Shown: positions 1 through 64,000 of the stretch, in pieces
Position numbering within the stretch: position 1 is the first letter of the stretch
How the letters are laid out: the number at the start of each line of letters is the position of its first letter
Virus record (IMG/VR): IMGVR_UViG_3300021961_000062
Span: 1 to 64,000 of that record
Length of the DNA stretch: 64,000 bases
Origin: an uncultured virus (IMG/VR IMGVR_UViG_3300021961_000062)
Lineage: Duplodnaviria; Heunggongvirae; Uroviricota; Caudoviricetes
Strand: one strand, 5' to 3'
Program-made: the position numbers and the translations under genes
The notes under the pieces: model-generated
Databases searched by the model: none
What the model saw: the letters and a program-made list of their open reading frames with translations, nothing else
Told to the model about the DNA's origin: nothing

Positions 1-61
1 TCCTTAATGTTGGATATTTATCTAATAGAGGTAGTCTATAAACAAATAAAAACAGATCGTT

Positions 62-445
62 ATGAAAAAAATACTTTTTACTATAATGATGTTCGTTGCG
101 ATAGGACTCTCGGCGCAAGAGTATGAGATAACCAACGTTAAAAGAGAGACTAAACTAATTCAAGTCGATTATAACCAATTTAAGGTCATAATGAGAGACC
201 ATTCGACAGGTCAAATTGAACAAGTGGGTTACTATACCCTTGTAAATGACGCGTTGGTGAAAGATGGTGTGTGGAAAATGTACGATAACAATGGTAAGGT
301 TATCACCACCGCCAAATTTTCAGATAATAGGGTTGTGTGGATCGAATCTAATAGAGGTAGATACACTTCAGAACAAATTGAACTTCATAGGTTACGAAGA
401 AAAGTTAATGAACTTGAGGGTATCGTAGCCATGGGTACCAACTAA
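62..445 (+). CDS. Secreted hypothetical protein
   Basis: Signal peptide MKKILFTIMMFVAIGLSA; one MORN/YwqK-like segment (KDGVWKMYDNNGK); TATTTAT promoter at 15-21. Confidence 0.6.
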   Translation: MKKILFTIMMFVAIGLSAQEYEITNVKRETKLIQVDYNQFKVIMRDHSTGQIEQVGYYTLVNDALVKDGVWKMYDNNGKVITTAKFSDNRVVWIESNRGRYTSEQIELHRLRRKVNELEGIVAMGTN

Positions 446-460
446 GGTAACCATTGTAAC

Positions 461-489
461 AAAAAAAGGTGTCGATTGACACCTTTTTT
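461..489. terminator. Bidirectional intrinsic terminator
   Basis: AAAAAAGGTGTC-GATT-GACACCTTTTTT between convergent ORFs. Confidence 0.85.
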
Positions 490-492
490 ATT

Positions 493-807
493 TTAGTTGG
501 ATTTATTCTTAGGTTTCCTTCCTCTTCTCTTTTCACCCTTGAGTGCGTCTACCACATCGGTAGTTTGATCTACTAAGTTCTTAGTGGCTACCTTCACATC
601 CCCTATTTCCTCTTTGACTCGTTTCGCTCTACGCTTAACTTCATCGGTTGTTTTCCTAACCGTTTTCTTAACTTCGGAAACTTTATCCTCAACAACATCA
701 GGAATTAGATCATGATCTTCGTCCTTAATCTTACCGGTTTTGATCAATAGGATAATACCACCAAAGACTGCGGCCAATAGAACTAAAATAATTAGAAGTG
801 TTTTCAT
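493..807 (-). CDS. Membrane-anchored coiled-coil hypothetical protein
   Basis: N-terminal TM helix, charged helical tail. Confidence 0.6.
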   Translation of the reverse strand: MKTLLIILVLLAAVFGGIILLIKTGKIKDEDHDLIPDVVEDKVSEVKKTVRKTTDEVKRRAKRVKEEIGDVKVATKNLVDQTTDVVDALKGEKRRGRKPKNKSN

Positions 808-1014
808 AATTTTTGTTTTTTTGAAGTATAAGGGTTTTTTGAAAAAAAGTAAACCCTTTTGGGACCCAGTATCTCTAGTAATGCTTTCTAGTTAATAAAT
901 GCTAGGCCTAGATAAATATATAATTCTGGGTAAAAATTCGAGAAAAAAAAATAAATTGTTCGATTCAAATATTTATTAAGAGTAATAAACCGTTGGGATC
1001 AATCGAATAATCAA

Positions 1015-1251
1015 ATGAAAAAAATTGTAGTTACAGAAGATCAATTGAAGAAACTCTCTAAGACTTTATATGAGAATGATTTGGAATATCATAAGGTTGA
1101 TGATGCGTCTGCAGAATCCGACGAATATGATATGGATGAAGGTAAAAGAGCTTTATCTAGAACAAGAAAGAAAAGATTGTTCTCCAAAGCAGAGATTATG
1201 TCAAACCCCAGCAGGTTTAAACTACACGATAAAAAGTTAAAGGGTCTTTAA
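1015..1251 (+). CDS. Putative head-packaged protein
   Basis: N-terminal MKKIVVTEDQL motif shared with other late ORFs; TATTTAT at 970-976. Confidence 0.5.
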   Translation: MKKIVVTEDQLKKLSKTLYENDLEYHKVDDASAESDEYDMDEGKRALSRTRKKRLFSKAEIMSNPSRFKLHDKKLKGL

Positions 1252-1763
1252 AGAGTATATGCCTCTATTTCCGCCTTTGTAATAATTATGTTACCTTCCT
1301 GATCATTAGATAGAGTTAGTTCTAACACATCACCAATGGTTATAACTCCTTCGGCATGAATCTCCTCAACTTCTAAAACCTTATCCCAATCTACGGACAC
1401 GGTGATCAAATGTTCTTCTTGTTTAAAATCACCCTCTTCATCTCCTTCACTGATAGTATTAATTTCCAACTCTAACTCGTCATCAACACCACTAATTCCG
1501 TATAAGTATATTGATTTGATTCCCCAACTACGATGTTCTTGATCGATGTAATAAACCATGGTAATATTTCCACAAGAAGCGTATTCTACTTCCTCACCGT
1601 TGAATTTAACGTCATGATACCCAAGCCTAACTTCAATATCCTCTCTTCTGTATTGATTATCGGAAGAAGATTCTGTTATTGTTTCTGTTGAGTTAGTAGA
1701 TTCATTTTCAACGAACTCACCGATCATACCTAATTGTTTTTCAGTTACGACAATTTTTTTCAT
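1248..1763 (-). CDS. Acidic putative head-packaged protein
   Basis: N-terminal MKKIVVTEKQL; TATTTAT on minus strand at 1781-1787. Confidence 0.5.
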   Translation of the reverse strand: MKKIVVTEKQLGMIGEFVENESTNSTETITESSSDNQYRREDIEVRLGYHDVKFNGEEVEYASCGNITMVYYIDQEHRSWGIKSIYLYGISGVDDELELEINTISEGDEEGDFKQEEHLITVSVDWDKVLEVEEIHAEGVITIGDVLELTLSNDQEGNIIITKAEIEAYTL

Positions 1764-1870
1764 GTTACAGTCCTTTTGTTATAAATATCTCTTTACGGGG
1801 TTAATTGACTGAATCCCCCGTATTTATATAATACCCTCAGTCGATGGGTCAACAAATATATAACAAATAG

Positions 1871-1902
1871 TTTGGTATATTAAAAAAATATACCTATGTT
1901 TG
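1871..1902 (+). promoter_or_regulatory. Host-type (Bacteroidota sigma70) promoter
   Basis: TTTG-N20-TATGTTTG matches the -33/-7 consensus TTTG-N19-21-TAnnTTTG. Confidence 0.75.
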
Positions 1903-1925
1903 TCTAATAAGAAGTCAATAAATTA

Positions 1926-2420
1926 ATGGAAAACATGAAATTTAAAAAACTTTTATTAGTTTGTTTGTCCCTGTTAGGGTCATCATTCTTTACTGTAAGT
2001 TCAAGTACCCAACGGTATTTTGAAGAAAAATTAGACTTGGAACCTAAACCAATTGCCGATCTCGTAGAACCCATCGATCATCTAATTGAAGCGATGATTA
2101 TGGTTGAGTCGGGGGGTGATGATTCCGCAGTCGGAGACACCCACTTGGGTGAACCATCGATAGGGGTTCTACAAATCAGACCAATAATGGTAAGAGAAGT
2201 GAATAGACTTTTAAAAAAGATGGGTTCTGATGAAAAGTATAAGTTAAAAGATCGATTTGATAGAGATAAGTCAATTGAGATGTTTAAAGTGTGGTATACC
2301 TATTATCATGAAGATTCTGAATTCGAGGCAATTGCTCGGAGTTGGAATGGAGGTCCAAAGGGACCACATAATAGTAGAACCATACATTATTGGAACAAAG
2401 TACAAAGTCAGTTAGAATAA
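1926..2420 (+). CDS. Lysozyme-fold muramidase / lytic transglycosylase with signal or anchor peptide
   Basis: MIMVESGG catalytic Glu, GVLQI and SWNGG motifs. Confidence 0.75.
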   Translation: MENMKFKKLLLVCLSLLGSSFFTVSSSTQRYFEEKLDLEPKPIADLVEPIDHLIEAMIMVESGGDDSAVGDTHLGEPSIGVLQIRPIMVREVNRLLKKMGSDEKYKLKDRFDRDKSIEMFKVWYTYYHEDSEFEAIARSWNGGPKGPHNSRTIHYWNKVQSQLE

Positions 2421-2446
2421 AAAAGGGGGTTAATTAACCCCCTTTT
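2421..2446. terminator. Bidirectional intrinsic terminator
   Basis: AAAAGGGGGTTAA-TTAACCCCCTTTT inverted repeat. Confidence 0.8.
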
Positions 2447-4268
2447 CATGTATGTCTGTTGGTGTTTTAAACCAATTTGGGGCGGTACCCTCGTCACTTA
2501 ATTGGTCGATCATCCAATCCCTCTCTACCGCCTGAGGTAAGAATTTGTTTACATAAGTATTATGTGACATGATAACCCCTTTTTTAACACCACCTTGAGT
2601 TACAACTCGAGTATCTGCTAAAGTATAGAAGTTATTTGTGTCTTCGATATTGTTAGTTTTACTGTAACAACTCACAAAGTAATCCTCGGGAAGATCTTCC
2701 ATGAAACTTTCATTTTGTTCATTCATTTCTTCTGCTCGATCATCATCCTGTGGTTGGTTATAATCTTGTGGTTGTTGGGAGGATAACATATCTTCAATAT
2801 CTTTTTTAAAGAAGAATGTTTTAGGCCAATCTTGACCCATAATTGGTGAGTAATCAGGTTCATACCTCACACCGTCTTTTTCGTACCAATCTGCACCCCT
2901 TTTATTGAATAGTCCAAATTTACCCTGACTAACCCCTGAGTTACTTCTAAATACGATTATATTATCACTGTTTGAACTGATCATAGCAATATCAAATTTA
3001 TTTTGCATGATCTTCTCCATTAATGTGAAAATGGTGATCCTATCTCCCGAATATCTATCTACGATAGGTCCCTCGATACCCTCACCATTTAGGATTCTCT
3101 CTAACTTATCCCTATATACCTTAGTGTCTAAAATGTATTTAAGGACTTCATATCTTTGGAATCTATCAGACCAGTTTCTACCTGTTATGGTTTCCATATA
3201 TCTAAACATTAGGCCCTCATCCATGGATTGGAAGGATCTAAGTTCCATTAGGTATTGACCATTAGAACATTTGTCGACAATATATTGAAGTTTAACTCTT
3301 CTTTGTTGGACTGAGAAATCGTAACATGGTCCACCACCCGTACACTCTCTTTCACCGATCATATCGATTAATCTTAGTTTCTCATCGGATAGGTTTAATT
3401 CTGTACGAGGATCATAGGGTACCTGTTTTGATACAATCTCTCTAACACCTTCTTCGGTAAGTTGTGGGTGTAAATCAACCAAACTCTTACTAGGGTCGTT
3501 CGGGTTATTCCATTTTACATAGACATTACCCCCACTATTTTTAAGATCCGTATACTCAAACTCATCAGCTCCCTTAGTTGTTGGGAGTATGGCAAAAATA
3601 TGGTGTTGATTTGTTTCAGGTAAATTGTCGTCAATACCATAATATAAAGTCATGTTACGACTACGGTATGTATTCCACATGTTACCACTTCTGTTCCACG
3701 TAGTACACCAATGACTTCCATTAATTTTATCCGCTACGTAGTTTTCGTACATTCCAAAGGCCACACTTTGTTTTTGGTTTAATGGGAGGTATAGTCTAAA
3801 ACCATTACCATTATCATAGACTTTGTTTTGTTCCCCAAACCACAGAGACTTAGAGAATTCGAATTTCTCTTCCTTTGAGGACCCCTTGAAAAAGGACTCT
3901 TCCCACGGACCCGACCCCCTATCATCCATAATATCAACATCGTAACCATAATCATCTAATAATGATGTTATTTGCTCTAATGTGTATGAGTTTATATCAA
4001 GTAATTTTGTGGGATCGAAGGCAGTGAAACCGTGTTCACCATCAAACCTTTTTAAAAAAGAATCCCTTATCGGATCGTTTTTAGCCTTTAACTTTCCGCT
4101 GAGTCCTGGGTAACCATCTTCACCTTTAAAAACATTCCATATATAGTTAACGGTCTCTATAGAGATATCCGCATCTTCTGTGGACCACCTCTTCAAGAGA
4201 CCGTTTTTAATCTGTTCTTTTGCCCCTTCTTCTAGGACAATCTCGTAAAGTAAATCTTTGATCTTCAT
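2430..4268 (-). CDS. Large hypothetical protein, probably virion-associated
   Basis: 612 aa; MKIKDLLYEIVLEE leader; TATTTAT at 4291-4297; HWCT motif. Confidence 0.5.
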   Translation of the reverse strand: MKIKDLLYEIVLEEGAKEQIKNGLLKRWSTEDADISIETVNYIWNVFKGEDGYPGLSGKLKAKNDPIRDSFLKRFDGEHGFTAFDPTKLLDINSYTLEQITSLLDDYGYDVDIMDDRGSGPWEESFFKGSSKEEKFEFSKSLWFGEQNKVYDNGNGFRLYLPLNQKQSVAFGMYENYVADKINGSHWCTTWNRSGNMWNTYRSRNMTLYYGIDDNLPETNQHHIFAILPTTKGADEFEYTDLKNSGGNVYVKWNNPNDPSKSLVDLHPQLTEEGVREIVSKQVPYDPRTELNLSDEKLRLIDMIGERECTGGGPCYDFSVQQRRVKLQYIVDKCSNGQYLMELRSFQSMDEGLMFRYMETITGRNWSDRFQRYEVLKYILDTKVYRDKLERILNGEGIEGPIVDRYSGDRITIFTLMEKIMQNKFDIAMISSNSDNIIVFRSNSGVSQGKFGLFNKRGADWYEKDGVRYEPDYSPIMGQDWPKTFFFKKDIEDMLSSQQPQDYNQPQDDDRAEEMNEQNESFMEDLPEDYFVSCYSKTNNIEDTNNFYTLADTRVVTQGGVKKGVIMSHNTYVNKFLPQAVERDWMIDQLSDEGTAPNWFKTPTDIHEKGVN

Positions 4269-4304
4269 ATAAGAAACTCGAGTTTCTTATATAAATATAT
4301 CGGA

Positions 4305-4643
4305 TTAACTAATTACGGCTTTTGTAGACATAGAAATCTTAATGTTCTGCAATTCCTCGATGGCGTTCTGTAACAACCTTTCAGTCATTATTAACTTCAT
4401 TAGGATTTCAGCATTAGGATTAGAGTTTTCACTTATGAGATTGTTTATCACCATATTTTTTACAATCTCCGCACTCTGATCTGTTTTCAGTCTATTTTTC
4501 TTTCGTTGGTGATACTTTTTAGAATTTTCTTTAGTACACGAAACGCAATAGATGCTGTGACCGTCGTTCATTCTTTTGTTTTTGTAGAATTCGTTGAGGG
4601 TTTTCTCCTCATGACAACCACTACATTTTTTCATATTCTTCAT
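4305..4643 (-). CDS. Zinc-finger protein (CxxC...CxxC, like the N-terminus of phage HNH proteins)
   Basis: CSGCHEEK..EFYKNK..DG.SIYCVSC; no nuclease domain follows. Confidence 0.6.
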   Translation of the reverse strand: MKNMKKCSGCHEEKTLNEFYKNKRMNDGHSIYCVSCTKENSKKYHQRKKNRLKTDQSAEIVKNMVINNLISENSNPNAEILMKLIMTERLLQNAIEELQNIKISMSTKAVIS

Positions 4644-4700
4644 AATATTGAAAATTTATCAATACAAAAGTATGTATAAGTTAGGATATTGCCAAACATT

Positions 4701-5267
4701 ATGGAAAAAATTTTATTTAAAAAAGGTTACTACTCTGTGTATGAAATAAAAAAGGGTGACACGGTCACATATAAGGTGGATAGTGGTAAAACCCTCTTTG
4801 TTGCTAGATTTAACAAATACATACCAAACCCCTATAGAGATATTAAAGATTTCAAAACTTTAGAGTCCGCAAAGAAATACGTGGACAAGAAGTTGATGGT
4901 CAGTAAACAATTGAAAAAGAAGAAGTTAGACTCTCTCCCAAAATCACTTTATTTGGTTTTAATAAAGGAAGAAAAGAGTGGTAAGACATTCGTAAAGGTG
5001 GGGATCACCTCAAAAAAGTTTATTCTTAGAAGGTTCTCAAAAGCGTATGGATATGAGGGGTATACCTTGGAGAGTATATTAAGGAGGATTGACAGTCCCA
5101 GGGCTGAGAGGTTAGAAGAATCAATAAAACATACACTAAAAAAGAAAAAGTCTGTAAAAAGTTACAGACCTTTATTAGAATCCTTTAGTGGATATAGTGA
5201 ATGTTATGATTTAGAATGTTTGGAAACAATCTTAATGGTATTCGATTCTGCGACCAAAAACGATTAG
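4701..5267 (+). CDS. GIY-YIG/T5orf172-like nuclease domain protein
   Basis: LYLVLI...VKVGIT...RRF...E...GYSECY pattern; ATG at 4701 preferred over TTG 4689. Confidence 0.6.
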   Translation: MEKILFKKGYYSVYEIKKGDTVTYKVDSGKTLFVARFNKYIPNPYRDIKDFKTLESAKKYVDKKLMVSKQLKKKKLDSLPKSLYLVLIKEEKSGKTFVKVGITSKKFILRRFSKAYGYEGYTLESILRRIDSPRAERLEESIKHTLKKKKSVKSYRPLLESFSGYSECYDLECLETILMVFDSATKND

Positions 5268-5611
5268 TTATTACACCTACATGGGTCTCCACCAAAGAAC
5301 TTAAGTATTTTACCCCATAGGTCGTGATCTAAAAATCCTAACTCAATTAATTTTTTAGCGGTACAACAACCCATTAAACCATCGACCATTAAACCATGTT
5401 CTTTTTGAAACATCATTGCCGCTTCTTGGGATTTAGGACCCCACGCACCATCTGCGGGGATTGGAGATTTACCCTTTGACTTTAAGTATTTGTTCAATCC
5501 AACCTGAGCCCAATACATATCTTCAACAGATCCGTCGTTTGAGTATTGTTCTTCTATAACCTTATCTAAGATTTTTTTTACTTGTGATTCTGTAAAAAGG
5601 TATTTTTTCAT
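5264..5611 (-). CDS. Peptidoglycan-binding domain protein with head-targeting-like leader
   Basis: ADGAWGPKS...FQKEHGLMVDGLMG PG_binding_1 repeats; MKKYLFTESQV leader. Confidence 0.75.
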   Translation of the reverse strand: MKKYLFTESQVKKILDKVIEEQYSNDGSVEDMYWAQVGLNKYLKSKGKSPIPADGAWGPKSQEAAMMFQKEHGLMVDGLMGCCTAKKLIELGFLDHDLWGKILKFFGGDPCRCNN

Positions 5612-5617
5612 AATATG

Positions 5618-6244
5618 TTATTTACTATATAAATAGTTCGATAAAAATCCTGCGACTCTTTGGGTTCTCTCATTTAAAAAATGAACCTGTTCATCCGTTA
5701 ATTTTCTTTTTCTGTTATAATCTAACCCCAATAAACCAATACAATTATCTGTTTTAATATCGAACAGACCTACGGTGTAGGATGATTTTGTCCCTGTAGA
5801 CTCACTGGCACCCTTCAAACCAAATGTGGCAACTTCTGGATCATTATAATCAGGAATATAAATGTGTCTGTGATTTAAAATTTCTTCTGTTGCTCTACTG
5901 TAAAGTGAAACGGGTAGATTTGTGAATATGTGGGCAACAGGAGGTACACCACTTTTACAATTTTCGTAAGTCATTGAGAATTTCTTCATTGATTTATCAT
6001 GAGTTAGGAAGTTTCCTCCGTTGTGATACATCACGATCCATGATCTATCCGCCTTCAATTCTTCTCGAATATCCTCAATCTCCCCATTAACAACCATAGT
6101 ATACTCTATTTCTTGTTTTATTGGGTCTGGTCGGTCCGAAGATCTAAATTTTATCTTTACGTATTCAACAATACTAGGACCTATGATTGCGGTTATTACC
6201 GCGACAATAATTAAACTTACCATTTCTATCATGTGTGTATCCAT
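5618..6244 (-). CDS. Single-TM protein with GAF-like domain (T4 holin T-like architecture)
   Basis: TM helix then ADRSWIVMYHNG...IGLLGLDY GAF-like pattern; start moved to ATG 6244, downstream of TATTTAT 6268-6274. Confidence 0.5.
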   Translation of the reverse strand: MDTHMIEMVSLIIVAVITAIIGPSIVEYVKIKFRSSDRPDPIKQEIEYTMVVNGEIEDIREELKADRSWIVMYHNGGNFLTHDKSMKKFSMTYENCKSGVPPVAHIFTNLPVSLYSRATEEILNHRHIYIPDYNDPEVATFGLKGASESTGTKSSYTVGLFDIKTDNCIGLLGLDYNRKRKLTDEQVHFLNERTQRVAGFLSNYLYSK

Positions 6245-6502
6245 TATATACAAAAAACTATACGTTAATAAATATGTCCTTATATCCGTATTTTGGACCG
6301 TAAATAAATTTTTCTGTGATATAAGCGCCACAAAATCGATTTAACCACCGTTTTTCATATTTGGAACTGATTATGAAGTTGATAAGACCAAAAAAAAATC
6401 GTATTTATTTCGTGACGAGTTTATGAAAAGGGCTGTAACCATTGATTTATTTCCCAAATTTTCGTACATTATTGTCACTAATAAACTAAAAAAACAAAAT
6501 TT

Positions 6503-9217
6503 ATGAGGAAATTTTTATTTGTATTAATGTTGGCTGTAATGTCAACAACGGGAGCCTTAGCACAAATCACGGGTAAGGTTGTCGATGCAGACACAAAAGA
6601 AGGTTTACCAGGTGCCAATGTTGTTCTTAAAGGAACAACAAATGGGTCGGTAACCGACTTTAATGGTAAGTTTACTATTAACGGGTCTGAAGGTGATTTA
6701 TTAGTCGTCTCTTTTATTGGTTATGGATCAATTGAGTTGTCGGCGAAAAATGGAATGACTGTAACTCTCCTACCACAGTCAAACCAATTAGGTGAGGTGG
6801 TTGTCACCTCTGGTGTTATTGACGTTGCGAAAGTAAGGGAAACCCCTGTTGCGGTATCGACAATATCCCCACGGGAAATATCCCTAAAAGTTGGTAACCA
6901 AGAGTTCCCTGAAGTTATGAATAGGACTCCAGGTGTGTACGCAACAAAACAAGGTGGTGGATATGGTGATTCAAGAATCTCATTGAGAGGTTTTGACCAA
7001 AGAAACACATCTTTCTTAATTAACGGTCAACCAGTCAACGATATGGAGAATGGTTGGGTCTATTGGAGTAACTGGCAGGGGTTAACTGATGTGGCATCAG
7101 GTATCCAAATTCAGAGAGGTCTCGGTGCATCTCGTTTGGCGGTTCCTTCAGTTGGGGGAACCGTTTCTATTTTTACTAAGGCGGCAGATAAAGCTGAGGG
7201 AGGTTCATTATCCCAAACAATTGGTAATAACGGGTACACTAAAACAACGGCTGTTTACAACACTGGTAAGGATGAGAAGGGATGGGCAACATCTGTATTA
7301 TTATCTAAGTGGGAAGGTGATGGTTATTCATATGGAACAGCAGGAGAGGGTTGGACATATTTTACTGCGGTTGGTTACCAACCTAAAGGTTCTAATCACT
7401 CCCTTAATTTATCATTCTTAGGTGCGGGACAGTGGCACCATCAGAGAAGTTCGTGGATCTCCATTAGAGATTACCAAAACTTCGGATCTGACCATAAAGA
7501 GGGTATTGATAGGAGATGGAATACTGATGCTGGTTTCTTAAACGGTGAGGAATACAACATGAGAAGAAACTTCTACAATAAACCATTGGCAACCTTCAAT
7601 TGGGATTGGCAAATTAAATCTAACTTAAAACTTAACACCTCACTTTACGCATCTGCTGGTCGTGGTGGTGGTACGGGTCCAAGAGGTGGAAACTTTAGAA
7701 ATGGGGATATCGACTTCTACCCATATAATAAAGACCTTACCGAACATTACTTAGATGGTGGTAGAGGTACTCGTGATGAAAATGGATTTATTAATTTCGA
7801 TGCTGCGGTGTCAGTAAACCAATCGACCACACAAGGATATACAGGATCTATTAGTGGTTTTGAAGGTCTTTTAATTGGGTCTAATGGATTTAAAGATGAT
7901 GGTGTCAACAGAGCCGTTCTCGTTAGGAGAGCGTCTATGAACTCACACGATTGGGTTGGTGCTATTTCTAACTTAGAAGGAGAGTTTGGTAAGTTTAGAA
8001 CATCTATCGGTGTAGACTTAAGACACTATAAAGGATACCACTATAGAGTATTAAATGATTTGTTAGGTTTAGATGGGTATTATTCCACAGGTAATAAAAA
8101 CTCTAATGGACAAATCATCAATACTTTAGTTGAGGCATCTCCATTCACAAATACCGGTATTAGAGGACCTAAGATCGACTATTACAATAACGGTATTGTT
8201 GGTTGGCAGGGAGTCAACGGTTTAATTGAGTATTCCGATCAAGGTAGGATTACCGCCGTAGTTCAAGGTGGTTTATCCAATCAATCCTTCCAAAGAGAGG
8301 ATTTCTTCGACCAACCTACATTACCAATTTCTGAGACAAAGAACATTGGTGGAGGATACTTAAAGGGAGGTGCTAACTATAACATTAATGATAAGTCGAA
8401 CTTATTCTTTAATGCGGGTTATATTTCTCGTCAACCACAATTTGATGCGGTATTCCCCAATTATGCAAACATTGTAAATGATGATTTACAAAACGAGGAA
8501 ATTCGATCAGTAGAGTTAGGTTATGGTTTTATTACTAATAATCTGACCCTTAATGTAAACGCTTACTCAACCACATGGGGAAATAGATTTATTTCTCGTT
8601 CTTTATTTAACGCTCAAGGTGATCAGGGTTACGCACAATTTAGAAATATTGACGTAGTTCATAATGGTATTGAGGTTGAGGGAACCTACAGAGTTGGTGA
8701 TAATTTAAAATTGTCGGGAATGGTTTCTATTGGTGATTGGAGATACACCAAGGATTTTGAAGCGGAGATTTTTGATGCAGATCAACAATCAATTGGTACG
8801 GGTACTCTCTACCTAAAAGACGCTAAAGTTGGTGATGCCGCTCAGTTCACAACCTTCTTATCTGCCGATTATCGTTTAGGTAAAAGAACAAACTTAGACT
8901 TCGGTTATAGATTTGTTGATGGGTTATATGCGGACTATTCACCCGCTGACGCCATCTTTACTCAACCAGATAACGATGGGGCTTTAAAGTTACCTTCATT
9001 TGGTTTGGCGGATTTAGGGGTTTCCCGAAGATTCGGTAAGTCATGGTCTTTAAGAGTAAATATAAATAACCTTTTTGATAAGGTTTATATTTCAGAATCT
9101 GAGACAAACATTCACGCCGATGAAAATTCAGTTACATGGAACGGTGTTGATGTTAGAAACTCCGTATGGTTCGGTTTCGGACGTACATGGAACACATCTT
9201 TAAAGTATTCGTTCTAA
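6503..9217 (+). CDS. TonB-dependent outer-membrane receptor, Bacteroidota type
   Basis: Signal peptide, carboxypeptidase-regulatory-like N-domain (ITGKVVD..LPGANV..GSVTDFNGKF), plug (TPGV..LRG..INGQPVND), beta-barrel ending NNLFD...YSF. Confidence 0.92.
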   Translation: MRKFLFVLMLAVMSTTGALAQITGKVVDADTKEGLPGANVVLKGTTNGSVTDFNGKFTINGSEGDLLVVSFIGYGSIELSAKNGMTVTLLPQSNQLGEVVVTSGVIDVAKVRETPVAVSTISPREISLKVGNQEFPEVMNRTPGVYATKQGGGYGDSRISLRGFDQRNTSFLINGQPVNDMENGWVYWSNWQGLTDVASGIQIQRGLGASRLAVPSVGGTVSIFTKAADKAEGGSLSQTIGNNGYTKTTAVYNTGKDEKGWATSVLLSKWEGDGYSYGTAGEGWTYFTAVGYQPKGSNHSLNLSFLGAGQWHHQRSSWISIRDYQNFGSDHKEGIDRRWNTDAGFLNGEEYNMRRNFYNKPLATFNWDWQIKSNLKLNTSLYASAGRGGGTGPRGGNFRNGDIDFYPYNKDLTEHYLDGGRGTRDENGFINFDAAVSVNQSTTQGYTGSISGFEGLLIGSNGFKDDGVNRAVLVRRASMNSHDWVGAISNLEGEFGKFRTSIGVDLRHYKGYHYRVLNDLLGLDGYYSTGNKNSNGQIINTLVEASPFTNTGIRGPKIDYYNNGIVGWQGVNGLIEYSDQGRITAVVQGGLSNQSFQREDFFDQPTLPISETKNIGGGYLKGGANYNINDKSNLFFNAGYISRQPQFDAVFPNYANIVNDDLQNEEIRSVELGYGFITNNLTLNVNAYSTTWGNRFISRSLFNAQGDQGYAQFRNIDVVHNGIEVEGTYRVGDNLKLSGMVSIGDWRYTKDFEAEIFDADQQSIGTGTLYLKDAKVGDAAQFTTFLSADYRLGKRTNLDFGYRFVDGLYADYSPADAIFTQPDNDGALKLPSFGLADLGVSRRFGKSWSLRVNINNLFDKVYISESETNIHADENSVTWNGVDVRNSVWFGFGRTWNTSLKYSF

Positions 9218-9236
9218 ACGTAATAATTTTAAATCT

Positions 9237-9261
9237 AAAGGGGACTTCGGTCCCCTTTTTT
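9237..9261 (+). terminator. Intrinsic terminator
   Basis: AAAGGGGAC-TTCG-GTCCCCTTTTTT. Confidence 0.85.
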
Positions 9262-9311
9262 ATTGACTAATGGTTTGATTTTGTGTATATTTTTATACCG
9301 ACAGTATTAAT

Positions 9312-9857
9312 ATGAGTAAGATAATAAACCTTTTTGGTGGTCCCGGTGTGGGTAAATCATCTATCGCATCAGGAATTACATACAAACTTAAAAAGAAACA
9401 CATTACATGTGATAATCCGTATGAGTTTCCTAAGTTGTTGGCGTGGGATGAGAACCACTCGGCCATAAGGGATCAGTTGTTTGTATTGGCAAATCAACAC
9501 AGAGGGATTGTTAAGTCATATGGTAAGGTAGACTACATCATTCTTGATTCACCTATTTTATTGTCACTAACCTATAAGAGTTATTACAAATCAAATCAAT
9601 ACCCCGCAACATTGTATGGGGACACGTTTGATAAAATGGTTTTAGATATTTATAACCAATATGAGAATATCAACATAATGTTGGTAAGGGGGGATGGTAA
9701 CCATAATGATAAAGAGAGATATCAAAATTTAGAAGAATCCAAAGAGTTGGATTGTGAGATTGAGAAATCACTTACCGATAACGGAGTTTTATATCATAAG
9801 GTTAAGGTCAATAGTCATACCGTTAAAAACATTCTAAAAATAATATTGGAAAAATAA
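9312..9857 (+). CDS. NadR-like P-loop kinase/ATPase (AAA_28)
   Basis: INLFGGPGVGKS Walker A, ILDSPILL, ERYQ motifs. Confidence 0.75.
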   Translation: MSKIINLFGGPGVGKSSIASGITYKLKKKHITCDNPYEFPKLLAWDENHSAIRDQLFVLANQHRGIVKSYGKVDYIILDSPILLSLTYKSYYKSNQYPATLYGDTFDKMVLDIYNQYENINIMLVRGDGNHNDKERYQNLEESKELDCEIEKSLTDNGVLYHKVKVNSHTVKNILKIILEK

Positions 9858-10498
9858 TGAAAATGAGAATTACTAACTATTTCATTGGTATATTTTTACT
9901 ACTTGGGTGTACTAATGACCCATTATCAGCACAGTCTTGTGACAGAGAAAGTGTAATCATAAAAAATAATGTTTTTGGGGTAAATTACTCCGAGGTATAT
10001 GAACAACCTTTGTGGGTTATATACACATCCACAAATAGACCCGCAAACGTGAATAGGGGGTCCATGGACTTCCATACTGAGAGTGGTATTTGTACCTCAG
10101 ATAAGGATGATTATTACAGAAACATATGGGACAAAGGACATATGGCACCCGCAGCAACTTACTCTGATACATACGAAAATCTTTATACCACATTTTCATA
10201 TTTAAATTGTTCATTACAGGACCAATATCTAAACAGGGGAGAATGGAGATTATTGGAGGCTCAAGAGAGGGTATGGGATGACCATGAAGATTTAATTATA
10301 AAAGTCATACCGGTCTATAATAATGATGACATGCCACTTCCTTCGGGGGCACTAATCCCGATAGCCTACCATAAACATATCAAATTTGTAAAACAGGGTA
10401 AAATAAGATGTTTTTATTTTCTAAACTCTAAACCAACCACGGGTTGGGAGGATCATGAGAAAACAAATTGTGATCAAATAGAGGACTTTACATTTTAA
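9857..10498 (+). CDS. Lipoprotein DNA/RNA non-specific endonuclease (NucA family)
   Basis: Lipobox LLGC; WDKGHMAPAA active site; TFSYLN..LQ..LNRGEWRLLE. Confidence 0.88.
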   Translation: MKMRITNYFIGIFLLLGCTNDPLSAQSCDRESVIIKNNVFGVNYSEVYEQPLWVIYTSTNRPANVNRGSMDFHTESGICTSDKDDYYRNIWDKGHMAPAATYSDTYENLYTTFSYLNCSLQDQYLNRGEWRLLEAQERVWDDHEDLIIKVIPVYNNDDMPLPSGALIPIAYHKHIKFVKQGKIRCFYFLNSKPTTGWEDHEKTNCDQIEDFTF

Positions 10499-10704
10499 TG
10501 AGATACCCAAGATACAAAAGACCCATACAAGAAATAAACGGAAATCTATATCTGATAAGTGCGGAATACCCATCAGACAAGATTAAAAACATAAATCTTG
10601 TAAAGGAGTGGTTGGGAGTGGATAATGCGTTCAGGTCCCACAGATCCAACACAATTCTTTTCTGTGATTTAATTCAAGAGGTGACTTGGGTAGATATCAC
10701 TTAA
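10498..10704 (+). CDS. Hypothetical protein
   Basis: TAATG overlap with the nuclease gene. Confidence 0.55.
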   Translation: MRYPRYKRPIQEINGNLYLISAEYPSDKIKNINLVKEWLGVDNAFRSHRSNTILFCDLIQEVTWVDIT

Positions 10705-11044
10705 TAGTGATTTTTCTGGTTTGTCTAACGGGTTTTACAGAACTATATATTTTATCAAAGTTCTCCATAATATATTTGTAGACAGCTGCCATTTCGTAGT
10801 TTTCGGATTCCTCGTTCCTTTTCCAAAGAACCGCAACCAAACTAAGAAGTTCTTTATCACCCAACTTTAACTTACCAATGAGTGAGTTCATAATTAACTT
10901 TAGGGTTAAGTATGCGACACCTCTTCTCTTATCTTCCGTAAGAGTGAAGTACTTACCAGTGTCGATCCCGCTTAATACAGTTCCGTTTAATTTATCAATT
11001 AACTGTAAAAATGATGGGTGATTAAGATCTGTGTTAGTTGCCAT
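10697..11044 (-). CDS. Hypothetical protein
   Basis: ORF with TATTTAT at 11060-11066. Confidence 0.55.
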   Translation of the reverse strand: MATNTDLNHPSFLQLIDKLNGTVLSGIDTGKYFTLTEDKRRGVAYLTLKLIMNSLIGKLKLGDKELLSLVAVLWKRNEESENYEMAAVYKYIMENFDKIYSSVKPVRQTRKITIK

Positions 11045-11089
11045 AATTCTCGTTTTATTATAAATATTCAGTAACGGGGTAATTGGGAC

Positions 11090-11443
11090 TTATTTTCCCC
11101 ATTTTCCTGCCGCAACGATCTGACAAATTATCCCATATACGGATAAATCTTGGTAAGTGTCTTTAACTGACTCACCTACGTTGTCTTTGTTACCTAATAA
11201 AACGAGTTGTTTTAATCTTTGTATTTTATCATTCATTCTAAACCAAAGACCCATTTGAGACATTTTACGATCCTCCTCTTTCTCGAGTGAGGTACCTAAT
11301 GAAATGTTGTCAGGTCCATAATTAGATTGTTTTAAACAGAACAGTTCGTATTCTTCCCTTAAGATTGCTTTAAACATCTTTGTTGTTTCAGGGTAATTTT
11401 CTTCAACTTCCCGTACAACGTCTTTTCTATCGGTATTTTCCAT
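11090..11443 (-). CDS. DUF1599 / nucleotide-modification-associated domain protein
   Basis: KQSNYG...RMNDKIQRL...ESVKDTYQDLSVY pattern. Confidence 0.7.
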   Translation of the reverse strand: MENTDRKDVVREVEENYPETTKMFKAILREEYELFCLKQSNYGPDNISLGTSLEKEEDRKMSQMGLWFRMNDKIQRLKQLVLLGNKDNVGESVKDTYQDLSVYGIICQIVAAGKWGK

Positions 11444-11514
11444 GTATTTATAATTTATAATAAGATAAGAAAAAAAAGTGACAATAACAAATATTTATAT
11501 ACTAAACCACAGTT

Positions 11515-11757
11515 ATGGCATCTAAAAAATCAAAAGAAGAAAAATCAAAGAAACCAGAGGGTTCGGACAAACCTAAGAATCAACAATTAATTCAAATGTT
11601 GTCATTTAGAATCGTACCCGCATACTTTAAAGAAATTGAAAAAGTTGCCGATAAGAAGAATATGACAGTATCTAAATTAATTAGATCTTACATCAAAGAC
11701 GGTATGAAGAGAGATAAAGACTTCACCGCGGATGATAAAGGTTTTAATATCGGTTAA
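11515..11757 (+). CDS. Ribbon-helix-helix DNA-binding protein
   Basis: LSFRI...IEKVADKKNMTVSKLIRSYI; TATTTAT at 11492-11498. Confidence 0.7.
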   Translation: MASKKSKEEKSKKPEGSDKPKNQQLIQMLSFRIVPAYFKEIEKVADKKNMTVSKLIRSYIKDGMKRDKDFTADDKGFNIG

Positions 11758-12816
11758 TTACTTATTAAATCGATTAAACGAATTCTCACTAATCAAATTA
11801 GTTGTAACTCCTCCAATAAAATGGGGGAGTTCTTTTTTATCCGTATAACTCATCGCTGACTTTAGGTACGAAGTAAAGTTATCCACCCAACCTTGAAGGG
11901 TATATTCTACTTTATGTTTTCTGACAACACCCTCAGAAGTCTTTAATTCCTCTTTACCCCACGATTTTTGGACTTCTTTGGTACTCATACCTCTGAATAC
12001 TTTATAGAGTGGGATATCCACGTTAAAACGATCCAATGCGTCTTGTGAGTACTGATCAATTGTATCACCATTCTCTATTGTTGTTTCCCCACAACTCTCT
12101 AATGATTTATTAAAGATGGAACCCAACATAACATAGTCCGCGCCCAATGCAAGTGCCTTAACAACATCCGCATATTTCTTAAACCCACCATCGGCAACGA
12201 TCTTGGTTTTAATGTGACTATTTCTCTTCTTTAGTTTGTTACATTCATAAATCAAAGATGCCATTGGGTAACCGACTCCCGTCTGAACTGTTGTCAAACA
12301 ACCACCACCATTACCAATCCCGATACGGACATAATCAACATCAGTTAATGCATATTGATAGAAGGTTTCAGGATTAGCAATATTACCAACCATCAATACT
12401 AATGATTGTCCGTATTTATGTTTTGCCTCTTTAGTTGATCTTAGTAAATCCCCCATGTGTCCATTAGCAATATCGATAAGTGCGTGGACTTGATAACCTT
12501 TAGGTATGTTAATGGTGTCCTCTAAGAACAAACGATCAAAATCTGTAAGACTATACGATAGGAAATGATCATAATTAACGTGAGAACTATCGGGTTGGTT
12601 AATGCGGGGTAAAACCACCATTATCCCCAAATTTGTAAAGTAATGATGGTTTTTCCCATCAACAACCGTATCCATTGGTGCGGTCATTAAAGGTAACCAA
12701 TCCCTATAAACGCCCTGTTCAATAAATTCTTTGTAATAGGGATTAACCTGTTTGCGTGAACGAATGGATGTGATTGACGCAGGTTCGATCAAAAGATCGT
12801 CAAAATCATATAACAT
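11758..12816 (-). CDS. guaC: GMP reductase (IMPDH/GMPR family)
   Basis: TAPMDTV, IDIANGH, GIGNGGGCLT catalytic Cys, ADGG, FRGMST...SEG; lacks the IMPDH Arg-Tyr flap dyad. Confidence 0.75.
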   Translation of the reverse strand: MLYDFDDLLIEPASITSIRSRKQVNPYYKEFIEQGVYRDWLPLMTAPMDTVVDGKNHHYFTNLGIMVVLPRINQPDSSHVNYDHFLSYSLTDFDRLFLEDTINIPKGYQVHALIDIANGHMGDLLRSTKEAKHKYGQSLVLMVGNIANPETFYQYALTDVDYVRIGIGNGGGCLTTVQTGVGYPMASLIYECNKLKKRNSHIKTKIVADGGFKKYADVVKALALGADYVMLGSIFNKSLESCGETTIENGDTIDQYSQDALDRFNVDIPLYKVFRGMSTKEVQKSWGKEELKTSEGVVRKHKVEYTLQGWVDNFTSYLKSAMSYTDKKELPHFIGGVTTNLISENSFNRFNK

Positions 12817-12818
12817 AG

Positions 12819-13163
12819 TTATTTTTTTAGTGTTTTTGAATATTCTTTACCTTTTTCCGTTAAGAAAAAAGTTTCATCGGTGGTCTCATCCTCGTAGGAG
12901 TCCATCAATCCATCCTCTTTTAATTGATACATTATCGATCCCGTGATTACTTTTTGTAATATTATCTCAAATTCGTCCTCACTCCAAAAATAATCTTCAA
13001 CGTCCATAGACGGGTCTGAGACATAAATTTCCATTAAAAGTTCTGTAAATACTTTAATCGAGTACTCCTCAGTAATATCATAATCGGTAAAGAAGTGAGA
13101 CTCCCTCAACCCATGAATGATGTCCTCAACATGTTCCTTTACAATTTCCGGTATCCTATTCAT
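12819..13163 (-). CDS. Hypothetical protein, possibly winged-helix
   Basis: LKEDGLM...FFLTEKG ending. Confidence 0.5.
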   Translation of the reverse strand: MNRIPEIVKEHVEDIIHGLRESHFFTDYDITEEYSIKVFTELLMEIYVSDPSMDVEDYFWSEDEFEIILQKVITGSIMYQLKEDGLMDSYEDETTDETFFLTEKGKEYSKTLKK

Positions 13164-13274
13164 TTTTTAACTCTATTTAATAAAAGATAAGGAAAATATT
13201 TTTTTGAGTCAACCACCCATAAGACTTTAATATGAATGTTAATTTCTTTATATTATACCAAGTAAAACTATTAT

Positions 13275-14531
13275 ATGGAAGAAAACGGAAAAATCTTTAT
13301 ACAGATAGCGTCTTACCGTGATCCCGAGCTAAACAACACTTTGAACGATTGTATCGAAAAGTCTAAGTACCCTGAAAATTTAGTTTTTGGGATTTGTTGG
13401 CAACACTCATCAGAAGATGAATGGGATAATTTGGATAAGTTTAAAGACGATGAGAGATTTAGGATTGTGGATGTTAATTACACCGAATCCAAAGGTGCGT
13501 GTTGGGCGCGAAACCAACTACAACAACAATATAAAGGTGAGCAATACACCCTACAACTTGATTCACATCATAGGTTTATTGAGAATTGGGATGAGGAACT
13601 CATAAACATGTTAAAGTTCCTACAGGATAAGGGACATAAGAAACCATTACTTACTTCGTACATTTCATCATATGATCCTCAGAATGATCCTGATGGGAGA
13701 GTACAGGTGCCATGGTTGATGAATTTTGATAGGTTTATTCCTGAAGGTGCGGTTTTTTTCTTGCCCGCAACTATCCCAAATTGGGAAACATTAACAGAAC
13801 CCATTCCCGCGAGGTTTTATTCAGCTCACTTTGCGTTCTCGGTTGGGTCATTTGTTGAGGAGGTTCCGCACGATCCTAATTATTATTTCCATGGTGAGGA
13901 GATTAGTATTGCGGTGAGGGCTTACACACACGGTTATGACTTATTCCACCCACACAAAATCATTGCGTGGCATGAATATACCCGTAAAGGTAGAACTAAA
14001 CAATGGGATGATGATAAAACATGGGGTAATAAGAATAGTGAATCACACCTAAGAAATAGAAAACTGTTTGAAATGGATGGTCTCGTAAAAGACATTGACT
14101 TCGGCATTTACGACTTTGGTACTGATAGGACGTTGGAGGATTACGAAAGGTATTCTGGATTATCATTTAAAAAGAGAGCGGTACAGAAGTATACGTTGGA
14201 TAATAATATCGCACCAAATCCCCCATTGTACGGTGAAGATTTAGAGAACTCGTTTTTAAAAATATTCAAACACTGTATTGATGTACACAAGTCAAGTTTT
14301 GACAAAGAAAAGGATTATAGTTTTTGGGCAGTGATATTCGAGGATGAGAATGGTGTGTCTTTAAATAGGAAAGACTTAAGTGAGTCTGAAATAAGGGGGT
14401 ATCTAACCACTAACGATGATTGGGTTAAGATATGGAGAGAATTCAATGTTGAGTCTAAACCCGCCAAATGGATAGTTTGGCCACATTCACATAGTGAGGG
14501 TTGGTTAAATAAAATTGAAGGTAGATTATGA
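13275..14531 (+). CDS. GlcNAc-transferase, GT60/Gnt1-like
   Basis: IFIQIASYRD, GACWAR, LQLDSHHRF, FHGEE...RAYTHGYD motifs. Confidence 0.8.
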   Translation: MEENGKIFIQIASYRDPELNNTLNDCIEKSKYPENLVFGICWQHSSEDEWDNLDKFKDDERFRIVDVNYTESKGACWARNQLQQQYKGEQYTLQLDSHHRFIENWDEELINMLKFLQDKGHKKPLLTSYISSYDPQNDPDGRVQVPWLMNFDRFIPEGAVFFLPATIPNWETLTEPIPARFYSAHFAFSVGSFVEEVPHDPNYYFHGEEISIAVRAYTHGYDLFHPHKIIAWHEYTRKGRTKQWDDDKTWGNKNSESHLRNRKLFEMDGLVKDIDFGIYDFGTDRTLEDYERYSGLSFKKRAVQKYTLDNNIAPNPPLYGEDLENSFLKIFKHCIDVHKSSFDKEKDYSFWAVIFEDENGVSLNRKDLSESEIRGYLTTNDDWVKIWREFNVESKPAKWIVWPHSHSEGWLNKIEGRL

Positions 14532-15367
14532 AAAAAGGATTACTAGGTGTTGCGAACAATCTTAGAAGTAACATACAGAAAGTAAAATTATGGTCCAAAA
14601 GTTTCAAACAGGTAAGTGATGGTGAGGTAATACTTCTACTAGCTAACGGAACTGAGGACGACATTAAAGTATGTGAGGAATTAGGTATCATATCTAATTT
14701 AGTTGTAATTGAGGATGAGTGGTTCTTCAACCATAAAAGACTTGAACATACTTTAGAATTCCTAAAGAGTACAGACATCGATCTATTTGTCATAACGGAT
14801 GTCTTTGATGTTGTCTTTCAAGGAGACCCCTTTGAATTAATGGATTTAACCACATTTGATGTTTTTGCTGGTGGTGAGGGTGTTGACATAAATCAGGAAC
14901 CATGGAATATGGATAATATTGGTAAAATTTTTCCTCAGTATAGGGATTATTGTATTGGTAAGGAAATTGCCAACTCCGGTGTAATTGGGGGTAAGAGAGA
15001 TTCTTTAGTAAACTTATATGAAAGAATGTTTACGTTATGTGAGGAAGGTTCCAATGATCACAATATTAAAGATCAGGCAGCGTTTAATGTGATGATTTCT
15101 ATGGGTGAAGTACCTAATTTTAAATTATTCACATTAGATGAGGGTTGGGTACAACACAGTGCTGTTTCAGGTCCTACAGAATTTTTTGATAAGTGGGGAT
15201 TTAGAAATAACCTAAAATACGGAGTACCTCAGTTGGTTAATGGTACGGTTTGTACCTCAACAGGAACACCATTTAGAATTGCTCACCAGTTTAATAGGGT
15301 ACCTGAGTGGCACCACTCGATAAACGCAAAATACGATATAGAATTCGAAAAAGATGTCCATAGATAG
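14528..15367 (+). CDS. GT-A fold glycosyltransferase
   Basis: ITDVFDVVFQGDPF, NSGVIGG, DQAAFN, HQFNR. Confidence 0.7.
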   Translation: MKKGLLGVANNLRSNIQKVKLWSKSFKQVSDGEVILLLANGTEDDIKVCEELGIISNLVVIEDEWFFNHKRLEHTLEFLKSTDIDLFVITDVFDVVFQGDPFELMDLTTFDVFAGGEGVDINQEPWNMDNIGKIFPQYRDYCIGKEIANSGVIGGKRDSLVNLYERMFTLCEEGSNDHNIKDQAAFNVMISMGEVPNFKLFTLDEGWVQHSAVSGPTEFFDKWGFRNNLKYGVPQLVNGTVCTSTGTPFRIAHQFNRVPEWHHSINAKYDIEFEKDVHR

Positions 15368-16151
15368 TTTAAACAGTACCGCGGTAGTGATTTGTTCTTA
15401 TCATCGAACTTTTGAGGGTGATGGTAATAAGACAATTAGAAGTTTTCACCATGAGAACTTTCCTAACTTTTATTTATTATTTGATGATCACCATGGATAT
15501 AGTGAGGATTACGTATCCGAAAAGTATGGTGGACCAAATGTATGTATCTACAATGATAAGGACTTTGAAGATAATGGTTTCAACAAAGAGATTAGTACAT
15601 ACCATTTTTGGGGGTCACATCAAAACCCCAAATACTTTTACGCACATTTTAGAATGTTAACCTTCTATTTGAAAAACCCACAATTTGATTATTATTGGTT
15701 TTTTGATGATGATGTACAATTTGATGGTAGTTTAAGGGAACTATTATCCAATTACTCAGATAATGACGATGATTTTATGGTCATACAAGCATTCAAAAAA
15801 GAGGACTATGAAGAGTATCCAAACATCTCTGTCATTAATAGAAGAATGGGAGGGTCTAAGGGTCATTGGTTAGGTCATTGTCCTGGACCTGGCGATAACT
15901 TTAAATCAAACGAAGTACACATCGGTTCCTTCTTTCCAATTGTAAGATTTTCAAAAGCGGCAATGGAACATTTAATGGATTTACATAGAGAAGGTTATTA
16001 TGGTTACTCAGAAGGGTTTGTACCAACATCGTTAGCATGTGACGGATATAAAGTATCATCAATGATGGACGAATTCAACAATTTCTTTAAAGAAAATAAT
16101 GTTTGTACCCTTTATCATAAGGGTTCTAAATTTACATGGGAATGGCTATAA
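15354..16151 (+). CDS. Putative glycosyltransferase
   Basis: FDYYWFFDDDV DxD motif, EGFVPT; in the GT operon. Confidence 0.6.
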   Translation: MSIDSLNSTAVVICSYHRTFEGDGNKTIRSFHHENFPNFYLLFDDHHGYSEDYVSEKYGGPNVCIYNDKDFEDNGFNKEISTYHFWGSHQNPKYFYAHFRMLTFYLKNPQFDYYWFFDDDVQFDGSLRELLSNYSDNDDDFMVIQAFKKEDYEEYPNISVINRRMGGSKGHWLGHCPGPGDNFKSNEVHIGSFFPIVRFSKAAMEHLMDLHREGYYGYSEGFVPTSLACDGYKVSSMMDEFNNFFKENNVCTLYHKGSKFTWEWL

Positions 16152-16942
16152 TAAAAAAACCAGTAATCGTAATGGCCCTATACGATATCGGTAGAGATAA
16201 TTGGGACCACTTTAATTTATCCTACAACACCTATCTATGGTGGATGAAAAACACCTTATCCTTAGATGCTAAGTTTGTAATCTTTACTGAAGAAAAGTTT
16301 TTATCAACGATTACAGATTATAGAAGGGAGTTTGACCCATCTTTTGATAATACAATAATAGTAAACGAACCCTTAGAAAATTTAGATTCATATAAAAGAT
16401 ATAATGATCGATTAACTTCTTTAATGGGGTCTGAGGAGTTCAAACAAAAGGTTCATCATGGTCATGTTCCCGAAATGACAAAACCACTTTATAATATAAT
16501 AATGTTTAATAAGATGGACTTTATGAAAAAAACGAAAGACCTTTCGTTTTTTGACTGTGACTATGTCATATGGGCCGATGCGGGTGGACTAAGAGAGGAT
16601 ATCTCGAACTATCAAGGAAAAAAATGGCCCGATATCGATAAGTTAAACGGATTAGACGTATCTAAGGTTACCTTCTTTAGTCATTCCGCGGATTTTTCTA
16701 TCGACAATGCGGAGTTTCATGCGATGTCCCAAATAAGATACATACAGGGCACTGCATTCGGGGCCCCGAAAGATTCAATTGATAATCTTCACACAGAATT
16801 CCATAAAACCGTTGATGAATGTATTTCAAATGGTTTTATTGGTAGTGATGAAAAAATATTCGACCTTACATATGTTAAGGATAAAAGTAAGTACCAATTA
16901 ATAAAATGTACTTGGAGAGAATACTTTAACATTTTAGAGTAA
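16136..16942 (+). CDS. HtrL/YibB-like glycosyltransferase
   Basis: VMALYDIGR, YNIIMFNK, IWADAG, GSDEKI. Confidence 0.7.
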   Translation: MGMAIIKKPVIVMALYDIGRDNWDHFNLSYNTYLWWMKNTLSLDAKFVIFTEEKFLSTITDYRREFDPSFDNTIIVNEPLENLDSYKRYNDRLTSLMGSEEFKQKVHHGHVPEMTKPLYNIIMFNKMDFMKKTKDLSFFDCDYVIWADAGGLREDISNYQGKKWPDIDKLNGLDVSKVTFFSHSADFSIDNAEFHAMSQIRYIQGTAFGAPKDSIDNLHTEFHKTVDECISNGFIGSDEKIFDLTYVKDKSKYQLIKCTWREYFNILE

Positions 16943-18396
16943 TGAATATAAAAATAGTAACAGTTACGTGGTCACATCAAGAAACTTATGATATAAAAAA
17001 GACCACCCTGTACAAATCGTTTAAGAAATTTAACCCATTTAAGGAGGTATTCCATCATCACTTTAATAGGGGTCACTATTGGCAGGAAGAATCACTTTTC
17101 GCAAATAAGTATGGTAGGGAGAGTGAATACTTACTCTATAAAATATTCTTGTGGAGAGACATTGTCAGGGACATAGAGGCCGATTATATCATTTTCTGTG
17201 ATGCGAATGATGTTGTTTGTTTAACTCATGTTGACGACTTAGTAAATCAATACGATTTAGATAAAAACATTATTGTTGGTCATGAGAAGAACCAATGGCC
17301 AACATTAGAAGCTAAGCAGACTTGGCCCGATTATAAAGATTACAACATTTACGATACCGAAAACAGGAAGTTTCTAAATTCTGGAATGATTATCGCGAAA
17401 AAAGAAAAGTACGTTGAGATGTTGGATAGTATGGTTGAGAATGTGATGTCTAAAGACATAAAAACTTTTAATAATGATCAGGGTGTTTTCACGTATTATT
17501 ATAACATGGGGGTAGAACCAAAGATTAAATTAGATTATACCAATAATTTTGTTGTTAACACCTTTTCTAGATCTCATGATGAATATGTTTTAGAAAATGG
17601 TAGATTAATCTCTAAGAAGAATCAAACATCCCCTGTTTTCGTACATGATAATGGTTGGAACCACGGTAGTCCTAAATTCCTTAATCATTTTGAATTGAAG
17701 AGATTTTTCATCGATTCTTATCCAAGACTTAAGGATATCTCAAAAGATAGACCAATTGCCCAAACACACCAAGATTACCTTATACGTATAAGAGACGAAT
17801 ACGGATTCCAACCATCTGTAATTTATGATGTGGGTGCGTGTGTGAATCATTGGAACACGATCGCAAAGGAGGTTTGGCCACAAGCCCAATACTTCTTGTT
17901 TGAGGCAATGGAAGAATCTGAAGACATTTTTATGGAAGGTACTCATCAGTATGAGATTGGTGTGTTTAGTGATGTCGATGATAAAGAGGTGACATTTTTT
18001 AAAAACGTAACATATCCCGGTGGTAATTCTTATTATATGGAAAACCCTGAACATAGCAGTATGGCCAATGTGTTATTCAATAATCCTTCTAATCAATTCA
18101 AAAGAAAAACAAAGACGTTGGATAGTGTTTTAAAGAGAAGGAACTTTCCCTACCCAGATCTATTAAAAATTGATGTTCAGGGTTGTGAAATAGACATCTT
18201 AAAAGGATCTACTGACATACTTAAGTATGTGAAGCATCTAATCGTAGAACTACAACACGTTGAGTACAATATAGGGGCTAACCTATCTCATGAGTCAATC
18301 CCATTGATTGAATCCATGGGATTTGAATTAGTCACCCCTAAGTTCTCATTGTCGAGTCACGCAGATGCTGATTATCATTTTATAAAGAAAAATTAA
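16942..18396 (+). CDS. Fusion: PLOD-like glycosyltransferase + FkbM-family methyltransferase
   Basis: FCDANDV, FLNSGM, NNDQG, HDNG in N-half; YDVGAC, FEA, LKIDVQGCE in C-half. Confidence 0.8.
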   Translation: MNIKIVTVTWSHQETYDIKKTTLYKSFKKFNPFKEVFHHHFNRGHYWQEESLFANKYGRESEYLLYKIFLWRDIVRDIEADYIIFCDANDVVCLTHVDDLVNQYDLDKNIIVGHEKNQWPTLEAKQTWPDYKDYNIYDTENRKFLNSGMIIAKKEKYVEMLDSMVENVMSKDIKTFNNDQGVFTYYYNMGVEPKIKLDYTNNFVVNTFSRSHDEYVLENGRLISKKNQTSPVFVHDNGWNHGSPKFLNHFELKRFFIDSYPRLKDISKDRPIAQTHQDYLIRIRDEYGFQPSVIYDVGACVNHWNTIAKEVWPQAQYFLFEAMEESEDIFMEGTHQYEIGVFSDVDDKEVTFFKNVTYPGGNSYYMENPEHSSMANVLFNNPSNQFKRKTKTLDSVLKRRNFPYPDLLKIDVQGCEIDILKGSTDILKYVKHLIVELQHVEYNIGANLSHESIPLIESMGFELVTPKFSLSSHADADYHFIKKN

Positions 18397-19952
18397 TGGG
18401 TTTACCAAACATAGCATTACATAGTCATCATAACGCATCGGTAGCGGTAGAGTTAGATGGGGATATAGTAACAGTAATAGAATTAGAGAGATTTATAAAT
18501 TTAAAAAACGCAAGTCATTGTTTTTTTAAACCTATTCACGTTCAGGATGTTATTTTAGGTGAAGTTTATGAGTACCTAAGACTCACACATGGATTTACCA
18601 AATATGATAAATTTATTATTAGTCAGGGGTTTGCGGAGGTTCCGCAAGAGTGGAGAGATCAAATACCGGCCAATGAGTATTTGGTTGATGACCGACATCA
18701 CCCCGCACACGCGGCATCTAGTTTCTACCAATCACCACATCACGAATCACTAATTATTTCATTTGATGGGGGATCCAATGATGGGTGGTTTAATCTTTAC
18801 CATGGTATAAAAGGTGAAGAATTAAAAACAGTTACGAGTTTCGGTATCGATTTAGGGAGTCATTACCACGTTATTGGGTCCGTTTGTGAGGATATTAAGA
18901 ATTATGATGAACTAACGGCCGCGGGTAAAGTATTAGGTCTACAATCTTATGGTAATATTAGATATGAATGGGTCGATTATATAACTGAATTGTTTAAACA
19001 TGTTCCTTATTGGCACGACTTAGAATCAAGACTCTTAAAATTGTCTAACCAAATGGGTGTGACATTCTCAAAAGAGAATAAATTGTCAGGACAAATACAA
19101 TATGATTTAGCTAGAACCGCACAACACGTATTTGAAACAATATTTTTTGATTCTGTGGATACGTGGGTAAAACAATATAACCTACCTATAGTTTTGACGG
19201 GTGGGTGTGCATTAAACATCACACTTAATACGAGGGTTAAGGAGAGATACCCACATTTAGACGTTTTCGTGGCACCTAATTCAAGTGACTGTGGATTGAC
19301 CGTTGGTACATTATGTAATTTAGTTAAACCCACGAAAACCATTGATATTACATACAAAGGTGTGGGGGTTTTAGATCGATCACTCTTAATGGAGTATGTT
19401 AACACTTACAATGCTAGAAAGGTAAATGTTGATGCGATTGTACAGGACTTAATTAATCAAAGGATATTGGGACTTATACAGGGTAATTCAGAGCATGGTC
19501 CGAGGGCTTTAGGTAATAGGAGTATACTTTGTTCACCGATACCTTTAGACATGAAAGATACTTTAAACCATAAAGTAAAACATAGGGAGTGGTTTAGACC
19601 TTTTGCCCCGATTGTTAGGGTGGAGGATGTGTCAGAATATTTTGAGTGGGAAGGTGAGAGTAGGTGGATGAATTTCTGTCCTATGGTGAAGAGTGAGTGG
19701 AGGGATCGTCTACCCGCAATTACTCACGTAGATGGAACTGCAAGAGTACAAACAGTGACTAAAGATCAGAATCCACTTATATATGAAATACTAACTCAAT
19801 TTAAAGAGAAGACGGGAGTTGGTGTATTGGTTAACACCTCATTTAATGTTGATCGTAAACCAATTTTATCATCATATAAAGACGCATTAAAGGTCTTTCA
19901 TGAAACCCAATTAGATAGATTGTATTTAGACGGTTATTACTTCGTTAAATAA
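18396..19952 (+). CDS. Carbamoyltransferase (NodU/CmcH/TobZ family)
   Basis: HHPAHA, DGG, GGCALN, EHGPRALGNRS, REWFRPFAP, HVDGTARVQ, NTSFN. Confidence 0.92.
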   Translation: MGLPNIALHSHHNASVAVELDGDIVTVIELERFINLKNASHCFFKPIHVQDVILGEVYEYLRLTHGFTKYDKFIISQGFAEVPQEWRDQIPANEYLVDDRHHPAHAASSFYQSPHHESLIISFDGGSNDGWFNLYHGIKGEELKTVTSFGIDLGSHYHVIGSVCEDIKNYDELTAAGKVLGLQSYGNIRYEWVDYITELFKHVPYWHDLESRLLKLSNQMGVTFSKENKLSGQIQYDLARTAQHVFETIFFDSVDTWVKQYNLPIVLTGGCALNITLNTRVKERYPHLDVFVAPNSSDCGLTVGTLCNLVKPTKTIDITYKGVGVLDRSLLMEYVNTYNARKVNVDAIVQDLINQRILGLIQGNSEHGPRALGNRSILCSPIPLDMKDTLNHKVKHREWFRPFAPIVRVEDVSEYFEWEGESRWMNFCPMVKSEWRDRLPAITHVDGTARVQTVTKDQNPLIYEILTQFKEKTGVGVLVNTSFNVDRKPILSSYKDALKVFHETQLDRLYLDGYYFVK

Positions 19953-19954
19953 AA

Positions 19955-19979
19955 AAAACCCTCTTACTTGGAGGGTTTT
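19955..19979. terminator. Bidirectional intrinsic terminator
   Basis: AAAACCCTC-TTACTTG-GAGGGTTTT. Confidence 0.75.
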
Positions 19980-20104
19980 CCTTTTTTTGGGGATTGGAGA
20001 CCTTTTTTTGTTTCCCCTACTTTTACATAATGGGTTTTGGTTGCTTCCTTATGTTTCTCAAGAATTTTCTTCTTTTCTTCGTCGGACATTCCAAATACTG
20101 ACAT
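19964..20104 (-). CDS. Small basic protein (46 aa), not in the ORF track
   Basis: MSVFGMSDEEKKKILEKHKEATKTHYVKVGETKKGLQSPKKGKPSK; starts 3 nt after the upstream stop. Confidence 0.55.
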   Translation of the reverse strand: MSVFGMSDEEKKKILEKHKEATKTHYVKVGETKKGLQSPKKGKPSK

Positions 20105-20107
20105 AAT

Positions 20108-20392
20108 TTATCTATTTAAAATTTTTATTGATTGTTGTTTTTTATCTATAAGTAAAGAACAATTTTCATATTGTTCTCTTTCTTCATATATCTTAATCAA
20201 TTCATCAACTATCTCAACATACAACTCTAAATCAGAACCATATGTAAGAATTGTCTTTGATTCATTATAATAATTTAAAATGACATTGTCAACGCTTGTT
20301 ATGAAATTATAGATCATCTCTAACTCATCTTCGTCGTAATTACCTATATTTAATATTCTTGTTGTTTGTAAAAGAAAATTAATTTTTAACAC
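20108..20392 (-). CDS. Hypothetical protein
   Basis: ORF in a minus-strand run; start uncertain; EQYENC motif similar to ENYEMA in 10697-11044. Confidence 0.5.
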   Translation of the reverse strand: MLKINFLLQTTRILNIGNYDEDELEMIYNFITSVDNVILNYYNESKTILTYGSDLELYVEIVDELIKIYEEREQYENCSLLIDKKQQSIKILNR

Positions 20393-20723
20393 CGTCTTTT
20401 AGTTCTATAGTCATTTGGTTATTTAAGACTCTAAAACATTCCATAAAACCGTCTAATTCGATCTCCTCCCTACTATTTCTTGACGATTGTTGTGGACATA
20501 TAACCCTCCCATCACCTAATGTGATAATGTAAAGCCATTGATTAGGTCCGAACCTCTCTACTGTCAAATATACCTTTTCTTTATCGAAGAAATAGTAAAG
20601 TTTCTTCGACTCAAACAGATATAGTGTGGAAAGTCCAATCACACCCACATATGGAAACATTACCTCAACAAACCTTTGGTATGCTTGAGGGTAAACGATT
20701 TTTATTTTCTTCCAGTTTATCAT
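20379..20723 (-). CDS. Hypothetical protein
   Basis: 114-aa ORF. Confidence 0.55.
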   Translation of the reverse strand: MINWKKIKIVYPQAYQRFVEVMFPYVGVIGLSTLYLFESKKLYYFFDKEKVYLTVERFGPNQWLYIITLGDGRVICPQQSSRNSREEIELDGFMECFRVLNNQMTIELKDGVKN

Positions 20724-20766
20724 ACTATAATATACAAATTTATGTTTTGATTGTATATTTATTAAT

Positions 20767-21405
20767 ATGAAAATTAAACTGACAGAGTCTCAATTAATAA
20801 ATATCATCAAGGAAGAGGATATTTCATCTGTCGACGCATTTGGTAAACTATTAGATAAGATCGCATTTTTATCTACAGACGCCGATGCCCCTATGTCCGA
20901 TGAAGACAAAGAAACATTTCTTGATCTTCTCGATAATGGTCAGATAAACCCAAACTTCGACCCTGAGTCCGCATCTCCCGAGAGTTTTAAACAAATAGAC
21001 ATGCTTCCTTTAGTTGATACTAAAGTGAATAGTCCTTATGGTCCGAGGAGTATCGGTGGGGGTGCTAGTAAGAATCATGGTGGTGTAGATTTAAGTGCTA
21101 AATCAGGAACTGAAGTTTATAGTGTTGCTAATGGGACTGTGGAGGCCGCTAAAGATACAACACCGAATGGGTGTGGGGGATTTGTCAAAATAAACCACGG
21201 GGAATACCAAACAAAATACTGTCACCTTAAAAAATGGTCGGTAAAAGAGGGGGATTCGGTGGTTAAAGGTCAGCTTATTGGTTGGTCGGGTGGTGCATCA
21301 AATGACCCATTTAAAGGTAATTCTATGGGGGCTCACTTACACTATGAAGTTTTGCGAAACGGTAAAAACATTAACCCCGCAAACGTTCACGACGAATTGG
21401 CATAA
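20767..21405 (+). CDS. M23 peptidase with head-targeting-like leader
   Basis: HGGVD, YCHL, HLHYE zinc motifs; MKIKLTESQL leader; TATTTAT 4 nt upstream. Confidence 0.88.
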   Translation: MKIKLTESQLINIIKEEDISSVDAFGKLLDKIAFLSTDADAPMSDEDKETFLDLLDNGQINPNFDPESASPESFKQIDMLPLVDTKVNSPYGPRSIGGGASKNHGGVDLSAKSGTEVYSVANGTVEAAKDTTPNGCGGFVKINHGEYQTKYCHLKKWSVKEGDSVVKGQLIGWSGGASNDPFKGNSMGAHLHYEVLRNGKNINPANVHDELA

Positions 21406-21452
21406 ACTTTTGTATAAATTCCTATAATTATAGTTGTTCACACTATAATATT

Positions 21453-21689
21453 ATGGAAATAATTGATTTTTATTATGACGAAGACGAACAAAAATTAGAT
21501 GTTCGTTTCACCACCGATCCCGAAAGTGATTTTTATAGAACAGTTTCTCTAACCTTAGAAGATATACTTTACTATACCCCAATAATAATAGATGAAGAAG
21601 ATCTGTTAGATTTAGAAGAAGATTTTATTATTGAATTGTTGGTAGAATACTATAGGGAAAACGATTTACCCGAAGAGGAACTATTCTAA
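21453..21689 (+). CDS. Very acidic small protein
   Basis: 78 aa, strongly Asp/Glu-rich. Confidence 0.55.
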   Translation: MEIIDFYYDEDEQKLDVRFTTDPESDFYRTVSLTLEDILYYTPIIIDEEDLLDLEEDFIIELLVEYYRENDLPEEELF

Positions 21690-21690
21690 C

Positions 21691-22281
21691 TTACTCTCCC
21701 TTAGTTGCGTACTTGACACCCATTATTGTGCCGATAATACTAAATGAGTTGGTTAATAAGATACCAAACAAGTTGGACCACGTTGATTCCACAATTGCGG
21801 ATTCCTTACCAGTAATCAGGGTGTACCAAAATAAACATGTGGTTAATAGTCCAACCCCTATAATAACATAAAGGGCGACTTTAACTATTTTACCCATTAA
21901 TTCAAATTGGGTTCGTTTTTGTAAGCTGTCTAAATCTTCTAACGCTCCGTCTCTTAGTTTTTCAGCCTCATCCCTTAAGATTTCCGCATTTTTTCTGGCT
22001 AATTCAGTTGTGTGTAACGATTCTTTTAATTCTTCATTGATTCTCTTATTCTCTTTATTTAAGATAACCAATTCGTTATTTTGACTTTGTACTTGTTTAG
22101 TGATTTCTAATCTCTTTCTGCGAGATTCGTTATCACGTTTTTTACATTGGTCTATGTATTCTTTAAAATCGGCATCGTCATCATCGGGGACAATTAATTT
22201 TATAATATTACCTTCTAGAAATACTTTCTTTTCTTTAGATAATTTAATAAGTGAATCCCTATCTGATTTGGATAATTTCAT
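21691..22281 (-). CDS. Coiled-coil protein with two C-terminal TM helices
   Basis: Last gene of the two-component operon. Confidence 0.6.
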   Translation of the reverse strand: MKLSKSDRDSLIKLSKEKKVFLEGNIIKLIVPDDDDADFKEYIDQCKKRDNESRRKRLEITKQVQSQNNELVILNKENKRINEELKESLHTTELARKNAEILRDEAEKLRDGALEDLDSLQKRTQFELMGKIVKVALYVIIGVGLLTTCLFWYTLITGKESAIVESTWSNLFGILLTNSFSIIGTIMGVKYATKGE

Positions 22282-22288
22282 TAGTTAA

Positions 22289-22726
22289 TTATTTGTAGAT
22301 CTTGAATGGTGCGGTTTTGTTTTTGTACCCATCATAATCTTTTTTAAATTCTTCTAAACGAGGTTCGATATCGTCTGATTTTATAATCCAAAATTGAGCA
22401 CCTACCTCTTTAGCTTTAACAATTTCTAATTCATCTTGTGAAGAAGATATGATTCCAATAACACAACCATTACCATACTCGGTGTTTATTTTTCGTATCA
22501 TCTCAATACCGTCGAAGGTAGAGCCAATGATGTTTAAGTCAACAAATACACATTCGGGACGCTCGTGGTTCGGGTCGTCTGGAAACCACTTTTTAAATAA
22601 TTTATCGGCCTCATCAGAGGAATCGATTGCCTCAATTGATAATGCCATGTCCAATAAAGAACATGCATCTTCAAATACTAAATGAAATAGATTCTCATCA
22701 TCAATTAACATTAGTGTATCTATCAT
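22289..22726 (-). CDS. Single-domain response regulator (receiver)
   Basis: LIDD, VFVDLN phospho-Asp, IISSS, IIKS. Confidence 0.88.
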   Translation of the reverse strand: MIDTLMLIDDENLFHLVFEDACSLLDMALSIEAIDSSDEADKLFKKWFPDDPNHERPECVFVDLNIIGSTFDGIEMIRKINTEYGNGCVIGIISSSQDELEIVKAKEVGAQFWIIKSDDIEPRLEEFKKDYDGYKNKTAPFKIYK

Positions 22727-22734
22727 GGTTTTTT

Positions 22735-24003
22735 TTAATTTATTTTTATTTTTATTTTAGTTCCATTTTCAGTTTTTTCCGCCTCAACACTAAAACCATG
22801 TTCCTTCAAGATTTCGATACAGATATTTAAACCTAATCCCGTACCCTCCTCTTTTTGGTTTTGTCTTCTAGTATATGGTTTGGATAGATAGATGAACTCT
22901 TCATTGGTGAGTCCCCTACCATTATCTTCTATAATTATCTCTTTATTCCCTTCTTCACTAACAACTAAATAAATTTTTACCCACTTTGTTGATGAATCGT
23001 TATACTTAAGTCCATTTCTAATTAAATTATCAATGGCGGTACAAAAAAGGGCTTCGTTCACCTCTATAGATTCAGGTAAATTATTATCTAAATGTACTTG
23101 ATTAGAGTATGCGGTTAATTTCAAATATTCAGAAAGTATGTTCTTTACATTACAATTAGATTTTGACATTTGGGCATTCTGTTTTACTAAATTTGTAAAC
23201 TCGTACACCCCCGCATAAACCTTTCTTGCGTGTGACAATCCATCTTCTATTAGTTTTAATGGGGACCCAATCTTTAAAGATAAAATCTGTTCTTCGGTTA
23301 ATCTTCTTTTTAGTGAAGTTATACCTCTAGGTATGTATGTGTTGATTCCTGAGTGCATGTCATGCCGAATGATCTTCGACGCGTGTTCTAAATAAACCGA
23401 TTTTTGTTGGACTTTCATCTCAGCCTCGTGTTGTTGTGTAACATCTGTGGCTATTTTTAAAACTGCGTCATAAACTCCTTCTTTGTTTTTTATAGGAGTA
23501 TAATTACCAAACAACCAAACACTTTTTCCGTCCTTACCTACTCTTTCAAATTCACCACTTACGTTAATACCACTTTTTAATTGATCCCAAAATTCAATAT
23601 ACTCTATACTATTTTTATATTTTTCACTAACTAATTTACTATGGTGTTGCCCAATTAATTCGGACTCAAGATAACCAATAGAATTACAAAAGTTTTTATT
23701 CGCAGATATAAGTTTACCTGACATATCTAGTTTAACCACTAAGTTTGCCGTGTCTATCGCATCTAATTGGATATTAATATTTTCTTCTTTTTGTTTTGTT
23801 ATCTTTAAGAAGTCTTTTACAACATAAAAAAATGGGGGCATAAAGGCAATTACCGATAACCATTCAAAGTAGTGAGTAAATGTTGAGTGGTGGATGTATC
23901 TAAAAACAACTAAAGTTTTAAATACAAAAAAGGTAATCATGATGGTCGCAGCAACTATTAAACACATTCCCGCGGCTTTTGATATGCTTAATGACCTAAC
24001 CAT
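22735..24003 (-). CDS. Membrane PAS sensor histidine kinase
   Basis: 2 TM, PAS/PAC, H-box RHDMHS, NLIRNGLKY, DNGRG, GTGLGL. Confidence 0.92.
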   Translation of the reverse strand: MVRSLSISKAAGMCLIVAATIMITFFVFKTLVVFRYIHHSTFTHYFEWLSVIAFMPPFFYVVKDFLKITKQKEENINIQLDAIDTANLVVKLDMSGKLISANKNFCNSIGYLESELIGQHHSKLVSEKYKNSIEYIEFWDQLKSGINVSGEFERVGKDGKSVWLFGNYTPIKNKEGVYDAVLKIATDVTQQHEAEMKVQQKSVYLEHASKIIRHDMHSGINTYIPRGITSLKRRLTEEQILSLKIGSPLKLIEDGLSHARKVYAGVYEFTNLVKQNAQMSKSNCNVKNILSEYLKLTAYSNQVHLDNNLPESIEVNEALFCTAIDNLIRNGLKYNDSSTKWVKIYLVVSEEGNKEIIIEDNGRGLTNEEFIYLSKPYTRRQNQKEEGTGLGLNICIEILKEHGFSVEAEKTENGTKIKIKIN

Positions 24004-24191
24004 TACAGTTCTGATTTACCTAAACCTAATTTTTCGAATACCCATTTTGATGGGCAGAACTTAGTCCACACCCCGATATTCAACATAACAATAACGAATA
24101 CTACGATCCACCATTCATTTAATAATAATCCTGTGAGCAATACCAATGACATTAAGAGGTATACCGCTCGTATTGAAGTCCATTTTTTCAT
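24003..24191 (-). CDS. Small membrane protein, YgaP/DUF2892-like
   Basis: Two hydrophobic helices and WTKFCP motif; overlaps kinase start. Confidence 0.6.
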   Translation of the reverse strand: MKKWTSIRAVYLLMSLVLLTGLLLNEWWIVVFVIVMLNIGVWTKFCPSKWVFEKLGLGKSEL

Positions 24192-24203
24192 AGTTTTTTT
24201 TTA

Positions 24204-24332
24204 TTAGATCATTGAAATTGTTTGAAAAAAGGCAACGACTAATCTTATCCAAAACCTACGATACCATTTTAATTCTTTAAACTTAGGGTCGTTAAACATA
24301 TCTTCGGGGGTGTCGTATACTTTATATTCCAT
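24204..24332 (-). CDS. Small protein (42 aa), not in the ORF track
   Basis: MEYKVYDTPEDMFNDPKFKELKWYRRFWIRLVVAFFQTISMI; first ORF after TATTTAT 24350-24356. Confidence 0.55.
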   Translation of the reverse strand: MEYKVYDTPEDMFNDPKFKELKWYRRFWIRLVVAFFQTISMI

Positions 24333-24414
24333 AACATATTAATTTATATATAAATATTGGGTCATATAGTAAATGGGGTCGCAACAATTATCCTTTTGTG
24401 GGATATTTATGTGT

Positions 24415-24786
24415 ATGAGTTTTTTAGATAAGAATAAACAGAGTAAAATTGTGGAGTTCGTTAAGTTCGTAAAGAACGAATTGGGACTTAAAAAAACCCC
24501 CACCATTAAACTATTAAATGGTAGGGGCGATCTTAAGACAACGGCACATTACAACTACTCAAACCCTGAAAAAATCATCAAGGTGAATGCAAAAAATCGT
24601 CACATAGTTGATGTGATGAGAAGTATTGCCCATGAAATGGTTCACCACAAACAATGGGAAGACGGAAAATTGGATGGACCCAAGCCACCGGACATTGGTG
24701 GTGAAATAGAAGACGAGGCGAATGCTAAAGCGGGTCAGTTCATTAAATTGTTTTCCAAGGAGGATTCAACAATTTATGACGAGTGA
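24415..24786 (+). CDS. Zincin-like metallopeptidase
   Basis: IAHEMVH HExxH and downstream EDEAN; ATG 24415 is 4 nt after TATTTAT. Confidence 0.65.
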   Translation: MSFLDKNKQSKIVEFVKFVKNELGLKKTPTIKLLNGRGDLKTTAHYNYSNPEKIIKVNAKNRHIVDVMRSIAHEMVHHKQWEDGKLDGPKPPDIGGEIEDEANAKAGQFIKLFSKEDSTIYDE

Positions 24787-25157
24787 TTTTTATTAATCAC
24801 TCTATTAATCTCATCGTAAATCCTTAGAGTTAGTTCTTCGTACCCCCGATCAAATTTAAACTTATCCTGATGAACTTTACACGAATGTATTATCGTGGCG
24901 TGGTCTCTGTCTAATATACTTCCTGTTTGGGAGTATGTATACCCAAATTTGTATCTCATTATATAAGAGAATATTTGTCTCGAATCTACAATTCGACTAA
25001 ATCGTTGTTTAGAGGTAATCTCATTTATAGTAACGTCAGATTCTTCACAAACAATCCTTAAAATATCTAATGGAGATATGGGTAGTTTTTTGGACATTCT
25101 ACTGCGTATTCTTAAGTTCGGATCAATACCGGGATAAATGTAGGGACTTAGTTTCAT
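24774..25157 (-). CDS. DnaA C-terminal-like HTH protein
   Basis: SRQIFSY...YSQTG..LDRDHATIIHS. Confidence 0.8.
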   Translation of the reverse strand: MKLSPYIYPGIDPNLRIRSRMSKKLPISPLDILRIVCEESDVTINEITSKQRFSRIVDSRQIFSYIMRYKFGYTYSQTGSILDRDHATIIHSCKVHQDKFKFDRGYEELTLRIYDEINRVINKNHSS

Positions 25158-25158
25158 G

Positions 25159-25734
25159 TTAAAATCGATGTAGTTTAATCTCTAAATGGGACTCTATGGC
25201 TTTATCGTATTGGTTACCTCCCACCATAATGTTCGTGTAAAACACTTGGGAGGTTAGTGTAAGAACGTTAGAAGGCATTGCCCCATAGGTATCCAAACTA
25301 AACGTGTATCTTGTCTTAGAACCTTCGTAATCGGTTTCTATGACAGTCGACTCTGTACAATATATACAAGGAAACCAAACATACATCTGTTCATTAGAAA
25401 GATCATCGGTAATTAGTAACATGTTATAGTCGAATTCCCACTTAGTTGTGGTGATATCGAATCTCCTATTAATCACAGTATTCTCAAAATCTTGGGAAAG
25501 AATGAGTTCATTGTTAGGGGTAACCCCTGTAACAATGAAATTACTAACCGCAGCTCTATCGTGGTCAAGTACCACAACATCACTATCGTAATTAACCTTA
25601 TCTATCACCACATTAATGTCAACGACATCCCACCTACCATTAAGATTTAATTGGGGGTTACTGGGTTGTTCATATACTTCACAACTAAAAAGAGAGTGAA
25701 GAAGTATAAGTAAAACAAAAAGTGACTTTTTCAT
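25159..25734 (-). CDS. Lipoprotein, beta-rich (lipocalin-like)
   Basis: Lipobox LFSC; LNGRW motif. Confidence 0.6.
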   Translation of the reverse strand: MKKSLFVLLILLHSLFSCEVYEQPSNPQLNLNGRWDVVDINVVIDKVNYDSDVVVLDHDRAAVSNFIVTGVTPNNELILSQDFENTVINRRFDITTTKWEFDYNMLLITDDLSNEQMYVWFPCIYCTESTVIETDYEGSKTRYTFSLDTYGAMPSNVLTLTSQVFYTNIMVGGNQYDKAIESHLEIKLHRF

Positions 25735-25737
25735 ATT

Positions 25738-25881
25738 CTAAAGTTTAAAGGTTTGCTCACATATGAAATCATTCATTTTTAACATTTGATTTCTAATGTG
25801 TAGTTTTTTCCTACAGTTCGGTCCACACGTTTTTTTATTTGAGTAACCTTCTATTGGTTTACTACAGATAACGCATTTCAT
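25738..25881 (-). CDS. Small zinc-ribbon protein (47 aa), not in the ORF track
   Basis: MKCVICSKP...KTCGPNCR; ATGA overlap with the upstream gene. Confidence 0.6.
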   Translation of the reverse strand: MKCVICSKPIEGYSNKKTCGPNCRKKLHIRNQMLKMNDFICEQTFKL

Positions 25882-26099
25882 CTTTTATTCTTTTTACGTT
25901 TCTTTTTTTTCTTGGGTTCCCCGTAGTATGGGTTATTTGGTCCGTATTTGTTTTGTTTTGTGTTCTTATAGTAAGGTACTGCGACAGACTTAGGTATACC
26001 AACTCTGTTCTTGTATACTCTGGGACAGTGATAACACGCACAAGAGGTAAACACGAAACTAACAAGAATGATTAAAATTCCACTAATATTCCTTTTCAT
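25878..26099 (-). CDS. Basic lipoprotein
   Basis: MKRNISGILIILVSFVFTSC lipobox; TATATTTG promoter at 26104-26111 with TTTG upstream. Confidence 0.6.
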   Translation of the reverse strand: MKRNISGILIILVSFVFTSCACYHCPRVYKNRVGIPKSVAVPYYKNTKQNKYGPNNPYYGEPKKKKKRKKNKR

Positions 26100-26167
26100 A
26101 ATACAAATATAGGTATTTTTTTGATATCCATACAAAATTCAAAAATTATTTTGGATATTTATATATT

Positions 26168-26398
26168 ATGAAAATAATGGTATCCGAAAAACAGTTAATA
26201 TCCGTACTTAGAAGACAATCGGAAATGAGGGAACAAGAATCAGGTGGGGATACCCCAACTGACACCGGAATCCCCAAAATGTCTGATAGGGTTGGTCGTG
26301 ATGGACCGGCAAACCAAATAGGTTTGACTAAATGGGAAACTATCGTAGGATCTAAGGTTAGTAGGGGTCCCGCTAATCCCTTATGGAAAAAATCGTAA
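26168..26398 (+). CDS. Putative head-packaged small protein
   Basis: MKIMVSEKQL leader; TATTTAT 5 nt upstream. Confidence 0.55.
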   Translation: MKIMVSEKQLISVLRRQSEMREQESGGDTPTDTGIPKMSDRVGRDGPANQIGLTKWETIVGSKVSRGPANPLWKKS

Positions 26399-27693
26399 AA
26401 ATGGTAGTACAAAGAAGTTTAATACTAGAGAGACATAATCAATTAGTTAATTACAATGGTTATGCAACGGGTATGATACCCAAAATCGTTAATCAACCAA
26501 AGAGAAACTATGTATTTGAGTGTCATTTAACTGTTGATGAGAGATATTTTGTTTTACATGACGAAGTCTTTGATATAAAAGAACAAACTACCTTAGGTAA
26601 TATTTGGGACTCGATTGATAATTTTAAAACAATTTTTAAAAACGTCAATATTGATAATTCCGATTATAAACAAATACAAGAAGGTTGGGAATCATTACCT
26701 ATTTTAGAGGGTGTTGGAAATTTACACGCAATTAGAGATTATCTGATTGAAGCGGATTTTTTCGGTAGTGTGTGGAACGGAATTAAAGATGTTGGGGGAT
26801 GGGTCGCGGATAAAGTTGTTGATGCAGGTAAAGGAATTGCCCAATTCGCCAAAGATTCATGGGAAGGAGTTAAAAAAATTGGTATCGCAATATCTAAAGG
26901 TGATTGGTCTGAAATACTTAGTTTATTGGGTAAGGGTGTACTTTGGATACTTAGAAAACTTAAGAGTGCAGCATATAGTACGTTAGGTATTATTGTGGAT
27001 GCAATCTTGGTTGCTACGGGTATCGGTAAAACCGCTCAAATAGTGGTGTGGGGGTTAATCACCGCATTGGATGTTTATCAGTTAATCAATAATGACTATC
27101 CGGCCGAGGATGCGAATAATCCTATGTGGTATAAAATATTAGAACTTGGTTTTGATATTTTAGGTTTGGTGAGTGCCGGTGTCGCTGCTAAGGGGGCAAG
27201 AGCATTCTTCAGTCCGTTTAAAGCTTTAAAACCAACTCAAATGGCAGCCAAAGTGGCTAAAAGTCCACGAATGAAGAGTTTTATAAAAAAGATATATGAA
27301 GCATCCAAAAGTGGTGCATCTAAAATGAAATCTATCCAAAAAACTGTTTCTTCTAAGTGGGGTGCCGGTGGAAGATTCATAGGTAATATTATGGGTGGTT
27401 TAGGAAAGTTCATTGGAAAACTACAAGAGTGGTGTGGTAAAGTTTTAGGTAGATCCAACCTAAAAGGAGTACAGAATGCGAAAGTTGCTAAGGGTGGTGT
27501 ACAAACAGTTAAAACCGCTGGTGAATTTGCTAAGAGAGGAGGAAAGGCGGCGGCACTTGCCACTACCGTAACTTACGGTGCCGAAAAATTATTTGGTGGG
27601 GGCGAAACCTCGGCCGATGATGCTAATGTTAACAACTTAGATGTTAGCGGTGTTGATTTCAGTAACGCCGAAATCGATCAAAATGAATTTTAA
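26383..27693 (+). CDS. Putative virion/ejection protein with amphipathic and hydrophobic helices
   Basis: Gly/Ala-rich hydrophobic helices; late operon. Confidence 0.5.
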   Translation: MEKIVKMVVQRSLILERHNQLVNYNGYATGMIPKIVNQPKRNYVFECHLTVDERYFVLHDEVFDIKEQTTLGNIWDSIDNFKTIFKNVNIDNSDYKQIQEGWESLPILEGVGNLHAIRDYLIEADFFGSVWNGIKDVGGWVADKVVDAGKGIAQFAKDSWEGVKKIGIAISKGDWSEILSLLGKGVLWILRKLKSAAYSTLGIIVDAILVATGIGKTAQIVVWGLITALDVYQLINNDYPAEDANNPMWYKILELGFDILGLVSAGVAAKGARAFFSPFKALKPTQMAAKVAKSPRMKSFIKKIYEASKSGASKMKSIQKTVSSKWGAGGRFIGNIMGGLGKFIGKLQEWCGKVLGRSNLKGVQNAKVAKGGVQTVKTAGEFAKRGGKAAALATTVTYGAEKLFGGGETSADDANVNNLDVSGVDFSNAEIDQNEF

Positions 27694-27724
27694 TAGGAAT
27701 AAAATATTTATATAAAAAAAGACA

Positions 27725-29998
27725 ATGAAATTATTAGATATCATATTGGAGAATAAAGTACCATCAGATCAGATGGAACAGGCCAGTCTCCTAAAAAACT
27801 TATTTAAAAACTCTACGAAGAATTTATCGGTTTTAACCCATGACGGATTAAAGGCGGTCGATTCTGTTTTAGCGAAAGACATTAAAGCCGTTTTTAAATC
27901 AAGAACCATAACTGGAGTGAAGAATCTTGATGATTTAGTTGTACAGATGTCTAAAGGAACACTTTCAGCGAAAGGTGCTGGGGATTTAGCCGTTGGTTTA
28001 CTAAAAACAAAAGGAGTTAGTTCCATACAAATTAGACAAGTTGCCACTCAGTGGGTAGAACAACCCGGATTCATAAAAGCATGGGCCTCTAGAGGAAAAA
28101 ATCCAACAGTTAAGGAGTTGATGGCATCGGGTAAAGGTTATACTGAGGACGCGGCGAAGGAGATTGTTGCGGCATGTAAAAAGAGTAATAAATTCCAAAA
28201 CAGCATTAAAAACGTAACAGGTACGACGGGTAAAACAGGTGCATCTACAGGTAAAACAGGCGCATCTTCAGGTAAAGGTGGGACACCAAAACCTGGAGGA
28301 GCAGGATCGGTACCTCCGATATCAACATGGCAAAGAATTAAAAACGCGGCAAAATCACCAGGAAAGACCTTAATTAAAGGTGCGACCAAGGTGGTTAATG
28401 TTGCTAGAAAAGGTTATAGAAGTTATGGTTTTATAAAATTAATGACTTGGTTGGCGGTATTTGGTATTGGCGGAATTATGTTATACGATTTATGGAAAAA
28501 ATTAATTGGGGGGTCTGACACAATTCCAACCGACGACGAATTAAGAAAAATGGACGATTGGGTAAATTGTATTTTAAAACCTTTACAGGATGATGATGGC
28601 GCTGAGATTGTTGAGGCAGGTGATGAAGTAGGTTTGAAATACAGTATCGCCGAATTAGGTGGTGTGGAAACTGGTGGACACGTTATTTTCTATTCAGACC
28701 ATACTATTAAATCCGCTAACGGTAATACAGGAACGTGGTCATGTAATCAAGATGGATTACTAAGCGAACAGCAGTCAGAGGGTGGTGGAGAATTATCCGC
28801 AGCTCAGTTGAGTGCAGTAATTGACGAATTAGACGATCAACTTAGTGGTGATTTCTTTGAGTCTGACAGTACCGATATGATGGATGCTCTTAATGCGTTA
28901 AGAGGGGTTGTTGGTAAAACCTATAAAGGAAGAGATGCTATCGAGATCCTTAAGATAAACTACCCCAAAGTAGTTGGTATGTCCTTAGAACAACATGTTA
29001 ATGAATTGACCAATTTAGACTTCGAGGCAATTGAGGCGAAAGAAGATTTCTTAAATATTTTGAGATCATCAAACTCAGGTGGGGGTCAACAACAATCGGG
29101 CGATTCTGATAATGCAGATACTTCACAGGGAGACGGAAATCCAAACACAGGACTTTCACATCTTACCATCACATGGGATTCCGCGGATAATGGTGGTGGA
29201 GGCGGAGGAGGAGCCATTATAGATAATTCAAACATCAAATTCAAACCATGTGGAGATTTCCCATTTGATTTGGGTTGTATTAGTGACAAAATTAAAGAAT
29301 TACAGACATGTTTAAATAAAACAGGATCAGTCCTCAAAGTAGATGGTTACTACGGTAAAAAGACACACAAAGATCTTTTAGATATGGAAATGTTCGCTGA
29401 TGGGGACTCTAACGATACTATCATCACTAAAGTAATGTTTGACAACTTCATGAAGAGGTGTGATGATAATAATACTATTGTGACAACTGGAGATACAACC
29501 ACAACTTCAGGAACGACCACAGGTGATACAGCTACCGTTTCGGGGTCAACTACTGATGACACCACTCAAACAGTTGAGGTACCTGTATTGGATACAAGGG
29601 CAATGATTGATAAGTTCGGTGCTGAAAGATTGGAAAACATCAAAAAGATGACAGTCGACGGTAAAGTAATCAACGATATAATGGAAGACTATTTAGACTT
29701 TAGAAGTGGTAAATACGTTCTTAAAGGTGAAGTTGAGTTAACCGAGAATCAGTTATATGCAATTAATAGAGTAATGTCAGGTAGAGGTTATGTTTTCTTA
29801 AAAGATAAGGAAAAGGCCAATGACCAAGGTGAAGTAGTATTCTCAAAATATGTATGGGTGGCTGATAGAACATTAGATAATAAATCCAGAAGAGAGATTA
29901 GACGTACCGCACGTTCTAACGAAAGAGCGGGTAGAAGAATCGATAGAGCTCAAGACAGATTAGATAATTTAAAAGCACAAACTTATGATGGTCAATAA
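27725..29998 (+). CDS. Large putative virion protein with TM helix and PG-binding-like motif
   Basis: MKLLDIILE leader; TM LMTWLAVFGIGGIMLY; LQTCLN...LKVDGYYGKKT; TATTTAT 27705-27711. Confidence 0.55.
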   Translation: MKLLDIILENKVPSDQMEQASLLKNLFKNSTKNLSVLTHDGLKAVDSVLAKDIKAVFKSRTITGVKNLDDLVVQMSKGTLSAKGAGDLAVGLLKTKGVSSIQIRQVATQWVEQPGFIKAWASRGKNPTVKELMASGKGYTEDAAKEIVAACKKSNKFQNSIKNVTGTTGKTGASTGKTGASSGKGGTPKPGGAGSVPPISTWQRIKNAAKSPGKTLIKGATKVVNVARKGYRSYGFIKLMTWLAVFGIGGIMLYDLWKKLIGGSDTIPTDDELRKMDDWVNCILKPLQDDDGAEIVEAGDEVGLKYSIAELGGVETGGHVIFYSDHTIKSANGNTGTWSCNQDGLLSEQQSEGGGELSAAQLSAVIDELDDQLSGDFFESDSTDMMDALNALRGVVGKTYKGRDAIEILKINYPKVVGMSLEQHVNELTNLDFEAIEAKEDFLNILRSSNSGGGQQQSGDSDNADTSQGDGNPNTGLSHLTITWDSADNGGGGGGGAIIDNSNIKFKPCGDFPFDLGCISDKIKELQTCLNKTGSVLKVDGYYGKKTHKDLLDMEMFADGDSNDTIITKVMFDNFMKRCDDNNTIVTTGDTTTTSGTTTGDTATVSGSTTDDTTQTVEVPVLDTRAMIDKFGAERLENIKKMTVDGKVINDIMEDYLDFRSGKYVLKGEVELTENQLYAINRVMSGRGYVFLKDKEKANDQGEVVFSKYVWVADRTLDNKSRREIRRTARSNERAGRRIDRAQDRLDNLKAQTYDGQ
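28225..28276 (+). repeat. 21-nt tandem repeat encoding TGKTGAS linker
   Basis: GGTAAAACAGG(T/C)GCATCT twice plus a partial third unit. Confidence 0.7.
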
Positions 29999-30644
29999 TA
30001 TTGAAAGTATAGTTAAAAAGACATTAAATGAGAGATATGAAATAAACAGATCTCTACGTCTTATCATTGAAAATGAAGAAACTTCTGATGATGAAAAATT
30101 AGATGGTGTACTTGATGCACTCATGGCATTATCAGATGAGGGTAAATCTGAAGAGGAGATAGAAGGGTCATTGGACGAGAGCATTACTGGTTGGTTAACA
30201 AAAACATTTGGACTGGGTAATGACAAATCTTCGGATGGGGGAGGTGACACCTCTCTTTCTTTGGGTAACTTGGGTTCTAAAGCAGGATCTGGAGTGTTTT
30301 CACAAATGAGAGAGTGGTTTATCAGAAAAGGTTTAGGATTTTTAGGTTTTGAGGGAGCCCTGGCCGACGCTATGGCGGCGATGTTTGCTGATTTAGATAT
30401 AAGAGCAATAATCGCATTGTTCAGAGGTGGTAATGCTTGTCAACAGTACGGTGATCAAATTGCCGATGCGATCCTCGAAGGTATTGGTACCTATGTTATG
30501 GGTGGTGCCGAAAATAACAGTATGGCACAAAACTTACTTAGAAATATGGTATTTGAATTTGAAAAATCATCTCAAATCGGTGAGATTATTGCTAGTAAAG
30601 TGTGTAGTTTCAATGTGAGGGGAGCACTGACAAATTCAATTTAA
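29985..30644 (+). CDS. Putative virion protein
   Basis: Last gene of the late operon; overlaps the previous stop. Confidence 0.5.
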   Translation: MMVNNIESIVKKTLNERYEINRSLRLIIENEETSDDEKLDGVLDALMALSDEGKSEEEIEGSLDESITGWLTKTFGLGNDKSSDGGGDTSLSLGNLGSKAGSGVFSQMREWFIRKGLGFLGFEGALADAMAAMFADLDIRAIIALFRGGNACQQYGDQIADAILEGIGTYVMGGAENNSMAQNLLRNMVFEFEKSSQIGEIIASKVCSFNVRGALTNSI

Positions 30645-30664
30645 AAATTTTAAAAATATATGTT

Positions 30665-30694
30665 AAATGACCCTCCAAGTGAGGGTCATTTTTT
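30665..30694 (+). terminator. Intrinsic terminator
   Basis: AAATGACCCTC-CAAGT-GAGGGTCATTTTTT. Confidence 0.85.
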
Positions 30695-30715
30695 GTTTAT
30701 GAGATATTTATTAGT

Positions 30716-30818
30716 ATGAGATCAGTACTTTGGTCGGTACTCGGTTGATAAACGAAAATAACGAAAAGGAGGTGTTACTTATCTCGGCAAAGGGGTCATT
30801 GACCTCTTTGTTCGTTTA
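30716..30818 (+). ncRNA. Candidate late small RNA A carrying an extended Shine-Dalgarno and a 10-codon mini-ORF (30716-30748)
   Basis: TATTTAT 30705-30711, AAAGGAGGTGTT 30765-30776, closing hairpin 30786-30812. Confidence 0.55.
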
Positions 30819-31080
30819 CGACTTTTTGAAGTTCTTTAATCGCCTTATCCTTCAAACTTTCCTCCACTAATGACTCTTCTATTTTATATTTTTTCTTATA
30901 TCGTTCTTCAAAAGAGGATCCCACTCCGATTTCTAAAATTTCCGCATCGTTTGGTATTAGAGGTTTCCTCTTCCCCATATCAATGACATCATCGACTAAG
31001 ATGTCGTGAAAAACTTTCAGGTTTAGTTTTTCCTTCTTTCGATATATTGTTTTATAAACTACAACTACAGGTGGTTTCAT
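30796..31080 (-). CDS. Hypothetical protein
   Basis: TATTTAT 5 nt upstream (31086-31092). Confidence 0.55.
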   Translation of the reverse strand: MKPPVVVVYKTIYRKKEKLNLKVFHDILVDDVIDMGKRKPLIPNDAEILEIGVGSSFEERYKKKYKIEESLVEESLKDKAIKELQKVVNEQRGQ

Positions 31081-31093
31081 ATCATATAAATAG

Positions 31094-31119
31094 AAAAAAG
31101 GGATCCGAAGATCCCTTTT
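31094..31119. terminator. Terminator downstream of tmRNA
   Basis: AAAAGGGATC-CGAA-GATCCCTTTT. Confidence 0.8.
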
Positions 31120-31531
31120 GGTGGAGGTGGCGGGGTTCGAACCCGCGTCTTGTTCGTCCCAACCATAAAGGACTACACGTTTAGGTTAAGGTTTTTCATA
31201 CCTTCCAAAATATTTGGTTCCTATTTTGACATTGTTACCAACAACTGTGTCGAGTTCACTTTTAATAAGGTAGTACTCTGAACGAGACCTTTGACACTCC
31301 AAGTGGTATCACACTATAAGACTTCTGTTCCAAGGTACATGTCCACCGACCCGTCGTAGGAATAACCTTAGGCTACTGCTACTTTAGAATCAACAGATAC
31401 GAGACCCATTAATTCCATTTGTGAATAAACGTTGCCGTCTAAAAAAACGTCACCATAGATTAAAGTGATAGGAAACATCTCACTACGTGCCCCGTATGAC
31501 TGACTACGCCAATCAATGCCATGTCACCCCC
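31119..31531 (-). ncRNA. ssrA: tmRNA
   Basis: 5' GGGGGTGAC, 3' GCGGGTTCGAACCCCGCCACCTCCACCA with G3.U alanine pair; internal tag frame 31436-31368. Confidence 0.92.
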
Positions 31532-31538
31532 GTACTAA

Positions 31539-31799
31539 TTACTTAGTGTTATAAGGTTGTCTTCCATTACCTGAAGAACCACCTTGTTTTGGTTTGTTAT
31601 TGTAGTATCTCTTCTTCTTTGGTTTTGGAGATTCTGACAATTCAATATCAGATTTAATTTCCGCACTTTTGGGTAACCCTGTACCTGATGGTTTTGGGGT
31701 TCTGTTTGCGGGCTTAGGTCTTGAAACAGGTGCCGGTTTAACAGCGACGGTTTCCTTTACTCCAAAGAGTCTTTTAAAAAATGAAATAATTTTGTTCAT
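31539..31799 (-). CDS. Basic Pro-rich small protein
   Basis: Amphipathic N-terminus IISFFKRLFG; TATTTAT 31817-31823; probably co-transcribed with tmRNA. Confidence 0.55.
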   Translation of the reverse strand: MNKIISFFKRLFGVKETVAVKPAPVSRPKPANRTPKPSGTGLPKSAEIKSDIELSESPKPKKKRYYNNKPKQGGSSGNGRQPYNTK

Positions 31800-31844
31800 A
31801 ATAAAATGTTTTATATATAAATATACGAAAAATTATGGTTTTTG

Positions 31845-32510
31845 TCAAACCTTTATGGGTAGGTGTTTTTCGTACAACGCCTCAAAGAATAATTTACTCT
31901 TTGCCCATTTTTTATCCACTTCACCTATTGATTTATGGTAAAGTTTTATTTTAGTTGTGATACCCACTTTAACTCCCTCTAAGTGATTTAATAAACATAT
32001 GGGTAAGTCGTAGAAGTGAAATCCGTCAAATTGGGTATCAAAGTTTTTCTTTATTCTCTTTTTATGGATCATCATAAACAAACCGTCGATTACTACAACC
32101 TCCTTAATTTTATCTTCGAAGGAATTAGAGTACTTAGAGATATATTTTTTACCATCGTGAATATGACCAACTTGCCCCTGCATAGAGTCCCTATCTTGCC
32201 ACCATTGTCCTGAAATTAAATTATCCGTACCGGCCAAACCTATAATCCCATATTCGGGATTTTTATCAAATAATTTAATGATTTTAGGGGTAAGGTTTTT
32301 AGTTTCTAATTCCAGGTCGTCGTGGATAAAAACAACAATATCATTATCGGATTGATCTAATCCCTCATTATAAACCTGAGTGAGGGACTTAGTCCCATCA
32401 TTCTCAATAAAAATGTATTGATTCTTGGGATGAGAAAAAAATTTCTTAATATGATTAACGTATGTGTCGTCAATTTTTCGAGTAGAACATACAACGGTAA
32501 TTGTATTCAT
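31845..32510 (-). CDS. Glycosyltransferase family 2-like
   Basis: YNEGL..DIVVFIHDD, IDGLFM, FHFYD. Confidence 0.8.
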   Translation of the reverse strand: MNTITVVCSTRKIDDTYVNHIKKFFSHPKNQYIFIENDGTKSLTQVYNEGLDQSDNDIVVFIHDDLELETKNLTPKIIKLFDKNPEYGIIGLAGTDNLISGQWWQDRDSMQGQVGHIHDGKKYISKYSNSFEDKIKEVVVIDGLFMMIHKKRIKKNFDTQFDGFHFYDLPICLLNHLEGVKVGITTKIKLYHKSIGEVDKKWAKSKLFFEALYEKHLPIKV

Positions 32511-32540
32511 AAATTAAGGGATATACCCTTAATGATAAAA

Positions 32541-32732
32541 CTATTGGGTGGATTTGTCAAGACTTTTTTTAATATGTTTAAATGCCTCCTCATAAACAGG
32601 TAACATATCATAAGCGGTGGGACGAGGTTTGATTTCACTTTTGGAAACCATATCCCTTAATTGGTCAGCAACACCCAAAGAATGTGCTTCATACATCAAC
32701 TCCTCTAATAAGTCACTACTTGTTAAACCCAT
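32541..32732 (-). CDS. Hypothetical protein
   Basis: Short ORF overlapping the upstream small ORF. Confidence 0.45.
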   Translation of the reverse strand: MGLTSSDLLEELMYEAHSLGVADQLRDMVSKSEIKPRPTAYDMLPVYEEAFKHIKKSLDKSTQ

Positions 32733-32853
32733 CACCAATATTGTCTAACTCTTGTTGTAATTTTTGTATTTGTCGTTTTATTTCTTGAGTTTGTTTTTCA
32801 AACTTAAGTTTTAAAATTTTATCTATTATCAATTTTTTATCTAATAGTGACAT
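32716..32853 (-). CDS. Small coiled-coil protein (45 aa), not in the ORF track
   Basis: MSLLDKKLIIDKILKLKFEKQTQEIKRQIQKLQQELDNIGDGFNK; TATTTAT 4 nt upstream. Confidence 0.55.
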   Translation of the reverse strand: MSLLDKKLIIDKILKLKFEKQTQEIKRQIQKLQQELDNIGDGFNK

Positions 32854-32892
32854 ATTAATAAATATGTAACAATTTAGTATGTTAAAAAATAA

Positions 32893-33345
32893 TTATCGAC
32901 ATTGGTAGTCCGCCGCCCTACTAGCAATTTGTTCGTTAGGTTTCACATTAACCTTAAAACCTAACGAATTAGCCCAACCTTTCGCCATAGGGATAAGTTT
33001 ATTGGAATAATACTTATCATTAGAATTATAATCTAAGTCAATTTGTATTTCCACCTTTATTTTTTCTGATATCCATTGAGCAATTTCTATTGAATATTCA
33101 GATTCTTTTAATAGTCGTGTAAATTTATCATTTATCCTATCTACACTAAAATTTTTATATATGTAATGGACGCCTCTACTTCCATACCTATATGCGATAA
33201 CAATAGAATATTTTGTGATCAAAGCCGAGTTTTGGGAGTCACAACCAACGTGAATTACAGTGTATGGACACAATTCTAAAACCTCTAAAGTGTGTTTTAC
33301 TATCTCTACTTTAGTTCCATCTATTTTTTGAAAGACTTTGACCAT
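32893..33345 (-). CDS. RNase H-like YkuK (DUF458) family protein
   Basis: VGCDSQ, RLLKE...SIEIA, IDLDYN, KP...ASRAAD; directly downstream of the tRNA array. Confidence 0.8.
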   Translation of the reverse strand: MVKVFQKIDGTKVEIVKHTLEVLELCPYTVIHVGCDSQNSALITKYSIVIAYRYGSRGVHYIYKNFSVDRINDKFTRLLKESEYSIEIAQWISEKIKVEIQIDLDYNSNDKYYSNKLIPMAKGWANSLGFKVNVKPNEQIASRAADYQCR

Positions 33346-33372
33346 TCATATTTTTATTATTTTAAATTATTG

Positions 33373-33446
33373 TGGACCTAGAGGGACTCGAACCCCCGAC
33401 CAATTGATTATGAGTCAACTGCTCTAACCGACTGAGCTATAAGTCC
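33373..33446 (-). tRNA. tRNA-CAT (Ile2 or Met)
   Basis: Cloverleaf GGACTTA..., loop CTCATAA, TTCGAGT. Confidence 0.9.
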
Positions 33447-33452
33447 AATAAA

Positions 33453-33549
33453 AAAACGGCGGGGGTTTGCGACCCCCATTTCTACTTCTGAATATGCTGA
33501 TTAAGTCGACCTCACAGCAGGAATTTCATTTTCGTCTAATTACCGTCTT
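33453..33549 (-). ncRNA. tRNA-like RNA C (acceptor + T-like arm only)
   Basis: AAGACGGT/GCCGTTTT stem stacked on GGGGG-TCGCAAA-CCCCC; central TGCTG/CAGCA arm. Confidence 0.5.
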
Positions 33550-33551
33550 CG

Positions 33552-33625
33552 CTCTCCATCGAGGACTTGAACCTCGGACCTATTGATTAACAGTCAACCG
33601 CTCTAACCGACTGAGCTAATGGAGA
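33552..33625 (-). tRNA. tRNA-Asn(GTT)
   Basis: Cloverleaf, loop CTGTTAA, G73. Confidence 0.93.
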
Positions 33626-33634
33626 ATTGATATG

Positions 33635-33711
33635 TTGGGATGACGGGACTTGAACCCATATGTAACCACTTACTCTTTCTACAAGGTATAAGCTTGAGGA
33701 GATACATCCCA
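33635..33711 (-). ncRNA. Atypical tRNA-like RNA with TAT anticodon-like loop and no 5' D arm
   Basis: TGGGATG/CATCCCA acceptor, ATGGG-TTCAAGT-CCCGT T arm, CAAG-CTTATAC-CTTG. Confidence 0.65.
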
Positions 33712-33716
33712 ATCTG

Positions 33717-33789
<73 letters not shown>

Positions 33790-33792
33790 ATT

Positions 33793-33868
33793 AGGTTGAG
33801 GTAGGAATCGAACCTATCACGTCACGTCCCGTGTTTGCGGGATTGCTCTACCACTGAGCTACTCAACC
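33793..33868 (-). tRNA. Atypical tRNA with non-canonical anticodon loop
   Basis: Canonical acceptor stem, D arm and T loop; anticodon arm TCCCG-CAAACA-CGGGA has no U33. Confidence 0.65.
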
Positions 33869-33875
33869 CGTTTGA

Positions 33876-34034
33876 TTATTCCGCCACGGAATCCGTCGAT
33901 ACCGAATCAACAACCACTTCTTCAACAGATACGGAATCAACAACCACTTCTTCAGAAGTTTGATCTTGATTGTTACTGTTGTTACAAGCGATTAAAGTAG
34001 CGGTAGCGAATAACAGAAAAAATAATTTTTTCAT
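33876..34034 (-). CDS. Small acidic lipoprotein (52 aa)
   Basis: MKKLFFLLFATATLIAC lipobox; EEVVVDSVS twice; the longer ORF-track start overlaps tRNA-Asp. Confidence 0.7.
   Translation of the reverse strand: MKKLFFLLFATATLIACNNSNNQDQTSEEVVVDSVSVEEVVVDSVSTDSVAE
33898..33954. repeat. 27-nt direct repeat with 30-nt period
   Basis: GATAC(C/G)GAATCAACAACCACTTCTTCA twice, in frame in the lipoprotein. Confidence 0.85.
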
Positions 34035-34095
34035 TTCACTATTTTGTTTAATCAATTTATCATGGATTCTTTTGATGGTGACCATTATCCATTTG

Positions 34096-34169
34096 CGGTA
34101 TGGACGGGACTCGAACCCGCGACCACTTGAGTGACAGTCAAGTATTCTAACCAGCTGAACTACCACACC
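34096..34169 (-). tRNA. tRNA-Asp(GTC)
   Basis: Cloverleaf, loop CTGTCAC, G73. Confidence 0.93.
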
Positions 34170-34176
34170 GAATCAG

Positions 34177-34305
34177 CAATCAGGGTGGGATTCGAACCCA
34201 CATCCACTTTCGGTCGGACTGGCTTGTCATTTTGACTTCCCACGTTGTACACCGTGTTGTCCTGTGGAGTACCGATACCTACACATACCAATGTGCGACC
34301 TGATT
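34177..34305 (-). ncRNA. tRNA-Trp-like RNA with 56-nt structured anticodon loop
   Basis: AATCAGG/CCTGATT, G73, D arm, TCGGT/ACCGA stem, GTGGG-TTCGAAT-CCCAC. Confidence 0.65.
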
Positions 34306-34357
34306 GTTTGCCACATTAGCTCCACTTTGTTTTTCCCAAAGAACAAAGAAACTTTTG

Positions 34358-34442
34358 CGGAGAGTGAGAGATTCGAACTCCCGGAACCTTTCAGTTCAAT
34401 AGTTTTCAAGACTACCGCAATCGACCACTCTGCCAACTCTCC
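34358..34442 (-). tRNA. tRNA-Ser(TGA)
   Basis: Class II cloverleaf, loop CTTGAAA. Confidence 0.93.
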
Positions 34443-34466
34443 AAACGACTTACATGGCATGCTAAG

Positions 34467-34539
34467 TGACCCTGGAACGACTCGAACGTTCGACCGACTG
34501 CTTAGAAGGCAGTTGCTCTATCCACTGAGCTACAGGGCC
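34467..34539 (-). tRNA. tRNA-Arg(TCT)
   Basis: Cloverleaf, loop CTTCTAA. Confidence 0.93.
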
Positions 34540-34541
34540 AT

Positions 34542-34617
34542 AAAAAAGAGACCCGGGCCCAACAAGCCGCCCGTTGTGAAACGAAATTAGACGGAAGGGC
34601 CCTTTTGAAGGTCTCTC
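34542..34617 (-). ncRNA. Candidate hairpin RNA D between tRNA-Leu and tRNA-Arg
   Basis: Nested stems AGAGACC/GGTCTCT, GGGCCC/GGGCCC, CCGT/ACGG around a pyrimidine-rich loop; ends in a U run. Confidence 0.5.
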
Positions 34618-34619
34618 AG

Positions 34620-34705
34620 TACCACCTGCCGGAATCGAACCGGCACGGACATCACTGCCCAAGGGATTTTAAGTCCCTCGTGTCTACCTATTTCACCAAG
34701 GTGGC
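34620..34705 (-). tRNA. tRNA-Leu(TAA)
   Basis: Class II cloverleaf, loop CTTAAAA. Confidence 0.93.
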
Positions 34706-34719
34706 AATACTTTTCCCAT

Positions 34720-34743
34720 ATGTCAAAGAACACTTCAAATATA
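34720..34743 (-). promoter_or_regulatory. Host-type -7 promoter followed by boxA-like element
   Basis: TATATTTG (34743-34736) then GTTCTTTGACAT (34731-34720). Confidence 0.7.
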
Positions 34744-34829
34744 CAGGCAATATTCTTTAAAATCAATAGGGATAAAAAAAATCCCCCACATTTCTGAGGG
34801 GGATTATACTATCGTTCTGTAACTACTTA

Positions 34830-35207
34830 TTAATCAGTTAATAATTGTTTAGATTTTTTTACGGGTTCACACCCATCTTTATCGATTTTCACCAATCGAT
34901 TCTCAAATTTATCAAACCTACTGTCAATATAACGGTATATGTCGTTCATGTTGTCTTCATGATTCTTATACATTTGATCCGTATATCTCATAGTTTCATT
35001 ATGTAGGCCATCTGTTCTACTTATTTCACCATCTATACGTAGGTGAAGTTCTCTTTGGTTTTCATCCAAATTTCTGAATATTCCATTGATAGCTTCCTCG
35101 AAACCATCGGAACGTTGCTTAACCTTAAACACACCCATAACAGCATACCCCAATCCGAGTAAACCGATCATACTGAGCGCACCTAAAATAAATTCTAAAT
35201 TTTCCAT
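34830..35207 (-). CDS. Membrane-anchored coiled-coil protein
   Basis: N-terminal TM; followed by a terminator hairpin near 34780-34805. Confidence 0.6.
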   Translation of the reverse strand: MENLEFILGALSMIGLLGLGYAVMGVFKVKQRSDGFEEAINGIFRNLDENQRELHLRIDGEISRTDGLHNETMRYTDQMYKNHEDNMNDIYRYIDSRFDKFENRLVKIDKDGCEPVKKSKQLLTD

Positions 35208-35230
35208 GTTTTTAATTTTTAGTTTTAATT

Positions 35231-35242
35231 ATGTCAAAGAAC
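35231..35242 (-). promoter_or_regulatory. boxA-like element
   Basis: Second exact copy of GTTCTTTGACAT. Confidence 0.6.
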
Positions 35243-35261
35243 GATAGTAATATCTTTCACG

Positions 35262-35404
35262 CTGTAGTGGAGGGATTCGAACCACTCACGAGGTCTTTAG
35301 CCATAGGACATTGTACATATTGTGGTCAACCCATTATCCTACGTTTGTCAGATGTTCCTCACCCCCGAGACAGGAGGGTATGTCTGCCGTTTCATCACAC
35401 TACA
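35262..35404 (-). ncRNA. Giant tRNA-like RNA (143 nt): Leu-type D arm, GTC anticodon-like loop, very long variable arm
   Basis: TGTAGTG/CACTACA, ATG-AAACGGCAGA-CAT, CCCTC-CTGTCTC-GGGGG, GGTTCGAATCC. Confidence 0.65.
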
Positions 35405-35415
35405 AACTGTGTTTG

Positions 35416-35489
35416 AGCCTCAGGAGGGATTCGAACCCCCGACAGGCTGATTACAAATCAGCTACTCTGGCCAACTGAGTTACTGAGGC
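35416..35489 (-). tRNA. tRNA-Thr(TGT)
   Basis: Cloverleaf, loop TTTGTAA. Confidence 0.93.
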
Positions 35490-35579
35490 TTACAATATGT
35501 TCCATAGTCTCGGTTTTTTAATTCGAAACCATATCGGTATAGTTTTAATTATTAAGAACCACTTAATTCTTTTCACCAT
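35490..35579 (-). CDS. Candidate 29-aa cationic Trp-rich peptide, not in the ORF track
   Basis: MVKRIKWFLIIKTIPIWFRIKKPRLWNIL; TATTTAT 5 nt upstream; stop abuts tRNA-Thr. Confidence 0.4.
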   Translation of the reverse strand: MVKRIKWFLIIKTIPIWFRIKKPRLWNIL

Positions 35580-35693
35580 ACTATATAAATAATACAAAAA
35601 AAATTTAGATTAATCAACAGAGTTTATCTTGATTTTAAGAACTATTTATAGTTAAGACCTTAAAAAGTCTAATAAAAAGTAAAAAAGAGAGAC

Positions 35694-35933
35694 ATGGCAT
35701 TTAAAGACATTTTTAAAGACAAGAATGATTACAATGAAAAATCTATTGTGGGTTTTGCATCATTCGCAGTAATGGTATTATTCGCAGTTGCGGATTTGAC
35801 CACAGGTTATTTTGGTAAAGACCTCGTTATTAACGAGTTTATTTACAATTCATTTGTGGTAATAACACTTGGATCTTTTGGTATTGCTGAAGTAGGTAAA
35901 GTTTTCGGTAAGAAGGATTCAACAGAAGAATAA
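35694..35933 (+). CDS. Putative holin (2 TM)
   Basis: Two TM helices, charged C-terminus, directly upstream of the amidase; TATTTAT 35643-35649. Confidence 0.55.
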   Translation: MAFKDIFKDKNDYNEKSIVGFASFAVMVLFAVADLTTGYFGKDLVINEFIYNSFVVITLGSFGIAEVGKVFGKKDSTEE

Positions 35934-35944
35934 AGAAAAAAATC

Positions 35945-36868
35945 ATGTTATTAAAAGTAGGATCAAAAGGAGAACTCGTAAAAGATGTTCAGGAAGTTGT
36001 TGGGGTTACCGCAGATGGTGTCTTTGGACCTGGTACAGAAGCGGCAGTAAAAAAATGGCAATCAGCAAACGGATTAACTGCCGATGGAATTGTTGGTAAT
36101 GCAACATTAGGGAAGATGGGATTGTTAGACACGGATAGATCTATTAGTGAATCTATTCCTGAAGCTTCTTCAGGTTTGTACACTAAAAAAACATACACAT
36201 CCCCTAATGGTATTGAAGTGATTGAGTATTTCATGCCAAAAGACGAGTATTTGAAGGGTCCAATTAAACCCGAATGGTTATTCTTACATCACACCGCGGG
36301 TTGGCATAACCCGTATAACACAATTAAATCGTGGGATGCGGATAAAAGTGGTCAAATTGCCACAGAATTTGTTTTAGGTGGACAATCTGTAAAGGGTAAC
36401 GATGATCAGTATGATGGTATATTAGTACAAGCATTTCCTAAAGGAAACTATGCGTGGCATTTAGGTAAGAACGGATCACAGACGATGCATAAAAACTCTG
36501 TAGGTATCGAAGTTTGTAATTTTGGATACGTTGTTAACGGAAAGACCTACGCGGGATCAACCGTAGATGAATCCCAAATTGTTAAATTGTCAAAACCATT
36601 TAGAGGTCATACTGATTGGCACAGATATTCTGATAAACAGATTGAGGTTTTACATAAGTGGATTCTTTGGATTGCGGAAAGAGACGGTATCGATGTAAGA
36701 GCTGGGTTACCCGCATTAGTTAAGAAAAACGGGGCGGACGCTTTCGAGTTTAATGACGACGCTTATTATGGTAAAGTTAAAGGTCTTTGGACCCATACTA
36801 ATACAAGAAAAGATAAGGTTGACATGTTCCCTCAACAAGAGTTGATGGATATGTTAGTGAGTCTATAA
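35945..36868 (+). CDS. Endolysin: PG-binding domain + N-acetylmuramoyl-L-alanine amidase (Amidase_2)
   Basis: ADGVFGPGT/ADGIVG repeats; LHHTAG, AWHLG, SVGIEV, TH...K.D. Confidence 0.88.
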   Translation: MLLKVGSKGELVKDVQEVVGVTADGVFGPGTEAAVKKWQSANGLTADGIVGNATLGKMGLLDTDRSISESIPEASSGLYTKKTYTSPNGIEVIEYFMPKDEYLKGPIKPEWLFLHHTAGWHNPYNTIKSWDADKSGQIATEFVLGGQSVKGNDDQYDGILVQAFPKGNYAWHLGKNGSQTMHKNSVGIEVCNFGYVVNGKTYAGSTVDESQIVKLSKPFRGHTDWHRYSDKQIEVLHKWILWIAERDGIDVRAGLPALVKKNGADAFEFNDDAYYGKVKGLWTHTNTRKDKVDMFPQQELMDMLVSL

Positions 36869-36869
36869 A

Positions 36870-36973
36870 AAATAAACCCCAACAAGGATGCTGGGGTTTT
36901 AGGTCTACATTGGGTTCAACCCCAATGCTTTAACGAGAAAAAACGAAAAGGTAATCGGCAAAGAGAACCTTCG
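36870..36973 (-). ncRNA. Candidate late small RNA B, complementary to RNA A
   Basis: TATTTAT 36978-36984 with no ORF behind it; CATTGGGT/ACCCAATG hairpin; terminator 36874-36900 shared with the endolysin. Confidence 0.55.
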
Positions 36974-37015
36974 ATGTATAAATATATATTTTTTTTAAAA
37001 AAGTTCAGATTTTAG

Positions 37016-39031
37016 TTAAATGAGGGGAAGATTTTTGGAAATTTCCAAATTCCCCTCTTTTATTTTTAACAAGATCTCCACATTTTCTACAATATTACCC
37101 ATCAAAATTTCATCACTTATAAAATCTTCACATAGATTTTGAATAATTCTTTTGATTGGTCGGGCACCATACTCTTCCTCAGAATTAAGTTTCAAAATTT
37201 CGTCATAAACGGTTTTGTCAAAAGTTATTTTATAAGAATTCTCGTTTAACCTATTAATTAAAGACTGTAGTTCAATCTGTACGATTTTTCTTAGAGATTT
37301 ATCATCTAACTTGTTGAAGACGATTATATCATCTACCCTATTTAAGAATTCTGGTGAGAATTGTTGCTTCAAAGACTTCTTTATAATTGAATCTCTTACT
37401 TTTTCTTGGTTATTATCGTTTGTGAACCCGACACCACCACCAAAATCAGATACTTTCTTAGCACCAATATTTGATGTCATAATAATCAGAGTGTTTGTGA
37501 AATTAACTTTCCTACCAAAAGAATCGGTTAAGTGACCTTCATCCAAAATCTGTAGTAGAATGTTAAAGACATCCTTATGTGCCTTTTCAATTTCATCAAA
37601 TAAAACAACGGAGAATGGATTGTTTTTTATCTTCTCCGTCAATTGACCACCTTCGTCGTATCCAACGTACCCGGGAGGAGACCCAATCAAACGAGAAACA
37701 TTATGTTTTTCCATAAACTCACTCATATCGACCCTAATAATTTTTTCAGGATCCCCAAAAAGTGTTTTAGCTAATGTTTTGGCTAAGTGTGTTTTACCAA
37801 CACCGGTAGATCCTAAAAACATGAATGACCCAATGGGTTTATTTGCGTTTTTAACACCGACTCTGTTTCTTCTTATTGATTTTGAGATTTTAGAAACCGC
37901 ATCGTCTTGACCAATAACATTTTTAGAGATGGTTTTTTCTAACGATAATAAAGATTTACTTTCTTTGGTGTCCAATTTTGAGATTGGTACTCCCGTCATG
38001 GAGGTAATGAGATTATAAACATCCTCAACACTAATCTCTTTTCTGTTTACTTGTTGTTCGTCGTTCCATTTTTTCTTTTCTGACTCCAACTTTTTGAGGA
38101 CCTTCTTTTCTTCATCTCTGAGTTGTGCCGCCTGTTCATAGTCTTGACTTTTTACGACCTCTAATTTTCTTGTTTTGATTTTCTCCGATTCCTTTTTTAA
38201 CTTCTCAATAGAGTCGGGAATCTTCACATTTATTTTTTTCTCAGAACCTAATTCATCCAAAACGTCAATCGCCTTATCGGGAAACTGTTTATCAGTAATA
38301 TATCTTTTACTAAGGGATACGATAGTTTCGATAACATTAGAATTATAAGAAACCCTGTGAAACTCCTCATATGAAGGTTTTAAGTTGTAAAGAATATCAA
38401 TTGTTTCATCCACAGTGGGTTCGTTAAGTATAATTTTTTGAAATCTCCTTACCAACGCACCATCTTTTTCAATGTTCTTTTTGAATTCATCAAATGTTGT
38501 GGCACCAATACATTGAATTTCTCCTCGAGCCAATGCGGGTTTTAAAATATTCGCAGCATCCATAGACCCCGACGCATTACCCGCACCAACCATAGTGTGA
38601 ATTTCGTCTATAAAGACAATTACGTTTGGGGCTTCCTGTAGTTCATTTAAGATAGCTTTAATTCTCTCTTCAAACTGTCCCCTATACTTTGTACCTGCAA
38701 CTAAAGATGTGAGGTCTAAGGACATTATTCGTTTATCCAGTAGATTGGTGGGACAGTTACCGTTTGTAATTAGTAGGGCTAACTTTTCTACTAACGCAGA
38801 TTTACCCACACCCGCGTCACCAACGATGACAACGTTATTTTTCTTTTTCCTTGATAGTATTTGGGCTATTCTCATAACCTCCTTACCCCTACCTATGATA
38901 GGATCTATCAACCCCTCACTCGCCAATCGAGTGAGATCCCTTGAGAAGTTATCGAGTACTGGTGTATTAGACCCTCTCTTACTTTTTCTCTGTTGTGATG
39001 GTGACCCACCTTCAAAAAAATCCACGGACAT
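37016..39031 (-). CDS. clpC: ClpC-like AAA+ unfoldase lacking the N-terminal Clp-repeat domain
   Basis: Two AAA+ modules (GDAGVGKS, GSTGVGKT), pore loops KYRG/GYVG, UVR domain QDYEQAAQLRD, VGF ClpP-docking loop. Confidence 0.9.
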   Translation of the reverse strand: MSVDFFEGGSPSQQRKSKRGSNTPVLDNFSRDLTRLASEGLIDPIIGRGKEVMRIAQILSRKKKNNVVIVGDAGVGKSALVEKLALLITNGNCPTNLLDKRIMSLDLTSLVAGTKYRGQFEERIKAILNELQEAPNVIVFIDEIHTMVGAGNASGSMDAANILKPALARGEIQCIGATTFDEFKKNIEKDGALVRRFQKIILNEPTVDETIDILYNLKPSYEEFHRVSYNSNVIETIVSLSKRYITDKQFPDKAIDVLDELGSEKKINVKIPDSIEKLKKESEKIKTRKLEVVKSQDYEQAAQLRDEEKKVLKKLESEKKKWNDEQQVNRKEISVEDVYNLITSMTGVPISKLDTKESKSLLSLEKTISKNVIGQDDAVSKISKSIRRNRVGVKNANKPIGSFMFLGSTGVGKTHLAKTLAKTLFGDPEKIIRVDMSEFMEKHNVSRLIGSPPGYVGYDEGGQLTEKIKNNPFSVVLFDEIEKAHKDVFNILLQILDEGHLTDSFGRKVNFTNTLIIMTSNIGAKKVSDFGGGVGFTNDNNQEKVRDSIIKKSLKQQFSPEFLNRVDDIIVFNKLDDKSLRKIVQIELQSLINRLNENSYKITFDKTVYDEILKLNSEEEYGARPIKRIIQNLCEDFISDEILMGNIVENVEILLKIKEGNLEISKNLPLI

Positions 39032-39088
39032 ATGTATCTTGTTTTAACTTTTATAAAGATAACAAAAATTGAACTAAGAGTCAATAGA

Positions 39089-39180
39089 TGTCAAAATGTC
39101 ATAATATTATTTTTTATTTTAACTAATATATGAAAAAATGTCATAATATTCTAATTTTTTTTCATTGGCACCTGATTTGA
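39089..39180 (+). promoter_or_regulatory. sigma54-like promoter with upstream repeated boxes
   Basis: TGGCAC-N5-TTGA at 39166-39180; TGTCAAAATGTCA 39089-39101 and TGAAAAAATGTCA 39131-39143. Confidence 0.5.
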
Positions 39181-39220
39181 AATAGGTGGTTTATAATAAT
39201 AAATCTTAAAAAAAAATAAT

Positions 39221-39601
39221 ATGATTACTTTACTTAAAAACGATCCGTTTTTTACTAACTTATTAGATTTGGTTTTCGATGCTGAAGATGAAAATTTATG
39301 GAAAGGTCATGTACACGTACATAAGTCTGTTAATGATGAGGGTATTACCTTAGAGTTTATTGTTCCAGGTTTAACAAAGGAGGATGTTTCAATTCTTGCT
39401 GAGGACAGAGTGTTGAGGATTGAGTATTCGCCCGATGAAGGGAAGAAGAATAAATTTGTGGGGTCGTTCCGAAGATCATACACTATGGGTGACGATTTAG
39501 ATAATAAAAAGGTCGAAGCCAAACTTGAGAATGGGATACTGACAATTAATATTCCAAAACTAAAAAAGAAAAATACTCAAAGAAGTATTTCAATCAACTA
39601 A
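39221..39601 (+). CDS. Small heat-shock protein (Hsp20)
   Basis: VPGLTKEDV, SFRRSY, AKLENGILTINIPK, C-terminal IxI. Confidence 0.92.
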   Translation: MITLLKNDPFFTNLLDLVFDAEDENLWKGHVHVHKSVNDEGITLEFIVPGLTKEDVSILAEDRVLRIEYSPDEGKKNKFVGSFRRSYTMGDDLDNKKVEAKLENGILTINIPKLKKKNTQRSISIN

Positions 39602-39603
39602 TC

Positions 39604-39632
39604 CAATTCCCCCAATCGGGGGAATTGTTTTT
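39604..39632 (+). terminator. Intrinsic terminator
   Basis: CAATTCCCCC-AATC-GGGGGAATTGTTTTT. Confidence 0.8.
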
Positions 39633-39712
39633 TACGGGATATTTATTAGTTACATCAGACTGACTTGATTTTGTCGATGAAATTTATTATATTTTAATTA
39701 AAATTAAAAAAT

Positions 39713-39958
39713 ATGGCGGTTACATCAGAAAAAATCAACGGTAAGGAGATACTTGTCGAGATTCAATCATCGAATTTGAAGTCTGCGTCTTATAATACTG
39801 AAGACGAAACATTACAGGTCACTTTTAATAGTGGGGGTGTTTATGAGTATTATAAGGTTCCGTGGGAAAAGTTCACAAAACTTAGGATGGCGGAATCCCA
39901 AGGAAGGTTTTTCAATTTACAAATTGCGAAAACCCACGAGTACAAAAAACTGAAATGA
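39713..39958 (+). CDS. KTSC domain protein
   Basis: SSNLKSASYN...LQVTFNSGGVYEY..VP...AESQGRFFN. Confidence 0.88.
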   Translation: MAVTSEKINGKEILVEIQSSNLKSASYNTEDETLQVTFNSGGVYEYYKVPWEKFTKLRMAESQGRFFNLQIAKTHEYKKLK

Positions 39959-40740
39959 GAAATAGTCAGATTGTTGATGAACTAATCGAGGAAATAGGTA
40001 ATAACCAAGAGATTGTTAAATCTTTTGAAACTAAAGATTCACTATGCTCCGACATATTTGTTGAGGAGGGTGGTGAATTTTCTATGCATAAAGAGATCAG
40101 AGATAGACTTTTAGAAATAACTGAGGAATTTATGGATTTCGTCGACGTTGACTTCTTTATTCATGATATCATATTAACAGGATCTTTAGCCAATTATAAT
40201 TGGTCAAATTATTCAGATGTTGATTTACATATTATGGTTGACTTTGATGAAATAGGTAATAAAACATCGGTTGGTTTAGAAACTATCATAAAAAACTTCT
40301 TCGATTCAAAGAGAAGTTTGTGGAATAAACAACATGAGATAAAAATAAAGGGTTTTGATTGTGAGATTTACGTTCAAGACGTAGATGAAAAGCACCTCGC
40401 ATCAGGCATATATTCTATATTAAACGATAAGTGGATAATAACCCCTGAAAAAACTAACCCATCAATTGATAAAGAACTTATAATTAAAAAAGCAGATAAA
40501 TTTGAACAATTGATAGACGACGTTCAGGATAAATTTAAGAGCGGGGATGACGTTGAGAAAGATATTTTAAATATAAAACAGTCCTTAAAGAAATTTAGAC
40601 AGTGTGGTTTAGACACCGGTGGGGAGTATTCCTATGAGAATTTGGCGTTTAAACTTCTTAGACGTAACGGTTACATTGCCACCTTAATGGATATCCAAAG
40701 TAAAAATAAGGATAAGAAATTATCCATAGCACAACAGTAA
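39955..40740 (+). CDS. Pol-beta superfamily nucleotidyltransferase
   Basis: LTGSLANYNW..YSDVDLH and EIYVQD; ATGA-coupled to KTSC gene. Confidence 0.75.
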   Translation: MRNSQIVDELIEEIGNNQEIVKSFETKDSLCSDIFVEEGGEFSMHKEIRDRLLEITEEFMDFVDVDFFIHDIILTGSLANYNWSNYSDVDLHIMVDFDEIGNKTSVGLETIIKNFFDSKRSLWNKQHEIKIKGFDCEIYVQDVDEKHLASGIYSILNDKWIITPEKTNPSIDKELIIKKADKFEQLIDDVQDKFKSGDDVEKDILNIKQSLKKFRQCGLDTGGEYSYENLAFKLLRRNGYIATLMDIQSKNKDKKLSIAQQ

Positions 40741-40808
40741 ACGAAATATTTTTCTTGATATTGTTGTATTTATAGAGTAAGAATAAGTTATTAACAAATA
40801 ATTGTAAT

Positions 40809-41825
40809 ATGTCAGATCTTAAACCATTAGGTAGTGAGAAACTACAAGGTGATGATAAACTAAAAAGAATAATGGAGATTGCCAACTATGGTAGATCACC
40901 TAAAAAAGTCATCACTGAAACTGTATCAACTGCCAACGTTGAATTCATTAAAGAGTCTACTAACGGTACATATGGTATTGTTAGAGAAAAAGACGGATAC
41001 TATGTAAAAAAGGGACTTAATGAAAGTTCATTAGATTATATTGGTGGAATCTTCATGAAAAATAAAAATAAGTTTTCATCTTATGCTGAAGCATTAAAAA
41101 GATTGGAACTTATTAGTGGAGAGGAGAACTCTTTAAATGAGGCCAAAAAATATATTTTAAAAAAATCTTCAGCTTCTACGGAGCCTGTTGAGAATGTTCC
41201 CGCAGCACCAGTTGCGGCGGAACCCGCACCGGCACCTGCACCTGAGGCTCCTGTAGGTGATTTACCCCCTGCTGATGGTGGTATTTCAGACATTCCTTCG
41301 GACGTAGAAGATATGGGTGGAGAAGAAAATGGTGGTGAGGAAAATGGGAAGAGATCTGATTACATGGATGAGGTACAAAAATTCTCGGGTAAATTAGGAC
41401 AAGCACTTAGAGATGTTAAGGAAAAAATGATGAGTGATGACATAAAATATGTTATTAACATGGTTCTTTCCGCAGTTGACTTAGATGCTTTAGACGATGA
41501 GGATAAAGAAGAGATAGCAGAAAGATTTGAACCTGAGGAGGACGATTTTGTAGAACCATCATATGATGATGTACCCGCAGAAGAACCAGAATCAAGTGAG
41601 GAAATCGATGAAATAATGGCTAAACTAGAAAGTTTTGTTGACACACCTGTTGAAGAGGAGGGTCAGGTCGAAGAAAAAATCGATTTAGACCAATTTAACG
41701 ACTTAGGTATTGAAGAAGATATTTCTGAGGAATCTGATGACGAGGAGGTTGAAATAGACTTAGAGGATCTCAAAAGTGAAATCAACAAACATGTTGAGTC
41801 AACTTTGAGTAAATACTTTAAGTAA
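40809..41825 (+). CDS. Acidic late protein, probably head-associated
   Basis: TATTTAT 40767-40773; Pro/Ala linker; ITE/LNE motifs. Confidence 0.5.
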   Translation: MSDLKPLGSEKLQGDDKLKRIMEIANYGRSPKKVITETVSTANVEFIKESTNGTYGIVREKDGYYVKKGLNESSLDYIGGIFMKNKNKFSSYAEALKRLELISGEENSLNEAKKYILKKSSASTEPVENVPAAPVAAEPAPAPAPEAPVGDLPPADGGISDIPSDVEDMGGEENGGEENGKRSDYMDEVQKFSGKLGQALRDVKEKMMSDDIKYVINMVLSAVDLDALDDEDKEEIAERFEPEEDDFVEPSYDDVPAEEPESSEEIDEIMAKLESFVDTPVEEEGQVEEKIDLDQFNDLGIEEDISEESDDEEVEIDLEDLKSEINKHVESTLSKYFK

Positions 41826-41826
41826 T

Positions 41827-42231
41827 ATGAGACTTATCTATATCAATGAGATTGGGTCTGATTATAAGGGTCAGAAACAATATGAGTTCATTTTCAGTGA
41901 TCAAACAGAATTTGATATAGAGGAATGGTATCACATACCCGCATCGACATATCCCGAGTCACTTTCTCCCGATTTAGAGTACATTTCATATGTGGGGGTA
42001 TTAAAAAATTCCGATATAGATTTAGACTTGGTTCAAAAGTCTGACTATTTTGGAATTATTGATGCTGTCGATGGTGTCATCTCATTAGGGTGGGAGAAAT
42101 ACGATATAGAAAGTGAGTTCGAAAGACTTACTTTTTCTTTTGGGGATAAGATTGAAAGTGTGAAGAAAAAAATAGAATCTAGAGGATTCCATCTAATAAA
42201 AGAGGAATTAAATTTTAATACGGGGTTATGA
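41827..42231 (+). CDS. Hypothetical protein
   Basis: In the late operon. Confidence 0.55.
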   Translation: MRLIYINEIGSDYKGQKQYEFIFSDQTEFDIEEWYHIPASTYPESLSPDLEYISYVGVLKNSDIDLDLVQKSDYFGIIDAVDGVISLGWEKYDIESEFERLTFSFGDKIESVKKKIESRGFHLIKEELNFNTGL

Positions 42232-42836
42232 GAAGAAAACAAATTATACAAAATCTTTTAAAGGAAGGTTTAAGTGAAAAATTTTTATCAAAATTAACTG
42301 ATAAACAAATTATCGATTTGTCTCATAGATTATTGTCTGAAGCCACCTTTGAGGTTTCTGCAGAAAAAGTAGATACAATAAAAGATAAGGTTGGTCCTGA
42401 CGATATAGTTAAGGTTTCAGAGGAAGAAGAGACTAACGAGGCATCTTCTCCCCAACAACAGGCGGCAATTGCTATCTCTAAAAAGAAAAAGAAAGAAAAC
42501 AAGGAGATTAATGAATGGGTGGATAATTTGGTTACTTCTAACTATCACCCCGAAATCACCACTAAAAAAGATATCTATGAAATGATAGGGTCATTATCAG
42601 ACAGTGTTGATAATCTTTCAGCGGCAAAAAATATGTTTGCCGTTGATGAACAACAACCATCACCATCTAAACCCGATACTGATGCCCCTGTGAGAGAAAA
42701 ACCAACAACAAGACCTGGTAAACCCTCAAGAGAAAACCCTTTTCAACCAAAACACACACCTAAACCTAAAGCTGAACTTCCAAAAGAACTTACGTTTAGT
42801 GCTTTAGGACTTGACTTAAAACAGGTGGCAGAATGA
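42228..42836 (+). CDS. Hypothetical late protein
   Basis: ATGA coupling; ASSPQQQAAIAI segment. Confidence 0.55.
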   Translation: MRRKQIIQNLLKEGLSEKFLSKLTDKQIIDLSHRLLSEATFEVSAEKVDTIKDKVGPDDIVKVSEEEETNEASSPQQQAAIAISKKKKKENKEINEWVDNLVTSNYHPEITTKKDIYEMIGSLSDSVDNLSAAKNMFAVDEQQPSPSKPDTDAPVREKPTTRPGKPSRENPFQPKHTPKPKAELPKELTFSALGLDLKQVAE

Positions 42837-44161
42837 TCAGTAAGAAAGAACTTTTAGAAACTATTAAGGGTTTAAAAGAAATGCCGATGGATTATGGGGA
42901 TAACCCTGAAAGAATTAGTCCTGATATTGAGGATAAATTGGCAAACAAAGAAACCCCTTTTAAAGATAACCCCGCATTTCCTGAGGAGGAACCTGACGGA
43001 CTACCCTCTAATTGGGAAGAACTATTGGCATCTAAAAGATTTCAGGATGTTATTGCCAAAGTAAAAAGGTACACAGGACAAGAAGGTAACGTAACTAACC
43101 AAAACACATTCATGCAATTAATTGGGACAATGCAAAGAATGTTATCAAATGTGTTTCAATTTGAATCACAGAACAAAGAATATTTGGAGAACCTTGCCGT
43201 TGAATTGGTCAAAAAAGAGATGGCATTACCCGAAGGGGCGCTACAATTTGATGCAAAATTAGTGGGTATGGGTGGAATTGATCCTGAGGGTTTCCAACAA
43301 CAGTCCCAAGACCCTAGTGAAGAAGAAATTGAACAACAATTTGGGGTTAATTCTGAAGAGGCTCAGGAGGACTTGGAAGATTTTATCGACGCCTTTGAAA
43401 AGTTCGATCAAGAAACTGCGAAAAGAAGATTTATAAACGCATTAATACAAGGAGCATCTAAGAAAGGACATTACATGTTTGAATTGGTTGCTAACGAGTT
43501 GAATGAGAGAAATCCAAATATCGTAACTCAATATGGTATTTTAATGTCTGTTAATGATTTAATGTATTGGGTTTTACCTGAGGGTACAATTCAACAAGGA
43601 ATGGAAGGTGGAAGTTTTGCCGGTAAAGAGGAGGTGGATACTGAAACAGACCCACCAACGATTAGAGCAAGGGCAATTTTCTTTCCTGCGTTAATACATG
43701 AGATTATTAAAGGTGTAATGGAAGTTATGGGAACTCAAGGGTTACCTGACGACCCTAAATCAGCTGAGATGGTTATGGGTAAAGCCGATACACTTCCTGC
43801 TGAGATATGGGATTTAAGATTAGGTCCTGTTATTTGGGAGAAGTTCAGATCATCATATCCTGACAAATTAGAGGATGACGATCTAAAACACATACAGAAT
43901 TACTTATTCTCACGTTTTTCGGCGTTAGACACTGAAGAGTTTTTTAAAGTTTCAAAAGAAATATTAAAAGGATCTGAATTAGGAAAGAATATCATAAACA
44001 GAATGGTTAATCAAATTATCGAAGACCTTAAAACCGAAGACTATGAAGAAGATCAATACAATCGGGAGTTTGGGGATGAGGACGATGGTTTGAGTGGGTT
44101 CCTTGGTTCATTGGGAATCGGACTCTCACCTGATGATGACGATGACGGACCAACCGTATAA
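42833..44161 (+). CDS. Hypothetical late protein
   Basis: 442 aa directly upstream of terminase; followed by terminator 44167-44194. Confidence 0.6.
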   Translation: MISKKELLETIKGLKEMPMDYGDNPERISPDIEDKLANKETPFKDNPAFPEEEPDGLPSNWEELLASKRFQDVIAKVKRYTGQEGNVTNQNTFMQLIGTMQRMLSNVFQFESQNKEYLENLAVELVKKEMALPEGALQFDAKLVGMGGIDPEGFQQQSQDPSEEEIEQQFGVNSEEAQEDLEDFIDAFEKFDQETAKRRFINALIQGASKKGHYMFELVANELNERNPNIVTQYGILMSVNDLMYWVLPEGTIQQGMEGGSFAGKEEVDTETDPPTIRARAIFFPALIHEIIKGVMEVMGTQGLPDDPKSAEMVMGKADTLPAEIWDLRLGPVIWEKFRSSYPDKLEDDDLKHIQNYLFSRFSALDTEEFFKVSKEILKGSELGKNIINRMVNQIIEDLKTEDYEEDQYNREFGDEDDGLSGFLGSLGIGLSPDDDDDGPTV

Positions 44162-44207
44162 AATCTAAAGTGGTCATAATCGACCACTTTTTTTGTATTT
44201 ATAGGAT

Positions 44208-45989
44208 ATGGATAAGAACAAATTAATACAACTTAAGGAATATGCGAAGATCATGAAGGATACTCCATACGCCTTAAAGACATATCTTCAAACATACGAT
44301 AACACCCAAAAGAAGTATGTACCGTTAGAGTTATTCCCTGACCAAGAACAACTAATTCTTGATTATGATAACTATAATGAAAACATTACCCGTAAGTACA
44401 GACAGGCGGGTGTGTCAACAGTAACTGCGGCTTGGTTATCCAAGAAAATACAAACCGCAAGTCCAACAGAACCTGAAAGGATTCTAATCATTGCGAACAA
44501 AAGAGATACCGCTATTGAAATGGCAAATAAGATTCGTCATTTTTTGGACCAATGGCCCGAATGGATGAATGTTGGTTTTTCCCCCGATAAGAACTCGGAG
44601 AGTAGGTTTAGAATGAATAATGGGTCCGAAGTAAAGGCGGTGGCAACATCGGCAGACGCACTTCGTGGTTTTACGCCAACAGTACTCGTATTTGACGAAG
44701 CCGCATACATTGAAGCGGGAGAAGATTTTTGGGCTGCGTGTATGGCATCCTTATCTACGGGTGGTAAGGTTATTTTGATCTCTACCCCGAACGGTTATGA
44801 CCCAATTTATTATGGTGTTTATGATCAGGCTTTAAGAGGGATGAATGATTTTAAAGTAACTGATTTAAGATGGTTTAAAGACCCTCGTTACGCATCTGAT
44901 TTAAAATGGTTAAAGGTTGAAGATATCATTCATTATATGTTGAATAGAGAGATGTATAATGACGATGAGATCACATTAAACGAAGGTTGGGAACGTTACA
45001 CAGAGTTACTCGAACAGGGATATAAACCATACTCTCATTGGTTTGAGAATATGGCTAAGAAATTTAAATATGATAAGAGGAAAATCGCACAAGAATTAGA
45101 ATGTGATTTCCTTGGATCAGGAGATGGGGTGATTCCCAATTCAATACAAGAGAGAATAAGTAAGAATGAGATTAAAGAACCGATTGAAAAATACATGCAA
45201 GGTACTTTCTGGTTATGGAAAGAACCTGTTGAGGGTCATAGATATATTATGGGTGTTGATGTTTCCAGAGGCGATAGTGCCGATGCCTCATCAATATGTG
45301 TTATTGATTTTGATGAAAACGAACAGGTCGCTGAATACATTGGTAAGATACCCCCAGACGACTTGGCGGGTGTTGTATACAAGTGGGCGACACTTTATAA
45401 AGCGTTCGTAGTAATTGATATAACTGGTGGTATGGGTATTGCCACATCGAGGAAACTACAAGAAATGGGATATAAAGACCTTTATATTGATGGGGTTAAT
45501 TCTATGAATATATGGGACTATAACAAGAAAGGACAAGATAAAATACCAGGTATTAATTTTAATAATAAGAGAGCCCAAATTGTTGCAGCATTTGAGGAAC
45601 GTTTGAGACATGGTTTTGGTGTTAGGTCTTCTCGTTTATTGAACGAATTAAATACGTTTGTTTATGTAAATGGTAGACCCGATCATATGAAGGGGGCTCA
45701 CGATGACGCCATTATGGCCATGGCTATTGCTATGTATGTTGCAGATATTTCCTTCACACAATTACAAAGAAGTGACAGTACCAATAAGGCGATGTTAGAT
45801 TCATGGTTATTGTCCGAAAGGACTTATGAGACTAGTAAATCATTTTATTCCCACGGGACCGCTTTCGATGCAATTGGGTCAATGGCAACTGATAATCGTC
45901 ATTACCCACCCCAAATGGGTAATGCAATACCAAAAGAGGCGTACCAAGAACATTCGTGGTTATTTGGTAAAAGGACTAAACAGTTTTAA
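44208..45989 (+). CDS. terL: Terminase large subunit (T4 gp17-like)
   Basis: KYRQAGVST Walker A, VFDEAA Walker B, ISTPNG, GVDVSRG and HDDAIM nuclease motifs. Confidence 0.95.
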   Translation: MDKNKLIQLKEYAKIMKDTPYALKTYLQTYDNTQKKYVPLELFPDQEQLILDYDNYNENITRKYRQAGVSTVTAAWLSKKIQTASPTEPERILIIANKRDTAIEMANKIRHFLDQWPEWMNVGFSPDKNSESRFRMNNGSEVKAVATSADALRGFTPTVLVFDEAAYIEAGEDFWAACMASLSTGGKVILISTPNGYDPIYYGVYDQALRGMNDFKVTDLRWFKDPRYASDLKWLKVEDIIHYMLNREMYNDDEITLNEGWERYTELLEQGYKPYSHWFENMAKKFKYDKRKIAQELECDFLGSGDGVIPNSIQERISKNEIKEPIEKYMQGTFWLWKEPVEGHRYIMGVDVSRGDSADASSICVIDFDENEQVAEYIGKIPPDDLAGVVYKWATLYKAFVVIDITGGMGIATSRKLQEMGYKDLYIDGVNSMNIWDYNKKGQDKIPGINFNNKRAQIVAAFEERLRHGFGVRSSRLLNELNTFVYVNGRPDHMKGAHDDAIMAMAIAMYVADISFTQLQRSDSTNKAMLDSWLLSERTYETSKSFYSHGTAFDAIGSMATDNRHYPPQMGNAIPKEAYQEHSWLFGKRTKQF

Positions 45990-46034
45990 ATGTCAAAAAA
46001 AATTCGTATATTATAAAGTTTAATATTTATTAGT

Positions 46035-47858
46035 ATGGCAAAACAAAATCTAACAGTATATCAAAGATTAACGAAGGTGTTCGGTTATCAAACTGATCAA
46101 CCATCTACACCTCCGCAGTATAAATTTGATAGAGATAAACTGTTAAAGACAGATAGTAAGGAAGATTACGAGAAAGAATTACTACAAAGACAACAATCAC
46201 AATACATTGCCGATAAGTGGACAAAATTAGATCAATCACTTTATAACCAATCTGTTTATTATGAACCAAATAGGTTGGCCGCATACTATGATTATGAATC
46301 TATGGAGTTTACTCCCGAAATATCAGCGTCTTTAGATATCTATTCAGAAGAGTCAACAACACTCTCAGAAAAAGGTCAGATTTTGACAATATACTCCGAA
46401 TCAAAAAGAGTGAAAAACATATTAGAAGATCTATTCTATAATGTATTGGATATTAACACCAATCTTCAGATGTGGTGTAGAGGTTTGGCTAAGTATGGTG
46501 ATGACTTTGTCTATTTAAAAATAGACCCTAGTAAGGGTGTTATTGGGTGTCAACAATTACCTAACATAGAGATCGAAAGACATGAAGGTGCCGCATCTCA
46601 GGTACATAAATCGGAACCCGCAGCAGGTGTGAAAATGCCAAGTAGGGAGTTAAGATTTACGTGGAAGAATAAAGACATGGAATTCCAAGCATGGGAGGTC
46701 GCCCACTTTAGATTATTGGGTGATGATAGAAAACTTCCTTATGGTACGTCTATGTTAGATAAAGTAAGACGTATTTGGAAACAATTACTTCTTGCGGAAG
46801 ATGCGATGTTAATCTACAGAACTTCGAGAGCACCTGAAAGAAGGGTGTTTAAAGTATTCGTGGGTAACATGGATGACAAGGACATCGAAGCGTACGTACA
46901 ACGTGTGGCAAACAAGTTTAAGAGAGATCAGATCGTAGATCAAAGGAATGGACAAGTAGATATGAGATACAACCAAATGGCGGTAGATCAAGATTACTTT
47001 ATTCCTGTAAGGGACCCATCTCAAACTAGTCCGATCGAAACATTACCAGGAGCACAGAACTTAGGTGAAATTGCAGATATTGAGTACATTCAAAAGAAAT
47101 TATTGGCAGCACTTAGAATTCCTAAGGCGTTCTTAGGTTTTGAAGAAATTGTGGGTGAAGGTAAGAGTTTGGCATTAATGGATATTCGTTTTGCGAGAAC
47201 TATTAATAGAATCCAAAAATCCCTTATCCAAGAATTAAATAAAATAGCATTAGTTCACTTATATCTTTTAGGTTTAGAAGATGAACTAAATAACTTCACA
47301 TTATCTCTTACTAATCCATCGGCACAATCTGACCTACTTAGAATTGAACAGTGGAAAGAAAAGATTACTTTATACAAAGACGCAACATCAGATCAATCAC
47401 AAATCGGTATTCAACCCGTTTCACATACATGGGCTAAAAAGAATATTCTTGGTATGAGTGATAACGATGTAATCCTTGACCTACAACAACAAAGACTTGA
47501 GAGGGCTCTTGGTGCTGAATTAGGTATCACACAGAACATTATTAAGAGGACTGGTGTATTTGATGAGGTTGATAAGAAGTACGGTATCCCCGAAGAGGAG
47601 AGACGTGCGGTCGATGCTGGTGGATCACCTGACGGTGGTGCCGGTGGTATGGACATAGGTGGAGGAGGAGCACCCCCACCGATACCTGGAGATTCAGGAG
47701 GGGGTGGTGAGGAACCTCTAAGTGAATCAAAGAAAAATAAAATATTAGGTATGTTGGGTGAGGATTCTGAAGATTTTGACGATCTTTTTGATGTCCATAA
47801 GGCACAACAGAATATTTATGAAATAGAAAATAAACTCAAAGACATTATACAAGAGTAA
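46035..47858 (+). CDS. Portal protein (T4 gp20-like)
   Basis: EDAMLIYRTSRAPERRVF, DYFIPVR, IETLPG, ALRIPK. Confidence 0.95.
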   Translation: MAKQNLTVYQRLTKVFGYQTDQPSTPPQYKFDRDKLLKTDSKEDYEKELLQRQQSQYIADKWTKLDQSLYNQSVYYEPNRLAAYYDYESMEFTPEISASLDIYSEESTTLSEKGQILTIYSESKRVKNILEDLFYNVLDINTNLQMWCRGLAKYGDDFVYLKIDPSKGVIGCQQLPNIEIERHEGAASQVHKSEPAAGVKMPSRELRFTWKNKDMEFQAWEVAHFRLLGDDRKLPYGTSMLDKVRRIWKQLLLAEDAMLIYRTSRAPERRVFKVFVGNMDDKDIEAYVQRVANKFKRDQIVDQRNGQVDMRYNQMAVDQDYFIPVRDPSQTSPIETLPGAQNLGEIADIEYIQKKLLAALRIPKAFLGFEEIVGEGKSLALMDIRFARTINRIQKSLIQELNKIALVHLYLLGLEDELNNFTLSLTNPSAQSDLLRIEQWKEKITLYKDATSDQSQIGIQPVSHTWAKKNILGMSDNDVILDLQQQRLERALGAELGITQNIIKRTGVFDEVDKKYGIPEEERRAVDAGGSPDGGAGGMDIGGGGAPPPIPGDSGGGGEEPLSESKKNKILGMLGEDSEDFDDLFDVHKAQQNIYEIENKLKDIIQE

Positions 47859-47860
47859 TT

Positions 47861-48592
47861 ATGGCAACTTTCGGACACGTAAAAAATAAAATATTGGTTA
47901 AGTTGACAGAGTCTTATGGTAAAAAAGATTTTAAAGACTCACTTAACAAATATTTCAAACCAATCATGAAAAATGGTACATTAAAGGAAATGTATTCATT
48001 ATATGAGGATTTAGAAACAATGACTTTTGATGATAAGGAAACCGCACAATTATATGTGGAGGAATTGTCTAAAGTATTAAAGGATAGATACAATGAAGTG
48101 GGTTCATCTCTTTTTGAGCTGAACGAGTCACTAAAGGATGTACAAAAGAGTGATAACCAACTATACGAATGGTTAGACGTTCTTTCTTGTCCTGACAGAT
48201 TAGGTAATATTTCTGCGAAGGTCGTCGCCAAGAAAAACTTAGTAGAACACCTAATAACTTTTAAATCAACGGATGAATTAAGAGTTGATCAAGGAGTTAA
48301 TGAAAGTTTACTTAATTCGGTTTTAGTAAATAACTTTAACGTTAGTTTTGACAAAACATTAAGTGAGGAAGAAAAATCTAAACTTAAACACATTTTGTCT
48401 TTAAGTCATGATGAGATTGAAAAGGAGACATCCACTCTGCACGAATCTATTGAAACTAAACTTACAGAATTAATATCCGAGGACTCATCTTTTAAGGATA
48501 AGGCCGATGGTGTGAAAAAAGAAATAAGTAAGATGGAGGTAAACAAGTATAACTTGTTCCGATTACAGGACCTTTTGGAAGGTCTATCATAA
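47861..48592 (+). CDS. Hypothetical head-module protein
   Basis: Directly downstream of portal. Confidence 0.55.
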   Translation: MATFGHVKNKILVKLTESYGKKDFKDSLNKYFKPIMKNGTLKEMYSLYEDLETMTFDDKETAQLYVEELSKVLKDRYNEVGSSLFELNESLKDVQKSDNQLYEWLDVLSCPDRLGNISAKVVAKKNLVEHLITFKSTDELRVDQGVNESLLNSVLVNNFNVSFDKTLSEEEKSKLKHILSLSHDEIEKETSTLHESIETKLTELISEDSSFKDKADGVKKEISKMEVNKYNLFRLQDLLEGLS

Positions 48593-48598
48593 AAAACG

Positions 48599-48624
48599 AA
48601 AGGTGTCATTAGACACCTTTTTTT
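48599..48624. terminator. Bidirectional intrinsic terminator
   Basis: AAAGGTGTC-ATTA-GACACCTTTTTTT. Confidence 0.85.
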
Positions 48625-48814
48625 ATTTCTGTTCTTGGTCTTTTAATTGTTGAATGTACTGAGCCTTCTTTTTTTGAAGTCTACGGGAAACTGACGGTTT
48701 AGTGAATTCTTGACGATCTCTAAGGAATTGGACTTGTTTCGTATTCCTAACTTTAGTTTTTAATTTTTTAAGGGCTTGATCGATGTTCCCGTTGAAGACT
48801 TTTACTATTAGCAT
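48623..48814 (-). CDS. rpsU: Ribosomal protein bS21 (phage-encoded)
   Basis: MLIVKV..NIDQALKK.K.K...LRDRQEFTKPSV.RR...KAQY; 63 aa from ATG 48814; TATTTAT 48837-48843. Confidence 0.9.
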   Translation of the reverse strand: MLIVKVFNGNIDQALKKLKTKVRNTKQVQFLRDRQEFTKPSVSRRLQKKKAQYIQQLKDQEQK

Positions 48815-48921
48815 ATTTGTTTTTAGTGTTATATACATAAATATATCAAAAAAATTTGATTTAGAAAATATTTTTAGTTATCTTTTATAGACACCATAAA
48901 AGTTAATAAGAATGAAAATAA

Positions 48922-49347
48922 ATGAAATTAGGTCGTTTTATCCCATTAGAGGATTACAAAAACGTAAAGATCGGATACGGAACAATAGATCATAAGAATT
49001 TAAAGACAATTTATTTGTCTTTTAACTCATGGTTAGAACCAGAAAATGATTGTGATAGTTTTGATACAATAATAAAATCATCAAGAAATTGTATTAAAAA
49101 ATTAATCTACAACTTAGGGTCAGATCTTTTTAGACCCGAATCTATCGTCGATTTAGATGTAAGGACAAACGGAATTAAGATAGAGAAAAGATCCTTTATG
49201 AATTTAGAGATAACGTTATATGTGAATAACCAAATCAATATAAAGGACAAAAATCTTAAAATGGACATTAACAACATGATGAAAATGGTGGTTGATGATT
49301 GTCTAAATGACGAAAGACTCTTTAATTTTAACAAAAAGAAAAAATAA
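48922..49347 (+). CDS. Hypothetical protein
   Basis: 141-aa ORF divergent from bS21. Confidence 0.55.
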   Translation: MKLGRFIPLEDYKNVKIGYGTIDHKNLKTIYLSFNSWLEPENDCDSFDTIIKSSRNCIKKLIYNLGSDLFRPESIVDLDVRTNGIKIEKRSFMNLEITLYVNNQINIKDKNLKMDINNMMKMVVDDCLNDERLFNFNKKKK

Positions 49348-49390
49348 CTTCGTTTACGATGTATTTATAGTAATAAAACTATAGGTACAC

Positions 49391-50077
49391 ATGAAGGTAT
49401 TAGGTCCTAAAGAGACGGGTAAAGGAATTCTCATCGAGTACGATGCGGGTTTTATCTCTCCTGACGAAAACAAAAAAGTAATTTCAGAAATGAAAGGTAT
49501 TGACTTCTCTGAAGACATTATCCTTTATGCGGTTTTACAGAAATACGATACTCCAAATAAAAACGGTAGAATTTATCCCGAATCCATACTTAAAAGAGAA
49601 ATGGATAAATACCAAACCGTTATCAATAAGGGTTCTGCTCTAAATGAGTTAAACCACCCCTCATCATCTCTTATCGATTTAGATAGAGTTTCCCACACAA
49701 TTACTGAAACTTGGTGGGATGGTAAGATGTTAATGGGAAAAATTAAACTACTCACTTCACCAGGTTGGAAAAAGATGGGGATTGTTTCCACAAAGGGAGA
49801 CCAAGCCGCAATGTTATTAATGAACGGTGTGACTTTAGGAATATCTTCCAGAGGTGTGGGATCACTTAAATCCGAAAAAGGTCAGAATATTGTACAAGAT
49901 GATTTTGAGTTGGTATGTTTTGACTTAGTGTCCTCACCATCAACACCTGGTGCTTATGTATTCTCAGATCCATCAGACAGACAGAAATATGATGAGTCAA
50001 TAGAAGAACAAGAACCAATACTTGACAATAGGATGAAAAAACTAATGGGAACTTTAGATAAGTTTCTTTATAGATAA
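49391..50077 (+). CDS. Prohead protease (T4 gp21-like)
   Basis: NKNGRIYP, ELNHP, RVSH, GISSRGVGS, DLVSSPSTPGA. Confidence 0.95.
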   Translation: MKVLGPKETGKGILIEYDAGFISPDENKKVISEMKGIDFSEDIILYAVLQKYDTPNKNGRIYPESILKREMDKYQTVINKGSALNELNHPSSSLIDLDRVSHTITETWWDGKMLMGKIKLLTSPGWKKMGIVSTKGDQAAMLLMNGVTLGISSRGVGSLKSEKGQNIVQDDFELVCFDLVSSPSTPGAYVFSDPSDRQKYDESIEEQEPILDNRMKKLMGTLDKFLYR

Positions 50078-50156
50078 AGAATTTTTCTGTGATTAGTATA
50101 TCATAATCTTAATTTTTCTGAAATAATAGATATTTATAATAAAACCAAATAAAAAA

Positions 50157-51386
50157 ATGAGCAAAAAATCCATTTTAGAACAAGCATTGCTTCAGGTACA
50201 AGATCTTGAAGAGGCAGTAAAAGCAAACGCAAAAGGTATACTTGCTTCAACTATGAAGGAAGAACTAAACGAAGTGCTAAAAGAATCGATGGAAGAAGAG
50301 GATGTAAATCCTACAACAGAAGACGAACATGATATGCCAGTCTCCGAACAGTTTGACGACGAGGAGGAAGGAAATGACGATGAAGCTTCAATAAACGACG
50401 AGCCAGCGGACGATGTCGATCCTGATTTAGAAGGAGGTGACGAAGAATTAGACGCTACTGATGATGAATCTGCAGATGATGCGGATTTTGACTTTGGTGG
50501 TGAAGATTCAGATCTACCTTCTGACGAAGATGACGACGAAGTTCTAGATATGACAGACGCTTCTGACGAAGAAGTTCTTAAGGTATTTAAATCTATGAAA
50601 CCTGAGGACGGAATTGTTGTGAAGAAGGATGGAAATAACGTTGAGCTTGAAGACGGTGACGACGAATACATTATCAAGTTAGATGACGAAGAAAGTGAAA
50701 TTGCCGAAGGTGACTACAACGAAGAAGAGGACTGCCAAGAATGTGGCGACTCTATGGAAGAAGAAGTTACAGAAGGTGATGAAACTATCTACGAAATCGA
50801 CTTAGGTGATGACGACGAATCTGAAGAAGTTTCTGAGGAGGTATCAGAGGAGGAATCCGAAGAAGTCTCTGAAGAGGATGCTTCTCATGAGGAGGAAGTA
50901 GATGAAGCGGCAAGAACAAAATCTAACGTACACGGAAACAAAGGTGGTGCTGACAGAGCGGGTATTGATTCTAAGAAGAAATACGCGGCTGGTGCTATTA
51001 ACGAAGAAGTTGAAACTTTAAAGAAACAAAACGCAGAATACAAGAAAGCGTTAGTATTATTTAAAGACAAACTTAACGAAGTAGCAGTATTCAACGCTAA
51101 CTTGGCTTACGCTACAAGATTGTTCACTGAACACACTACGACTCGTCAAGAGAAGTTAAACATTTTGAAGAGATTTGACGCAGTTACGTCATTAACAGAA
51201 TCTAAGAGTACATACAAAACCATTAGTGGTGAGTTAAACACTAAGACTACTGTTACTGAGTCTGTAGTTGATAGAATTTCTTCAACCCCGACTACATCTT
51301 CATCTAAAGAGGTACTTTCTGAAACAAAAGCGTATGAAAGCCCTCAGTTCAAGAGAATGAAAGATTTAATGTCAAAATTAAAATAA
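50157..51386 (+). CDS. Prohead scaffold/core protein
   Basis: Very acidic, coiled-coil C-terminus, between protease and MCP. Confidence 0.75.
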   Translation: MSKKSILEQALLQVQDLEEAVKANAKGILASTMKEELNEVLKESMEEEDVNPTTEDEHDMPVSEQFDDEEEGNDDEASINDEPADDVDPDLEGGDEELDATDDESADDADFDFGGEDSDLPSDEDDDEVLDMTDASDEEVLKVFKSMKPEDGIVVKKDGNNVELEDGDDEYIIKLDDEESEIAEGDYNEEEDCQECGDSMEEEVTEGDETIYEIDLGDDDESEEVSEEVSEEESEEVSEEDASHEEEVDEAARTKSNVHGNKGGADRAGIDSKKKYAAGAINEEVETLKKQNAEYKKALVLFKDKLNEVAVFNANLAYATRLFTEHTTTRQEKLNILKRFDAVTSLTESKSTYKTISGELNTKTTVTESVVDRISSTPTTSSSKEVLSETKAYESPQFKRMKDLMSKLK

Positions 51387-51419
51387 TAATAAAATAAAAA
51401 AAATTAATACCTAATTAAA

Positions 51420-53120
51420 ATGGGAGCATTATTAGAAAGTGGTATGGTTGGTAACATCGGTCTTAAGCACCTTAGAGTTATCAAAGAAGATACCATCAAC
51501 AAGTGGGATAACCTCGGGTTCTTAGAAGGACTTGAAGGTCATCAAAAAGACAATATCGCACAATTATATGAGAACCAAGCTTCTTATTTGATCAACGAGG
51601 CAGCAGTTTCTGATTCATCAGGATCTTTCGAAACAGTTGTTTTCCCAATCATCAGAAGAGTATTCTCTAAATTGTTAGCGAATGACATCGTATCTGTACA
51701 AGCAATGAACTTACCTATCGGTAAATTGTTCTACTTTGTACCTAAAATTCAGGACAGAAACGCTAACGGAACACACAACTCACCTTACGGAATGCCATCA
51801 AACACTGACTTGGCTGACAAAGGTTACTCTGGTAGAAACTTATATGACAGATTCTATGAGGAGGGTGATGCGGCATCTGACGGTTTATTCGATTACTCTA
51901 AAGGAGACTCTACTGAAGTATCCTTAGTGGGTGATTCGTTTGTAACCTTCGATAACGGAGCTATCACAACTTCAACTGCAGCTTTAACATCTGACGTTGC
52001 ATCTGTTATCTTAAAGGCCACAGGTTTCTCTAAACTTGGTCAAGGTAAAATCGTTGGTCCTAATGGTAACGAAATGGACTCAGAAGAGTTCTTGGCTTCT
52101 TTAGAAGTTAATCAAGGTTCAACATCTTTACCTTTCAACATCGTAACTCAGAAGTACGGTAAAGGTATCGTTGAGTACGGTAGTAAAGCAACAGGTCTTA
52201 CTGGTAAATTCCAAGACATCTGTGATGAAGAAGGTTCTATCTATTTAAATGTAGATTTACAAACCTATTCTGCATCTTCAGGTTTCTCTGATGGTGGTAA
52301 TGGTTTAGCACCTTCAGGTCTTACTTTAACCTACAGACAGTACGCTTCACTTGAGTTTGAAGATGCTATCGGTGAAGTTTCTTTCGAGTTAGAGTCAGTA
52401 ACTGTTTCTGTAACTGAAAGAAAATTAAGAGCTAGCTGGTCTCCTGAATTGGCTCAAGACGTATCTGCATTCCACAACATCGATGCTGAAGCTGAGTTAA
52501 CTGCATTGTTATCTGAGCAAATCGCTGCTGAGGTTGACAGAGAGATCTTAAGAGACTTAAGAAAAGGTGCCGCTTGGAACTTGAAGTGGGATTACAATGA
52601 GTGGAAGTACGGTGGAACCGCTGGTGCTACTTTACAAGGTTATACTCAAAAGGATTGGAACCAAACGTTGATCACTAAGATTAACCAATTATCGGCTCAA
52701 ATCCATAAAACTACACTTAGAGGTGGTGCTAACTGGATCGTTGTTTCTTCAGAAGTTTCTGCAGTATTCGATGACTTAGAGTACTTCCACGTATCTAACG
52801 CAGGTGCTGAGCAAGATCAATACAACATGGGTATTGAGAAAGTTGGTACTTTAGCTGGTAGATATCAAGTGTATAGAGATCCTTACTTCCCTGCAGGTAA
52901 GATCTTAGTAGGTCACAAAGGTAAATCTTTATTGGACGCTGGTTACATCTACGCTCCATATGTACCTTTACAGTTGACTCCTACTATGTATAACCCATTC
53001 AACTTTACACCAATCAAAGGTATCATGACCAGATACGCTAAGAAGATGGTCAACAACAGATACTTCGGTGTAATCAACGTAAGTGGTTTACAAACATTCA
53101 GCTTGGATACTTTAAGATAA
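51420..53120 (+). CDS. Major capsid protein (T4 gp23-like)
   Basis: IVSVQAM, RKLRASWSPELAQD, AEVDREI, YAPYVPL, GIMTRY. Confidence 0.96.
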   Translation: MGALLESGMVGNIGLKHLRVIKEDTINKWDNLGFLEGLEGHQKDNIAQLYENQASYLINEAAVSDSSGSFETVVFPIIRRVFSKLLANDIVSVQAMNLPIGKLFYFVPKIQDRNANGTHNSPYGMPSNTDLADKGYSGRNLYDRFYEEGDAASDGLFDYSKGDSTEVSLVGDSFVTFDNGAITTSTAALTSDVASVILKATGFSKLGQGKIVGPNGNEMDSEEFLASLEVNQGSTSLPFNIVTQKYGKGIVEYGSKATGLTGKFQDICDEEGSIYLNVDLQTYSASSGFSDGGNGLAPSGLTLTYRQYASLEFEDAIGEVSFELESVTVSVTERKLRASWSPELAQDVSAFHNIDAEAELTALLSEQIAAEVDREILRDLRKGAAWNLKWDYNEWKYGGTAGATLQGYTQKDWNQTLITKINQLSAQIHKTTLRGGANWIVVSSEVSAVFDDLEYFHVSNAGAEQDQYNMGIEKVGTLAGRYQVYRDPYFPAGKILVGHKGKSLLDAGYIYAPYVPLQLTPTMYNPFNFTPIKGIMTRYAKKMVNNRYFGVINVSGLQTFSLDTLR

Positions 53121-53146
53121 TCTTAAAAGATTCATTTTACACAACT

Positions 53147-53173
53147 AAAGGGGGACATTGTCCCCCTTTTTTT
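53147..53173 (+). terminator. Intrinsic terminator after MCP
   Basis: AAAGGGGGAC-ATT-GTCCCCCTTTTTTT. Confidence 0.88.
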
Positions 53174-53201
53174 ATTCCTATTTTTTACGTATATTTTAGA
53201 T

Positions 53202-53642
53202 ATGAATTGGACAGAATATTTTATTAGAATAGCCGAACAAGTAAAAGAGAAATCGAAAGATATTAATACACAGATAGGTGCGGTGATCGTTGGAAAAGAC
53301 AAAGAAATATTGACCACAGGATATAATTCATTTCCTAGAGGTTTAAATGACGAATTACCTGAAAGACAAGAAAGACCCGAGAAATACTTTTGGTTTGAAC
53401 ATGCGGAAAGAAATGCAATTTACAATGCCGCACGTATTGGGGTATCGTTAAAAGAATCCACAGTTTATTTAACTTCGGGTTTACCATGTATGGATTGTGC
53501 TCGTGGATTGATACAAGCGGGCATAAAAAAAGTGGTATGTAAACAAAACTGTACCACTAAGAATAAAGATAAATGGTTAGAACAACAAGAGAGATCTCTT
53601 ATTTTGTTTTCTGAGTGTGGGGTAGAAGTCGAGTTTTATTAA
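53202..53642 (+). CDS. dCMP deaminase
   Basis: TGYN, HAERNAI, PCMDC zinc motifs. Confidence 0.92.
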   Translation: MNWTEYFIRIAEQVKEKSKDINTQIGAVIVGKDKEILTTGYNSFPRGLNDELPERQERPEKYFWFEHAERNAIYNAARIGVSLKESTVYLTSGLPCMDCARGLIQAGIKKVVCKQNCTTKNKDKWLEQQERSLILFSECGVEVEFY

Positions 53643-53910
53643 GTTTTCTAACTTTAACTTTTAATTCTCCCGTACCTTTTAAGATTCTATGATATTCTCC
53701 TTCAGGTATAAAGATGGTTAGGCCCTCGTGTATATCAATAGGGAGGGAATTGTCCATTTGAAATTTCCAATCGGTGTCATGAAGAAATGTGATCTCCCTA
53801 TCTTCATTATCGAAATGCCACTTTAATTCACTTTCTTTTAAATCTGAGGAAAATACCCTAACACTGTGTGTGGAGTTCAAAATTTCTCTAAAGGGTAATT
53901 CGTCTTTCAT
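53599..53910 (-). CDS. Cupin-like protein
   Basis: KWHFD...IFIPEGEYHRILKG. Confidence 0.6.
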   Translation of the reverse strand: MKDELPFREILNSTHSVRVFSSDLKESELKWHFDNEDREITFLHDTDWKFQMDNSLPIDIHEGLTIFIPEGEYHRILKGTGELKVKVRKLNKTRLLPHTQKTK

Positions 53911-54413
53911 TTTTTCGGTGACATAATCATATTCATTATTGCCCTGTGACCGTCCTTATCGTATTCCGATAACTCTTTTAACGATTTCCTATTTAACAGT
54001 AAGATTTTATCACCATTTTCATATTCATCAAAACTATCAGTTATGTTACCCTCTTTAAACATTATTGTGGCAAAAACTTCGTAACTGTCTGAGGTTAATT
54101 CTGCATTATCCTCATCAAATTCATCATAACTATAGTGACCATCTTCATCCTCATCAGAATATGAATAATAATCTGATTGGTAGTATTCATCTGGCACCAT
54201 ATCTTTATGGAAAACATATCCCTTGTTTGTGTTGGGGTCCATAACTAATATATAATCTGACCCCTCCTTGGATTTGTAATCGTACTTATCGTACGCAATA
54301 AATTTCATGGTAGGTTTTACCCCATCTAAAGAATCATCTCTAAAACCACCTCTAGATGGTTCATCGTATTCAGGGGGGTCGTTCCAACCCTCTAAAAGGT
54401 CTAATAGTTTCAT
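53907..54413 (-). CDS. Acidic putative head-packaged protein
   Basis: MKLLDLLEG leader. Confidence 0.45.
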   Translation of the reverse strand: MKLLDLLEGWNDPPEYDEPSRGGFRDDSLDGVKPTMKFIAYDKYDYKSKEGSDYILVMDPNTNKGYVFHKDMVPDEYYQSDYYSYSDEDEDGHYSYDEFDEDNAELTSDSYEVFATIMFKEGNITDSFDEYENGDKILLLNRKSLKELSEYDKDGHRAIMNMIMSPKK

Positions 54414-54414
54414 A

Positions 54415-55401
54415 TTACCAAGGATTCGAAGATTTGATACCCAACGCCTTTCTGTATCTTGAAATGTTACAACTCCAATATCCTGCCTTGGTACGGTCTT
54501 TTTTATCTTTACAATTGTGTCTCGCCCTAAACGATTTGGCCGCGGCTTTATTGTTATTTCTTACTCTTAGGTTGGGATCACCAAAAGTCACTTTCTTGAT
54601 ATTACCACTTGGGGACTTTACATAGACCGCAAATTTCTTAGGTCCACCCGGTGTTCTAAACGGTTTATTTAATTTGACATTTCTACCTCTATGTTTAGCT
54701 TCAACTAAATATTCTTCTTCACCCTCCACAAAAGGTATATCTAAATAAACTTCGACACCTTCATACATACCTGTAACACCTAAATCAGTTTGGATTAGAT
54801 CTAAGTCCACTCCGGTGACTTCTAAGACGTTTTCTTCATGTAATCGACGTACTTCATTATATAAGTTAAAAAACTCCTCAGAATAGATCCTATAGACGTT
54901 CTCAACGATAGGAAGTTTCTTATTTAGGTGGTATTGTATACCCTCACTTAGAGTGATTGAGGATTCAGTAATATTTTTAAGTGTTGGATATCCTTTTGGT
55001 AGGGATTGAACGTCTAAATTGTTCAATACTAAATTTATAACTCTACCTTCATCAAATCTTGTAAATGTTGGGGTATTTCCTTTACCCGTTTTTGGATCTT
55101 TTTTCTCCGCTCGTCTTTTCTGCGATGTCATTGATTTTTTTTCTTTTTTATCATATGAAGACGCAACTTTAGGGGTTTTCTTAGATACTTTTTTGGATGG
55201 TCTACATTTTGGATAACCTTTTCTTGATCCATCTCCGTCTGCATCCTTTCTACCACATGGAGGGTGTTTGCCATCTATTTTTCTAGATACATCAACCCAT
55301 TTCTCTTTGAACCAACGGCCAAGATCTTCTTGGAGAACCTCACCATTGGCAAGACACTCCTCAATGTATTTCTTATCTTCTTCGTTGATTATTATTTTCA
55401 T
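54415..55401 (-). CDS. Modular basic late protein
   Basis: Two basic Cys-containing modules (WFKEKWVD..CGR..YPKC; KKFAVYV..FGD..SFRARHNC..YWSC) separated by xxE sites. Confidence 0.55.
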   Translation of the reverse strand: MKIIINEEDKKYIEECLANGEVLQEDLGRWFKEKWVDVSRKIDGKHPPCGRKDADGDGSRKGYPKCRPSKKVSKKTPKVASSYDKKEKKSMTSQKRRAEKKDPKTGKGNTPTFTRFDEGRVINLVLNNLDVQSLPKGYPTLKNITESSITLSEGIQYHLNKKLPIVENVYRIYSEEFFNLYNEVRRLHEENVLEVTGVDLDLIQTDLGVTGMYEGVEVYLDIPFVEGEEEYLVEAKHRGRNVKLNKPFRTPGGPKKFAVYVKSPSGNIKKVTFGDPNLRVRNNNKAAAKSFRARHNCKDKKDRTKAGYWSCNISRYRKALGIKSSNPW

Positions 55402-55832
55402 TACTTTTTCTTTTTACAATAAGAACCTGAACATCTCTTCTTACCATCTAAACCAGGCATGGTTCCTTTACAAACTTGGACCGCATACCCATTGGCATAT
55501 GCGGATGGGTAAACGTCAAACTTAGATTTTGCTGCGGATATGCCACGAGAACATAATTTGTTCTTATTTTTCTTTTCTTCGTTGATTGCTTCTTTGGTTT
55601 CATTCATGAAGAAATCTAATACTTGATCAATGTTTTCTTTCGCCACCGTTACGTGATCGTCCGCCCAATCATGACCATTTTGTAAAATTTCTTCTATGAT
55701 CATTGGGTCTAACTCTAATAACATTTCACACTGCCTCTTTATTTGTTGTAAATTACTAAAGAACATGTAATTTTCTGTTCTTTCTTCCTTTAAAGAGGAT
55801 AAATGTTTTTTTATAATTTCCTTCAAGTCCAT
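55401..55832 (-). CDS. Late protein with basic C-terminal module
   Basis: ATG 55832 is 4 nt after variant TACTTAT; KFDVYPSAYANG. Confidence 0.55.
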   Translation of the reverse strand: MDLKEIIKKHLSSLKEERTENYMFFSNLQQIKRQCEMLLELDPMIIEEILQNGHDWADDHVTVAKENIDQVLDFFMNETKEAINEEKKNKNKLCSRGISAAKSKFDVYPSAYANGYAVQVCKGTMPGLDGKKRCSGSYCKKKK

Positions 55833-55845
55833 ATCTATAAGTATT

Positions 55846-57216
55846 TTATTTTTCCGAGACAATCTCAAATTTTATGACGTTTGGATAATCAAACTCTTCG
55901 TTGTGTTTGATACCCTTTATTTCGATAAAATATTCTCTTGGTATAAGGATAGACGTATCTAACATGAAACTATTTTCATTTGTTACATCTAAGTATGTCC
56001 AATCGAATACGTTTACATTTGTGTGACCTTCTTTAATATAAATCCTGTAGAATACCTCATCAAATATTTCATTTGTTGACTTAGAAATTGTCCTAAAAAT
56101 TGCGGTTATCTTTCTTGTCTCTCCTGATTTAATTTTTTCGTTTTGTTTTATACCCGAGAATTGGACCACATATTTATTAGTCTCCTTCTGATTCTCACCT
56201 ATTGTAAATTTTGAAGAGTAAGGTTTAGGGACAAATTTTTGTGTAATATCGGGGAATGTCGTACCCTCCACGTTTATACCTTTCCACACATCATAGAAAA
56301 ATCTTTTTCCGTCACACACCAAACCGTTAATACCAAAAGTTACTCTATACACCCCTTTTCTCACCTTTTCCACTGATAGGTCAGTTAAACCACTAATTGG
56401 AGTTTGAGTGGAATCTAAGATGTCCACTGTTGGTAAGTCATCTAAATCAAAGAAGTTGGTGTCCTTGTTGACATATAAGAATAAGTTCTGATTGGTTTTT
56501 TCGATAAAATTTTCCCTGTCGTCAACTATCCTATCATTAAATATTGTTTCTAAAAATGGTTCGAAAAAAGTTTGGGTGTACTTACTGAAGAAAGCAACCG
56601 ACTGATCAACTTCTGAAGTTAGATCTTGATAAAGTGGGTCAAATGCAACACCAATACCATAATCAGTTTCTCCATTCAAGATACTGTTAATGTAGGATGT
56701 TATATCAACTTCCAAATCCTCATTACCATTATCGAAATTTTGTGTCCCAATTATAATTGGATTATTTGAATATACCCCTTCTGCGGTCCATGAATCTAAT
56801 GTGGTTCTCATAAACCAGTTCGAAGGTCTCACATCAAATGTGTTATTTCCGGTTGTATAATCGTAACCCGAATCTTCGTAATCGAAACCAACACCTTCAT
56901 CCCAATATTGTGGAATTTTAAAAACAACTAATTTGAATGATGTTGTTCTTTCTCTACCACTACCCCTTTTTGCTCCTAAGAATATTTCATCCCCAAAAAT
57001 GGTGTTAGTCATGTGAAGGACGTGTTTTGTATCTGAATTTAAAACATAAGTACCGTTTTCAATACTTGATTTTAAATCAGTTAAATCTATCTTACAAAGA
57101 AATTTGGAAAAACCCGAACCATAGAAGATCTCGGTCGAGGGGTTTTTTGCGGTATTAACCTTCAACCCCTTGATTATCGTGTTGTTTTTCTCGAAATATG
57201 AACGAAAATATGACAT
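55846..57216 (-). CDS. Putative virion structural protein
   Basis: Beta-rich 456 aa; TATTTAT 57236-57242. Confidence 0.5.
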   Translation of the reverse strand: MSYFRSYFEKNNTIIKGLKVNTAKNPSTEIFYGSGFSKFLCKIDLTDLKSSIENGTYVLNSDTKHVLHMTNTIFGDEIFLGAKRGSGRERTTSFKLVVFKIPQYWDEGVGFDYEDSGYDYTTGNNTFDVRPSNWFMRTTLDSWTAEGVYSNNPIIIGTQNFDNGNEDLEVDITSYINSILNGETDYGIGVAFDPLYQDLTSEVDQSVAFFSKYTQTFFEPFLETIFNDRIVDDRENFIEKTNQNLFLYVNKDTNFFDLDDLPTVDILDSTQTPISGLTDLSVEKVRKGVYRVTFGINGLVCDGKRFFYDVWKGINVEGTTFPDITQKFVPKPYSSKFTIGENQKETNKYVVQFSGIKQNEKIKSGETRKITAIFRTISKSTNEIFDEVFYRIYIKEGHTNVNVFDWTYLDVTNENSFMLDTSILIPREYFIEIKGIKHNEEFDYPNVIKFEIVSEK

Positions 57217-57247
57217 CTTAACTTATCTTTCTTTAATAAATATCTGA

Positions 57248-58720
57248 TTAGTTTATTCTAATCGATTTATTTAGAAGATCGTTCTCGATTGTTTTAAAAA
57301 CTTCCTGTAATTCGGAGAGGTTTGGTGTCCCATCAGGCATTGGTTCACCTGGATTGTGTGCGTGTGACCTTATAACTCTATATAGAAGTATTAATGCTTT
57401 AACTAAATTTTCACCCCTTACAGTTGAGTAAGTATTGGGTTCTATTAAAGTAAGTAGTTCTTCCTGAGTATATTCGTATTTGTTTAACTTATTAAAGGGT
57501 ACCGATTTTCCGGCAACTTGATTAGTATCACTAGATAAAAAGTAAATCTTGTCAGATGTTAGGGACCCAAAAGTCTGTTCCATATTCGAAGCAACTGTTA
57601 CCAATTGATTTTCTATTATTTCTTTAGTCACAGGTTTGGGATAATTTTCCGTAGGACTGTAATAAAGTCCTGAACCATTGTTAGACCCTGGATTTGTTGT
57701 GGGTTTTACTTCTTTTAAAAACGACTTATCAGTTAGTGTACTTACGGGTCTAAAATAAAAAGGGTGTAAGAGAGGACGAGGTAATCTTCTATTTAAAACT
57801 TTTAAACCTTTTCTATTTATTTTATCTATGGTTGTTCTAATTGTAGTATATGCGTCCTTAAAATTTCTAACAGATTCAGTATGTGTTGGGGTTACATTAG
57901 TGCCATCTAAATTTATTAATTTGATTGAATTTGAATATGATAGTAAATCTTGGGCAGTGGTGGAGGTAAACACTCTGGTATTAAACGTATCCCCATAAAC
58001 ATTTTTTACCTCATATACATACCAAAAAAGTATTGAAGGATCGGTCACGTCATCGACATCATACTCTATGATATAATTTAATTTTTTACTTGGTATTGTA
58101 GTTACTGGGGTTTTAAACTCCACATTTTCTTTTTTGGTGCTGAATTTTTTTAGGGAAAGTATTGCCCTTTTTTCGGACATTATTGGAAATGACTGTATAT
58201 CGTCTTTTTTTAATGTGTCTTTAACTAAAAACTTACCTCCTCTTAAATTTATTCCATTTTCCGTAAATAAGATGTCGGACCCATATGGTCCGTAGATTGC
58301 ATAATCTTTAAATTCTGCGATAGAACCCACAGACTCCTTTTTCTTGTATTGTCCATCACTAAAAATATCGGGAGAAGATTTGACCAGAACCCCATAGGAA
58401 GTATTCTCCACTTGTTGTGAGTTGGTTTGGGAATTAAAGTCATGAATAGTTGTGAATGGTCCTGCAATGTACTCTCTATTAAGGAGATCATTATCGGGAT
58501 CGTAGTATATGATCTTTACTGTCTGACCAACCTCGGGAACAAAATTTATATTAGTTGGTAGGAATGGTAATGCCACAAAAGGATCGTTGTTGTCCCATTT
58601 ATTATATTTAATAGCATTTTCCCTAGTGCTACTAGATTCGCCCATGACTTTGAACCTCACTCTACCAATACCCTTCGGGTCTTGATTTTCGTCAACTATG
58701 GCTAGTTTAATATAACTCAT
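57248..58720 (-). CDS. Baseplate hub/spike protein (gp5/Vgr OB-fold)
   Basis: DPKGIGRVRF...ALPFLP...VPEVGQTV OB-fold; C-terminal HAH metal-tip motif. Confidence 0.65.
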   Translation of the reverse strand: MSYIKLAIVDENQDPKGIGRVRFKVMGESSSTRENAIKYNKWDNNDPFVALPFLPTNINFVPEVGQTVKIIYYDPDNDLLNREYIAGPFTTIHDFNSQTNSQQVENTSYGVLVKSSPDIFSDGQYKKKESVGSIAEFKDYAIYGPYGSDILFTENGINLRGGKFLVKDTLKKDDIQSFPIMSEKRAILSLKKFSTKKENVEFKTPVTTIPSKKLNYIIEYDVDDVTDPSILFWYVYEVKNVYGDTFNTRVFTSTTAQDLLSYSNSIKLINLDGTNVTPTHTESVRNFKDAYTTIRTTIDKINRKGLKVLNRRLPRPLLHPFYFRPVSTLTDKSFLKEVKPTTNPGSNNGSGLYYSPTENYPKPVTKEIIENQLVTVASNMEQTFGSLTSDKIYFLSSDTNQVAGKSVPFNKLNKYEYTQEELLTLIEPNTYSTVRGENLVKALILLYRVIRSHAHNPGEPMPDGTPNLSELQEVFKTIENDLLNKSIRIN

Positions 58721-58920
58721 TTCTTACCGTACCTATTACCTAACTCTTTGTTAATTTTATTATATGATGTCTCCACCGCGTCCAAATATTTAGTCAATTC
58801 TAAAATACTTGATTTAGTTTTCTCAAACTCGGTAGTTAGAAATTCCATACACTCAGTCAAGTCTTTGTTATTTTTAACTTCGGGATTGTTTACTATGTCT
58901 AAAATTTTATTTGGTTCCAT
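58717..58920 (-). CDS. Small coiled-coil protein
   Basis: Coupled ORF in the late operon. Confidence 0.5.
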   Translation of the reverse strand: MEPNKILDIVNNPEVKNNKDLTECMEFLTTEFEKTKSSILELTKYLDAVETSYNKINKELGNRYGKK

Positions 58921-58921
58921 C

Positions 58922-60817
58922 TTAGAATACTTTACCCGAACTGTTTAAAATTCCTGGAGGAATAGTTAATGGTCCCGCAGGTGTCGGAATGGTTATTTTT
59001 TTATTACTAACTTTTACAAATGAGTTTGTATCGCTCTCTTCGGAAATACCCTCAATTACTGACTTCATCATCAACAAATATTTGTTAGGTTCTCCGTATA
59101 TGGTACCCGTATTAAGTCCTAATTGGGATGCCCTTTCTGCTGAATTCATGTATGCCCTATCCGCACTATAACCAGGTAATATATCGGCAAAACCTAATAT
59201 AAAACCAGGTACATTGATTTTACCACCCGGTAAATTCAGAGCACCTTTAATTGCTCCTATAATTGCTAAAAATATTTCTAAACAACTTTTAAAACCAACG
59301 GTCAGTAATTTTCTAAGTAAGTCAATTATTGCGGTTAAAATTCTTACAAAATGTTTATACTTATTTTTTAATATTTTCATTCCCACGTTGGCAACAAAAT
59401 CGAGAAGATCTTTCTTAATAAATTTCCAAAATTCAGTCAAGAATTTCCAAAAAACTTCTTTGATAATTGTATGAACCAGTTTATAAAGTTTCTTCATTAA
59501 TTCCTTTATGTCAAGTATAACACCTTTTAGTTGTTTATATGCAACCACTAAAGGATAGAAAACCTTAGGAGATAAAACCGACGAAACCAAAGCTTTAGGA
59601 ACGTTTAAAATAAACATATTTAGTAATTCTAAATTTATGTTATCAAACATGTTTTGGTTGTCACTTTGTATTGCGGCATTTAATGCGACCGAGTCCAAAG
59701 TATCATCAACTAAATTTGATAAGTTACCATCTGAGAGAAAAACAAAGTCTTCAAATGAAGTTTGGGGAGAGGGAATTTCAAAATTACCACAGTCCTTGAA
59801 TCTTAGAACTTTTCTATATCTATCATCTTCATCATCTATGTCGATCCCTTCCACATCATCAAAATCAAAGTACGATTGAATGTCGGAATCATTCTCGGAA
59901 AATTGTTGACTGGTGGTTTGTATTAAACCACTATCTTCCATTGGGGATCCGCAAAGTTTAAAAAGTTTGGAACATAGTCTGTTTAAGTATGCCATTGCTT
60001 TATCAAAGGATTCAGGATTCTCACCATCCCCTTGTAACGTCATTAACATGGCGGTTTTAATAATATATTCTATTTTGGGAGTCTCAATACTATCGTAGTA
60101 GTCCTCCATAAATTCACCAACCTTTACTGCCGCAATACCTTGTTTTAATCCACTCACTTGGTATTCTTGGTTTCCACTATCCCACGATAGTGAAAATAGG
60201 TTTTTACCTGATTTACTACTAAATGTGTAGTTATTAGAGAAAGCATTATAGAGTTCTCTATTCATTTTAATATCTCCAGATGAGGGACTCTCCTCCTCAT
60301 ACATTATCATACCGATAGATGATGAAGGGTCATTTTGTAAAACGTTTAAGAAGTCAAATTCTTTTGGAGAGATAGTCATACTATCTTGTGGCATCTCAGT
60401 ATCTACACCACAAATACTTGAATCTGAATCAACGAATAAGACTTTTTTTACACTTTCTTTTACAATGTTTTTAGAATCTTTTACAGTTATCGATGCCGAC
60501 TCTAAAGCGTATTTTTTTAATTTTCTACCCGATAATAATTTTTCATTATCGTTTAATTGTATCTTATTTGATCTAGTGGTTAAAAAATCGTTAGCGATAT
60601 CAATTATGGAACCAAAAATATCTTCCTTATTATCTTTTTTTCTTTTGAGTTTACTCTTTAACCCCTCTATAGAATCTGATATTTTCTTATCTATCTCAGC
60701 GTCTTTAAGGTATAGGTCATAGAGGTTGTCAGAAGCCTTTGACGGATCGTCATTAATCTTCTTAACAATTTCAAGTTTTGACTTGATCTCACCTCTTAAC
60801 TTTTTAACCTTACTCAT
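58922..60817 (-). CDS. Large hypothetical structural protein
   Basis: 631 aa in the operon with the spike gene. Confidence 0.5.
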   Translation of the reverse strand: MSKVKKLRGEIKSKLEIVKKINDDPSKASDNLYDLYLKDAEIDKKISDSIEGLKSKLKRKKDNKEDIFGSIIDIANDFLTTRSNKIQLNDNEKLLSGRKLKKYALESASITVKDSKNIVKESVKKVLFVDSDSSICGVDTEMPQDSMTISPKEFDFLNVLQNDPSSSIGMIMYEEESPSSGDIKMNRELYNAFSNNYTFSSKSGKNLFSLSWDSGNQEYQVSGLKQGIAAVKVGEFMEDYYDSIETPKIEYIIKTAMLMTLQGDGENPESFDKAMAYLNRLCSKLFKLCGSPMEDSGLIQTTSQQFSENDSDIQSYFDFDDVEGIDIDDEDDRYRKVLRFKDCGNFEIPSPQTSFEDFVFLSDGNLSNLVDDTLDSVALNAAIQSDNQNMFDNINLELLNMFILNVPKALVSSVLSPKVFYPLVVAYKQLKGVILDIKELMKKLYKLVHTIIKEVFWKFLTEFWKFIKKDLLDFVANVGMKILKNKYKHFVRILTAIIDLLRKLLTVGFKSCLEIFLAIIGAIKGALNLPGGKINVPGFILGFADILPGYSADRAYMNSAERASQLGLNTGTIYGEPNKYLLMMKSVIEGISEESDTNSFVKVSNKKITIPTPAGPLTIPPGILNSSGKVF

Positions 60818-61197
60818 TACATTTGATATTTTTGGGATCCACTTCCTTGTGGTTCATCATCTTCCTTCATAAGTTTCTCCAATAACTGTCTGTCTTCTTC
60901 AGTTAGATCTAATTTTCCTCCGTTTTGGATTTGTCCACCTCCACTTTGTTTTAATAATACACTTTGTAGTTTTACTAAGGAGATTTTCTTTTCGGTACAA
61001 TCATTAAGAATTTTTTGTTGTTCTTTAATCACGGGACCAATAACACTCATGTCTTCGGCCTCCTTCATAAAACTCAACATCTTCTTGGTTATTAAATTGG
61101 CGGTTTGCTTCTGCTCCACAATATCATTGTAGATTTCCTGCATTAAAGAGAGTGCAGAATCAGTATCTAATGATAATAAATTTGTCTTTCTTCTCAT
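60817..61197 (-). CDS. Hypothetical late protein
   Basis: TATTTAT 4 nt upstream (61202-61208). Confidence 0.55.
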   Translation of the reverse strand: MRRKTNLLSLDTDSALSLMQEIYNDIVEQKQTANLITKKMLSFMKEAEDMSVIGPVIKEQQKILNDCTEKKISLVKLQSVLLKQSGGGQIQNGGKLDLTEEDRQLLEKLMKEDDEPQGSGSQKYQM

Positions 61198-61216
61198 ACC
61201 TATAAATAGATTGTTT

Positions 61217-61918
61217 CTAATTATTTATGAAATCCAACTTTAACAACTCATAAAGTTTTTTATACTTTTTCATCGCTACACGGATCTCTTTAGTACTTAA
61301 AGAAGTCATCTCTCTAAGAGATAATAGTATTAAATTCTTATTGAATTTATTACCGTCACCTTGTTGGAAAATCTTATCGAAGTTTGAAAAGACCTCGATA
61401 AGGGCGTATCCCAATTTTTTTTCATTATCATTAAGATCTTCATTTTCCACAAAATTTTCTAACTCTGTGGTGAGTTTAATAACAATGTTTTTATAGTCTA
61501 ACTCCTCTTCATCTATAACATATGAGAGGTCGGCACGATCCTCCAATCGTGTTGAGATGTCTTCATATGAAACGGATCTATTTGTTTCTTTTACATCTTT
61601 TTGTATGGTACCCATAAGATAGTTCTTACAGATTGTACCAAAATAGGAGTATGCTTTATAGTTTTTCGTAGTATCAAACTTACTGATCTTAGTCATCAAG
61701 AATGACATAGTATCAGTGTGAATTTCTTCAAACTCGTAATCTTTCCTATAAAGTTTATAACGGCGGATTATACTTTCCACCATTATTGTGAGAGGTTCTT
61801 CTAAATATTCTCTGAATATCTTATTCTTTTCGTCTTCGTTTTCGGATTCTAAGTATCGTACTACCGCTTGTTCTTGCTCCTCCCCAAAATACATTTTTTG
61901 GGTGCGTTTTCTCGGCAT
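61217..61918 (-). CDS. Phage sigma factor, T4 gp55-like (late transcription)
   Basis: Region-2-like KISKFD...KAYSYFGTICKN. Confidence 0.7.
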   Translation of the reverse strand: MPRKRTQKMYFGEEQEQAVVRYLESENEDEKNKIFREYLEEPLTIMVESIIRRYKLYRKDYEFEEIHTDTMSFLMTKISKFDTTKNYKAYSYFGTICKNYLMGTIQKDVKETNRSVSYEDISTRLEDRADLSYVIDEEELDYKNIVIKLTTELENFVENEDLNDNEKKLGYALIEVFSNFDKIFQQGDGNKFNKNLILLSLREMTSLSTKEIRVAMKKYKKLYELLKLDFINN

Positions 61919-62703
61919 TAACTTTCAGCGTATTCAATATCTCGTTTAGTCTTAAAGAAGAATTCTTTTTTGGCTGTTTCTAACCAAAATTTAGGTTCTT
62001 CAGAAGATAGTTTTAAATTTTCATCGTTTTTATATGACCAAAACAACGAACCTTCTCTAAAGTTGACGTGTCTGTACCCAACTTGTGGGATAACGGCAAC
62101 CTTGACACCATTGTGAGTTAACCTTAATAAAAACTCATAACTAAATGTCAGTTTAATGTTTTCTTTAAAAGACCCATTCTCTTTGATCACATCTGTTTTA
62201 TAGAGACCTCCACTAGTTTGGTAGTTTTGGTAATCTAATAAAACCTCATTATCTATAATACCTTGTTTTTCACTAAACCCGTAAGCCCACACAGACTCGT
62301 TAGTGAAACTAGTCATTTTACCCTCAACGTTAACATCCTTAACAATTGGTAAGAATACGTCTGCGTCCTCAAACATTTCTCTATAGTTTGTAAATGATTT
62401 TAACCAATTTGATGTATACTCATCATCTACTTCTAAAATTGAAAACCATTCGGTTTTACAACTATTGATTCCAAGATTTACTTGAGAACAAAAATCGGTA
62501 GGACCGGTGTTAATTGTGAATTCAATGTCTAACTTATCTGTAAGACCTCCTCTGGTGAGATCCCCGATTGCGTTTGATGGACCAACTATTTGGAGTATCA
62601 CGTCATCGTGGAACTGTTCCACAGAAGAAATTGCTCTATTTAACATCTCCTGATATTCTCCTTCAAGAGTATGTATTGGTAATATTATTGTTATATTTTT
62701 CAT
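61918..62703 (-). CDS. Glycosyltransferase family 2
   Basis: ITIILPIH, NLGI...EWFSILEVDD, EFLLRL. Confidence 0.8.
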   Translation of the reverse strand: MKNITIILPIHTLEGEYQEMLNRAISSVEQFHDDVILQIVGPSNAIGDLTRGGLTDKLDIEFTINTGPTDFCSQVNLGINSCKTEWFSILEVDDEYTSNWLKSFTNYREMFEDADVFLPIVKDVNVEGKMTSFTNESVWAYGFSEKQGIIDNEVLLDYQNYQTSGGLYKTDVIKENGSFKENIKLTFSYEFLLRLTHNGVKVAVIPQVGYRHVNFREGSLFWSYKNDENLKLSSEEPKFWLETAKKEFFFKTKRDIEYAES

Positions 62704-63770
62704 ACGTTTACTTCCTCTTTTAATTTATTCAAAACATTCTCAATTGATGTTACTCTACTATTTCTAAAAGAGTTGAAAATTGAGATTATATTTTGATCTA
62801 TTACATCTTCGGCATAAGGAATAAGAGTTTCTTTCATTTTTTCCTTAACCTCGTCGTTAATGGTGATTCCTTCTAACCAAGCTAAAACATATGTTCCCAT
62901 GAATTCGACAATTTTACTTAAATCATAGGACCATAAACCATTTTCATTAACCCAGTCTGGTTCCGTATTAGGGACCTTACCAATGACAGGTACTTCACAT
63001 TTCATCGATTCTAAAGGAAACGTACCAAACGTAGACTCCTCATCCAACCAAACAGAACAAATACATTCTTTTAGTTGGTCGGCAAATTCCGTGTAAGGCA
63101 TCTGTACCATATCTTTAAAAGTAATCCACCTTAATTGTGGGTACTTTAAATAAAATTCAGATATAACTCTTCTGTGTTGTCCCCTATCTCTAGCACTAAT
63201 GGCTATAAATGGTTTTGTTGGTGTTTCTGACGGCTTAAAGATATCCCCTATTTTGGGTGGATTGACAAAGATGAAAGATTCGGGGAATACTGATTTAATA
63301 TATTCTTTGGATCTCTCTGTAGTCGTGATAACCTTATCAAAACCATAATCACTCCATCTACTACCAACAGGTAACGTTTCAAAAATATACTCTGTTTGTT
63401 GTACTAACATGATCTTAGTACATTTTATATTAGATAGTTGTTCTAAAACATTAGAATAATACTCAGGTACAACAATAACATCGTCAATACCCATCTCAAG
63501 TTTATCCTCTTTTATAGTAACAACAGGAATATCATTATATGTATCACCCATCCAAGCTCTTACACCTGAATAGTTCTTATCCTCAACAAGGATTTTCGCA
63601 TCTATACCATACTCTCTTAGGGTTTTCACAGAGTCATATATGTATTTGATTGCGGCCCTGGCATTTCCTTTCGTATCATATGTTAGGAAATAAATTTTGT
63701 ATTCATTACTGTTTAATCTAGAGAGGGCATTCTCTAATTTTGTAATGTTTTCTTGTGTTTTATCACTCAT
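62700..63770 (-). CDS. GT-B fold glycosyltransferase-like protein
   Basis: IVVPE; ESTFGTFPLESMKCEVPVI resembles the GT4 E-x7-E motif. Confidence 0.65.
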   Translation of the reverse strand: MSDKTQENITKLENALSRLNSNEYKIYFLTYDTKGNARAAIKYIYDSVKTLREYGIDAKILVEDKNYSGVRAWMGDTYNDIPVVTIKEDKLEMGIDDVIVVPEYYSNVLEQLSNIKCTKIMLVQQTEYIFETLPVGSRWSDYGFDKVITTTERSKEYIKSVFPESFIFVNPPKIGDIFKPSETPTKPFIAISARDRGQHRRVISEFYLKYPQLRWITFKDMVQMPYTEFADQLKECICSVWLDEESTFGTFPLESMKCEVPVIGKVPNTEPDWVNENGLWSYDLSKIVEFMGTYVLAWLEGITINDEVKEKMKETLIPYAEDVIDQNIISIFNSFRNSRVTSIENVLNKLKEEVNV

Positions 63771-64000
63771 CGTATTTTCTTAAAATTCCGTATTTTATTA
63801 GCGTGTTAAATGAAAACTTAAACGGGATTGATAACTCGTTCGTTAACAACCCCAATCCATTATCATCTTGAGCACCTTCAGTTAATAATGTGTCTAAACA
63901 TTGTTTAATGGTGTCATATTTAAACACATTTATTGATTGTTCCACTTGTTGTGGTTTTTCATCATCATTTGCTATCGGTTCGACAGTCATTTCACAACTT
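63763..64000 (-). CDS. Hypothetical protein, possibly truncated by the window edge
   Basis: Frame is open to the window end. Confidence 0.45.
   Translation of the reverse strand, partial: SCEMTVEPIANDDEKPQQVEQSINVFKYDTIKQCLDTLLTEGAQDDNGLGLLTNELSIPFKFSFNTLIKYGILRKYDE

Follow-up and report, generated by a model that had tools for sequence, protein, structure and literature searches.

In Bacteroidota, the 3′ tail of 16S rRNA is buried by bS21, bS18 and bS6 and becomes accessible only where a subunit lacks bS21; such bS21-lacking ribosomes with a free tail are the main readers of the ribosome-binding site of rpsU, by which bS21 is restored (PMC9976891). An extended helix is needed for this, and the rpsU SD is exceptionally strong, with a pairing energy below −13 kcal/mol; the authors speculate that rpsU autoregulation is a counter-defence against the swap of bS21 by phages (PMC9976891). 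Phage bS21 has retained the aromatic residue responsible for burying the tail (PMC9723584), and the bS21 of Bacteroidia holds the tail as a single strand, with no duplex (PMC9976891, PMC9723584). The bS21 of H. halodurans binds, in a sequence-dependent manner, an SD/anti-SD mimic in OLE, a Bacillota RNA of about 600 nt that carries the anti-SD itself (PMC12054373).

Here we describe a new family of RNAs that sequence comparison shows to be widespread among giant lake phages with Bacteroidota hosts; it lies outside Rfam 15 and has a defined fold and strand, no coding capacity and a conserved complementarity to the 16S tail. It was found in a phage contig from IMG/VR (75,233 bp; GC 35.6%; CheckV completeness 24%), the first 64 kb of which are the stretch analysed here (the window); a 183,758-bp contig also contains this stretch. 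The RNA shares with the Flavobacteriales rpsU site (PMC9976891, PMC7797042) the GAAAGGAGGU motif, the spacing to a P-site triplet and the complementarity to the 16S tail. In Flavobacteriaceae, where the closest bacterial relatives of the window's own bS21 are found (59% identity), rpsU reads GAAAGGAGGU with AUG 7–10 nt further on, and its complement to the tail has a median of 11 nt (20 loci with GGAGG). The phage RNA differs in having AUC and never AUG (59 of 59 distinct members), no ORF, its own phage promoter and a place within a three-way junction that follows a conserved 5′ hairpin; it has a longer complement (median of 13 against 11 nt) and is encoded by the phage, far from the phage's SD-less bS21 gene.

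With P6 of OLE the phage RNA has in common that it is non-coding, that an SD-like strand is paired internally to an anti-SD-like strand and that there is a link to bS21 (PMC12054373). In the phage RNA, however, it is the SD side that is the perfect match, reaching beyond the helix, whose other strand is merely anti-SD-like; the two RNAs have no sequence or Rfam relation. Decoys that mimic a nucleic-acid ligand include 6S RNA (for RNA polymerase) and CsrB/RsmZ (for CsrA). Their logic, an untranslated mimic of a binding site that titrates the binder, is the one proposed below for the phage RNA, but the proposed target is an rRNA tail reached by base pairing and no protein, the RNA is phage-encoded and, unlike CsrB/RsmZ, it has a single SD-like site and no set of GGA repeats in hairpin loops. 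Full-text literature searches and passages on bS21 phages, rpsU regulation and OLE (PMC9723584, PMC9976891, PMC7162821, PMC12054373) yielded no mention of such an RNA, and the words tmRNA, small RNA, non-coding, promoter and intergenic are absent from PMC9723584.

Architecture of the RNA gene

The RNA locus lies in a gap of 151 nt between a rightward gene of 219 aa (29985-30644) and a leftward ORF of 94 aa (ending at 30796). The 219-aa gene is followed by an intrinsic terminator (30665..30691, + strand; a stem of 11 pairs with a 5-nt loop, then TTTGTTT), which sets the RNA gene apart as a separate unit. Two relatives recovered through the 94-aa ORF (L004 and L005) have a hairpin in the same place with a different sequence, and the terminator is kept as a structure but not in its sequence. 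Next comes the promoter-like box GATATTTAT (30703..30711, + strand), of the promoter element type of this phage. Both elements had been picked out by an earlier, sequence-only reading of this DNA, and the box lies at a constant distance also in family members recovered by patterns that did not require it. The contig has 29 copies of ATATTTAT, 18 of which sit 4–41 nt upstream of the start of an ORF on the same strand; copies precede the terminase and portal genes among others, which makes late expression of the RNA plausible.

Phage genes are SD-less: GGAG, GAGG or AGGA is found at −20 to −4 in 5 of 97 ORFs, in line with what had been read from a sample of gene starts. In several genes (e.g. 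20767, 32716 and 30796-31080 (−)) the ATG lies merely 4–6 nt past a TATTTAT box; this spacing is found in five genes of this phage and suggests leaderless or near-leaderless late mRNAs.

The predicted RNA of about 105 nt (30716..30820, + strand; predicted ends) has a covarying 5′ hairpin, P1 (30720..30746, + strand), which carries a conserved 8-nt loop, UUUGGUCG (30729-30736). It is followed by AAAGGAGGUGUU (30765..30776, + strand), the complement of the 16S 3′ tail, the family-wide core of which is AAAGGAGGU; as DNA, AAAGGAGGTGTT at 30765-30776 is a single copy in the whole 75,233-bp contig. The observation that this SD has no start codon behind it stands, as the window copy has no ATG, GTG or TTG at SD spacing and AUC is found 8 nt past GGAGG. 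This AUC, at the place of a start codon, belongs to AUCUCG (30781..30786, + strand), which pairs with GAGGU (30769-30773) to form P3. The closing hairpin described earlier is P4 (30786..30812, + strand), terminator-like and covarying, with UCGUUU (30812-30817) after it, a potential partner (P2) for the AAACGA that precedes the SD; P4 is absent from the output of a simple terminator scan. The RNA gene thus consists of a promoter box, a 5′ hairpin with the loop UUUGGUCR, AAAGGAGGU, AUCUCG 6–12 nt further on and a terminator-like hairpin.

The covariance model (R1) matches the window once, at 30703-30823 (+), with 92.5 bits and an E-value of 4.4e-15, such E-values being rough. Folding of the stretch gives an MFE of −38.1 kcal/mol (z −3.35), and none of 200 shuffles was equally stable. 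The product would be a non-coding RNA, stably folded and some 105 nt long, transcribed rightward from the TATTTAT promoter class of the phage and ending at P4; its transcription and timing, like the binding and the consequences considered below, are what we infer from these data. The convergent 94-aa ORF (30796..31080, − strand) has its own TATTTAT box and its stop codon inside the P4 loop. It stands beside the RNA in the subclade of the window only (L004, L005 and the identical contig) and has no Pfam or PHROG match; remoter homologues (41%) occur in other viral contigs (L006-L011).

Conservation, fold and strand

Within the single genome, the motif is no more than what chance would give: the 9-mer AAGGAGGTG occurs twice in the window against 0.5 expected, 7 of 100 shuffles reach two, and the SD site ranks joint third in duplex energy among all 20-nt windows of the contig (bulges allowed). 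Chance is ruled out because the unit is conserved across relatives. The RNA unit of the window is 93% identical to that of L004 and 90% to that of L005, where the flanking proteins are 76% and 69% (94 aa) and 47% and 69% (219 aa) identical. A scan of IMG/VR with AACGAAAAGGAGGTGT returned 81 stretches, mostly ordinary RBSs of unrelated phages, with the full architecture in 24 distinct sequences. A covariance model was built on 62 distinct members, and it matched in 88 of the 100 sources searched, giving 59 distinct sequences, the window's included, and 87 IMG/VR loci besides the window; metagenomes hold at least 74 loci of family members. The unit of promoter, SD and hairpin that the sequence-only reading had predicted for related bS21 phages was thereby found; bS21 is present in 25 of the 36 searchable records of RNA-bearing phages, and in 7 of the 8 whose completeness is 54% or more.

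No Rfam 15 family reaches its gathering score on the unit. At E-values up to 10, eight of the nine matches listed fall on the upstream terminator, and the ninth, Phe_leader on the − strand across the unit, has 14.9 bits against a gathering score of 55. Cultured relatives were sought in 50,697 GenBank phage records, which gave no match. A host origin was considered as well; the covariance model has no match in 151 sampled Bacteroidota genomes, an absence that by itself proves little.

Retention of the SD was followed with patterns that do not require it, each forcing another part of the sequence. A 5′-only pattern (promoter box plus P1 loop) returned 100 stretches, 70 of them unique, of which 12 are chance matches with no other features of the family; in the remaining 58, which have the family architecture, the motif is present in all (55 GGAGG and 3 GGGGG, the latter still able to form a G-U pair with CCUCC). 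A 3′-only pattern (AUCUCGRCAA plus UUUGUUCGUU) gave at least 118 metagenome loci, at least 74 of them family members with at least 65 distinct sequences; among the 65 distinct members listed, 64 have GG[AG]GG and one has GGAGAG. This retention indicates that the SD is under selection in the RNA family. The downstream element, not part of the search requirements as far as AUCU is concerned, is constant as well, with ATCT in 59 of 59 and ATCTCG in 57 of 59 members, and the spacer from GGAGG to AUC measures 6–12 nt (8 nt in 37 of 59). The GGAGAG variant (L359, a metagenome contig with two copies) keeps P3 and pairs more weakly with the common tail. With the natural tail variant GAACAUCUCC it would form an 11-base pairing if one G is bulged, which perhaps reflects adaptation to hosts carrying this form of the tail.

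The RNA family has no conserved ORF. That the unit is a tiny mRNA, in which the SD drives initiation at a near-cognate AUC, or in which the 5′ ATG, 4 nt past the box, yields a 10-residue peptide, is very unlikely in our judgement. The distance from SD to AUC is indeed that of a start codon, and the five phage genes with an ATG 4–6 nt past the box lend the second version some precedent; from AUC, however, a stop is reached in 35 of 59 members and none in 24, the peptides agree over their first five residues only, which are encoded by the conserved RNA motif, and the loops contain indels. A single extra base that L004 and L005 have directly after GGAGGTG shifts any frame relative to the window. 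The mini-ORF that had been presented as part of the unit (MRSVLWSVLG, 10 codons; ATG 30716, stop 30746-30748, + strand) does exist in the window but is not a family feature: only 3 of the 59 members have it, and L004 carries ACG in place of its ATG. A non-stop message feeding the phage tmRNA was rejected as well, given the in-frame stop in 35 of 59 members.

MAFFT and RNAalifold alone recovered the fold in part; the structure was therefore drawn up manually and then refined by refitting to the model, and as the alignment is fitted to the structure, the following pair counts lean towards it. P1 shows two-sided changes in all nine pairs (95% of cells paired) around invariant loop columns, and P4 in 5 of 11 pairs (97% paired). 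P2 (AAACGA/U(C/U)GUUU) is weak, with 80% paired. P3 (GAGGU/AUCUC), five pairs of which one is G-U, is paired in 99% of cells with no covariation and both strands near-invariant, so that the half-buried state of the SD foreseen by the sequence-only reading is predicted in nearly all members; the alternative foreseen there, an exposed loop on a TAAC/GTTA stem, is confined to the window and unconserved. For the whole fold, 93.4% of cells are paired against 38–56% with slid partners, and 134 double-change cells compare with 42 in shuffles. In ensemble folding the median unpaired probability is 0.22 for GGAGG, mostly in P3, and 0.90 for the AAA preceding it; an open AAA next to a closed GGAGG would suit a toehold in this model.

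Since the 253 G-U cells fit the + strand (93.4% pairing, against 79.8% on the − strand), the RNA is assigned to the + strand. The − strand had been considered as a mimic of the 16S 3′ end (AAGUCGUAA...hairpin...AACACCUCCUUU) and was rejected, both the G-U pairs and the promoter indicating the + strand. The same cells bear on the view that there is no RNA gene at all and that the conservation reflects a DNA-level feature or a mere terminator of a convergent intergenic region. The site does lie between convergent genes in the window, with the stop codon of the 94-aa ORF inside P4, but most relatives lack an ORF on the other side, the G-U cells would not pair if the other strand were the transcript and would have no meaning for duplex DNA, and the promoter box is fixed in place and orientation. 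The RNA is moreover about 80% identical where the protein of the 219-aa gene (p219) is about 35% identical, a conservation far above that of the neighbouring proteins, and we regard the DNA-level explanation as barely credible.

Elements conserved besides the SD are the loop UUUGGUCR, GAUAA and AUCUCGRCAAAG. A pseudoknot between the P1 loop and CGRCAAA was considered and set aside, as the variable positions permit U-A and U-G alike, and searches of 16S rRNA and tmRNA for complements of the P1 loop, GAUAA and AUCUCG returned only 6- to 7-mers of chance size. Many members (L087, L226 and L278 among others; 30712-30728 in the window) start with AGAGUUUGAU, ten bases of the 16S 5′ end; as this arm covaries with its P1 partner, the likeness is probably chance.

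Complementarity to the 16S tail

The 16S 3′ end of Leeuwenhoekiella reads ...GGAACACCTCCTTT|CT (in a longer form GGCTGGAACACCTCCTTT|CT), and the Bacteroidota tail quoted in the sequence-only reading is correct for this genus. Each of the 59 distinct members was placed on the tail in the SD register. Offsets −3 to +5 (AAAGGAGGU) are Watson–Crick to the tail in 56–59 of the 59. Beyond this core, U stands at +7 in 56 members and at +8 in 46, and C or U at +9 in 56 of 59; because these bases match, the complement extends into GAAC, the start of the free tail, and it takes in the entire single-stranded tail. The GTT extension noted early on in the window is thus borne out across the family for its two U positions and only in a minority for its G: at +6, 24 of the 59 members have G, 32 have A and 3 have U. 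The three U members have an inserted base that shifts the register; members with an inserted base (GGAGGUUGUUCC, GGAGGAUGUUCC) retain GUUCC. The A that faces +7 is a typical feature of tails in Bacteroidota. At that place most other bacteria have GAUCACC, which makes the U at +7 lineage-specific.

With the best-fitting natural tail, uninterrupted Watson–Crick pairing extends over a median of 13 nt (range 9–16 nt), counting the central G-U of GGGGG members as paired. The duplex energy against a 16-nt tail is −13.6 kcal/mol or lower in all 59 members (median −20.6 kcal/mol), computed with bulges allowed and so differing from the exact measure of PMC9976891.

The natural tails themselves vary at the base that faces +6. 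In a 16S tail scan of 401 sampled Bacteroidota genomes, 73 gave a match, with GAACACC in 37, GAAUACC in 30 (both in two), GAAAACC in 9 and GAAGACC in one; a reversed control gave about 23 matches, and the GAAAACC and GAAGACC tails may be chance. Four U-variant sites that were fetched are true 16S 3′ ends, and among named genomes the U variant is found in a Saprospiraceae MAG. The Bacteroidota 16S 3′ tail is thus polymorphic (GAACACCUCC, GAAUACCUCC and GAACAUCUCC), the last form, seen in five Flavobacteriales MAGs, altering the anti-SD core itself.

For 32 members the best tail is the U tail, for 23 the C tail, and for 4 both are equal. The G/A state at +6 changed at least eight times on a weakly resolved RNA tree built without the tested columns. 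The covariation with host 16S tails that had been predicted is seen at the population level only, at which the two alleles of +6, the one variable position within the complement, match the two natural variants GAACACC and GAAUACC. Such a match could arise by chance fairly often because both variations are transitions; moreover, rpsU of Leeuwenhoekiella has A at +6 while its own tail has C, so that an SD can evidently work without a match at +6. An attempt to assign hosts by way of phage bS21 was abandoned, since the bS21 sequences of G-type and A-type phages resemble one another and carry no host signal.

Possible function and genomic context

We give roughly even chances to the proposal that the RNA imitates the ribosome-binding site of rpsU and, as a decoy, traps 30S subunits whose anti-SD is free. 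Its middle would copy the initiation region of host rpsU, the single strong SD site retained by Flavobacteriales, in a longer form, AAAGGAGGU(G/A)UUC, with AUC in place of AUG. Starting from the unpaired AAA and opening the weak P3, it would pair with the whole free tail and occupy free-tail subunits without being translated; host rpsU mRNA would be starved of subunits, and phage bS21 rather than host bS21 would fill the ribosomes. Several points weigh against this. Predicted folds keep GGAGG mostly closed in P3 (0.22 unpaired), the invariance of GAGGU and AUCUC can be accounted for by P3 with no ribosome involved, and conservation outside the SD is left unexplained by a decoy. As phage bS21 keeps the tail-burying aromatic residue (PMC9723584), most ribosomes would be blind to the RNA, and any benefit must come from a minority of subunits.

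More tentatively, and with clearly less confidence than in the decoy itself, the RNA may be the missing half of a takeover by phage bS21. By pairing with about 13 bases of the free tail, it might pull the tail from the pocket of bS21, bS18 and bS6, or hold it after host bS21 has left, block the host's only SD-dependent message (rpsU) and clear the site for phage bS21, the G/A switch at +6 tracking the C/U polymorphism of hosts. If so, the RNA would be a host-range determinant written in an RNA–rRNA duplex.

The predicted closure of GGAGG in P3 also feeds the main competing explanation, in which the RNA binds bS21 itself (of host or phage, perhaps with bS18 and bS6). P3 would then be a copy of the SD/anti-SD duplex as in P6 of OLE, and the RNA would either soak up host bS21 or hold phage bS21. 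The analogy with OLE, whose mimic is bound by H. halodurans bS21 (PMC12054373), is joined here by the 99% pairing of P3 with both strands near-invariant, by the likeness of AUCUC to the anti-SD (the natural tail variant GAACAUCUCC contains AUCUC), by the retention of P3 in the GGAGAG variant and by the presence of the RNA in bS21-encoding phages. We nevertheless hold this binding to be unlikely: it leaves unexplained the invariant unpaired AAA 5′ of the helix, the complementarity of (G/A)UUC to GAAC/GAAU and the restriction of +6 to two bases that fit the tail, the bS21 of Bacteroidia holds a single-stranded tail (PMC9976891, PMC9723584), and P3, with five pairs, one of them G-U, never covaries.

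The phage bS21 gene (48623..48838, − strand; PF01165, 47.7 bits) lies between the portal and protease genes, 18 kb from the RNA, and is without an SD. Gene order in the window is terminase, portal, bS21 (on the reverse strand), protease and major head protein, the order described for bS21 phages of freshwater Bacteroidota (PMC9723584). Nearer to the RNA is a phage tmRNA gene (31119..31531, − strand; Rfam, 79.9 bits), a conserved convergent neighbour. At 23 of 53 loci, ARAGORN detects a tmRNA no more than 1.5 kb away; the Rfam model scores over threshold in 30 of 36 records, with a weaker full-length match in three more, and in these 33 of 36 records the tmRNA is always convergent, 33–2371 nt past the 3′ end of the RNA. 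The order of the block around the RNA is kept (219-aa homologue, RNA, tmRNA, glycosyltransferase), and because the whole block is syntenic, the linkage of the RNA with bS21 and tmRNA may reflect nothing more than common ancestry.

This neighbourhood is one reason to consider that the RNA is structured for some other role (a partner of the tmRNA system, a scaffold for phage proteins or a regulator that pairs with another CCUCC RNA), its likeness to an SD being a by-product. Such a role would account for the conservation of UUUGGUCR, GAUAA and AUCUCGRCAAAG, which a decoy does not explain, and the acceptor strand of the convergent tmRNA (33 of 36 records) reads CA(C/U)CUCC. Pairing with that strand was tried and rejected: GGAGGUG fits CACCUCC in the window, but GGAGGU(G/A) shows no covariation with it in a comparison of 19 phages, and the AAA finds nothing to pair with in the tmRNA, as ACCA follows CCUCC. 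Nor does the tmRNA of the window contain a complement of seven or more bases to the P1 loop or AUCUCG, and a median complement of 13 nt to one host RNA, with matching alleles, is hard to obtain as a by-product. We consider a role of this kind improbable.

Two open questions are touched by the family, namely why Bacteroidota keep an unused anti-SD and why many aquatic phages carry bS21. For both, the RNA offers a concrete and testable object, a natural, conserved and untranslated "super-SD" from bS21 phages. Binding of the tail, if true, would be direct evidence that bS21-free ribosomes are a battleground between phage and host and would provide a ready probe for free-tail ribosomes, and a decoy acting on ribosomes would be a new viral way of steering translation. 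We know of no other viral RNA that targets the anti-SD; if it does bind the tail, this one would be the first.

The tRNA/tmRNA island shows further features of its own. Phage tmRNA tags differ from the usual ...ALAA, with VDSKVAVA assigned by ARAGORN in the window and GNVYNNMEVAGILATSNVAVA or ...ATSKVAA in relatives (L014, L047, L214 and others). ARAGORN misses several tmRNAs that Rfam detects (e.g. L212), and SmpB is found in merely one of five large records. Within an array of nine tRNAs, ARAGORN labels the one at 33792-33869 (−) tRNA-??? and gives it an anticodon of two bases, "aa"; its Rfam score is only 38.8 bits. By the island lie genes for a ClpB-like double AAA+ protein (37016-39031 (−); PHROG 4871, E 4e-239) and for Hsp20 (39221-39601 (+)).

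Follow-up and report, generated by a model that had tools for sequence, protein, structure and literature searches.

A candidate small RNA encoded behind clp in bS21-encoding Flavobacteriia jumbo phages is complementary to a second conserved phage RNA

Among the described phage RNAs, the closest to the two genes treated here are the anti-sRNAs or sponges, which include AgvB against GcvB and AsxR against FnrS in EHEC prophages, as well as SprY against RNAIII (available parts of PMC12197685). The same parts of that source present the c4 antisense RNA of phages P1 and P7, a structured RNA that pairs through short loop complementarities around a ribosome-binding site and blocks it. On the side of translation, the anti-Shine-Dalgarno (anti-SD) of the 16S rRNA is normally hidden by bS21 in the Flavobacteriia, a long SD is used by rpsU only, and 9–13 bp with the 16S tail are the mark of rpsU where the other genes lack an SD (PMC7797042 and PMC9976891, as far as their accessible text goes). 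In this line, Chen et al. described in 2022 a group of freshwater Flavobacteriia jumbo phages carrying bS21 (PMC9723584), in the accessible main text of which, supplements aside, we found no mention of non-coding or small RNAs, intergenic regions, tmRNA or promoters.

The DNA analysed here (the window) is a stretch of 64,000 nt, positions 1 to 64,000 of the IMG/VR record IMGVR_UViG_3300021961_000062, from a phage of the bS21-encoding Flavobacteriia jumbo phage group, with a bS21 gene in all four genomes searched. As in the phages of Chen et al., the bS21 gene of this phage is on the reverse strand, in the midst of those for the terminase, portal, protease and capsid, and its relatives are of about 290–335 kb with a predicted Flavobacteriia host (compared with the accessible part of PMC9723584). 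Two candidate late small RNA genes, called here RNA A and RNA B, lie on opposite strands of the window, and their parts and relevant neighbours are the following:

30704 to 30818, plus strand: RNA A gene (match to model R1, 101.5 bits, E 1.8e-19; alignment and consensus fold of 20 sequences)
30760 to 30769, plus strand: block 1 of RNA A, AACGAAAAGG
30765 to 30776, plus strand: AAAGGAGGUGUU of RNA A, complementary over 12 uninterrupted bases to the 3′ tail of the 16S rRNA in a Flavobacteriales genome
30784 to 30795, plus strand: block 2 of RNA A, UCGGCAAAGGGG, partly the 5′ side of RNA A's own terminator stem
36866 to 36987, minus strand: RNA B gene, i.e., promoter motif, predicted transcript of ~105 nt and terminator (match to model R2, 124 bits, E 1e-22)
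36977 to 36987, minus strand: promoter-like late-type motif of RNA B, ATATATTTATA, containing TATTTAT (36978–36984) and nearly invariant in 39 aligned RNA B genes
36947 to 36972, minus strand: hairpin 1 of RNA B, stem GAAGGU/ACCUUU, with UCUCUUUGCCGA displayed by the loop (MFE fold)
36955 to 36966, minus strand: block 2′ of RNA B, UCUCUUUGCCGA, predicted from complementarity to pair with RNA A 30784–30795
36932 to 36951, minus strand: block 1′ of RNA B, CCUUUUCGUU (36942–36951) plus the U-rich extension UUUUCUCGUU, predicted to pair with RNA A 30750–30769
36908 to 36927, minus strand: hairpin 2 of RNA B, with an invariant GUUGAA loop and compensatory changes at 4 of 5 pairs
36902 to 36905, minus strand: conserved GACC of RNA B, read from the alignments
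36864 to 36899, minus strand: intrinsic terminator of RNA B, hairpin and T-run, bidirectional and also ending the convergent endolysin gene
37016 to 39031, minus strand: gene of a ClpA/B-type AAA+ ATPase, directly upstream of RNA B (PF07724, PF10431, phrog_4871)
48656 to 48805, minus strand: phage bS21 gene, away from RNA A and without an SD

As in the anti-sRNAs and sponges, the job proposed for RNA B would be to pair with and neutralise a regulatory RNA, not an mRNA. Unlike them, both RNA A and RNA B come from the same lytic-type jumbo phage and carry the same promoter motif, and, in place of a seed for mRNAs, RNA A carries a ribosome-binding look-alike (compared with the available parts of PMC12197685); no sequence or Rfam relationship links these RNAs to either of ours. 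The traits given above for c4 are also those proposed for RNA B, but c4 targets the ant mRNA of its own operon in the control of immunity (same parts of PMC12197685), whereas RNA A has no ORF and the genes of RNA A and RNA B lie 6–35 kb apart. RNA A recalls in turn the rpsU leader of Flavobacteriales by its 8–13 contiguous bp with the 16S 3′ tail, and departs from it in that an invariant AUC and no conserved ORF come after the element, which is encoded by a phage and has a dedicated complementary RNA, namely RNA B (compared with the accessible text of PMC7797042 and PMC9976891).

A first-pass annotation of the locus, made from the letters of the window, had placed a TATTTAT at 36978–36984 of the minus strand in front of an ORF-free unit ending in a terminator, and both elements are found there: the unit 36870–36984 holds no minus-strand ORF of at least 40 aa, and a hairpin with a T-run extends from 36899 to 36864. 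The unit lies between the Clp-like gene, with its stop at 37016, and the end of the convergent endolysin gene (36868). TATTTAT also occurs 4–41 nt before the ATG of 16 of the 63 ORFs, including those of the terminase, the portal and the prohead protease, and the late-type promoter motif of RNA B is in this way common to RNA B and structural genes. Model R2 detects exactly one copy of RNA B, on the Clp strand and downstream of clp, in 76 of 79 Clp-anchored loci of related phages, and the three loci without a match keep a downstream flank of only 0–4 nt (that is, 76/76 where the flank is present). A further copy is carried by a Flavobacteriaceae MAG, on a contig of 248 kb; the scan of genome contigs gave at least 120 stretches and, among the matches listed, all but this RNA B (L572) looked like chance.

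The conservation of RNA B extends to its structure. Over 39 sequences, 97.6% of the cells of its three hairpins are paired and compensatory changes affect 9 of 19 pairs, a covariation equalled by 0 of 500 shuffles, with slid controls reaching 29–61% of paired cells. Hairpin 1 has a consensus stem AGGU/ACCU in which one pair varies among UA, AU, CG and GU, the column pair 81/96 of hairpin 2 shows five pair types, and the terminator has compensatory changes at 4 of 8 pairs, two of its pairs alternating between G.U and A-U in a way compatible with the minus strand only. On these motifs, from which its transcription and strand are predicted, RNA B is an independent conserved small-RNA gene of the minus strand, with the conserved ATATATTTATA as its own putative promoter and a covarying hairpin followed by a U run as its own putative terminator.

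Neither RNA A nor RNA B has a family in Rfam 15. A gathering scan of the window returned only a tmRNA and tRNAs, E-value scans of both loci peaked at 23.6 bits against a cut-off of 55, and neither the C4 antisense RNA nor any other family came near its gathering score at the two loci. Moreover, Megablast of 30500–37200 against phage records gave tRNA-sized pieces only, tblastn with the Clp and major capsid proteins gave only distant matches (identity ≤54%), and no description of either RNA was found in the literature searched, in keeping with the first-pass remark that the pair was not recognised as a described one.

RNA A is composed of the promoter motif ATATTTAT, a P1 hairpin with the loop UUUGGUCG, a GAUAA, the element complementary to the 16S tail, AUCUCGGCAAAG and a terminator hairpin. 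The 16S tail was taken from one Flavobacteriales MAG (L621) and may not be that of the phage host; AAAGGAGGUGUU is the only site of at least 10 nt matching this tail on either strand of the 75-kb contig, and at least 9 bp with it occur in 33 of 34 distinct RNA A copies (range 8–13 bp), a length within that of the rpsU-type extended SD (9–13 contiguous bp). The phage's own genes lack a Shine-Dalgarno, SD-like 4-mers preceding only 3 of the 63 ORFs. In RNA A, no start codon is found 5–9 nt after the SD-like element and no bS21 ORF follows; the invariant AUC stands there instead, a spacer of variable length (12–15 nt) comes after the element, and the substitutions seen in the downstream hairpin are compensatory. 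A coding role was considered and rejected: a 10-codon 5′ ORF (AUG at 30716) is present in the clade of the window, with ACG in L123 and differences in other clades, and neither the frame nor the stop of a reading from the invariant AUC is conserved. The idea that RNA A was copied from the rpsU leader of the host is unsupported, the rpsU genes inspected in two Flavobacteriales MAGs, which may not be the host, having neither a strong SD nor upstream similarity to RNA A.

The two RNAs are complementary in two blocks, as the first-pass annotation had claimed. CCUUUUCGUU (36942–36951) is the exact complement of AACGAAAAGG (30760–30769) over 10 bp, extended by 8 more pairs past one mismatch and one bulge, and UCUCUUUGCCGA (36955–36966) matches UCGGCAAAGGGG (30784–30795) with 10 Watson-Crick and 2 G.U pairs. 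A two-block pairing, a′/b′, is reportedly also that of the c4 antisense RNA. In addition, the GACC of RNA B could form a third contact of 4 bp with a GGUC in the P1 loop of RNA A, both sequences being invariant. The duplex of the RNA A core (30749–30795) with the 5′ 52 nt of RNA B reaches −33.5 kcal/mol, compared with −17.5±3.5 for dinucleotide shuffles of RNA B (0/1000 as low, z −4.6) and −19.4±3.5 for shuffles of RNA A (1/1000 as low, z −4.0), so that the core complementarity is far above chance. Among 10,026 50-nt windows from both strands of the 75-kb contig, none pairs better in trans with the RNA A core than RNA B, though the margin is small (−33.5 against −33.1 and −31.4) and makes RNA B no energetic outlier; in a complete relative of 335,630 bp (G007) it ranks third of 26,848 windows. 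When the full-length RNAs are modelled with intramolecular folding allowed, the predicted gain in binding over shuffles becomes marginal, with a cofold ddG of −9.7 against −5.5±2.6 (17/300 as good) and a duplexfold energy of −48.3 against −38.1±4.8 (9/300 as good); the expected advantage of the hybrid over shuffled controls is thus clear for the core duplex but slight for the whole molecules. A three-way junction opening the 3′ hairpin of RNA A had also been proposed, which is thermodynamically possible but not favoured: in a single-chain model with a 12-N linker the two-block junction is 1.5–1.8 kcal/mol less stable than the form with block 1 only, and block 2 must compete with the terminator stem of RNA A and with the own hairpin of RNA B.

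The complementarity was followed in 41 pairs of RNA A and RNA B from the same contig, 35 of them distinct. A contiguous helix of at least 9 bp is kept for block 1 in 30 and for block 2 in 33 of the 35 distinct pairs. At position 4 of RNA A and position 6 of RNA B in block 2, a first tabulation of 30 distinct pairs gave G-C in 16, G.U in 6, A-U in 6 and A.C in 2 cases. The lengths of the A-run and the U-run match, as in the 15 of 15 pairs with an exact AACGAAAAGG that have UUUU in RNA B (first 29 pairs); the form with three A and three U belongs to the basal clade and occurs again in L404 and L643, and in L108 and L641 a swap of UUUU/AAAA lengthens block 1 to 17 bp (read by hand). Cognate duplexes average −29.76 kcal/mol, compared with −26.30 for permutations over all pairs and −28.25 for permutations within clades, with 0 of 5000 permutations of either kind as low as the cognate mean (kinship ignored). 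The compensatory changes anticipated by the first-pass annotation are suggested by this cognate fit and by the G-C, G.U and A-U states, but a phylogeny-aware test on a tree of 30 pairs gave only 2 independent contrasts on supported branches (sign test p 1); the tree of these 30 combined rows is poorly resolved (5/27 branches starred), so this test had no power, and covariation is sparse because the blocks are so conserved. There are also exceptions: the L076/L078 clade opposes UCAACAAAG to CUUUGCCGA, with two A.C mismatches and a 6-bp helix left in block 2; both sides of block 1 have changed without compensation in L004/L005, which keep 5 bp and have a shifted register of 8 bp; CCUCUCGUU variants of RNA B face an unchanged RNA A (A.C); and run lengths are unmatched in L013 and L468. 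Co-occurrence, a further expectation of the first-pass annotation, was borne out in the one complete genome, which carries one RNA A and one RNA B, and in 6 of 9 contigs with RNA A (the three misses being 15, 27 and 54% complete), but RNA A was found in only 7 of the 18 contigs with RNA B, the other 11 all being fragments, the largest 74% complete.

Altogether, we consider it probable, if with some reserve, that RNA B is an antagonist or partner of RNA A acting by base pairing in trans. A possible though unlikely explanation is that RNA B is a small RNA, or an element of the clp 3′ UTR, with other main RNA or protein partners, its match with RNA A being secondary or a relic of common descent. 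RNA B is always attached to clp at the loci with flank, and no terminator separates the two, so that its sequence may also form the 3′ UTR of the clp mRNA; sigma-70-like hexamers, not TATTTAT, precede clp, whose mRNA would include the RNA B element. Pairing with RNA A leaves the conserved hairpin 2 and its GUUGAA loop unexplained, and the mismatches just listed are tolerated in several lineages. Against such other partners, three of the four conserved unpaired elements of RNA B are complementary to conserved unpaired elements of RNA A, in colinear antiparallel order, the cognate fit exceeds the swapped one even within clades, and the exact block motifs occur in the window at the RNA A and RNA B loci only.

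It is quite improbable that the shared sequence is instead an element of the DNA, either an inverted protein site downstream of two late promoters or repeats matched by recombination, with RNA complementarity as a by-product. Both loci do carry the same words, AACGAAAAGG and TCGGCAAAG, on the plus strand, and the matched run lengths and the concerted changes of L108/L641 are equally expected from a shared DNA motif or from gene conversion. The spacing of the words differs, however, being of 2–4 nt in RNA B and 12–15 nt in RNA A, and in RNA B they fall precisely on a hairpin loop and the 3′ stretch flanking it. The differences between the loci, moreover, give G.U far more often than A.C: besides 893 Watson-Crick pairs, the predicted duplexes contain 77 G.U pairs but A.C single mismatches in just 5 cases, to which the L076/L078 cells must be added, the non-Watson-Crick cells being almost all G.U. 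The proposed strands are also more stable than the opposite ones in 28 of 35 pairs (mean −2.9 kcal/mol, Wilcoxon p 2e-4, kinship ignored), and a conserved G.U position (GGGG in RNA A, UCUC in RNA B) argues against homogenisation. The earlier view that the wobbles fit selection for pairing better than simple duplication agrees with these counts.

That there would be no separate RNA B, the region being a spacer plus a bidirectional terminator that the convergent clp and endolysin genes share, is very improbable. The position of the region between convergent genes and the bidirectional terminator formed by its last hairpin would agree with this view, but upstream of that terminator are a conserved promoter motif, two more conserved and covarying hairpins and three conserved unpaired motifs; the conservation of RNA B is far above that of the flanking intergenic DNA, and its place is kept despite an extra gene between clp and RNA B (L038, L047, L057 and L079) and also where the gene downstream of RNA B differs. 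Finally, the suggestion of an RNA antitoxin is hardly credible, since a type I or type III toxin–antitoxin pair shares with RNA A and RNA B no more than the broad scheme of an RNA opposed by a counter-RNA, whereas RNA A has no conserved ORF, no AUG after its SD-like element, a 12–15 nt spacer and a compensating downstream hairpin, each locus has a single copy with no tandem repeat array and with clp and an endolysin gene as neighbours, and no Rfam toxin or antitoxin family matches either RNA.

Under the preferred reading of RNA B as a trans-pairing antagonist or partner of RNA A, it would be read on the minus strand from its own late-type promoter, directly behind clp, and would pair with another late small RNA that this phage encodes. 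The first contact may be made by the apical loop of the 5′ hairpin of RNA B (CUUUGYCGA), which would meet the UCGRCAAAG of RNA A, and pairing could then spread to the adjacent single strand of RNA B, CCUUU(U)CGUU and the U run, on the AACGAAA(A)GG and A-rich stretch of RNA A. The segment of RNA A between the blocks would close on itself (GAGGU/AUCUC) to give a three-way junction. The part of RNA A complementary to RNA B includes the 5′ half of its 16S-tail element, and RNA B would cover this half and clamp the remainder, so it would compete with the ribosome for RNA A, acting as an antagonist or sponge; equally, RNA A could titrate RNA B. Transcription, pairing in the cell, the direction of control and the effect on the ribosome are what we infer here.

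One extension of the preferred reading, which we regard as distinctly doubtful, is that RNA A would stand in for the rpsU initiation region as a decoy, capturing host 30S subunits that lack bS21 and so have an exposed anti-SD, or pairing directly with the 16S tail. RNA B, in partial imitation of that tail (…ACCUUU(U)CG… against …ACCUCCUUUCU), would be the switch that turns the decoy off by clamping the SD-like element of RNA A in the three-way junction. If this were true, RNA A and RNA B, together with the phage bS21, would amount to RNA-level control over a pool of 'specialised' ribosomes in Flavobacteriia. To our knowledge, such control by a pair of this kind has been described for no phage.

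Both genes, their conservation and conserved structures, their mutual complementarity and the complementarity of RNA A to the 16S tail are established here. Even on the most modest reading, RNA A and RNA B are two new structured phage RNA families, to which a late-promoter motif is added. Metagenomic phage contigs with the pair number well over a hundred. Should the pairing be real, the two RNAs would form a conserved RNA/counter-RNA pair with both members encoded by one large lytic-type phage. The fact that RNA B looks built to pair with RNA A suggests a way in which these phages could manipulate host ribosomes, namely through an RNA and a matching counter-RNA. In this regard, an rpsU-like SD element on a phage RNA, together with an RNA that may mask it, bears on why phages carry bS21 and on how they redirect ribosomes late in infection, a question that could be tested with the existing ribosome assays of Flavobacterium johnsoniae.

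The first-pass annotation had proposed that RNA A and RNA B, two predicted small RNAs of this phage, form a trans-antisense switch, and on re-reading of the sequence all of its coordinates, words and pairings at both loci proved correct. The features concerned are:

30704-30818, plus strand: RNA A, with blocks 1 (30760-30769) and 2 (30784-30795)
35945-36868, plus strand: amidase-type endolysin gene, convergent with the Clp gene
36866-36987, minus strand: RNA B, with blocks 1' (36942-36951) and 2' (36955-36966)
36987-36977, minus strand: promoter-like motif of RNA B, ATATATTTATA, read first on this strand
37016-39031, minus strand: gene for a ClpA/B-type AAA+ ATPase, convergent with the endolysin gene
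39221-39601, plus strand: Hsp20 small heat-shock protein gene, adjoining clp
39713-39958, plus strand: KTSC-domain gene, adjoining clp

RNA B lies in the stretch between the convergent Clp and endolysin genes (36864-37015), where ATATATTTATA is followed on the minus strand by a hairpin with loop UCUCUUUGCCGA, by CCUUUUCGUU and a U-rich run, and then by a second hairpin (loop GUUGAA), AGACCU and a GC-rich hairpin with a U run. The element recurs 3' of Clp homologues of 71-100% protein identity as 52 distinct sequences, 39 of which were used for its covariance model. With this model, 76 of 79 loci show a single copy, always on the Clp strand, and the other three end 0-4 nt after clp; the element is retained with differing downstream neighbours and even despite a gene inserted after clp (L038, L047, L057 and L079). 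Its consensus fold comprises three hairpins, with 97.6% of 741 cells paired and compensatory changes in 9 of 19 pairs; none of 500 column shuffles reached any of five measures, and sliding the partners left 29-61% paired. Moreover, two terminator pairs alternate between G.U and A-U, where the opposite strand would give C.A, so that the structure belongs to the minus strand. On these comparative sequence grounds, RNA B is a conserved gene. As no terminator separates it from clp, its sequence probably doubles as the 3' UTR of clp early in infection, so that an action of RNA A on clp mRNA is conceivable.

An exact-pattern scan for the two words common to both RNAs returned 60 viral loci: 29 of B-type (spacer of 2-4 nt), 25 of A-type (spacer of 12-15 nt) and six unrelated. 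A-type loci show GATATTTAT, a hairpin with an invariant UUUGGUC loop and a covarying stem, GAUAA, AACGAAAAGGAGGU, AUCUCGGCAAAG and a covarying terminator hairpin with a U-rich tail. The covariance model of RNA A scores the window copy (30704-30818) at 101.5 bits and detects RNA A in 10 of the 79 Clp loci; there it lies 3.3-6.3 kb from clp and is encoded on the other strand from clp and RNA B, whereas in other contigs it sits ~15-35 kb from RNA B on the same contig. A complete genome holds one RNA A and one RNA B; RNA B occurs in six of nine A-bearing contigs (the misses being 15, 27 and 54% complete), and RNA A in 7 of 18 B-bearing contigs, all others being fragments, the largest 74% complete. 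Neither RNA has a match in Rfam.

Several other elements surround RNA A. In the window's clade, a 10-codon ORF (30716-30748, plus strand) opens at its 5' end with an AUG four nt after TATTTAT, and is probably not functional given that L123, a related locus, has ACG in place of AUG and that other clades lack the ORF. Convergent with RNA A is a 94-aa ORF of no known family (30796-31080, minus strand) that has a TATTTAT of its own (31092) and a stop codon within the RNA A terminator hairpin; its mRNA would cross RNA A in antisense as far as a bidirectional terminator at 30665-30691 and so be a cis-antisense partner of RNA A in this clade. A phage-encoded tmRNA gene (31119-31531, minus strand, 79.9 bits) lies ~300 nt from RNA A and has an unusual predicted tag, VDSKVAVA, while nine tRNA genes form a cluster at 33372-35489 (minus strand), including an odd tRNA-like gene (33792-33869) with a two-base anticodon by ARAGORN and a low Rfam score of 38.8 bits.

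Complementarity between the conserved cores of RNA A and RNA B exceeds chance. The core duplex reaches -33.5 kcal/mol; 1000 shuffles of RNA B gave -17.5±3.5, none of them as low, and of 1000 shuffles of RNA A (-19.4±3.5) one was as low. Among trans partners of the RNA A core, RNA B ranked first of 10,026 windows in its own contig and third of 26,848 in the complete relative, by a small margin in both. With internal structure allowed, the binding gain of the whole RNAs is marginal and pairing at block 1 alone is favoured by 1.5-1.8 kcal/mol over the full two-block junction, so energy by itself is not decisive; a rival reading is that RNA B has other main targets.

Same-contig matches offered 41 cases, 35 of them distinct, in which a contiguous helix of at least 9 bp occurs at block 1 in 30 of the 35 pairs and at block 2 in 33. 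Over the first nine positions of block 2, 30 distinct pairs gave 253 Watson-Crick, 13 G.U and four A.C cells, the last all in the L076/L078 clade, and at one position the initial table of 30 distinct pairs shows G-C in 16, G.U in six, A-U in six and A.C in two. The lengths of the RNA A A-run and the RNA B U-run match: wherever the exact AACGAAAAGG is found among the first 29 pairs, RNA B has UUUU (15 of 15), and a 3/3 form is found in the basal clade and, apart from it, in L404/L643. In L108/L641, block 1 reaches 17 bp with UUUU of RNA A opposite AAAA of RNA B (alignment read by hand), whereas in the other genomes A's of RNA A face U's of RNA B at that place. Cognate pairs average -29.76 kcal/mol, a level reached by none of 5000 permutations that swapped partners within three major clades (average -28.25; relatedness not corrected for). 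Resolution of the pair tree is poor, and it yields just two independent contrasts (p 1). There are also counter-examples: block 2 is broken in L076/L078 and block 1 in L004/L005 (which have an 8-bp alternative in a shifted register), the CCUCUCGUU forms of RNA B are uncompensated in RNA A, and L013 and L468 have unequal run lengths.

The shared sequence could alternatively be a motif acting at the DNA level. Against this stand the different spacing of the two words at the two loci and the wobble asymmetry. All predicted duplexes together hold 893 Watson-Crick and 77 G.U pairs versus five A.C single mismatches, and for 28 of the 35 pairs the proposed strands are more stable than the opposite ones (mean -2.9 kcal/mol, relatedness not corrected for), a test that measures wobble asymmetry only, since a perfect duplex scores equally either way.

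The window covers 64 kb of a contig of 75,233 bp (35.6% G+C) with genes for a T4-like major capsid protein, terminase, portal and prohead protease; locus L015 is the same phage as a 183,758-bp IMG/VR contig (Clp identity 100%), and relatives reach 335,630 bp, one being rated 100% complete. Between the portal and prohead-protease genes lies a further feature:

48656-48805, minus strand: bS21 ribosomal protein gene (PF01165, 47.7 bits)

This gene has TATTTAT upstream and no SD, and all three of the other related records that were searched (G007, G016 and G018) encode bS21 as well. In this arrangement, in the size of its relatives and in its predicted host, the window phage agrees with the bS21-encoding jumbo phages that PMC9723584 reports for freshwater Flavobacteriia, and is thereby placed in that group; a term search of the paper's main text found no description of RNA A or RNA B. 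One Flavobacteriaceae MAG (L572; G019:C1 and G019:C3) includes a 248-kb contig with a copy of RNA B and a phage-type bS21, either a phage contig binned with its host or a mis-binned one; a second, host-type bS21 lies on a different contig of the MAG, this host-type rpsU lacking a strong SD. The Hsp20 and KTSC-domain genes beside clp indicate that the phage carries its own chaperone set, and in the gap between clp and Hsp20, which diverge, a tandem pair of 38-nt repeats (39083-39162; 82% alike) carries sigma-70-like hexamers and resembles early promoters or operators of the chaperone genes.

Of the 63 ORFs of at least 100 aa, 16 have TATTTAT 4-41 nt ahead of their ATG, and across the window the promoter-like TATTTAT(A/T) stands at this distance from ATG codons (for example at 44196, 46024, 49362 and 50131 on the plus strand and 31092, 32864, 35591 and 48843 on the minus strand), which implies very short leaders. 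The plain 7-mer has ~50 copies in the whole window, near expectation, so only position marks it; since terminase, portal and protease are among the ORFs it precedes, a putative late promoter is a reasonable reading. SD-like 4-mers precede just 3 of the 63 ORFs versus 8.1% of random windows. Upstream of clp there are sigma-70-like hexamers and no TATTTAT.

The RNA B loop displays block 2', with block 1' half hidden in the 3' arm of that hairpin, a usual layout for antisense RNAs that start at a loop contact and then zip up. Between its two blocks, RNA A carries GAGGU and an invariant AUCUC that are paired to one another, and its AAAGGAGGUGUU has 12 contiguous bases complementary to the 16S 3' tail (taken from one Flavobacteriales MAG), the sole site of at least 10 nt in the contig; complementarity of at least 9 bp is kept in 33 of 34 distinct copies. 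According to passages in PMC9976891 and PMC7797042, in Flavobacteriales, helices of 9-13 bp with the 16S tail are a special mark of rpsU, whose mRNA is translated by bS21-lacking ribosomes, all other genes avoiding SD. RNA B would cover the 5' part of the RNA A element together with the bases that immediately follow AUCUC, and should therefore compete with the ribosome for RNA A, locking its SD-like core in the junction. Within this antagonist model, we lean towards the pairing itself, and consider it improbable that RNA A acts as a ribosome decoy. As RNA A combines an SD-like element with the lack of a stop codon, any translation of it would be non-stop, and a tie to the tmRNA is pure speculation.

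RNA A and RNA B were not found described in our literature search; in the phage-sRNA review PMC12197685, the portions covered hold no mention of Flavobacter, jumbo or Bacteroid, and its sponge, anti-sRNA and antisense passages deal with other systems. Less compelling readings are a toxin-antitoxin pair, against which RNA A lacks any conserved ORF, and a plain terminator in the RNA B region, where the GC-rich hairpin is one of three. RNA/counter-RNA pairs are an already known kind; new here is that both members are encoded by one phage and that one of them carries an rpsU-like SD element.
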